Shown piece by piece: positions 1 to 32,000 of a stretch of DNA of 32,000 bases. Source of the DNA: Patescibacteria group bacterium (lineage in GTDB: Bacteria > Patescibacteriota > Patescibacteriia > 2-01-FULL-39-33); the NCBI GenBank assembly GCA_041649575.1, contig JBAZMW010000005.1, forward strand, positions 1-32,000, written 5' to 3'. Positions within the stretch are counted from its first letter, which is position 1. The number at the start of each line of letters is the position of its first letter. Position numbers and translations under genes: made by a program. A model generated the notes under the pieces. It saw only the letters and a list, made by a program, of their open reading frames with translations, was not told the DNA's origin and searched no databases.

Positions 1-2
1 CC

Positions 3-2111
3 GCCTCCAATTATTTGTCTTTGTCTTCCTACTTTGCCACCACCACCTGGGCCGGGGGCAACAACAATCTGGTGGTGAGCGGCAACGTCACCTCCACCTC
101 GCTTTGGCTGGGCGGCGCCGGCACGGCCAACAACTTAGACATGACCAACGATCTGTACGTAGCCGATGACGTGGAAATTGACGGCTCGCTCTGGGTTCAA
201 AGTGCCACTACTACCGACTCCCTTTACGTGGGCGGTTATGCTTCCTCTACAGGCGGTTTATTTACCAAAGGCAACGGGCACTTTGGCGGTAATTTAAAAG
301 TGGATGGCAATACCACCACTACCGGTCAGTTTGAAGCTAACTCGGTTTTATACGCTAAAGACGGCAATGTTGGCGTTGGTATTGACCCGACAACTCTGCC
401 GGCCTTAGGACTCTCGATTATTCCCAAATTGACCAGCATTGATACGGTAGCTGAAACATCTGGGGCTGCTTATAGCAATTTTCTAAGCACCACTTTTTCA
501 CCCGCCTCGGATTCAACTCTATTGGCTGGTGGTTTAATAGTGGATGCCAAAGGCGATGGTGCCAACCACCAAAGCTCCGTCTATGGCATAACTTTAGGGG
601 CTAATTATGAGGGAACAGCCAGTCTGACTACTTTGGTTGCTTTGCAAACAACGGCTGAACTGGCCAATGCGGGTAGCGTGACTTCCACCGTAGCTGTTAA
701 TGCCAAAATAAATAACGGACTTGAAGATACTGATGGCGGTGGTGATATGACTAGTGCCGTCGGCATAAATGCGGAAATAGAACTGGGCACTCAAGCGGGA
801 ATAGTTGGTAATTATGTTGGTTTTCATGCTTTAGCTCCGGTTATTGATGGCGGGGCGATAACCAATACTTATGGATTATTGGTTGAAGATATAAATAATG
901 CCAGCGCAATGAATTACGCCATTTGGACTAATGACGGGCAAGTGAGGCTGGATAATTCTGCGGCTACCACCACTTTGTATGTCACGGGTAAGAGTTATTT
1001 TAGTGGGCATACTACCACTACAGGCAACTTAACCGCCAGCGGCGTTTACTCGGAAACCACTGCCTCGGCCGCTAACGTCTATGTCGATACCGACGGAAAG
1101 TTAATGCGTTCCACCTCCGGCAGAAAATACAAAACCGATATCGACTACGAGGGGGTCAGTGGTGATTTGCTTTATCAGTTGCAGCCAGCTTCGTATAAGG
1201 ATAAGAATACCGGCCAAGAGTATATCGGTTTTGTGGCGGAGGATGTGGCTTTGGTCGAGCCGCGTCTGGTGTTGCTTGATAAGGAAGGCAACCCTGATGC
1301 TTTGCATTATGGTAATTTTTCCGCCTTAATAACCAAAGCCGTTCAGGATTTGGCCAGGCGTGTGGATTCTTTGGTTGTCAGCAATCCCGCCGGAGAAACA
1401 GCTGGCGACTCCTCTCCATTGCCAGTAATAGATCAGCCAGACTCGGCAATTGATAGACTGGTGGTCAGGCAGGCGGCGGAATTCTATGGCACGATTTATG
1501 TCTATGGCGAAGCCGATTTTATCGCCAAAGTGACTTTCAAAAAACATGTTTATTTTGACGAAGACGCGGCTGGCGTAGCGACCATTCAGCCAAACGCCAC
1601 CAGCACGGAAATTGTTTTTAAGGAGGCCTATGAAGAAATTCCGATAATCAATGTCACGCCCAAAGGCAATACCGGCGGGAGAAATTATTGGGTGGCGGAC
1701 GAGAATTTGCAAGGGTTTAGAATTGTAATCGAGCCGGCCGCTGATAGTGAATTCAAATTTAATTGGCAGGCGGTGGCGGTCAAAGGAAACGGGGCTGTCG
1801 GGGAGGAGGAGACTTTAAAAGAAGTGACTGTTATCAGTTTGCCGCCGGTTGAAAATGAGGCAGTTGAAACTGGCCCAGAAGACTCCAGCGCCAGCTCGAG
1901 CAATGAGCTTCTTGACCAACTTACAACAGATCAGGCCCCTGAAGATCAAAGCGAGCCCCAAGAGCCACCCGCCGAGGCCTTGGTTGGTGAGACCGCGGCA
2001 GAGCCGGTTCAGAGCGAAAACCAGCTGGAAACAACCACTAATGCTTCTGAAAACTCTAAAGAGGACACTGTTGCCGCAGTCGCAGCGGAGACGCCCGTCA
2101 ACACCGAGTAA
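3..2111 (+). CDS. Large tail-fibre-like surface protein with a peptidase S74 intramolecular-chaperone domain (5' end cut by the window)
   Basis: The frame is open from nt 3, with no stop before the TTG at 15. The N-terminal part is Gly/Thr/Ser-rich. Nt ~1116-1370 encode STSGRKYKTDI...IGFVAEDVALVEP...LHYGNFSALITKAVQDL, which matches the endosialidase/tail-spike chaperone domain pattern (SDxRxKxNI ... GxIAQEV). About 245 aa follow, ending in an acidic low-complexity tail. Confidence 0.8.
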   Translation, partial: ASNYLSLSSYFATTTWAGGNNNLVVSGNVTSTSLWLGGAGTANNLDMTNDLYVADDVEIDGSLWVQSATTTDSLYVGGYASSTGGLFTKGNGHFGGNLKVDGNTTTTGQFEANSVLYAKDGNVGVGIDPTTLPALGLSIIPKLTSIDTVAETSGAAYSNFLSTTFSPASDSTLLAGGLIVDAKGDGANHQSSVYGITLGANYEGTASLTTLVALQTTAELANAGSVTSTVAVNAKINNGLEDTDGGGDMTSAVGINAEIELGTQAGIVGNYVGFHALAPVIDGGAITNTYGLLVEDINNASAMNYAIWTNDGQVRLDNSAATTTLYVTGKSYFSGHTTTTGNLTASGVYSETTASAANVYVDTDGKLMRSTSGRKYKTDIDYEGVSGDLLYQLQPASYKDKNTGQEYIGFVAEDVALVEPRLVLLDKEGNPDALHYGNFSALITKAVQDLARRVDSLVVSNPAGETAGDSSPLPVIDQPDSAIDRLVVRQAAEFYGTIYVYGEADFIAKVTFKKHVYFDEDAAGVATIQPNATSTEIVFKEAYEEIPIINVTPKGNTGGRNYWVADENLQGFRIVIEPAADSEFKFNWQAVAVKGNGAVGEEETLKEVTVISLPPVENEAVETGPEDSSASSSNELLDQLTTDQAPEDQSEPQEPPAEALVGETAAEPVQSENQLETTTNASENSKEDTVAAVAAETPVNTE

Positions 2112-2178
2112 AGGGTTGCTTAAAAATTGATTTTTAGTTAAGATTATCAGACATTCATAATCAATAATTTACAATCAA

Positions 2179-2505
2179 ATGAGCGAAGTTATTTTTAATG
2201 ATTCAAATTTTGAGGCCGAGGCCTTAAAGGACACCAAGCCAGTGCTGGTGGATTTTTACGCCGACTGGTGCGGGCCATGTAAAATGCAAGCTCCGATTAT
2301 CGAGGAATTGGCCGAAGAATTTGGCGATAGAGCCAAGCTGGGAAAATTAGATGTTGACAGCAGCCCACAGACAGCCCAAAAGTTTGAGGTGATGTCCATC
2401 CCGACCATTATGATTTTTAAAAACGGCGAGATAATTAGTAGATTTACTGGCTTGCAAAGCAAGGATTTTTTGGCAACAGAGCTAAATAAACTAATCAATA
2501 ATTAA
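2179..2505 (+). CDS. trxA: Thioredoxin
   Basis: 108 aa with the WCGPC active site and a typical thioredoxin length and layout. Confidence 0.95.
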   Translation: MSEVIFNDSNFEAEALKDTKPVLVDFYADWCGPCKMQAPIIEELAEEFGDRAKLGKLDVDSSPQTAQKFEVMSIPTIMIFKNGEIISRFTGLQSKDFLATELNKLINN

Positions 2506-2510
2506 CCAAA

Positions 2511-3653
2511 ATGGATTACGCCGCCAGTTCGCTCCGGCTGCACCAAAAGTATCGAGGGAAAATCTCTTTGAAGCTGAAAGTGCCGCTTAAAAATAAAAAA
2601 GATTTAGCCATCGCTTATACGCCGGGAGTTGGCGCGGTGGCCACGGCTATTTACAAAGACAAGAAGAAATCTTGGCAGTTAACCAATCGCGCCAATCAAG
2701 TGGCAATAGTTTCTGACGGCTCGGCGGTTTTAGGCCTGGGCAATCTGGGGCCGGAAGCAGCCATGCCAGTGATGGAAGGCAAGGCCGCTATTTTCAAAGC
2801 TTTTGCCGATATCGACGCCATTCCTTTATGCATCGACACTCAAGAGCCAGAGGAAATTATTAATTTTTGCAAAAGACTGGAACCAAGTTTTGCCGGTATT
2901 AACTTGGAAGATATTGCTGCGCCTCGTTGTTTTGAGGTTTTGGGCCGCTTAGAAGAAGAATTGACCATTCCGGTTTTTCATGACGATCAGGATGGCACGG
3001 CGATCGTGGTTTTGGCGGCGCTGATCAACGCTTGCCGGCTGACCAAAAAGAATTTTAAAAAACTCCAAGTCGTTATTAGCGGCGCGGGCGCGGCGGGCCT
3101 GGCGATTGCCAGATTACTGATCAGGCAGGGAGTAAAAGAGCTATTGCTGGTTGATAGTTGCGGTCTTATTTATGAAGGACGCCTTAAATTGAATCAGATA
3201 AAAGCGGAAATAAGCTGTCAGACTAACAGCAAGAAAATCAAAGGCGATTTAGGCGAGGCGCTGAAGGGAGCAGACGTTTTTATTGGCGTTTCCAAGGCCA
3301 ATTTACTGACAAAGGAAATGATAAAAAAGATGGCCAGACAACCGATAATTTTTGCCATGGCCAATCCGGTGCCCGAGATTATGCCGGCCTTGGCTCTGGA
3401 GGCTGGCGCGGCAATCGTTGGCACTGGGCGCAGCGATTTTCCCAATCAGATAAATAACGCTCTGGTGTTTCCGGGAATTTTTCGCGGGTTGTTGGACGGA
3501 AAAATCAGGAAAGTAACGGTGGAAATGAAAATCGCTGTGGCTAAAGCCTTGGCCAACAGTCTGCAGCCGCAAAAAAATAAAATTTTGCCACTAGTCACCG
3601 ACAGGAGAACGGTCGCAGTCATCGCCCGTTCGATAAAAAAATTTAATAAATAA
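2511..3653 (+). CDS. NAD(P)-dependent malic enzyme (short form)
   Basis: 380 aa with YTPGVG, the FHDDQDGTA signature and a GAGAAG dinucleotide-binding motif. Confidence 0.9.
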   Translation: MDYAASSLRLHQKYRGKISLKLKVPLKNKKDLAIAYTPGVGAVATAIYKDKKKSWQLTNRANQVAIVSDGSAVLGLGNLGPEAAMPVMEGKAAIFKAFADIDAIPLCIDTQEPEEIINFCKRLEPSFAGINLEDIAAPRCFEVLGRLEEELTIPVFHDDQDGTAIVVLAALINACRLTKKNFKKLQVVISGAGAAGLAIARLLIRQGVKELLLVDSCGLIYEGRLKLNQIKAEISCQTNSKKIKGDLGEALKGADVFIGVSKANLLTKEMIKKMARQPIIFAMANPVPEIMPALALEAGAAIVGTGRSDFPNQINNALVFPGIFRGLLDGKIRKVTVEMKIAVAKALANSLQPQKNKILPLVTDRRTVAVIARSIKKFNK

Positions 3654-3658
3654 TATTT

Positions 3659-4606
3659 ATGTCAGCAGAGCTAAAAAAGTACGATTTAATTATTGTCGGC
3701 GCCGGGCCGGCCGGACTGACCGCCTCGGTCTATGCTTCGCGCTACAAAGTGAAGCATCTGATAATCGCCAAGTTGACCGGCGGCATAGCCACGGAAGCTC
3801 ATTGGGTTTGCAACTTTCCTTCGGAAAAAAATATTTCCGGCGCTGATCTGATGGCCAAAGTAGAGGATCAGGCCAGAAGCCTGGGCGGCCAGATTTTGTC
3901 GGGAGAGGTGAGTGACATCGAAAAAAAATCAGGCGGTTTTTTGGTGACCCTGGCTGGCGGAAAAAGTTTTTTGGCTCAAAAAATACTTTTAGCCAGCGGC
4001 ACCAAGCGACGTCGTTTGAACCTGGCGAGCGAAAAAAAGTTTATTGGCAAGGGCGTGTCTTATTGCGCTGCTTGCGACGCTTTTTTCTATCGTCAGAAAA
4101 CGGTCGCCGTCGTTGGCGGTAGCGACAGCGCCAATACCGCAGCCCTATATTTGGCCAAAGTGGCGAAGAAAGTTTATCAGATTTATCGAGGCGAGAAATT
4201 GCGCGGCGACCAAACTTGGGTTGAGCAGGTTTTGAGTGATCCAAAAATCGAAGTGGTTTTTGGTACCAATATCGTTGATTTCAAGGGCAATACCAAACTG
4301 GAGTCGGTACTTTTGGATAGGCCGTTTCAGGGCAGCCAAGAGCTAAAGCTCGACGGTGTGTTTTTGGAAATAGGCGCGGAGCCAGAAACGGAGTTTTTTA
4401 GAAGTACGGGCGTTGACAGAGACGCGCGCGGCTATATTATGGTAAACAAGAATCAGTCGACCAGTATTAGTGGCATCTGGGCGGCAGGCGATATCACCAA
4501 TGGCTCCAATAATTTTCACCAGGTGGTGACGGCTTGCAGCGAGGGAGCAGTGGCTGTTCAGAGCATTTTTCTTTCTTTACAACAAGAAAAGCAAAAGTTT
4601 AAATAG
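3659..4606 (+). CDS. trxB: Thioredoxin-disulfide reductase
   Basis: 315 aa with the GAGPAG FAD motif, a redox-active CAACD motif and a C-terminal GD(I/V)T motif. Confidence 0.9.
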   Translation: MSAELKKYDLIIVGAGPAGLTASVYASRYKVKHLIIAKLTGGIATEAHWVCNFPSEKNISGADLMAKVEDQARSLGGQILSGEVSDIEKKSGGFLVTLAGGKSFLAQKILLASGTKRRRLNLASEKKFIGKGVSYCAACDAFFYRQKTVAVVGGSDSANTAALYLAKVAKKVYQIYRGEKLRGDQTWVEQVLSDPKIEVVFGTNIVDFKGNTKLESVLLDRPFQGSQELKLDGVFLEIGAEPETEFFRSTGVDRDARGYIMVNKNQSTSISGIWAAGDITNGSNNFHQVVTACSEGAVAVQSIFLSLQQEKQKFK

Positions 4607-4620
4607 TTGTCATAACGCTA

Positions 4621-5250
4621 ATGAGCCTGCCGAATTTTAAATTGGAAAAAGAGCTCGTCCAGAACGGCTATAATAATATTATTGGTCTGGATGAAGTCGG
4701 CCGCGGCGCTTGGGCGGGACCGGTGGTAGCGGCGGCGGTTAGTTTTAGCGCCAAAGCCGAGACGACAAAATTGGCAGTCAACGATTCCAAGCTGTTATCG
4801 GCTCAAGAGCGAGAAAGAATTTTTTCCTGGCTGATAGAAAATTTCGCTTATGGCGTGGGGGTGGTTTCCCCAAAGTTGGTTGACCACTTTGGCATTGTGG
4901 CGGCAACCAAGCTGGCCATGAGCCAGGCCGTGGCAAATTTGCCGGCCAGCCCTGATTATCTTTTGATAGACGCTCTGACTCTGGAGAGCCTGGCCAGTAT
5001 TTCTCAAAGAGGGATTATCAAGGGCGACAGAAAGGTTTGGACAATTGCCGCGGCTTCGATTGTTGCCAAAGTTACCCGCGACCGGATTATGGATTATTAT
5101 CATCAGATTTATGAATGTTACGGTTTTAATCGTCATAAGGGCTATGGCACCAAGCTGCACCAGGCGATGCTACTAGAATACGGCTCTTGCGGGCTGCATC
5201 GTCAAAGTTTCAGGCCGCTAATGGATTTGAGGTTGAATGGTTGTTGTTAA
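4621..5250 (+). CDS. rnhB: Ribonuclease HII
   Basis: 209 aa with the DEVGRGAWAGPVV catalytic motif and conserved DSK and KGYG segments. Confidence 0.9.
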   Translation: MSLPNFKLEKELVQNGYNNIIGLDEVGRGAWAGPVVAAAVSFSAKAETTKLAVNDSKLLSAQERERIFSWLIENFAYGVGVVSPKLVDHFGIVAATKLAMSQAVANLPASPDYLLIDALTLESLASISQRGIIKGDRKVWTIAAASIVAKVTRDRIMDYYHQIYECYGFNRHKGYGTKLHQAMLLEYGSCGLHRQSFRPLMDLRLNGCC

Positions 5251-5293
5251 AACATTATAATTAAAGTATTAATTAATCATTAATCTTAAATTT

Positions 5294-5848
5294 ATGCCTG
5301 ATAATAATGTAAAAGGCGGCAACGAATTGATTAATATTAATGTTTATGAAAAAATCGGATTGATGTTGGGAATGAACGTCGGTGACTTGGGTTGCGGCAA
5401 TCTGGGTTATTTTTCTCTGCCAGCCGCCAAAATCGTTGGTAAAAGCGGAACGGTTTACGCAGTCGATATTTTGAAATCGGCTTTGCAGGCGGTGGAAAAC
5501 AGAGCCAAACAAGAAGGTATTGACAACCTGAAGACGGTATGGTCAAATTTGGAAGTAGTGGGGGCAACCAAGATTCCCGAAGCCAGCTTGGACATAGCTT
5601 TCATTCATAATGTTCTCTTTCAGTCCGATAAAGACGATCTGGTGATAAAGGAAGCTTATCGCTTGGTCAAGTTGGGCGGCAAATTAATGGTGATCGATTG
5701 GCTCAAGGTCAAAGCGCCTTTTGGGCCGCTTTTGGGAGATCGTATCGACAAAGAAGAAGTAAAAAAAATGGCTCAAGCAACCGGCTTTAACTTTCTTGAG
5801 GAATTTATGGCTGGTCCCTATCATTACGGCTTGATTTTCGTTAAGTAG
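5294..5848 (+). CDS. Class I SAM-dependent methyltransferase
   Basis: 184 aa with the SAM-binding motif I (VGDLGCGNLG) and a typical downstream acidic loop (YAVDI). Confidence 0.75.
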   Translation: MPDNNVKGGNELININVYEKIGLMLGMNVGDLGCGNLGYFSLPAAKIVGKSGTVYAVDILKSALQAVENRAKQEGIDNLKTVWSNLEVVGATKIPEASLDIAFIHNVLFQSDKDDLVIKEAYRLVKLGGKLMVIDWLKVKAPFGPLLGDRIDKEEVKKMAQATGFNFLEEFMAGPYHYGLIFVK

Positions 5849-5856
5849 AAATTTTT

Positions 5857-6276
5857 ATGCAATTACCACTTAATATTTTTAGATTTTTTGACCCGGAAAG
5901 ATTGTTTTATCTGAAGGCGGGTATCGCACTAAGTACGGTATATTTTCTATTGGCGCTATTTGGCGTTTTAGTTTTGGCCGGCTTGGTAGTGGAAGTTATA
6001 AGAAAGCTCAAGCCGCGGGAAAATTTTATCAATAAGTTATTCAAACTTTATTCGACCTGGCTCTTGACTTTGGGGCTTTTGGGAGCGGCGCTGGTTTGGT
6101 TTCGTTATGAGAGAGTGTTTATTTTGGCGGCCAGATTTTGGTTGCTGTTGTGGCTGATTGTTTTGGTGATCTGGCTGGTTTTTATCTGGCGCTATCAGTT
6201 CAAAGTAGTGCCGCAGGCCAGAAAACAATCGGAATTCAGAAAAATTTTCAATAAATATTTACCTAGAAAAAAATAA
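5857..6276 (+). CDS. Hypothetical integral membrane protein
   Basis: 139 aa with three long hydrophobic segments and a basic C-terminus. No recognised family. Confidence 0.6.
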   Translation: MQLPLNIFRFFDPERLFYLKAGIALSTVYFLLALFGVLVLAGLVVEVIRKLKPRENFINKLFKLYSTWLLTLGLLGAALVWFRYERVFILAARFWLLLWLIVLVIWLVFIWRYQFKVVPQARKQSEFRKIFNKYLPRKK

Positions 6277-6288
6277 ACAAAAAACAAT

Positions 6289-7704
6289 ATGTCCCAAGAG
6301 GAAGCCGCTTCGTCTAAGAAAAAAACCAAAATCGCTTCGAAAATGTTTGTGATTAGTCAGGTGGTAAAATTTTTGCCACATCTTTCCAAAAAAAATTTGC
6401 TAAAGATTTTGTCGCTTTACGAAAAAATCGCCTCGGGCCAGCCGCGGGAAGTGGTGCGAATGATTATCAAGCTTTTTAACGACAGCGTGGCCGGTGATTT
6501 TATCCTGCGCGCCGCCAAACTGACCAATTCCAAGGCCAGAAAAGCCATCGCCACCACCTTGATTGCCGACGGTTTTATTTTGCGCGACGAGGCCAGAAGA
6601 AGAACCGAGGCAGAGGGCAGCTTCACTCCCACCAGTCTGCTGATTTCGCCTACCATGAGATGCAATTTAAGATGCAAAGGCTGTTATGCCGGCAATTATT
6701 CCCAAAAAGACGATTTGCCTTATGAAGTGGTGGACAGAGTGGTAACCGAGGGAAAAGAAATGGGTGTGGCCCTGGTCACTATCCTGGGCGGGGAGCCTTT
6801 GATCTGGGAGAGGCTGTTTGATTTGTTTGCCGCTCACCAGAATATGTATTTTCAGTTTTATACCAATGGCACGCTGCTTTCGGAAGATAAAGTAAAGAAG
6901 ATCAGAGACTTGGGCAACGTGGCTGTAATTTTGAGCATCGAGGGATTTAAAAAAGAGACCGACGAAAGGCGGCAGGCAGGAGTTTACGACAAAGTGTTGA
7001 AAGCTATGGATTTACTAAGGAAACATAAAGTCCCTTTTGGTTATTCGGTGGCTGTCACCAAAGACAACGAAGCGGTCATAACCAGTGATGAGTTTGTCGA
7101 TTTGATGATCGAGAAAGGCGCTTTAATCGGCTGGTTGTTTATGTATATGCCGGTCGGCAAAGATCCCGATTTAAACCTAATGCCGACACCGGAGCAACGG
7201 CGGCACTTACTCGATTTTGATCGCCATATTCGTCAGACCAGGCCATTATTTATTGTGGATTTTTGGAATGACGCGCCATTTGTCGGTGGCTGCATTGCTG
7301 GCAAATTTTATGCCCATATCACTTCCAGCGGCTTGGTGGAGCCCTGTATTTTCACTCATTTAGCCAAGGACAATATTAAGGAAAAATCTCTAAAAGAAGT
7401 CATGAGTTCCGAATTTTTCAAGGAGATGAGAAGACGCCAGCCCTACAACGATAATTTATATTTGCCGTGCATGTGGATTGACCATCCGGAAGTCAGCCGG
7501 GATTTGCACGCCAAATTTAACCTGACCCTCACTCATCCGGGAGCGGATGACGTCTTGGTAAAAGATGATTTGAGAAAGGGCGTGGAAGAATACAGCCACA
7601 AGGTCAAAGAGCTGTACGGGCCGGAATGGGAAAAAGAAAAACAGCTCTCGGCCGCGCAGCAGGGAGCGGAAGACGTGTTGTTGCGCATTTTTGGCAAAGA
7701 ATAA
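6289..7704 (+). CDS. Radical SAM protein with an auxiliary C-terminal Cys motif
   Basis: 471 aa with the CNLRCKGCY (CxxxCxxC) cluster motif and a GGEPL motif. Downstream cysteines (GGCIAG...EPCIF...PCMW) suggest an auxiliary cluster. A ~110-aa helical N-terminal extension is present. Confidence 0.8.
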   Translation: MSQEEAASSKKKTKIASKMFVISQVVKFLPHLSKKNLLKILSLYEKIASGQPREVVRMIIKLFNDSVAGDFILRAAKLTNSKARKAIATTLIADGFILRDEARRRTEAEGSFTPTSLLISPTMRCNLRCKGCYAGNYSQKDDLPYEVVDRVVTEGKEMGVALVTILGGEPLIWERLFDLFAAHQNMYFQFYTNGTLLSEDKVKKIRDLGNVAVILSIEGFKKETDERRQAGVYDKVLKAMDLLRKHKVPFGYSVAVTKDNEAVITSDEFVDLMIEKGALIGWLFMYMPVGKDPDLNLMPTPEQRRHLLDFDRHIRQTRPLFIVDFWNDAPFVGGCIAGKFYAHITSSGLVEPCIFTHLAKDNIKEKSLKEVMSSEFFKEMRRRQPYNDNLYLPCMWIDHPEVSRDLHAKFNLTLTHPGADDVLVKDDLRKGVEEYSHKVKELYGPEWEKEKQLSAAQQGAEDVLLRIFGKE

Positions 7705-7713
7705 AGCTGCTTG

Positions 7714-8073
7714 ATGAGCAATTACAAAATTAGATTAGGGAAGTTTGGCGAGCAGCTAGCAGCGGAGTTTTTGAAGCGAAACGGCTATAAAATAATTGAT
7801 AAAAATTTTTATACTCCCTTCGGAGAAATAGATCTCATCGCCGAAAGCGGCGATGAGATTTTGTTTGTGGAAGTGAAAGCTAGAAGCGGTGAGGATTTTG
7901 GTTATCCGGAGGTGGCAGTCGACCGGAGAAAGACCAGTCATCTCTTGAAGACGATCGGCCTGTATTTGGAACGCAAAAATCTAAATAATTTTTGGCGGCT
8001 GGATATAATCAGCGTGGAGATAGACAGAGCCAGAAAGGTGGCCAAGGTGAAATGGTTCAAAGGGATTGGGTGA
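7714..8073 (+). CDS. yraN: YraN family endonuclease (UPF0102)
   Basis: About 119 aa with GEIDLIA...FVEVKAR, the PD-(D/E)XK pattern of the YraN family. ATG at 7714 is preferred over the TTG at 7711. Confidence 0.85.
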   Translation: MSNYKIRLGKFGEQLAAEFLKRNGYKIIDKNFYTPFGEIDLIAESGDEILFVEVKARSGEDFGYPEVAVDRRKTSHLLKTIGLYLERKNLNNFWRLDIISVEIDRARKVAKVKWFKGIG

Positions 8074-8192
8074 TGCTAAGATATTTTACATAGAATAAAC
8101 ATAATAAGCGAAGAGGCAGATAAAGGTCGCTCTTGATTTTTTTTGTAGTTGTGATATTATTAATAATATAGAAAAGATATTGTTGATTTTTG

Positions 8193-8219
8193 ACAGCCAG
8201 CAGCGGCTGTTATTTTTTT
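8193..8219 (+). terminator. Rho-independent terminator-like hairpin
   Basis: Stem ACAGCC/GGCTGT with a 6-nt loop (8193-8210), followed by TATTTTTTT. Confidence 0.5.
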
Positions 8220-8295
8220 AAAAAAGCCGACAAATTTTATTTAAATTAAGATAAAATAGATAAATTGTTAATTGTTAAAATTAACCGTTAAATTT

Positions 8296-9588
8296 ATGTC
8301 TCAATCGCCAATCCAAGCGGCAATTCAACAGATTTGCCAAGAAAAAAATTTGGCCGAAGAAGTGGTGTTAAGAACTATTGAATTAGCTCTCGCAGCGGCT
8401 TTTCGTAAGGATTTCGGCAATAAAATGCAAAATATTGTCACCGAATTCGATCCCAAAACCGGTGGTGTCAAGGTTTTTGACGTGAAAACCGTGGTGGAAG
8501 ATTTGCCAGAAGAATTATTACAAGAGTTGATGCAAGAGGCGGAGCTGGAGAAACCAAGATTTAAAGATGAAGCTATTAGTGAAGGCGCGTTTGTCTCCGG
8601 CGAAGAGGAAGAGGTGAAAAAATTCAATCCCAGAACAGAAATTCAGCTGAAAGACGCCAAATTAATAGACAAAAAATATGAAATCGGCGATGAGATTATC
8701 ACTCCTTTGGAAGTGCCAGGTGAGTTTGGCCGGATGGCGGCGCAGACAGCCAAGCAAGTGATCATTCAAAAACTAAGAGAGCAGGAACGTGAAAATATTT
8801 TTGAAGAATACAAAGCCCTGGAGCACCAAGTGCTCATTGGTACGGTGCAACGGCGCGAGGGCAGAAATGTTTTAATAGATTTGGGGCACACTACGGCTAT
8901 TATGCCGCTCGAAGAATCGGTGGACAGAGAAAGATACAACATTGGCAATCGGATGAAATTTTATTTGAAATCAGTGGAGCAGACTTCGCGCGGTCCGCAG
9001 ATTATTCTCTCGCGGGTCAGCCCGGAAATTGTCAAAAAAATATTTGAAACCGAAATTCCCGAGGTGGCCAGCGGTGCGATAGAAGTCAGATCAATCGCCC
9101 GAGAAGCCGGCGGCCGTTCCAAAGTGGCAATTTTTACGGCCAGCGAAAACATCGATCCCATTGGCTCTTGCGTGGGCCAGCGCGGCGCCAGAATTCAGAC
9201 CATCATCGGCGAGCTAAACGGCGAAAAGGTGGATATAATTTTATGGGACGACGATCCAGTCAGATTTATTACTAATTCTCTGTCGCCGGCCAAAGTGACG
9301 GCAGTGGAACTGGAAGAAAAGGCGGACGAAAAAGTCGCTTTAGTCAAGGTCAAAGACGATCAGTTGTCTTTGGCTATTGGCCGCGGCGGTCAGAACGTGA
9401 GACTGGCTTCCAAGCTGACTGGCTGGAAGATAGATATTATTTCCGACAGCGGCCAGGCAGTGGCAGAACCGGTCGCAGAAGCGAACTTAAGCGAAGTGGC
9501 AGAAGAGACAGAGGAAAAGCCAGAGAGCGAGGAGCAGAGCCTTGAAAAAGTAAAGGAGAAAAAAACCAGAAAGAAAAAAGAAGAATAA
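8296..9588 (+). CDS. nusA: Transcription termination/antitermination factor NusA
   Basis: NusA N-terminal domain, an S1 domain, and two KH domains with GxxG motifs (VGQRGARIQ, IGRGGQNVRL). An acidic/basic C-terminal tail is present. ATG at 8296 is preferred over the TTG at 8272. Confidence 0.9.
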   Translation: MSQSPIQAAIQQICQEKNLAEEVVLRTIELALAAAFRKDFGNKMQNIVTEFDPKTGGVKVFDVKTVVEDLPEELLQELMQEAELEKPRFKDEAISEGAFVSGEEEEVKKFNPRTEIQLKDAKLIDKKYEIGDEIITPLEVPGEFGRMAAQTAKQVIIQKLREQERENIFEEYKALEHQVLIGTVQRREGRNVLIDLGHTTAIMPLEESVDRERYNIGNRMKFYLKSVEQTSRGPQIILSRVSPEIVKKIFETEIPEVASGAIEVRSIAREAGGRSKVAIFTASENIDPIGSCVGQRGARIQTIIGELNGEKVDIILWDDDPVRFITNSLSPAKVTAVELEEKADEKVALVKVKDDQLSLAIGRGGQNVRLASKLTGWKIDIISDSGQAVAEPVAEANLSEVAEETEEKPESEEQSLEKVKEKKTRKKKEE

Positions 9589-9601
9589 TTATTTGTTAGC
9601 G

Positions 9602-9634
9602 CTCCGTCCCGACTAGTCAGGACGGAGTGTTTTT
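9602..9634 (+). terminator. Rho-independent terminator after nusA
   Basis: CTCCGTCC...GGACGGAG stem extended by a (C)GAC/GTC(A) segment, followed by TGTTTTT. Confidence 0.8.
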
Positions 9635-9701
9635 AGACTTGAAAATAATCGGTTGGAGTAGTAAAATAATCATAATTAAATTTTTTAAAATAAGAATTTT
9701 T

Positions 9702-10934
9702 ATGAAAAAGGTGATTTTTGTGATTTGCGACGGTTTGCCGGACCGGCCGATTAAAGAACTCGGCTATAAAACTCCGCTGGAGGCGGCCAGTACGCCTAAT
9801 TTGGATAAGATCGCGGTTGATGGAATCTCCGGTATGATGCATACGGTGGATATTGGTGTGCGGCCAGGTTCTGACACGGCTCATTTGTCGATTTTCGGCT
9901 ATGATCCGTATGTTTATTATGCCGGACGCGGGCCATACGAGTGTGCTGGAGCGGGCTTGGAAGTATTAAGAGGCGACGTGGCTTTTCGGGCCAATGCCGG
10001 TACTTTGGATGAAAGCGGAATTTTAATTGACCGGCGAGCGGGACGGATTGAATCGACTCGTCCGCTCATAGAGGCTCTGGGAGAAGTAGAAATCGACGGC
10101 ATTAAAGTTATCATTAAAAAAAGTCTGGGGCACCGTATCGGACTACTAATGCGCGGGCCGGGTTTAAATCCTAAAGTTTCCGACCAAGATCCGCATAAAA
10201 CCGGAGTAGAATTACATCAGGTTAAGCCGCTTGATGATTCTCCGGAAGCCAAGTTTACCGCTCAGGTTTTGAACAAGTTCAGTGATCTGGCCAGAGAAAA
10301 ATTAAAATCAGCGGAATTTAACAAAGAAAGAATAGCTCAAGGGAAGCTGCCGGCCAATGTAGTATTGTTTCGTGGCGCCGGCTCGATTCCCGAAAGCATG
10401 TTGAGTTTTAAGGATAAATATAATTTGGACGCGGCTTTTGTGGCTGGCGGCCCGCTGTATAAAGGCATCGCTAAAATTTTGGGCATGGAAATAATCGAGT
10501 TTAATGAAAGCGAAGGAGTGACCGGGCTGCCCAACTCCAATTTGGAAAATAAAATTAATAAGGCGATCGAGGTGGCCAAAGATTTTGATTTTGTATTTGT
10601 GCATATTAAGGCGGCCGACAGTCTGGCGGAAGACGGCAATTATCAGGGCAAGCTGGAGTTTATAGAAAAAATTGACCAGGCCATGCTGCCGTTGGCCGAG
10701 AGCAATGATTTTTTAGTGGTGGTGACAGCAGATCATACCACTTCCTCGGCGCTTAAAATGCACACAGCCGATCCGGTGCCGCTGACCATAAAAGGCGAGG
10801 GGGTGCGTACCGATGATATTAACGGTTTTAATGAACGGGAATGCGCCAAGGGACGGCTGGGGGTTATTCGCGGCGAAAATTTGATGCCGATAATTATCGA
10901 TTTGATGGGGCTGGCGGAATTGTTCGGCGCTTAA
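9702..10934 (+). CDS. apgM: Cofactor-independent phosphoglycerate mutase, archaeal type
   Basis: About 410 aa starting MKKVIFVICDGLPDRP. Contains GSDTAHLS and ADHTT motifs of the alkaline-phosphatase-superfamily ApgM type. ATG at 9702 is preferred over the upstream TTG at 9627, which lies in the terminator. Confidence 0.85.
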   Translation: MKKVIFVICDGLPDRPIKELGYKTPLEAASTPNLDKIAVDGISGMMHTVDIGVRPGSDTAHLSIFGYDPYVYYAGRGPYECAGAGLEVLRGDVAFRANAGTLDESGILIDRRAGRIESTRPLIEALGEVEIDGIKVIIKKSLGHRIGLLMRGPGLNPKVSDQDPHKTGVELHQVKPLDDSPEAKFTAQVLNKFSDLAREKLKSAEFNKERIAQGKLPANVVLFRGAGSIPESMLSFKDKYNLDAAFVAGGPLYKGIAKILGMEIIEFNESEGVTGLPNSNLENKINKAIEVAKDFDFVFVHIKAADSLAEDGNYQGKLEFIEKIDQAMLPLAESNDFLVVVTADHTTSSALKMHTADPVPLTIKGEGVRTDDINGFNERECAKGRLGVIRGENLMPIIIDLMGLAELFGA

Positions 10935-10938
10935 AAAT

Positions 10939-10968
10939 TTGCTTTTCGATGATTTTTTGGTTTAAAAT
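10939..10968 (+). promoter_or_regulatory. Sigma70-like promoter upstream of hppA
   Basis: TTGCTT-N18-TAAAAT, about 40 nt upstream of the ATG. Confidence 0.4.
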
Positions 10969-11007
10969 ACATAGCGAATAATTTTTTAAAAAATAATAAA
11001 AAAAATT

Positions 11008-12981
11008 ATGTTATTGGCACTGATGGCTGGAGTGGTGGCGATTCTGGGTTTGGCGGCAGCCGGTTTTCTGGCCTATGCTCTAGCCAAGCAAAAAGTTGAA
11101 GACAAACGAGCGGAAGTCATCGCTGCTTATATTAAAGAGGGCGCGCTGGTTTTTTTATTCAAGGAATACCGGATCTTGGCGGTGTTGGTGGCGGTGGTAG
11201 CCATAATTATTGCGGCCCTACCCGGCTTGTCATGGAAGACGGCTGTGGCTTTTATTTTTGGAGCTGTTTTGTCGATGGCGGCCGGGTTTATAGGGATGAG
11301 GGTGGCCACTTTGGCTAACGTGCGGACTGCCGAAAAATTTCGTCAGGGTTTGGCTCAGGGATTAAAGACGGCTTTTACTTCTGGTTCGGTAATGGGGTTA
11401 TCAGTGGTTTCGCTTGGTCTTTTGGGCGTGACGGTTTTGTATTTAGTTTTTAGGGATCCAAATGTAATTTACGGTTTTGGTTTCGGCGCTTCTGCGGTGG
11501 CCTTGTTTGCCAGGGTTGGCGGCGGAATTTATACCAAAGCGGCTGACGTGGGCGCGGATTTGGCTGGCAAGCTAGAGCAGGGCATGCCGGAAGACGATCT
11601 AAGAAATCCGGCGGTGATTGCCAATGCTGTCGGCGACAACGTGGGAGACGTGGCTGGCCTGGGTGCTGATTTATTTGAAAGTTATGTGGATTCAATTATT
11701 GCCGCTATAGCTTTGGGAGCGATTTTTTGGCCGTTATTTGGAACCAAGGCAGTGGTTTTGCCGCTGCTGTTGGCGGCGGCAGGTTTGCTGGCTTCGGTTC
11801 TGGGAAACTTGGCGGTTTTTTTTATCAAAAGCAGTGCGAGCCGCATTCTGAATTTCGGCGTTTGGTTGTCGGCTTTAGCCATGCTGATTTTGTCTTTTTT
11901 AGCCATCAAACTGACTATTAATGACTTGGGCGTTTTTTGGGCTTTGCTAGTCGGACTATTGGCAGGAGTTGCTATCGGACTGGCTGCCGAATATTACACT
12001 TCCGACAGGAGAAGGCCGGCGAGAAATGTCGCTTTGGCTTCGCAGACAGGAACAGCCACCAATATTATTGCCGGCCTGGCCTCGGGGCTGATGAGCACCA
12101 TTGTTCCGGTGCTGGCCGTGGTGGTGGCAATTTATTTTGCCAACAGCTTTGCCGGACTCTATGGCGTGGCTATTTCGGCAGTGGGCATGCTCTCGACGCT
12201 GGGAATCGTTTTGGCCAATAATGCTCATGGTCCGGTAATTGACAATGCGGCTGCTATTGTTCGCTTGGCCGAAATGGGCGCCGAAACGCGAGAGCGAACA
12301 GAAGAGCTCGATGCTGTCGGCAATACCACGGCCGCGATCGGCAAAGGATTCGCCATTGGCAGTGCCGCTTTGACTACCGTGGTGCTTTTGGTTGCTTTTG
12401 GCCAAGCCGTTAACCTGACAGTGATTAATTTATTGGAAACCAAAACCCTGATCGGGCTGCTTATCGGCGGAGTTTTACCTTTCGCTTTTTGCGCTTTGGC
12501 CATGCGGGCTGTCTCTCGGGCGGCCGGGAAAATGGTTGAAGAGGTCAGGCGTCAATTTAGTGAGACGGCGGGCATCATGAGCGGCGAGACAGAGCCGGAT
12601 TATAAAAAATGCATTAATATTTCTACTGGCGCGGCTTTGAGACGGATGATCGCTCCAGGGCTTTTGGCGCTAGTGGCGCCGGTGGTGGTGGGCAAATATT
12701 TGGGGGTCGAAAGTTTGGCCGGACTGTTGGCGGGAGCGACGGTGACCGCATTTATGTTGGCGGTATTTATGGCTAGTAGCGGCGGCGTTTGGGATAACGC
12801 CAAGAAGTTTATTGAGGCCGGCAATCTCGGAGGCAAGGGCAGTGAGGCGCATAAAGCGGCAGTGATTGGCGATACTGTCGGCGACCCGCTCAAGGACACG
12901 GCCGGCCCGGCTCTTAATATTCTGATAAAATTGATGGCGATAATTTCTATTGTGATCGCGCCGTTGTTGATGATGAGATAA
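11008..12981 (+). CDS. hppA: Membrane-bound proton/sodium-translocating pyrophosphatase
   Basis: 657 aa and highly hydrophobic, with the [18 protein letters not shown] and DNVGDVAG signature motifs. Confidence 0.95.
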
Positions 12982-12995
12982 TTTTAATATTTTTA

Positions 12996-13030
12996 AAAAC
13001 CACCCGGTCAATCTTGGCTGGGTGGTTTTG
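12996..13030 (+). terminator. Rho-independent terminator after hppA
   Basis: AACCACCC...GGGTGGTT stem followed by a T-run. Confidence 0.75.
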
Positions 13031-13090
13031 ACTTAATGCTATTTTTTTGTTAAGATGATCGGGTTGTTTTAACAGCTAATAATTTATCAA

Positions 13091-14380
13091 ATGAAGACAG
13101 AAATAAAAAAATTACCCAAAGCGCAGTTGGAGCTTTTGGTCGAGGTGCCGGCAGACGAAGTGAGGCCTTATTTGGAAAAAGCGGCAATTAAACTTTCACA
13201 AAGTATAAAAATCGACGGTTGGCGGCCGGGCAAAGCGCCTTATAAAATAGTCAAAAATAAAGTGGGTGAGATGGAAATCCTAAAGGAAGCAGTTGATGAG
13301 ATTATTTCCCAAACCTATTTCAAAATTTTACAAGAAAAAGAGATTGTCACTATTGGCCAGCCGAGCATCGAGCTTGAAAAGTTAGCGCCAAACAACCCCG
13401 TGAGCTATAAGGCGACGGTAGCGGTTTTGCCAAAACTCAAACTGGGGGAATACAAAAATATCAAATTAAGCAGAACACCGGTCAAAGTCGACGACAAGAA
13501 AGTGGAACAGGTGGTGGAAGACATTCGCAAAATGAGAGCCAAGGAGAAGCTGGTGGAGCGGGCGGCCGGCACTGGCGACCGGCTCTTGACCGACTTTGAT
13601 GTCTTTTTGGACAAGGTGCCGATAGAAAATGGCAGCCAAAAAAAATATCCGGTCACCATCGGCGAGCAGCGTTTCATTCCTGGATTTGAAGAACAACTCG
13701 TCGGCCTGAAGGCGGGGGAACAAAAAGAATTTGAGCTGAAATTCCCCAACGAGTATTATCAAAAGAATCTAGCCGGCAAGACTTGTGTTTTTAAGGTGAA
13801 AGTCAACGCGGTCTATGAGGTGGAATTGCCGCCGGTTGACGATGAGTTCGCCAAAACTATTTCTGGTGGCCAGTTTGCCACCGCGCTAGAAATGAAAGGC
13901 AGTATTAAAAAAAATCTGGAGCAAGAAGAAAAAAATAAGCAAGAACAGCGTCTGGAGACGGAACTGCTGGAAAAGATTGTTAATATTTCCGAATTTGAAG
14001 AAATTCCCGATGTTTTAATCGACAATGAGATTCACAAAATGAAGCATGAACTGGAGGACAGTTTGGCCCAGCAAGGATTTGCTTTTGCCGATTATTTAAA
14101 AAGCATTAACAAGTCGATTGAGGATTTGGAAAAAGAGTTTCGGCCAGCGGCCGAGCAGAGAGTCAAAACGGCCATCATTTGCCGCGAGATTTACGCCGAA
14201 CAAAAAATGGCAGTGCGTCCCGATGAGGTGGAGCAGGAGATCGAGAGCCTTTTGAAAAATTATCCCAACAATCCCGAAGCCCAAAAACAATCAACCAGCG
14301 AAACCTACAAAGATTATCTGAAAAATGTTTTGGGCAACAGAAAAGTAATCGATTATTTAAAAAGCATAATTGTAAAATAA
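13091..14380 (+). CDS. tig: Trigger factor
   Basis: 429 aa with a ribosome-binding N-terminal domain, a central FKBP-like segment (GFEEQLVGLKAGE) and a helical C-terminal domain. Confidence 0.9.
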   Translation: MKTEIKKLPKAQLELLVEVPADEVRPYLEKAAIKLSQSIKIDGWRPGKAPYKIVKNKVGEMEILKEAVDEIISQTYFKILQEKEIVTIGQPSIELEKLAPNNPVSYKATVAVLPKLKLGEYKNIKLSRTPVKVDDKKVEQVVEDIRKMRAKEKLVERAAGTGDRLLTDFDVFLDKVPIENGSQKKYPVTIGEQRFIPGFEEQLVGLKAGEQKEFELKFPNEYYQKNLAGKTCVFKVKVNAVYEVELPPVDDEFAKTISGGQFATALEMKGSIKKNLEQEEKNKQEQRLETELLEKIVNISEFEEIPDVLIDNEIHKMKHELEDSLAQQGFAFADYLKSINKSIEDLEKEFRPAAEQRVKTAIICREIYAEQKMAVRPDEVEQEIESLLKNYPNNPEAQKQSTSETYKDYLKNVLGNRKVIDYLKSIIVK

Positions 14381-14392
14381 AAGAAATCAACA

Positions 14393-14415
14393 AGCGGCTC
14401 CAGCAGCCGTTTTTT
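14393..14415 (+). terminator. Rho-independent terminator after tig
   Basis: AGCGGCT/AGCCGTT stem with loop CCAGC, followed by TTTTT. Confidence 0.65.
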
Positions 14416-14468
14416 GGTTGATTTATTAAGTTAAACCAAGTAAACTAAAGGTATTAATCCGTAAAATT

Positions 14469-15452
14469 ATGAAGATTTTAGTAGTGGGCGGGGCCGGCTA
14501 TATTGGCAGTCATGTCGCCAAAGAATTCAAATTGGCCGGATATCAGGTGGCCGTTTTTGATAATTTAACGACCGGTTCCAGAGACAATCTGGTAGCGGGA
14601 ATCGATTTTATTTTGGGCGATGTCACTAATTATCAGCAGATCAGGCAGGCCTTGGTCGGCTGTGACGCGGTGATTTATCTGGCGGCCCTCAAGGCGGCCG
14701 GTGAATCGATGAAGTTTCCGGAGAAATACTCTTTCAATAATATTTACGGCGCCATTAATTTATTAAACGCCATGGCCGAAGTCGGTGTTGGCAGAATTGT
14801 TTTTTCTTCGTCGGCCGCGGTTTATGGCCAGCCCCAGTATTTACCGCTGGACGAGAATCATCCCACCGAACCGATTAATTTTTACGGCTTTACCAAGCTG
14901 GAAATCGAAAGGATTTTGAAATGGTACGATCAGTTAAAGGGAATAAAATTCGCGGCTCTAAGATATTTTAACGCGGTTGGCTACGACGTGGCCCAAGAGC
15001 TGGCCGGTTTGGAAAAAAATCCTCAAAATCTTTTGCCGATTGTTTTCGAGGCGGTTTTCGGCCAGCGGGAACAGGTGGAGATTTTCGGCGACGACTACGA
15101 CACGCCGGACGGCACCTGCATCCGCGACTACATTCATGTCAGCGACTTGGCCTCGGCGCATTTGTCGGCGCTAAATTATTTAGCCGACAAGCAAGAGAGT
15201 TTGACTGTTAATTTAGGCACGGCCAAAGGCATCAGCGTCAAGGAAATGATTGAAGCCGTCAAAAAAATTTCCGGCATTGATTTTAAAGTTATAATCAGCG
15301 GCCGCCGGCCAGGTGATCCGCCCCGGCTGTTGGCCGATTCAGGATTGGCCTTAAAACTGCTTCGTTGGCAAGCCAGACATAGCGACCTGGAGACCATAAT
15401 CAAAACCACTTTAGCGGCTTATCAAAAAAAATATGGCCAGTCAAAAAACTAA
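14469..15452 (+). CDS. galE: UDP-glucose 4-epimerase
   Basis: 327 aa with GGAGYIGSH, the YGFTK (YxxxK) catalytic motif and IRDYIHV. Confidence 0.9.
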   Translation: MKILVVGGAGYIGSHVAKEFKLAGYQVAVFDNLTTGSRDNLVAGIDFILGDVTNYQQIRQALVGCDAVIYLAALKAAGESMKFPEKYSFNNIYGAINLLNAMAEVGVGRIVFSSSAAVYGQPQYLPLDENHPTEPINFYGFTKLEIERILKWYDQLKGIKFAALRYFNAVGYDVAQELAGLEKNPQNLLPIVFEAVFGQREQVEIFGDDYDTPDGTCIRDYIHVSDLASAHLSALNYLADKQESLTVNLGTAKGISVKEMIEAVKKISGIDFKVIISGRRPGDPPRLLADSGLALKLLRWQARHSDLETIIKTTLAAYQKKYGQSKN

Positions 15453-16311
15453 AATCGGACTACACGTCTCGGCCGCTAGCGATTTGTCGCTGGCGCCGCT
15501 GCGCGCCAAAGAAGTTGGAGCGGAGTGCTTCCAATTTTTTTCGCGGCCGCCGCAAGGCGGACCAGCCCGACCGCTGTCGGAGCGAGTCATTAGAGAGTTT
15601 AAAAAAAATTGCCAGAAACACAATTTAGAAGGTTATATTCACGCGCCTTATTACATCAACCTGGCCTCGGCCAAAAATAATGTTTATTACGGGTCGATCA
15701 GTGTGATTCGCGATGAATTGGAGCGGGGCGCCAAGCTGGGCGTTAAATACCTGATGATACACCTGGGTAGCGCCAAGGATTTGGGAGAAGCGGCGGGAAT
15801 AAAAAAGGTGATCGAAGGGCTTGATAAAATTTTGGCCGGCTATAAAGGCAAAACACAATTTCTGATTGAAATGTCGGCCGGCGCCGGAGCGATTATCGGC
15901 GACACTTTCGAGGAAATAGCCAAAATAGTCAATTCGTCAAAGTTAAAAAAATATCGGATCGGAATTTGTTATGACACCTGTCACGGCTTTGCTTCCGGCT
16001 ACGATGTTAGGGACGAAAAAGTCGTCAAAAGCACTTTCAGAGAATTTGATCGTCTGCTGGGGTTGAAGCGCCTGAAACTGATTCACGCCAACGATTCTTT
16101 CGGAGAATTGGGTTCACATCTGGACAGGCACGCCCATCTTGGCCAAGGAAAAATCGGCTTGAAAGGATTTAAGGCAATCGTCGCTTTTGCCAAAAAACAA
16201 AAAATAAATTTGATTTTGGAGACGCCGTATGACGATAGTTTGGCAGAGGATTTAAAAATTTTAAAGAGTTTAATAAAACAGCCCCCAACGACGATTCGCC
16301 AGGAGCATTAG
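15433..16311 (+). CDS. nfo: Deoxyribonuclease IV (endonuclease IV)
   Basis: 292 aa with HAPYYINLAS, IHLGS, a CYDTCH-type motif and LETP, as in the AP endonuclease 2 family. Overlaps the galE 3' end by 20 nt. Confidence 0.9.
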   Translation: MASQKTKIGLHVSAASDLSLAPLRAKEVGAECFQFFSRPPQGGPARPLSERVIREFKKNCQKHNLEGYIHAPYYINLASAKNNVYYGSISVIRDELERGAKLGVKYLMIHLGSAKDLGEAAGIKKVIEGLDKILAGYKGKTQFLIEMSAGAGAIIGDTFEEIAKIVNSSKLKKYRIGICYDTCHGFASGYDVRDEKVVKSTFREFDRLLGLKRLKLIHANDSFGELGSHLDRHAHLGQGKIGLKGFKAIVAFAKKQKINLILETPYDDSLAEDLKILKSLIKQPPTTIRQEH

Positions 16312-16343
16312 CGGAGAGCCGTGACTTTTGTTGTGCCACTTAT

Positions 16344-16613
16344 CTATTCGTCGCCCAGAATTACTTCGGGCATTTCGAACGAGGAACAGGCCGAAGAGAG
16401 CAGCCAAAAGTCTTGGCTATCAGTCGATAAATGTACTGGAAAAACGTGGCTATCGGTGCAGCTAACCGGGAGACCCCAATTCTTCAGAATGACAATCTGC
16501 GTTCCGTCTGGCAAGGGGTCTTTAAGGCTAACAGAACGGCCGATGACTAAGGGATTGATAAGCTGGCTTTTCGGCCAGAAACGCCAGGTGGCTTCAATAC
16601 CGTAGGTATCCAT
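16344..16613 (-). CDS. Hypothetical 89-aa protein (weak resemblance to RlpA/DPBB-type barrels)
   Basis: This is the only minus-strand ORF within a long plus-strand block. AGGAGGGG lies 7 nt upstream of its ATG. The sequence looks more protein-like than the overlapping plus-strand ORF. The DPBB resemblance (GIEATW..., LPDGTQIVI, VHLSTD) is tentative. Confidence 0.45.
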   Translation of the reverse strand: MDTYGIEATWRFWPKSQLINPLVIGRSVSLKDPLPDGTQIVILKNWGLPVSCTDSHVFPVHLSTDSQDFWLLSSACSSFEMPEVILGDE

Positions 16614-16674
16614 AGATAGCCCCTCCTGATTATTTTAGGCAGTTTAACTCAATAACAAATTTTTATCAACCTTT

Positions 16675-17175
16675 ATGAAAGTGGCTATTATTTCCGACTC
16701 CCATGACAATGTTCCCAATATAGAAAAATTCATGTCTTGGGCCAGAAAAAACAAGATTAAGCAAATCATTCATTGTGGCGATGTGAGCGCGCCCTCAATG
16801 ATCAGCTTAGTTTTCATGAAAAATTATTCCGGCCAACTGGATTTGGTCTATGGTAATGTCGGTGATTGGGAAGTGCTAAAAAAAGTTTGCTCGCGGTATA
16901 AGAATGTTAAATTTCATGGCAATATCGGAAAATTAACTGCCGATGGGCAGAAGATCGCTTTTTGTCATTTTCCGGAAGAAGCTAGAAAGTTGGCCGAGAG
17001 CGGCAAATACGGGCTAGTTTTCTACGGCCACACACATAAGCCCTGGATAGAGAAAATTGGCAACTGTCAGATGGTTAATCCGGGCACCCTGGGCGGCGTG
17101 TTTCAAAAAGCCTGTTTTGCGGTTTATGAAACCAAGACCGGCAGTTTGGAATTGAAAATCTTAGAAAGAATTTAG
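16675..17175 (+). CDS. YfcE/MJ0936-family metallophosphoesterase
   Basis: 166 aa with the ISDSHDN, CGDV and GHTH motifs. Confidence 0.85.
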   Translation: MKVAIISDSHDNVPNIEKFMSWARKNKIKQIIHCGDVSAPSMISLVFMKNYSGQLDLVYGNVGDWEVLKKVCSRYKNVKFHGNIGKLTADGQKIAFCHFPEEARKLAESGKYGLVFYGHTHKPWIEKIGNCQMVNPGTLGGVFQKACFAVYETKTGSLELKILERI

Positions 17176-17181
17176 GAAATT

Positions 17182-17403
17182 ATGCGTATTATCATAGTAG
17201 AGGTAAAACCAAATTCAGCAAAGATTAAAATTGAACAAATCTCCGAACAGGTTTATAAAGTCCAGCTAACCGCTCAACCGATAGCAGGCCGGGCCAATAA
17301 ACAACTAATTGAAGTTTTGGCCGATTACCTTGGCGTGGCCAAAAGCCAGCTGAAGGTCAAGTCGGGCAGAACCAGCAGGACTAAAGTAATAATCATTAAA
17401 TGA
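17182..17403 (+). CDS. DUF167 (YggU-like) protein
   Basis: 73 aa with AQPIAGRANKQLIEVLADYLGV...SGRTSRTK, typical of DUF167. Confidence 0.75.
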   Translation: MRIIIVEVKPNSAKIKIEQISEQVYKVQLTAQPIAGRANKQLIEVLADYLGVAKSQLKVKSGRTSRTKVIIIK

Positions 17404-17531
17404 CAGTTTTGTGTTAAAATTTATGTTTTTTGTCTTGGGGGGATAAATTGTGAAAAAAATAAGTTTGCCAAGTTGGGTTTTTTTGGCTATAATGCTGTTG
17501 CTATAACTGAAGGCAGAAAATTAAAAATTAT

Positions 17532-17556
17532 ATTCCGCTAAATTTAGCGGAATTTT
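17532..17556 (+). terminator. Terminator-like hairpin downstream of the yfcE-DUF167 genes
   Basis: Perfect 10-bp arms ATTCCGCTAA/TTAGCGGAAT followed by TTT(T). Confidence 0.55.
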
Positions 17557-17578
17557 GGACTGTTTAAGGTAATTACCC

Positions 17579-17607
17579 TTGACAAAAAAACTTAGTTGTG
17601 ATAAGAT
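17579..17607 (+). promoter_or_regulatory. Near-consensus sigma70 promoter with an extended -10
   Basis: TTGACA-N17-TAAGAT with a TG dinucleotide at the extended -10 position. No credible ORF lies downstream. Confidence 0.6.
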
Positions 17608-17645
17608 AAGACGTTGGTCCTAAGAAATAGTATCCACAGTTCTGC

Positions 17646-17664
17646 AGGCACGACAAGCATGGGA
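17646..17664 (+). repeat. 19-nt direct repeat, copy 1 (AGGCACGACAAGCATGGGA)
   Basis: Identical to 17861-17879. Both copies are followed by T-rich tracts. Confidence 0.9.
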
Positions 17665-17860
17665 GTTATTTTTTTAAGGATTATTTTGGTCCGTCAAAAG
17701 ACTCGAATTTTACCTTGGAATAATTTCTTGTCTGCAGTATCGTGAATAGTATTTGGCAACCTGTAGGCCACAAATTTGTCACCTTCCATTCAAATTTTGA
17801 GAAAATTTTTTTCTCCAAATCCTCGTTAATTCGAGGTAGCTTGGGTGGGCCTAGATGGCT

Positions 17861-17879
17861 AGGCACGACAAGCATGGGA
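17861..17879 (+). repeat. 19-nt direct repeat, copy 2 (AGGCACGACAAGCATGGGA)
   Basis: Identical to 17646-17664. Overlaps the 3' end of the left arm of the 25-bp helix. Confidence 0.9.
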
Positions 17880-17992
17880 ATTTTTATAAGCTTTTTTCGG
17901 GCTTTTAGCTTGAGAATTGCTTACCTAAAATTTTCTTGCCTGGCCATCTGGACCCATCCAAGTATTAGGCCTACAGATTATTGGATATTAAA

Positions 17993-18035
17993 TTAACCCC
18001 CCACCTTTTGAAAAAGGTGGGGGGTTAATTTTTAC
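17993..18035. terminator. Bidirectional terminator hairpin
   Basis: TTAACCCCCCACC-TTTTGAAAAA-GGTGGGGGGTTAA, with T-rich sequence on the plus strand (TTAATTTTT). Sits immediately 3' of the minus-strand VanW gene. Confidence 0.85.
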
Positions 18036-18047
18036 TAGAGATAAATT

Positions 18048-19952
18048 TTAAGGAGTAACCGGAGTGGAAGTGGCAGTGGTTCCGTCGCCGTTAGTGGTGT
18101 CGCCAGAAAGTTTTTCCACGCCGATCAGACAGACTGCCTGCCAGGGTTTGTAATGGGAAGTAAAGTTAGTTTCCTTTTTTTCTCCGCTGGGATAAATCAC
18201 GGTGTAATCGAAAGAGGCATTGACGCCTTTATGAGAGTTTTCGGTGCATTTTTTGGCTCCGGGTTTCAGGTCGGTGGTCTCGATATATTTAGTGGCGGCC
18301 GGCGAGACCCAGCCCCAGACCTTGGGCGTGGTGCGGCTGGCGCTGCGGCCGTCTTTGGTGCCCCAAAATTCAAAATACAAATTGTCACCGCTTAAGCGGC
18401 TTTGGATCAGAATGTAGTTGCCGGTGTCGTTTACAAAACGGACATCAGGATGAGGGATATAAATGGTGGCATCGGTGCCAGGCAGACCATTTTCCAGATA
18501 ATAGGTGACATTATAGGAGTGGTTGCGTCTTTCGGTAATAGGCAGGCCGGAAGCCAAAGCGGCTCTGAAAACCGTGGTGCCAATTTGACACAGCCCGCCG
18601 CCGTATTCCGGCGTGGTTTTGTTTTCTTTGATTACTAGTTCCGGCAAATAGCCGGTAGCGGCATCGACGTCTCCCAAGGCATTGATCAGAGAGAATTCTT
18701 CAGTCGGTTTGATCAAAATACCATGAAGCTTTTGGGCGCCGTTTTTGATGTTGTGGCGGCGGTTGTTAGGACTGCCGGCAAAGCTGGATTGGCCGACGCC
18801 GATGATTTCTTTGATGCCCAGGTCGTTGATGCTTCCGGTGGCGATTTTGGGTTGGATGGATTTAACACTGATTTCGGTCGGGTTTTTCCCCAAGAGCAAG
18901 TTGTTGTTCAAGTCGTTGAAAGTCTGCTCGACGTTGATTTCCTTGCCGTCCCGGTGGGCGGAAAATTCGGTGATTTTACCGCCTTTCATTTGCAGCTTGG
19001 CGTCAACCGGAGCGACATTGACCTTGGGTATAACGTTTTTTTCCAGCCAGGCCAGGAAAGAATCGCGACTAAGGCCAACGGTTATTTGGCCGTCGAGTTT
19101 CTGAAATTCCAGCATGGCGGACAAACTGTTTTTGCCGATTTCCCAGGTTTGGCCTGATTCGGTCAGTTGCGGTTGTTTGAGGTTTAGGATTTTTTCTACC
19201 AAATAACTTTTGTCCAAAACATCCTTTTTCTCGACGGTTGGTTTCTCGATTATGCCCTTTAGCTCAACCGGCTGGTTGTCTAATTTTTTCAGGTTGTCCT
19301 TGAGCTGACCGATGGCCTGGCCGTAATCCAGGCTGACACCCGCCTCGTCCCCGGTTATCTCGAGATTGTAATCACCGCCAGAGAAAGAGACGACAGGTTT
19401 GGCGTTTTGCGCCGGCTTTTCGAATTGGGAGAAGCGTTGTTTTAAAAGTTTTTTGAGAGTCTCTTCGTCAAGGTTGAATTGGGCCTCGAATTGCTTGCCC
19501 GATAAAAACAGGCTTTTTTGACGCAGGAGATTTTTGAACCAATTGTCTTGTCGCGCGAAAGGAAAGGCCTGGTAAATGGTGCGATGATTATCAAAACTGA
19601 AAATTTCTCTGGACAAATCAGGATCGGCCAGGGCGTCAATGGGATTGGTTATGTCCAAAAAAATTTCTTTGCCAGCCTGATGATAGACGACTTTGATTCC
19701 TTGACTGGTGATGTTTTGGGTAATTTTATCCAAGGTGTCCAGGGCTTCCACGGTCGTCAGTCCCTCCAGGCTGATGTTGCCGATTTTACTGCCGGGAAAG
19801 AATTTTTTTTCGTATCTGATCTCAAAAGCCATAACGGCTACGGCGGAGATTAAAAAAATTATGAAAACAGCGGCTATGATTATCAGAAAAAGCCACTGTT
19901 TATCAATTTTACCATCGTCTCGCTGTTTGATGATTTTTTTCAGACTCAACAT
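18048..19952 (-). CDS. VanW family protein with an N-terminal membrane anchor
   Basis: 634 aa with an N-terminal TM helix (LFLIIIAAVFIIFLISAVAVMAF). The C-terminal VanW domain carries GGGLCQIGTTVFRAALASGLPITERRNHSY. Confidence 0.85.
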   Translation of the reverse strand: MLSLKKIIKQRDDGKIDKQWLFLIIIAAVFIIFLISAVAVMAFEIRYEKKFFPGSKIGNISLEGLTTVEALDTLDKITQNITSQGIKVVYHQAGKEIFLDITNPIDALADPDLSREIFSFDNHRTIYQAFPFARQDNWFKNLLRQKSLFLSGKQFEAQFNLDEETLKKLLKQRFSQFEKPAQNAKPVVSFSGGDYNLEITGDEAGVSLDYGQAIGQLKDNLKKLDNQPVELKGIIEKPTVEKKDVLDKSYLVEKILNLKQPQLTESGQTWEIGKNSLSAMLEFQKLDGQITVGLSRDSFLAWLEKNVIPKVNVAPVDAKLQMKGGKITEFSAHRDGKEINVEQTFNDLNNNLLLGKNPTEISVKSIQPKIATGSINDLGIKEIIGVGQSSFAGSPNNRRHNIKNGAQKLHGILIKPTEEFSLINALGDVDAATGYLPELVIKENKTTPEYGGGLCQIGTTVFRAALASGLPITERRNHSYNVTYYLENGLPGTDATIYIPHPDVRFVNDTGNYILIQSRLSGDNLYFEFWGTKDGRSASRTTPKVWGWVSPAATKYIETTDLKPGAKKCTENSHKGVNASFDYTVIYPSGEKKETNFTSHYKPWQAVCLIGVEKLSGDTTNGDGTTATSTPVTP

Positions 19953-19967
19953 CGTTAAAATTTAACT

Positions 19968-20222
19968 TTAGTCGTCGGTATTGAGAATTTCTTTTAGGAC
20001 GGCTTGGGCCAGCTTTTGCCGGTCGGCCTCGGCCAGCTCCTTGGTGGTGATAAATAATTTTACCGGAGCGTTCAAGGAAATGCCCGCTGGCAATTTGTTG
20101 AGAGGCCAGAGTATTTTCTGTTCGTCTTCGGTTCTAATCGTCGCCAAATTGCTCTCCACGTCTTCGATGACGCCGTTTAAGAAATTGCCGGCCGAGAATA
20201 GTTGTTCGTCTTGGTTAATCAT
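19968..20222 (-). CDS. Hypothetical 84-aa protein, DUF3006-like
   Basis: Sits between hsp20 (8-nt overlap) and vanW (15-nt gap). The GVIEDVESNLATI...LPAGISLNAPVKL pattern resembles DUF3006; the family call is tentative. Confidence 0.6.
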   Translation of the reverse strand: MINQDEQLFSAGNFLNGVIEDVESNLATIRTEDEQKILWPLNKLPAGISLNAPVKLFITTKELAEADRQKLAQAVLKEILNTDD

Positions 20223-20658
20223 TCAGGTTTTTTACTTTTATAGAAGCGCTTTTGTATTTTTTGGGCAGTTTGACGGTCAAGACCCCGTTTTTCAGAGTGG
20301 CCTGCACTTTGGCGTGATCGACTTCTTGCGGCAGGACAATGGAACGGCTGAAGGAGCCCCAATAAATTTCGCGGAAATAAAAATCGTTGTCGCCGACCTC
20401 CTCTTCCATTTCGCGGTAGCCGCGGATAGTCAAGAGGTCGTTGCTGACCGAGATGTCCAGATTTTTGGGGTCGACGCCGGCCATGGTCGATTTGACGATG
20501 ACGTGATCCCTGTCTTGATAAATGTCGCAGGAAAGCTGGCCCTCGCCGTTAAAAATATTTTCCTCCAAGTGGGGCTCGTGTGGCGACAGAAAGAAATCCG
20601 AGGAACTATTGTCGGTTTCCAGAGGAATATTGGTTTGTTTTTTGGCTTTAGAAAACAT
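20215..20658 (-). CDS. Hsp20/alpha-crystallin small heat-shock protein
   Basis: 147 aa with an alpha-crystallin domain (VIVKSTMAGVDPKNLDISVSNDLLTIRG...GSFSRSIVLPQEVD...ATLKNGVLTVKLPK). Confidence 0.9.
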   Translation of the reverse strand: MFSKAKKQTNIPLETDNSSSDFFLSPHEPHLEENIFNGEGQLSCDIYQDRDHVIVKSTMAGVDPKNLDISVSNDLLTIRGYREMEEEVGDNDFYFREIYWGSFSRSIVLPQEVDHAKVQATLKNGVLTVKLPKKYKSASIKVKNLND

Positions 20659-20680
20659 AAAACCGTCTTTTTATGTTTTT

Positions 20681-20709
20681 ATTATAGTAGAAATAAGAAA
20701 AATTAACAA
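20681..20709 (-). promoter_or_regulatory. Sigma70-like promoter for the hsp20 operon
   Basis: On the minus strand: TTGTTA-N17-TATAAT, about 20 nt upstream of the hsp20 ATG. Confidence 0.55.
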
Positions 20710-20728
20710 GGGAAGAGTGGACTGGTCG

Positions 20729-20757
20729 TTGACTTTTACAGGTTTTTGATTTATAAT
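20729..20757 (+). promoter_or_regulatory. Consensus sigma70 promoter for the GIY-YIG gene
   Basis: TTGACT-N17-TATAAT. Confidence 0.6.
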
Positions 20758-20826
20758 ATGGTTTATGGTTTGCCTGTCTCGGCCGATTCTAAAGAATCAG
20801 ACGGACAGGTATTAAAAAGAACAAAA

Positions 20827-21081
20827 ATGAGTTTTGTTATTTATTGGTTAATAAGTGAGGACGGGAGAAACACTTATATTGGTTTTTCAAATAATGTAAG
20901 GAGAAGAGTTAAAGAACATAGAGCCAAAAAAGTCAAAACAACGGAGTATTTTGGGAAGTTTAGGTGTTTTATTTTAGATAGGGTTGATAATTTAGAAAAG
21001 GGGATAATAAGAGAAAAATATTGGAAGTCACATACAGGAAGAATTAAATTGAAAAGCTATTTTATCAAGATCGTCAGATAA
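20827..21081 (+). CDS. Small GIY-YIG nuclease family protein
   Basis: 84 aa from the ATG at 20827, with FVIYWLISEDGRNTYIGFSNNVRRRVKEHR (GIY...YIG...R..EH). The upstream TTG-initiated extension in the ORF track covers the promoter and is unlikely to be translated. The gene is AT-rich. Confidence 0.8.
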   Translation: MSFVIYWLISEDGRNTYIGFSNNVRRRVKEHRAKKVKTTEYFGKFRCFILDRVDNLEKGIIREKYWKSHTGRIKLKSYFIKIVR

Positions 21082-21096
21082 GATCTGCCGAATCAA

Positions 21097-21168
21097 GCCG
21101 CCATCGTCTAGTGGTTAGGACACCAGGTTTTCATCCTGGTAACCGGGGTTCGATTCCCCGTGGCGGTA
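21097..21168 (+). tRNA. tRNA-Glu (anticodon UUC)
   Basis: A 72-nt cloverleaf folded by hand. Acceptor GCCGCCA/TGGCGGT (G1-U72), D-arm GTCT-AGTGGTTA-GGAC, anticodon arm CCAGG-TTTTCAT-CCTGG, T-arm CGGGG-TTCGATT-CCCCG. CCA is not encoded. Confidence 0.93.
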
Positions 21169-22666
21169 CTAATGGGGAACTGGCGAGAGCCAGCTCTCTT
21201 TTTGTTTGTAAAATTGGTGATAATTTCGGGGTTTGAAATTTTATATAGTCATAACTCGGCTTTTCGGGAAAAACCAAACCCTGCAATTGAATTTTTTGCT
21301 CAAATGTTGCCCGCTCCCAATTTTCTGGCAGAGTTTTTATATAGGTAAAAACATAATCAATCGCCTCATCAAGATTAAACTCTTCAAATTTTGTTTCTGT
21401 TAGATTTGCTTCTTGATAATCAATGTCTTTATTGAGTTTATTGAAGGCCTCCTTAAAATCATCATCGGGCAATAAGTCCCTTTTCTTCATTTCAATCAGT
21501 TGAAGCTTTTCTTGTTTTAAACCCTCTATCCGTTTTATTCGGTCTTGCCTCTCTTGATTTATTTTTTTATACTCGCTTTCCCAAACATCAAGAATGACCG
21601 CCTTAAATCCTTTAAGAAACTTATCTTTGGGAGTAATTTCTTTTAGATAATCCAAAAAATCTTTTTCTAACTTCTTTTTGGGAATTGATTTTTTTGATGG
21701 GCAATTTTTGTTATAGCAACCATAGTAAGGAAATTTGCCTCCGCACTTGCCCGTTGAGAAATAGGCGGTTAATGGCCTCCCACAATAGCCACAAATAACC
21801 TCGTGCCTTAATGGAAAACACTCGCTCGCTTGGTTTCTTGATATACTTTCGCTCCTACTATGGCCATTTAAGACATTTTGGCACTTATAAAAAGTTTCGG
21901 CATCAATGAGCCTCTCGTGGTTTGCCTCATACTCCCTGCCCCTGACAGTCATTATGCCAATATAAAATTTATTGGTAATAATTCTGTATATGAGTTGCGG
22001 TGAAATTTCTTTGCCCATCCAGCTCCTCAATCCTTTATCATTAACCCTGCGCCTGACATCTTCAAGAGTATAAAGGCCAGTGGCGTATTCCTCAAAAGCC
22101 CATTTGATTAACGGCGCCCGATTTTTATCAAGCGTAATTACTTTTTTATTAAACTCGTCTCTCGTGTTGGTGTAGCCGATTTTAGCTTTCCAGCACCAAA
22201 ATCCTTGCTCAACTTTTTCTCGCATACAATCGGTTATCCTTTGGCTTTTTATCTCGTTATCTAATTGGGCGCTGGAGGCCATTAAATTGCCGATAAATTT
22301 GCCAATGGGGGTGTCGTCAATGCCTGCTTCGGAGGTGGAAATAAACCTAATACCGAGCTTTTTAAGTAATAACAAAATATTCGTATAATCATTTACGTTT
22401 CTGGTTAGTCGGTCAATTTTATAGACAATAACACAATCAATGCCTTTGCCTTTCTGCGTGCAAAATTGAAGCATTGCCTGCAAGCTCGGCCTGTCAGCGG
22501 TTTTAGCCGATACGCCGTCATCGTGAAACATCTTGATTATTTCTATCCCATTTGTTTCGGCATAATTCAAACAGCTCTTTTTCTGTTGCTCCAAACTAAC
22601 GCCAAATTGAGCTTGGTCTTCGGTTGATACTCGGTAATAAATTATGCCTTTGAGTTTTGTTTTCAT
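21131..22666 (-). CDS. Large serine recombinase (integrase)
   Basis: Resolvase-type N-terminal domain with GIIYYRVSTEDQ (catalytic Ser) and DRLTRN. Also has a recombinase domain, a zinc ribbon (CGYCGRPL...YYGCYNKNC) and a coiled-coil C-terminal region. ATG at 22666 is preferred over the ORF-track start at 22708. The 3' end overlaps tRNA-Glu by 38 nt. Confidence 0.9.
   Translation of the reverse strand: MKTKLKGIIYYRVSTEDQAQFGVSLEQQKKSCLNYAETNGIEIIKMFHDDGVSAKTADRPSLQAMLQFCTQKGKGIDCVIVYKIDRLTRNVNDYTNILLLLKKLGIRFISTSEAGIDDTPIGKFIGNLMASSAQLDNEIKSQRITDCMREKVEQGFWCWKAKIGYTNTRDEFNKKVITLDKNRAPLIKWAFEEYATGLYTLEDVRRRVNDKGLRSWMGKEISPQLIYRIITNKFYIGIMTVRGREYEANHERLIDAETFYKCQNVLNGHSRSESISRNQASECFPLRHEVICGYCGRPLTAYFSTGKCGGKFPYYGCYNKNCPSKKSIPKKKLEKDFLDYLKEITPKDKFLKGFKAVILDVWESEYKKINQERQDRIKRIEGLKQEKLQLIEMKKRDLLPDDDFKEAFNKLNKDIDYQEANLTETKFEEFNLDEAIDYVFTYIKTLPENWERATFEQKIQLQGLVFPEKPSYDYIKFQTPKLSPILQTKRELALASSPLVPPRGIEPRLPG
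21180..21205 (+). terminator. Terminator-like hairpin after tRNA-Glu
   Basis: CTGGC-GAGA-GCCAG, or alternatively GAGAG-CCAG-CTCTC, followed by TTTTTGTTTG. Confidence 0.5.
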
Positions 22667-22814
22667 ATTTTTTAATAAAAAAGGGACGATTAATCGCTTT
22701 GAACACAACCAACCCAGATAGGCAGTTGAAGCGGTAATCGCCCCGTTTTTATGTCAAAAACATTAGATTTTTTGGCAAAAAAATAATCTGGATTGGTAGT
22801 TGTGTTCGTAGGTA

Positions 22815-22982
22815 TTATAGTATATTTTTTGGTATTTGTGAAGCTTTTTTAATCAGCCCCTTTTTCTGCGCCCATTCTTCAAAAGCCAGCAAGGCGAACT
22901 GGTGTTGCGCTTGGCGAATTTCATCAATCTCCTTGTCGGTTAGGCCGATTGCCTCCTCTCCCAATAATTCCTTAAACTTCAT
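22815..22982 (-). CDS. Hypothetical 55-aa protein (below the ORF-track size cutoff)
   Basis: Hand-translated as MKFKELLGEEAIGLTDKEIDEIRQAQHQFALLAFEEWAQKKGLIKKASQIPKNIL. Its ATG lies 4 nt after the Rep-like stop codon, which suggests translational coupling. It fills the otherwise empty gap upstream of the recombinase. Confidence 0.4.
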   Translation of the reverse strand: MKFKELLGEEAIGLTDKEIDEIRQAQHQFALLAFEEWAQKKGLIKKASQIPKNIL

Positions 22983-22986
22983 CAAG

Positions 22987-24207
22987 CTAATCATAAGCCC
23001 CCCTTGTATTACGCTGGTTAGCGTCTATAATTTTGGACACTGGATTACGCTGGTTAGCGTCTATAATTTTGGACACTGGCGAAGCGAAATTAAGCCCCAG
23101 TTCTTGCTGAATAGTTGAGATTATTCCAAATTGCTCCAAGATATATTTGTGGATTTTTACATTATCCAACTTGCCCAATTCCCGCCAGTCAAAATGATTT
23201 TGTAGCTCGGCCAAGCGGGCAAGGTAGTTATACCAAGTTTGCCTGCTCTTATATGTCTTGAGATATTGTTTGCGGGTTTCGGCCAAGCCGTTTTCCTGCA
23301 GTTCGCCAATTATTTGCCTGATAGTGGCCTTGGTTTGGATGTGGTTATAATGCTTGTCTAAAAAGTCGTCTATTATGGGTTGCTTTTCTAAGGATAAAAA
23401 GATAATTTTTTGCAGAGGATGATTAAAAACTTCATCAACCTGCTCCCTTAAAACTTGCTCCCAAATATTTTGTTTAAAAATATTCTCCAGCGTGGGAGGC
23501 AAAACGCCAAGATATGGTTTAAATTTTTCTTTTATTTTGCGGGGTGTTTTAAAGGTCGCTTCAATCCTTAAAATCTCTTTGGCTAATTGTCCGTCCATTC
23601 TAAATTCCCCCTTGCGCAATAAATCGGCAATAGCCAGCTCTTTTTGGGTTTCGGCGCTATTTAACATCTCTTGGTTTTTGCCGTAAGCTTTTAAGGTTTC
23701 GTTTTTAGTGCTTAAAATTACCTCCCGCCCGCCGTGCTTGTAGTCGTCAAAACCAATTACTCGGTGTTTTGTGTGCGTTTTATAGTCAAAGGGGCTTAAC
23801 ACCTTGAGAGCATTATTGACCGAGCAAATAGGAGTTAAATTTATATTAATGCCGATAGCAACAAGCGAGGGCAAGCAAGCTTTTATTTGCGCTGGGAAAA
23901 TAAAAACCCCGATTTTTTGACAAAAACGGGATATGGCATACACCAACTCTTCAAGCTGGCTCTCCTTGATTTCAATAAGATTGCCTCCCGTTATCATCTT
24001 GGGAGCGGAAAATTCAATATAAAAATAAGTTTTACTGGGGTATTTAAAATCTGACTCAATAGAATACTTTGGCACATATAAGCCAAGTTTTTGTTGTTCT
24101 TTGCGCCAAGGGTTATTTGTCCAAACATCCTTGCCCCATAGTTTTTCGGCAAAAAAAGAGTTATTCGGATGAGGGTAAATAAATTTTAATTTAATGGTGT
24201 CAAACAT
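22987..24207 (-). CDS. Replication-initiation-factor-like protein (Rep_trans / phage gene II-X-like, tentative)
   Basis: About 406 aa from MFDTIKLKF. Segments YIEFSAPKMITGGNL and VILSTKNETLKAYGKNQE resemble conserved blocks of rolling-circle replication initiators. The C-terminus carries an exact 12-aa tandem repeat. The upstream TTG start (24273) lies in a hairpin and is rejected. Confidence 0.55.
   Translation of the reverse strand: MFDTIKLKFIYPHPNNSFFAEKLWGKDVWTNNPWRKEQQKLGLYVPKYSIESDFKYPSKTYFYIEFSAPKMITGGNLIEIKESQLEELVYAISRFCQKIGVFIFPAQIKACLPSLVAIGININLTPICSVNNALKVLSPFDYKTHTKHRVIGFDDYKHGGREVILSTKNETLKAYGKNQEMLNSAETQKELAIADLLRKGEFRMDGQLAKEILRIEATFKTPRKIKEKFKPYLGVLPPTLENIFKQNIWEQVLREQVDEVFNHPLQKIIFLSLEKQPIIDDFLDKHYNHIQTKATIRQIIGELQENGLAETRKQYLKTYKSRQTWYNYLARLAELQNHFDWRELGKLDNVKIHKYILEQFGIISTIQQELGLNFASPVSKIIDANQRNPVSKIIDANQRNTRGAYD
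23008..23079. repeat. Perfect 36-bp tandem duplication (2 copies)
   Basis: ATTACGCTGGTTAGCGTCTATAATTTTGGACACTGG occurs at 23008-23043 and again at 23044-23079. It encodes PVSKIIDANQRN twice at the Rep-like C-terminus. Confidence 0.95.
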
Positions 24208-24226
24208 AGGAAGGTCTAAGCTTAAG

Positions 24227-24275
24227 CCATTGCCCGTCTCGGCGACCCTCCAAGGAAAACCGAGACAAGGCAATG
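24227..24275. promoter_or_regulatory. GC-rich imperfect palindrome in the Rep-like gene leader
   Basis: Arms CCATTGCCCGTCTCGG and CCGAGACAAGGCAATG (15/16-nt arms with one indel), separated by 17 nt. Located 20-70 nt upstream of the ATG at 24207. Confidence 0.5.
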
Positions 24276-24373
24276 ACCCAAAATTATTTCAAATAAAAAC
24301 CATCTTAATTTTTACATAATTAAGATGATTAAATAACTCGTTTTTTTATCGGTGTTTATTAGAATTTTTAAAT

Positions 24374-24403
24374 AAAAAAACGGCTTTATTTAGCCATTTT
24401 TTT
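24374..24403. terminator. Bidirectional terminator-like hairpin
   Basis: An A-run, then GGCT-TTATTT-AGCC, then a T-run. On the minus strand it follows the 382-aa gene. Confidence 0.45.
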
Positions 24404-24433
24404 AAAGATATTAACACCGAGTAAAAAACCGAT

Positions 24434-25582
24434 TCAAAATATTTTATCATTCCACCTGTAAATATTAGCTTCTTGTTTCTTATTTTCACCCTTAATTATA
24501 ATTTCCCTTATTAATTTATTTTCTTTATTAATTCTTTTATTGATTTGATTAATTGATTTGTTAAATTCATCGGAATTTATTGGCGGGTGGTCATTTTCTA
24601 TAAACTTATTAAAATCGTTATAGGTTAGAAATTCCCCATTTATTTTATTTGATTCAATAAAGAAATTAATAATCATTGCGGGCGTTTTATCAAAAGAAAG
24701 CCGTTTTTTGCCTAAATGTAAAGTGCCTTTGGGCTTATTTCCATCCAAATATTTGTAAGAAATTTTTTCTTCCAAGTCCTCTCCCTCTTTTTCATTGGGC
24801 AGGGTTTCTATTAGATGATTTAAAACAATTTCAGCGTTGTTTTTTATTTTTTTCAAAATTTTATTATTATCTATGAGGTCGTCTCCACGCATATTATAAA
24901 ACGCTTCATAATCAGCTCTGGGATATCTTTGGACGCAAAAAATTAAAAATTTCTCAAAATTTCTTAGCTTCATTCTAATAGGAACTCTATATATCAAGTT
25001 ATCAAATTTATCAAGCAATTTTTTAAAGTTGTTAAATAAAACTTCAAATTTTTCGTATTCATTTTCATTGCGTTCGTTAATTGACCAGCTTATAACAGAA
25101 AACATATGGCCAATAGCGCTATATTGATTTCTAATCGCCCAGGTTCTGGTAAAAATAAACGGGTCATCAATAGAAGAAATGCTAACATTCCCAAGCTCGT
25201 AATAATTATTTTTGTCTTGAATTTTTTGGTATAAATCTTTTAATTCAATGTCGTGGTTATCTTCTCCTTTGAGCTTAATGAATAAATGTCGATTTTCTCC
25301 CTTTAATTCTTCATTAAGCTGGTCAATTTCTCTTTGATTAGTAAAACTTGCCATTTTTAAAATACTATCAAACAGCTCATTTTCAGTTTTGATATATTCA
25401 TCATTTTTAACAAGATTTTTAAAATAATCAAAAATGCTATAAAATTTTTCTTTTAAATCTTTACTTTCGTGAATAAAATCATATAAATCAATGGAAATTA
25501 TATTTTCAATATTTTTATCCAATGCGGTGGCTTTTTCTATGTCGGATTTAAATGCCTCTAATTTTTTGTGGAGATTATTCAT
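24434..25582 (-). CDS. Hypothetical 382-aa protein, possible C-terminal winged-helix DNA-binding region
   Basis: A long ORF in very AT-rich DNA, rich in Lys, Asn, Glu and Ile. The C-terminal ~90 aa (LSFDKTPAMIINFFIES...LTYNDFNKFI...SINQINKRI...IYRW) resemble an OmpR/PhoB-type winged helix. No family was recognised for the remainder. Confidence 0.65.
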   Translation of the reverse strand: MNNLHKKLEAFKSDIEKATALDKNIENIISIDLYDFIHESKDLKEKFYSIFDYFKNLVKNDEYIKTENELFDSILKMASFTNQREIDQLNEELKGENRHLFIKLKGEDNHDIELKDLYQKIQDKNNYYELGNVSISSIDDPFIFTRTWAIRNQYSAIGHMFSVISWSINERNENEYEKFEVLFNNFKKLLDKFDNLIYRVPIRMKLRNFEKFLIFCVQRYPRADYEAFYNMRGDDLIDNNKILKKIKNNAEIVLNHLIETLPNEKEGEDLEEKISYKYLDGNKPKGTLHLGKKRLSFDKTPAMIINFFIESNKINGEFLTYNDFNKFIENDHPPINSDEFNKSINQINKRINKENKLIREIIIKGENKKQEANIYRWNDKIF

Positions 25583-25708
25583 CTTGGAGGGTTTAAATTA
25601 AAATTTATGGTCTTGAATGCTATTATATTAATATTAAATTAGCTAAAAATCAAACAGTTAAAAGGCAAATTTTCATTTCCAGGATGGCTGTTCAAAAAAG
25701 TTATTTAC

Positions 25709-25717
25709 TGTTATAAT
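25709..25717 (+). promoter_or_regulatory. Extended -10 promoter element upstream of the restriction-modification operon
   Basis: TGTTATAAT (TGnTATAAT) lies 29 nt upstream of the ATG at 25746. No good -35 element is present. Confidence 0.35.
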
Positions 25718-25745
25718 AAAAGTATAAACTATAAACAACAAAAAT

Positions 25746-28160
25746 ATGCCTTTTAATGAAAGAAAAACCGAAAGTATTGTCAGAAAAACATTAGAGCAAT
25801 ATAAGGAGATATATGAAAAAGACACGGAAAAGTGTATTTTTATTGAAGAACAAAAATCAGATAATCCCATTATTCAAAAATTGTTAAAAACAGCATCTAA
25901 AAGAGGGGACGGAACGGGATACCCAGAATTTATAGTTAGTTTTCAGGATAGTAATTTGATTATAGTTATTGAATGCAAGGCAGACATTGGGAGCCATAAA
26001 AGTAAAAATCTTAATCAATTTAGTAAGTATGCGGTGGATGGTGCCCTATTATATTCTTCTTATTTATCAAAAGAATTTGATATTATTTCGATTGGCGTTT
26101 CTGGTGAAAATTCAACAGAAATGCTCGTTGATACATTCCTACAACTCAGGGGAGAAAAAAACGCAAGAGATTTAAATATAAAAAAGCTTTATGACTTTGG
26201 AAGCTATTTTAATGTTTTCAAAAATGATGCCATCAAAGAAGAGAATGACTTTGTAAAGTTAATGAAGTATTCTAACACTTTGAATCAAAATCTGAGAGAT
26301 AATTTTGAATTTGAAGAGAATGTAAGGCCTTTAATTGTTAGCGGGATACTGCTCGCCCTTGAGGATGAAAGCTTTGTAGTTTCATATAAAAATAAACAAA
26401 AGCCATCAGAGATAGCAAATTTAATTATAACCACCATAAAAGAGAGATTGGAACGCGATAATATTAAGGGCGCCAAGTTAGAAACGATTATTCAAACATA
26501 TGGCTTCGTTAGAACTAATACAAAAATAATAAACGATAGAGATAAAGATGGAACCCCAAATACTCATTTAAAAAATTTGATTAGAGAGATTGAGGATAAC
26601 GTTAGGCCATTTTTGCGGGATTACAAACAGTATGATATTATGGGGAGATTTTATAATGAGTTTTTAAGATATGCCAATGGAGATGGGGGGCTTGGTATTG
26701 TTTTAACTCCCAAGCACATAACGGAATTATTTATAGAGCTTGCGGAAGTAAATAAGGATACCGTAGTCATTGATAATTGTTGTGGAACGGGAGGGTTTCT
26801 AATAAGCGCAATGAAAAGAATGGAAGATTTAGCCAATGGAGATAAGACAAAAATCAAGGAAATACACACCAAACAACTGATAGGGATTGAGGATAACCCA
26901 AAAATGTTCTGCCTCGCATGTTCTAATATGATGTTAAGAGGTGATGGAAAATCAAATATTTTTCAACAAGATTGTTTTCAAATAGATGAATCTGAGGTAA
27001 AGAGGTTAAAACCGACGGTCGCCCTACTCAACCCTCCATACTCAAAAGAAAATGGCCATAAAGAGCTGGAGTTTGTATGGAATGCACTATCTCTATTAGA
27101 GCCCCATGGAACTTGCATCGCAATTGTTCCACAATCTTGCGCCATGAATACTAAAAAGGGCAATGAGAATGTTAAGGAAAGGATACTTAAACACCATACT
27201 CTTGTAGCGGTTATGAGTATGCCCAACACACTTTTCGACGACAGTGAAAAAAGTTCTGTAACCTGCGTCATGGTTTTTGAAGCCCATAAGCCCCACGGTG
27301 AAAATACTAAAACGTGGTTTGGTTATTGGAAAGAAGATGGTTTTAAGAAAAAAAGACCATATGGAAGAATTGACTATTATGGAACATATGGAAAAGAAAT
27401 AAAAAGCTTTTGGCTCGATAGTTATTTTAATAAGAAAGAAATTAAGGGATTTTCAGTTTTAGAGCATGTTAGTTCCGAAGATGAATGGTTAGTTGAGCCC
27501 TATCTTAAGACGGAATTTGAAGAATTGAATGATTGTGATTTTATAGATTATTTGAAGGAATATACAACCTTTCTTTATTATAATAAATTAACTAAGATGG
27601 TATCGATTGACAGCTATAATAAAGATAGATTAAAATTAGATTTCAACAATTGGCAACCCATACAATTGGGCTGGAATGAAAATAATCAAGGGGGGTTGTT
27701 TGAGATAATTGGCTCAAAAACTTCAAATAAAAAAATTTTAGACAAAGTAAATATTGCTGGAAATAGAATATATCCATATGTTACAACTCAGGCGACAAAC
27801 AATGGAATTAGAGATTGGTATAACATTTATACTGACGACGGGAACGTTTTAACTATTGATAGTGCCGTTGTTGGATATTGTGCATATCAACCATTAAATT
27901 TTACTGCCAGCGACCATGTAGAAAAATTATTACCAAAATTCGAGTTGAATGTATTTAGGGCAATATTTTTAGCTACAATTATAAATTTAGAGCAAAAAAA
28001 AATATCCTACGGTAGAAAATTTAATCAAAGCAGAATAAAAAATACAATAATTAAACTTCCATTTAAAAGCGGGATTGTAGATTGGGAGTTTATTGAAAAC
28101 TATATCAAAGGATTGCCATATTCTAAACATTTAGAATTGAATGTGGTTAAAGTTTCTTAA
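25746..28160 (+). CDS. Single-chain restriction-modification-specificity enzyme (Type IIG-like)
   Basis: The N-terminus has an HSDR_N-like PD-(D/E)XK pattern (GYPEFIVSF...LIIVIECKAD). The middle is a gamma-class N6-adenine methyltransferase with motif I VIDNCCGTGGFL and motif IV NPPY (nt 27030-27041). The C-terminal ~230 aa resemble a single HsdS target-recognition domain, ending in a conserved helix (IIKLPFKS...WEFIENYIKGL). Confidence 0.85.
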   Translation: MPFNERKTESIVRKTLEQYKEIYEKDTEKCIFIEEQKSDNPIIQKLLKTASKRGDGTGYPEFIVSFQDSNLIIVIECKADIGSHKSKNLNQFSKYAVDGALLYSSYLSKEFDIISIGVSGENSTEMLVDTFLQLRGEKNARDLNIKKLYDFGSYFNVFKNDAIKEENDFVKLMKYSNTLNQNLRDNFEFEENVRPLIVSGILLALEDESFVVSYKNKQKPSEIANLIITTIKERLERDNIKGAKLETIIQTYGFVRTNTKIINDRDKDGTPNTHLKNLIREIEDNVRPFLRDYKQYDIMGRFYNEFLRYANGDGGLGIVLTPKHITELFIELAEVNKDTVVIDNCCGTGGFLISAMKRMEDLANGDKTKIKEIHTKQLIGIEDNPKMFCLACSNMMLRGDGKSNIFQQDCFQIDESEVKRLKPTVALLNPPYSKENGHKELEFVWNALSLLEPHGTCIAIVPQSCAMNTKKGNENVKERILKHHTLVAVMSMPNTLFDDSEKSSVTCVMVFEAHKPHGENTKTWFGYWKEDGFKKKRPYGRIDYYGTYGKEIKSFWLDSYFNKKEIKGFSVLEHVSSEDEWLVEPYLKTEFEELNDCDFIDYLKEYTTFLYYNKLTKMVSIDSYNKDRLKLDFNNWQPIQLGWNENNQGGLFEIIGSKTSNKKILDKVNIAGNRIYPYVTTQATNNGIRDWYNIYTDDGNVLTIDSAVVGYCAYQPLNFTASDHVEKLLPKFELNVFRAIFLATIINLEQKKISYGRKFNQSRIKNTIIKLPFKSGIVDWEFIENYIKGLPYSKHLELNVVKVS

Positions 28161-28171
28161 TAAAATTGACT

Positions 28172-29284
28172 ATGTATAATATAAATAAAAAAGACCACAA
28201 ATTAGAGCCCATAGAAAAAATATCTTTGAGGGTTGTTGGCATAAGAGAAAGAAAAGATTTACAGGAATGGATTGCTAAAAATCCTGAAATTTTGGGGGAG
28301 GAACTTTTAATAATTCAGAAAGAATTTGATGGCTTTAATGATACCAATGAAAGATTGGATTTATTGGCTTTAGATAAACAAGGAAACTTGGTTGTTATCG
28401 AAAATAAATTGGATGATTCTGGGCGCGATGTTGTGTGGCAAGTTTTGAAATACGCCTCTTACTGTTCGAGTTTGAATAGTCAAAATATTAAGGATGTTTT
28501 TAACCAATATTTAATAAATAATGGGCGCGAAGGAACGGCAGAAAAGATTTTTGAGGAATTTTTCAATAATGAGGACTATGAAGACAAGCTAAACAATGGA
28601 AATTCCCAAAGAATAATAATGGTATCTGGAGAATTTCGTAAAGAAGCTACGTCAACGGTTTTATGGTTGCTAAATTTCGGGTTAAGGATTCAATGTTTTC
28701 AGGCATCAACCCACAAATTAGGTGACCAATTATTTTTTAATATTGAGCAAATCATCCCCATGAAGGGCGCCGAAGAGTATGCCATAAGCATGGCCAATAA
28801 GAATTTAGATGAATTGAGCACGCAAGAAGAGTTAAAAAACAGACATTATAAAAGATTAGAATTTTGGACTCAATTTTTAAGAGAAATAAATAAACATAAT
28901 GACCTGTGTAGTAACGTTAGCCCGAGTAGAGACAGTTGGATATCTATTGCAATTGGGATGGGGGGAGTAAGTTTAAATATTGTTATTTCTAAGAATTATG
29001 CCAGAGCCGAAATATATATAAACAGGGGCGACCAGAATGAAAATAAAAAGTTTTTTGACTATTTTTTTAATAATAAGGAAAAAATCGAAGGAGAATTTGG
29101 AAGTTCTTTAATATGGGAGCGAATGGATAATAAAATTACCTCAAGAATAAAATGTCAATTGGACGGCGTAAACGCCCATGAAAAAGAGGATTGGGATAAA
29201 ATAAATCAATTTTTAATTGACGTTGTCGAACGTATGGAAAAAGTTTTTAAAAAACAAGTGAGAGAGTTAAGAGCCCAAATTTAA
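28172..29284 (+). CDS. NucS-like PD-(D/E)XK nuclease domain fused to DUF4268
   Basis: The N-terminal region ERKDLQEWIAKNPEILGEELLIIQKEF...RLDLLALDKQGNLVVIENKLD...QVLKY fits the NucS/DUF91-type nuclease pattern. The C-terminal region FWTQFL...AEIYINRGDQNENKKFFDYF...IEGEFGSSLIWERMDNK fits the DUF4268 pattern. An alternative TTG start exists at 28166. Confidence 0.8.
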   Translation: MYNINKKDHKLEPIEKISLRVVGIRERKDLQEWIAKNPEILGEELLIIQKEFDGFNDTNERLDLLALDKQGNLVVIENKLDDSGRDVVWQVLKYASYCSSLNSQNIKDVFNQYLINNGREGTAEKIFEEFFNNEDYEDKLNNGNSQRIIMVSGEFRKEATSTVLWLLNFGLRIQCFQASTHKLGDQLFFNIEQIIPMKGAEEYAISMANKNLDELSTQEELKNRHYKRLEFWTQFLREINKHNDLCSNVSPSRDSWISIAIGMGGVSLNIVISKNYARAEIYINRGDQNENKKFFDYFFNNKEKIEGEFGSSLIWERMDNKITSRIKCQLDGVNAHEKEDWDKINQFLIDVVERMEKVFKKQVRELRAQI

Positions 29285-29300
29285 GCCAATCTTAATAATT

Positions 29301-30767
29301 ATGAAACGCATAGTAGCAACTGATTTTTATAATTATACTAAATGTAAATATTTGGTATATCTCGAAAAAAATGGAGACCAAAAGTCAAAAGACAGGGTCT
29401 CCGATTTTGTTAAAATGCTTTGGTATAGGGGTATTCAACATGAAAAGGAAATAATAGAGAAAATTGCCAAAGATAAAAACAAAAACTTTGCCGAAGTTGA
29501 TAAAAATAAAAAAGCTAATCAGGAAACTTTTGAGCAAACTTTAGAATTAATGAAAAGGGGCGTTGATTATATTTATCAGGGAGTTTTAATTAGTGATAAT
29601 TATATCGGCAGGCCGGATTTAATGGAAAAAGTTGATGGCAAATCTATATTCGGCAATTATTATTATATTCCGATTGATATAAAAGCGGGTAGGGGTTATG
29701 AGGGCGAGGAATTTGATGATGAGAGGACGAAACTGTCATATAAGCTCCAAATAACGTTTTATGCCCTGTTATTGGGCAAAATACAGGCCTATCAGCCAGA
29801 AATGGGGAAAATTATCAATATAGACAAGGAGGAACTGGAATATAAACTGGACACGCAAGATGAGAAATTTGTTGCTTATTTCCAAGACATTGAATTAATG
29901 GCAAGGGGCGAAGAGCTATATCAGCCGACCATCAGCGGGAAATGCGGAATGTGCCAATGGAAAACATATTGTAAAAACTGGGCTGATAAGAATAAAGATT
30001 TGTCATTAATTTATTATTTAGGAGAACAAAAATACGGCCTGCAAAGTTATGGTATTAATAGCTATGAAGATTTATTAAAACATCCCCTTGGTGAATGGTT
30101 GGATATTTTGCCAACAGCTAAAAAACAGGGTTACTTTAAGGGGATAGCAGAAAAAAGTTTAACTAATTTTTATAATCGGGCTTTGGTTTATATTAGTGGG
30201 AAAGAGGTAATCTATAATAAGATAGATTTTCCATCGGGAAGCAAGGAAATACATTTTGATATTGAAGATGACCCAACGCAAGATATAGTTTATATGTTTG
30301 GATTTTGGATTATAGATAATGGCAAGGGTTATTATCATGCTATTGTAGCTGAAAACATAAACGGAGAAGAAAAAGCCACTCGGGAATTGTGGGAGTTTTT
30401 AAAAATAAACCAAGGTATTCCGATGTATCACTACTCCCATCATGAAAAAAGCACGTTGAGACGGTTGCAGGAAAAATATAGTTTAGACCCGTCTGTTTAT
30501 GAGCAATTTTTAAATGACGCCTTTGATTTATATAGCGCAGTAACAAAAAATACCGATTTTCCTTTGACCAGCTATGGTCTCAAGGCAATTTGTAAACATC
30601 TTGGATTTCATTGGAGTGCTGAGGACGCTGGCGGAGCCAATTCTATTGAGTGGTATTCAAAATACTTGGCGGGAGATAAATCAATGATGGATAAAATTTT
30701 AAAATACAATGAGGAGGACTGTAAGGCGACCGCTTATTTAAAGGATTATTTAATTTATGCAAAGTAG
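29301..30767 (+). CDS. TM0106-type RecB/Cas4-like Fe-S nuclease fused to an RNase H-fold (DEDD-like) exonuclease
   Basis: Cys15 plus CGMCQWKTYC (nt 29943-29972) give a four-Cys pattern like Cas4/AddB. The nuclease motifs are GRPDL, IDIKAG and QITFY (QxxxY). The C-terminal half carries IHFDIEDDP, YHYSHHEKS and YNEEDC, consistent with a 3'-5' exonuclease fold. Confidence 0.8.
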   Translation: MKRIVATDFYNYTKCKYLVYLEKNGDQKSKDRVSDFVKMLWYRGIQHEKEIIEKIAKDKNKNFAEVDKNKKANQETFEQTLELMKRGVDYIYQGVLISDNYIGRPDLMEKVDGKSIFGNYYYIPIDIKAGRGYEGEEFDDERTKLSYKLQITFYALLLGKIQAYQPEMGKIINIDKEELEYKLDTQDEKFVAYFQDIELMARGEELYQPTISGKCGMCQWKTYCKNWADKNKDLSLIYYLGEQKYGLQSYGINSYEDLLKHPLGEWLDILPTAKKQGYFKGIAEKSLTNFYNRALVYISGKEVIYNKIDFPSGSKEIHFDIEDDPTQDIVYMFGFWIIDNGKGYYHAIVAENINGEEKATRELWEFLKINQGIPMYHYSHHEKSTLRRLQEKYSLDPSVYEQFLNDAFDLYSAVTKNTDFPLTSYGLKAICKHLGFHWSAEDAGGANSIEWYSKYLAGDKSMMDKILKYNEEDCKATAYLKDYLIYAK

Positions 30768-31044
30768 ATTATCAAAAATTGAAAAAAGATTACTCGAAAT
30801 TGATGAGGAAAAAGAGTTTGGAGTTTATAACTATGGCGAGAATTTAACTGGAAATTTTGATGATGAAATTGAGAAAAGCCGTATTTTACATTTTGATATA
30901 GAGAAAAATAAGCTACAAATGGAAAGGCAATTTATACTTGACGGGAGGAACGGTTGGTGGTTTAGAATCGTCTGGGATATGGTAGTCCCTATAATTATTA
31001 CCCTTATAACAATATTTTGTTATTTAAAGTTTGGGATAAAATAA
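30757..31044 (+). CDS. Small tail-anchored membrane protein (95 aa)
   Basis: Its ATG overlaps the upstream gene by 11 nt. The N-terminal part is acidic and helical. A single C-terminal TM helix is present (WWFRIVWDMVVPIIITLITIFCYLKF). Confidence 0.6.
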   Translation: MQSRLSKIEKRLLEIDEEKEFGVYNYGENLTGNFDDEIEKSRILHFDIEKNKLQMERQFILDGRNGWWFRIVWDMVVPIIITLITIFCYLKFGIK

Positions 31045-31162
31045 TTTTTTTCCAAATTAAATTTTGCCATAGCCAATTAGGCCAAGATATTCAAACCATT
31101 TCTTAATATCATAAATAATCGGGTTTAAATTCTCAATACAGTAGTGTACCAGTAAAACAAAA

Positions 31163-31193
31163 GCACCATAAGTCTGGTGTTTTTGTTTTTTTT
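31163..31193 (+). terminator. Rho-independent terminator after the island operon
   Basis: GCACCA-TAAGTC-TGGTGT followed by TTTTGTTTTTTTT. Confidence 0.7.
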
Positions 31194-31213
31194 ATGTAAA
31201 AATTTTTATAGAA

Positions 31214-31250
31214 TAAAAAAAGAAAGTCCACGCGTGCTCATCGCGTGGAC
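31214..31250 (-). terminator. Rho-independent terminator of the right-flank minus-strand gene
   Basis: GTCCACGCG-TGCTCAT-CGCGTGGAC, followed on the minus strand by TTTCTTTTTTT. Confidence 0.8.
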
Positions 31251-31272
31251 CGGGTTGTTGTACATTCGGGGA

Positions 31273-32000
31273 TCAGGTCGGGATCTGAAAGCCTCCTCGC
31301 TGATTCCGTTTGATCCTTTTCGACCCAAGGAGCCTCTTTATGGCCGCCCTTATCTGCCGGTTGACCTTGACCGTCGACAGGCTTCTGTCGAACAGCCAAT
31401 GGGTGGTTCCCAGTTCGGCCAGATTGTCCAGCAGGTACTTGTCGTCGACAGGCAGATCAGTATCAACCGCCAAGGCCTCATTGATCGCCTCGATCACAGC
31501 CGCGTCGCAGTCCGCCTCGGTCTCAATGAATCGTCTCGATGGCGGTTTGGAGTCTGACGGCGGATTGGGCTCGGATTTCCTTGGTGGCTTGGACTTTCTC
31601 GGCGGCTTGGGATCTGACGGCGGATCGGGATCGGGCTCTGGCTCGGGATCGGGCTTGGCCCTTTTTCCTTTCTTGATCACGCCGTTTTCCAGATGCATCT
31701 CGCCGGCCGGCTCCATAAAACTGAAAAGAACCTGCCGTACTTGGTTTTCGACAATCGTCGATCCTATCGTGGACACGTCGTAGCCGTATGTTGCCGCGTT
31801 CTTGGATATTGCTTCAAGCAATTCCTCGAACGTCAGGTTCCAAACAAACTGCTCCTCGACAGCCAAGACCAGCCTTCTCCAGTCATCGGAGACTTTCCCT
31901 GGATCAGTGGAATTCCTCGGCGTTTTCAGCCGGATGCTCCTGTCTCTCTCGCCCTTTTTAGGGGCGGCTACGAAAGGGGCGAGCGATTCCTCCTTCGACC
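31273..32000 (-). CDS. Hypothetical GC-rich protein with a Pro/Asp/Lys-rich linker (5' end beyond the window)
   Basis: On hand translation the frame stays open from 31866 to the window edge, so the ORF-track TTG start at 31866 is probably internal. The linker reads PDPEPEPDPDPPSDPKPPRKSKPPRKSEPNPPSDSKPP and separates two small globular parts. No family was recognised. Confidence 0.6.
   Translation of the reverse strand, partial: SKEESLAPFVAAPKKGERDRSIRLKTPRNSTDPGKVSDDWRRLVLAVEEQFVWNLTFEELLEAISKNAATYGYDVSTIGSTIVENQVRQVLFSFMEPAGEMHLENGVIKKGKRAKPDPEPEPDPDPPSDPKPPRKSKPPRKSEPNPPSDSKPPSRRFIETEADCDAAVIEAINEALAVDTDLPVDDKYLLDNLAELGTTHWLFDRSLSTVKVNRQIRAAIKRLLGSKRIKRNQRGGFQIPT

Follow-up and report, generated by a model that had tools for sequence, protein, structure and literature searches.

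A nuclease-rich four-gene block in Patescibacteria, probably a modular set of defence genes carried by a serine-recombinase integrative element

Organization of the four-gene block

ORF calling on the window (the whole 32,000-nt stretch analysed) identified four co-directional plus-strand ORFs, designated g1 to g4, that span 25746–31044. The genes and the signals that frame them are as follows.

25709–25717, plus strand: extended −10-like element TGtTATAAT, read from the sequence, 29 nt before the g1 ATG
25746–28160, plus strand: g1, 804 aa, predicted Type IIG enzyme
28166–29284, plus strand: g2, 372 aa, probable MdgA-type nuclease
29301–30767, plus strand: g3, 488 aa, predicted TM0106-family double nuclease
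30757–31044, plus strand: g4, 95 aa, predicted tail-anchored membrane protein
31154–31197, plus strand: putative terminator, a hairpin (to ~31189) with a T-run that closes the block

The gap between g1 and g2 is 5 nt when measured from the TTG start of g2, or 11 nt if the ATG at 28172 is the start, as implied by a 370-aa database entry; g2 and g3 are 16 nt apart, while the last 11 nt of g3 are shared with g4. The GC content is 0.27–0.36 over 24000–31000 vs. 0.43–0.56 in the flanks. The original prediction, made from the sequence alone, had described these spacings, a single extended −10 element, a single terminator, an AT-rich island, the domain make-up of the four genes and the absence of any ATPase or helicase. 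All of its descriptive statements were correct: the same spacings were obtained by ORF calling, the Pfam, NCBIfam and PADLOC matches agreed with the domain assignments, and no ATPase or helicase domain was found in profile scans of the four proteins.

Its statement that the block as a whole resembles no named multi-gene defence system also held, as only partial and sub-threshold matches were obtained (mad2, 48 bits vs. a cut-off of 720; DruK, E = 0.041). The signature proteins of MADS, BREX, DISARM, Druantia and others were not found together in the block, and its PADLOC scan returned no PglZ, DrmA/B or other signature match.

Domain composition of the encoded proteins

Judged by profile matches and motifs, g1 is a Type IIG restriction-modification-specificity enzyme, complete within a single chain, that comprises a PD-(D/E)XK nuclease, a gamma-type N6-adenine methylase and one target recognition domain (TRD). 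The PADLOC model REase_MTase_IIG matched residues 7–613 (4.8e-133), thereby covering nuclease and methylase in one polypeptide. The nuclease motif PE60...E76-C-K78 precedes the methylase domain (N6_Mtase, 5.9e-29), which carries DNCCGTG343 (AdoMet-binding DxxxGxG) and the catalytic NPPY429; the TRD is a single Methylase_S stretch at residues 642–788 (9.3e-13; Specificity_II, 4.1e-12). Type IIG/BcgI-like enzymes consist of an RM polypeptide plus an S subunit, and fused RMS forms include CjeI/AloI. Similar to these enzymes, g1 has an N-terminal PD-(D/E)XK nuclease, an N6-adenine methylase with motif I preceding NPPY, and an HsdS-type TRD. However, RM and S are fused in its 804-aa chain with one TRD, whereas the plasmid relatives (30–41% identical, on small plasmids) form a stand-alone two-gene RM+S pair with a separate S gene of ~320–350 aa, and have no g2-, g3- or g4-like neighbour. 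With one TRD, g1 probably acts as a dimer.

The second protein is probably an MdgA-type/PDC-S11 nuclease, that is, a modification-dependent (Type IV-like) restriction enzyme. The PADLOC model PDLC04913, of the candidate family PDC-S11, matched residues 3–371 of 372 (1.6e-146). An N-terminal NucS-like PD-(D/E)XK domain (NucS_C 4.2e-5, at the Pfam cut-off), with the motif D65...E79-N-K81 in which the catalytic Glu of ExK is kept, is followed by DUF4268 at residues 230–363 (5.1e-37). MdgA (modification defence gene A) is likewise a single NucS + DUF4268 ORF, which was necessary and sufficient for defence against T4; the purified protein degraded modified T4 DNA but was far less active on T4-GT7 DNA, and the E77A substitution abolished activity (bioRxiv 10.1101/2025.02.28.640651, a 2025 preprint). 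The two proteins were compared via the motif encoded by the MdgA mutagenic primer, VIV[E>A]NKLDD, to which VVIE79NKLDD of g2 corresponds, so that MdgA E77 matches g2 E79. A relative 58% identical to g2 (P0216) carries VIVENKLDD with Glu at position 77, and ENKLDD is kept in 110 of 120 g2 family members. Thus g2 and MdgA have the two-domain architecture and the catalytic motif in common, while g2 differs in coming from a CPR bacterium.

By its full-length profile match, g3 is a TM0106-family nuclease (TIGR03491; COG2251; RNase H-like family F.13), in which a Cas4-like four-Cys PD-(D/E)XK domain is joined to a PolB-type 3′-5′ exonuclease domain. TIGR03491 was matched over model positions 4–462 of 462 (9.6e-88; 295.1 bits vs. 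a cut-off of 97.45), and PDDEXK_1 and RNase_H_2 (1.4e-29) were matched as well. COG2251 has been described as a Cas4/DUF83-like domain plus a PF13482 3′-5′ exonuclease domain (Majorek et al., 2014, PMC3985635). In a 46-sequence alignment, C215, C218, C224, D106, K128, D320, E322, D409, Y469 and D473 were invariant and C15 and D126 nearly so; the conserved motifs are GRPD106, D126-I-K128, D320-I-E322, D409 and Y469...D473, with the DEDD-type acidic residues intact. Most TM0106 relatives are chromosomal, whereas members of the g3 clade neighbour defence genes within integrative elements of CPR bacteria. In its N-terminal half, g3 shares the four-Cys PD-(D/E)XK fold of Cas4 and matches Cas4 models (1.5e-12), but it has the extra exonuclease domain. 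An assignment as Cas4 proper was rejected, given a TIGR00372 score of 45.8 bits below the cut-off of 65 and no CRISPR-cas neighbourhood; none of the scanned neighbouring genes matched a cas family, and no CRISPR array was noticed near g3.

The last gene is predicted to encode a 95-aa tail-anchored membrane protein that belongs to a small conserved family and is not an orphan. It has one hydrophobic segment, at the C-terminus (residues 76–94, Kyte-Doolittle 2.24). The family signature in the alignment is IEKRLLEI...RQFILDxRNxW plus the TM helix, and an exhaustive search yielded 63 family representatives at E ≤ 1e-3. Relatives of g4 also close other RM/OLD/DUF4145 clusters.

The probable carrier element and its relatives

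The island is probably an integrative element of ~10 kb beside a tRNA-Glu gene, with a serine recombinase, a Rep-like gene and small minus-strand genes. Its features to the left of the block are listed below.

21097–21169, plus strand: tRNA-Glu (UUC), detected by ARAGORN; left border of the island
21131–22708, minus strand: large serine recombinase, 525 aa (Resolvase 4.7e-34, Recombinase 7.7e-16, Zn_ribbon_recom 7.4e-9)
22987–24273, minus strand: Rep-like protein of the element backbone, 428 aa (weak Phage_CRI match, 5.6e-4)
24434–25582, minus strand: 382-aa AT-rich protein, divergent from the cargo, no family match

The left border was placed at tRNA-Glu because the GC content falls directly to the right of it. 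The 3′ end of the recombinase gene overlaps this tRNA gene, which is likely the integration target of the island. The right edge lies at ~31116–31220, with GC climbing after ~31220, and positions 31116–31132 gave a weak 13/17 match to the 3′ half of tRNA-Glu. The 382-aa protein had no match in Pfam, NCBIfam, PADLOC or PHROGs.

The same element type was found at different host sites, in five variants whose cargo differs. These loci were chosen through g3, so that elements without g3 are invisible to the sample.

L001: Type I-like M (HSDR_N_2) and S genes upstream of a g3-like gene, which is followed by a DUF5655/PDC-S18 gene
L004/L009 and L010: a g3-like gene preceded by a 1190-aa AAA_11/AAA_12 + MTES_1575 helicase-nuclease (PDC-S37/Hhe-like)
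L007: no cargo other than a g3-like gene and PDC-S18
L089: a g3-like gene as the sole plus-strand gene, the IIG RM and DUF5655 genes lying in other parts of the element

L004 is the closest related element. Its g3 is 68% identical to that of the window, and the 413-aa gene of this Buchananbacteria element (L004/L009) is 66% identical to the window Rep, while the intervening genes differ: its helicase-nuclease occupies the place of g1 and g2, and its gene at the position of the 382-aa protein is not similar to the latter. Between the window and L007, g3 identity is 65% and Rep identity 22%.

Linkage among the block genes and alternative explanations

The linkage of the block genes was then evaluated in the loci of their relatives, which were best-scoring matches, not a random sample, with gene calls in the fetched sequences being crude longest-ORF calls. 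A g2-family HMM detected no g2-family member beside g3 relatives in 88 other g3 loci (some of them duplicates), a g4-family HMM detected no g4-family member beside g3 relatives in 93 loci, and no g2 or g3 relative was present near g4 relatives in 19 g4-relative loci. The three closest g2 relatives reside in other defence contexts, without a TM0106 gene:

82% identical to g2: hsdR-hsdM-hsdS followed by the g2-like gene
74% identical: OLD nuclease and the g2-like gene, on another serine-recombinase element
68% identical: MTase, NERD, the g2-like gene, UDG and Mrr

A shared occurrence and order of g2–g4 in other genomes, raised by the original prediction, was thus not found. The association of these genes with RM genes was borne out in part: g2, g3 and g4 each recur separately beside RM-type genes, but are not linked with each other.

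The original prediction had considered the block a candidate undescribed composite defence system. On that reading, sensing or cutting of the invader falls to the RM enzyme, degradation of its DNA to g2 and g3, and the role of membrane effector to g4, all four being required. The tight spacing, the one promoter-like element and one terminator, and the lack of a match to any named system favour it. Nevertheless, the reading fails because the homologues of g2–g4 lack conserved mutual linkage, with g2/g3, g3/g4 and g2/g4 co-occurrence not conserved in ~110 related loci; moreover, genes of the g1 and g2 types suffice by themselves or stand alone in other settings, and the closest related element has a different gene in place of g1 and g2. 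A single system is therefore very improbable. The defence character itself stood, given the Type IIG enzyme g1 and the PDC-S11/MdgA architecture of g2, and the alternative offered alongside, that these are independent cargo genes, is the better reading in view of the absent linkage.

Two other explanations concern g3, and we consider both unlikely. It may, perhaps together with g4, be a portable accessory behind an upstream endonuclease-type gene, clearing or processing the DNA ends the latter produces in a RecBCD-like post-restriction role, with g1 and g3 a loose functional pair and g2 an independent insertion. Relatives of g3 do lie directly downstream of IIG or Type I-like RM genes (the window, L001, L075 and L085), a Type ISP-like methylase-TRD protein (L068), an SNF2 helicase + MmeI-like RM pair (L048), AAA_11/AAA_12 + MTES_1575 helicase-nucleases (L004, L010 and L026) and an SNF2 helicase (L077). 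Of 80 genome loci, 7 have an N6-methylase ORF within ~3 kb of the g3 relative; a gene for a helicase or helicase-nuclease is directly upstream in four further loci. This proximity to endonuclease-type defence genes, which seems more frequent than chance would give, hints that g3 may be an accessory and not fully independent, and AAA-domain repeats are frequent co-occurring domains in COG2251 (Majorek et al., 2014, PMC3985635). However, most g3 relatives lie away from defence genes, those of Nitrospira being beside a two-component system; the contexts on CPR chromosomes, DinB/RecQ-like genes in L091 and RarA/Cas4-like/UDG genes in L092, look like general repair; and the g3-like genes of L007 and L089 have no upstream endonuclease.

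Alternatively, g3 could be a backbone gene for the element's own replication or recombination, processing the ends of a replicative intermediate instead of serving host defence, so that only g1 and g2 would be defence cargo. Consistent with this, g3 is kept in all five variants of the element type while the surrounding defence genes change, and between the window and L004 its identity tracks that of Rep. The persistence of g3 was nevertheless seen in loci sampled through g3 itself, and the comparison with L007 indicates that g3 and Rep do not simply co-evolve. Further, relatives 59–63% identical to g3 are found on chromosomes, where the recombinase-HTH_17 backbone genes are missing, and only two relatives were present among 2.9 million viral contigs.

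Discussion

We regard the block as the modular defence cargo arm of a serine-recombinase integrative element of Patescibacteria (CPR), with a probability of about 0.75. The cargo genes would probably be co-transcribed, yet not mutually dependent, and their tight spacing would reflect compact cargo organization and not an obligate complex. As predicted from its domains, g1 would place N6-adenine methylation on the sites of its host and cut incoming DNA that is unmethylated, while g2, by analogy with the MdgA experiments, may cut hypermodified phage DNA that escapes g1. With its Cas4-like domain of the 5′-end-processing type and its 3′-5′ exonuclease, g3 most likely acts on free DNA ends, which it would process or degrade, and it appears to travel with the element family whatever defence gene stands upstream. 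Against the modular-cargo reading, co-transcription, and translational coupling at the 11 nt shared by g3 and g4, would be compatible with a functional unit too, the missing conserved linkage leaves room for local cooperation, and the proximity of g3 relatives to endonuclease-type genes hints at the accessory role discussed above.

In the E. coli immigration control region, hsd lies with mcrBC and mrr. Similar to that region, the block places a methylation-protected restriction enzyme adjacent to a modified-DNA nuclease on mobile or variable DNA, but the gene families, the host phylum and the carrier, here an element with a serine recombinase and a Rep-like gene, are different.

As a defence locus the block is unremarkable, in that a mobile element carries an RM enzyme together with a modification-dependent nuclease. 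With it, the recently validated family of MdgA-type nucleases reaches into CPR/Patescibacteria, and the block indicates that a serine-recombinase element type whose defence slot can be exchanged recurs in these bacteria. Two uncharacterized families, the TM0106 nucleases and the ~100-aa tail-anchored protein, lie repeatedly 3′ of restriction-type clusters. It is a rather speculative idea that the TM0106 double nuclease, possibly with the g4-family protein, represents undescribed portable accessories of restriction-type defences on CPR integrative elements, acting behind any upstream endonuclease or helicase-nuclease to finish or process cut DNA. If true, this would be the first function for the large uncharacterized TM0106/COG2251 family.

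Organization and linkage of the four genes

ORF calling reproduced the coordinates and spacings of the four co-directional genes of the original prediction (g1–g4), and the extended −10 element ahead of the block, the terminator behind it and the surrounding AT-rich island were found as well. The features are as follows:

25709–25717, extended −10 element TGtTATAAT, upstream of g1
25746–28160, + strand, g1, 804 aa, predicted Type IIG restriction-modification (RM) enzyme
28166–29284, + strand, g2, 372 aa, MdgA-type nuclease
29301–30767, + strand, g3, 488 aa, TM0106-family nuclease
30757–31044, + strand, g4, 95 aa, tail-anchored protein
31154–31189, terminator-like hairpin with T-run

The spacings were 5 nt between g1 and g2 (11 nt with the g2 ATG start of the public annotation) and 16 nt between g2 and g3, and g3 and g4 overlapped by 11 nt. 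GC content was 0.27–0.36 over 24000–31000, compared with 0.43–0.50 in the left flank and up to 0.56 beyond. One transcript for g1–g4 is plausible, but co-transcription would not imply an obligate complex.

Linkage among g2, g3 and g4 was then evaluated at other loci. The g2-family HMM, searched over 80 loci from a g3-alignment scan of genomes and over the comparison loci L001–L008, found no member other than that of the window, and the window was also the sole match of the g4-family HMM over 93 loci. A 12-sequence g4 alignment located g4 relatives in 19 metagenomic loci, and these had neither a g2 nor a g3 relative. The comparison loci are best-scoring matches, some of them duplicated, with the g3 set chosen through g3 itself and the genes called simply as longest ORFs. 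Conserved linkage of g2–g4 was thus not seen in any of these sets. Further, the closest g2 relative (82% identical) is the last gene of an hsdR-hsdM-hsdS operon, another (74%) follows an OLD nuclease on a different serine-recombinase element, and a third (68%) lies within an MTase/NERD/UDG/Mrr cluster; a TM0106 gene was absent beside all three closest g2 relatives. On the negative linkage tests and these other neighbours, a four-gene system was rejected, so that the single composite defence system proposed originally is not supported, while independent cargo, which had been offered as its alternative, is.

Conserved pairing between g3 and a NucS-like DUF4268/DUF5655 nuclease was also considered, and rejected in favour of co-residence. 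DUF5655/PDC-S18 proteins with a NucS-like N-terminus come after g3 relatives in L001 (11472–12383) and L007 (5167–6090), whereas the DUF5655 gene of L089 (2916–3806, − strand) is distant from the g3 relative and on the opposite strand, and none was recorded next to the g3 relative in the annotated contexts L004/L009, L091 and L092. Encoded on the element type of the g3 relatives, these DUF5655 proteins have the NucS-like N-terminal nuclease in common with PDC-S11/g2 and a different C-terminal domain, and look like a sister architecture to MdgA with one domain swapped.

The predicted RM enzyme and MdgA-type nuclease

Residues 7–613 of g1 matched the PADLOC Type IIG restriction enzyme-methyltransferase model (4.8e-133), and Pfam identified N6_Mtase and a single Methylase_S stretch (642–788). 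With the motifs PE60...E76-C-K78, DNCCGTG343 and NPPY429, g1 is predicted to be a complete Type IIG RM enzyme. Its relatives from small plasmids (30–41% identity) are two-gene pairs of a ~640–650-aa RM protein, annotated as N-6 DNA methylase, and a short S subunit, surrounded by plasmid housekeeping and toxin-antitoxin genes, and no nuclease partner was found beside these pairs. Because the plasmid relatives are RM and S pairs without nuclease partners, g1 is, as judged from sequence, the fused RMS form of a stand-alone system.

PADLOC PDC-S11 covered the full length of g2 (1.6e-146), whose domains are NucS_C and DUF4268. The NucS + DUF4268 defence gene was named mdgA; purified MdgA degraded glucosyl-hmC T4 DNA, with far lower activity on T4-GT7 DNA, and its E77A variant was inactive (bioRxiv 10.1101/2025.02.28.640651). 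VIV(E>A)NKLDD is the sequence encoded by the E77A primer, and VVIE79NKLDD of g2 corresponds to it, the comparison being with the primer-encoded motif rather than the full MdgA sequence. The ENKLDD motif occurred in 110 of 120 g2-family members, and one of 58% identity to g2 (P0216) reads VIVENKLDD, its Glu being residue 77. The family has >6,700 matches, with many phyla represented at 57–60% identity; a PDB sequence search with g2 gave no match.

The predicted double nuclease of the TM0106 family

The g3 protein is a full-length TIGR03491 match (295 bits vs. a cut-off of 97). In a 46-sequence alignment, three of its four cysteines were invariant and C15 nearly so, and the RecB-type GRPD/DxK and exonuclease DxE...D...YxxxD residues were likewise conserved. 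COG2251/PF13482 proteins are predicted 3′-5′ exonucleases, kin of the PolB exonuclease domain and fused to a DUF83/Cas4-like nuclease (Majorek et al., 2014, PMC3985635). No relative was found by a PDB sequence search with g3.

Two g3 relatives at 59–63% identity lie in repair-like chromosomal contexts, with RecQ-like/GTPase/DinB surroundings (L091) and RarA/Cas4-like/UDG surroundings (L092). In L092 (7001–9281), the TM0106 gene and the 3′ end of a RarA/MgsA-like gene overlap, a Cas4-like nuclease of 250 aa is encoded separately next downstream, and a UDG gene is close by; this arrangement suggests a repair-type module. Most of the g3 family (Nitrospira, where a two-component system follows) looks housekeeping.

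An N6-methylase ORF was present within ~3 kb of the g3 relative in 7 of 80 genome loci (L015, L048, L049, L068, L071, L075 and L085), a helicase or helicase-nuclease gene lay immediately 5′ in L009, L010, L026 and L077, and Schlafen/Fic-like and DUF6119 genes adjoined g3 relatives in L083 and L081. Restriction-type and helicase-nuclease neighbours are thus commoner than would be expected of a random gene; since the comparison is made without a matched background, this adjacency is a lead, not a result. Two alternatives stay live for g3, an accessory nuclease that would process ends for endonuclease-type defences and a backbone gene that would serve the element itself. The pairing of a large AAA_11/AAA_12 helicase carrying a C-terminal MTES_1575 nuclease (PDC-S37/Hhe-like) with a TM0106 gene immediately downstream recurs in Buchananbacteria, Nealsonbacteria and a Planctomycetia MAG (L004 6400–9972; L010 4401–7976; L026 1756–6492).

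The small membrane protein family

A word-index search with g4 returned g4 alone, while exhaustive phmmer over 1.84 billion representatives recovered 63 relatives, including 9 with E ≤ 1e-10, so that g4 is not an orphan. The family members are 90–130 aa long, with a common IEKRLLEI...RQFILDxRNxW followed by one transmembrane helix. Among the 19 metagenomic loci, the g4 relative closed defence-type clusters in three (g4 relatives at L104 5950–6279, L095 5827–6282 and L105 5950–6279). Upstream of it were, in L104, a Type I HsdR at a 2-nt gap, with HsdM also in the cluster; in L095, a Type I M-S fusion with an OLD-family nuclease plus two unknown genes; and in L105, a DUF4145/PD-T7-4-like gene between housekeeping genes. 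Upstream genes of the remaining loci were unannotated. The DUF4145 and g4-like genes of L105 are inserted together, as a pair, between RF/FtsEX/PCMT genes and ClpP-like ones.

The carrier element

The island starts at a tRNA-Glu gene:

21097–21169, tRNA-Glu, island start

Encoded on its − strand are a large serine recombinase, a Rep-like protein that matches Phage_CRI weakly and a 382-aa protein without family. The recombinase ORF (21131–22708) and the tRNA-Glu 3′ end overlap over 39 nt. As an att repeat, no exact copy of at least 8 nt of the tRNA 3′ end was found at the right border, where 31116–31132 is a degenerate 13/17 match to the tRNA 3′ half. The first host gene to the right (31273–31866, − strand) codes for a protein of 197 aa that includes a low-complexity stretch rich in Pro/Asp/Glu/Lys, for which the DNA consists of 18-nt-periodic repeats (31541–31652).

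The same layout occurred elsewhere in CPR genomes at different host positions (L001, L004/L005/L009, L007/L008 and L089/L090), with a recurrent − strand backbone of HTH_17, a ~370–410-aa gene and a ~300–380-aa gene, a serine recombinase wherever the contig reaches that far, and cargo on the + strand. The Rep-like proteins of the window and L004 were 66% identical, and a Patescibacteria MAG carries the exact g2, g3 and g4 proteins on a contig of 114 kb. The g3 relatives on this element type were 65–81% identical, all on the + strand arm and with varying neighbours: L001 has a Type I-like methylase with HSDR_N_2, an S subunit, the g3-like gene and a DUF5655/PDC-S18 protein in this order; L004 and the related L010 have a 1190-aa AAA_11/AAA_12 + MTES_1575 helicase-nuclease (PDC-S37/Hhe-like) before the g3-like gene; L007 carries only the g3-like gene and PDC-S18; and in L089 the g3-like gene has this arm to itself, a IIG RM gene and a DUF5655 gene being located on the opposite one.

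A phage origin had no support from viral-contig searches, since these gave no Rep relative, and for g3 only 2 relatives among 2.9 million contigs. PHROGs matches were also absent for g3, g4, Rep and the 382-aa gene.

The 3′ end of the Rep-like gene contains two tandem 36-nt copies (23005–23076, 97% identical), through which the peptide PVSKIIDANQRN is duplicated; they may represent iteron-like repeats of an origin. The 382-aa gene (24434–25582, − strand) has 27% GC, its protein had no match in Pfam, NCBIfam, PADLOC or PHROGs, and the same-position genes of related elements (~300–370 aa) had no detectable similarity to it; the element may have a second variable slot here.

A probable modular defence cargo

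The best reading of g1–g4 is modular defence cargo, in which g1 would be the complete Type IIG RM module, g2 would deal with modified DNA that RM cannot cut, g3 would travel with this element family and g4 would add a small membrane protein. A methylation-protected enzyme paired with a modification-dependent one is familiar defence-island logic, as in the E. coli hsd/mrr/mcrBC region. The locus is a defence islet on an integrative element, an already known kind, and it draws its value mainly from the unexplained associations of the TM0106 nuclease and the small membrane protein.
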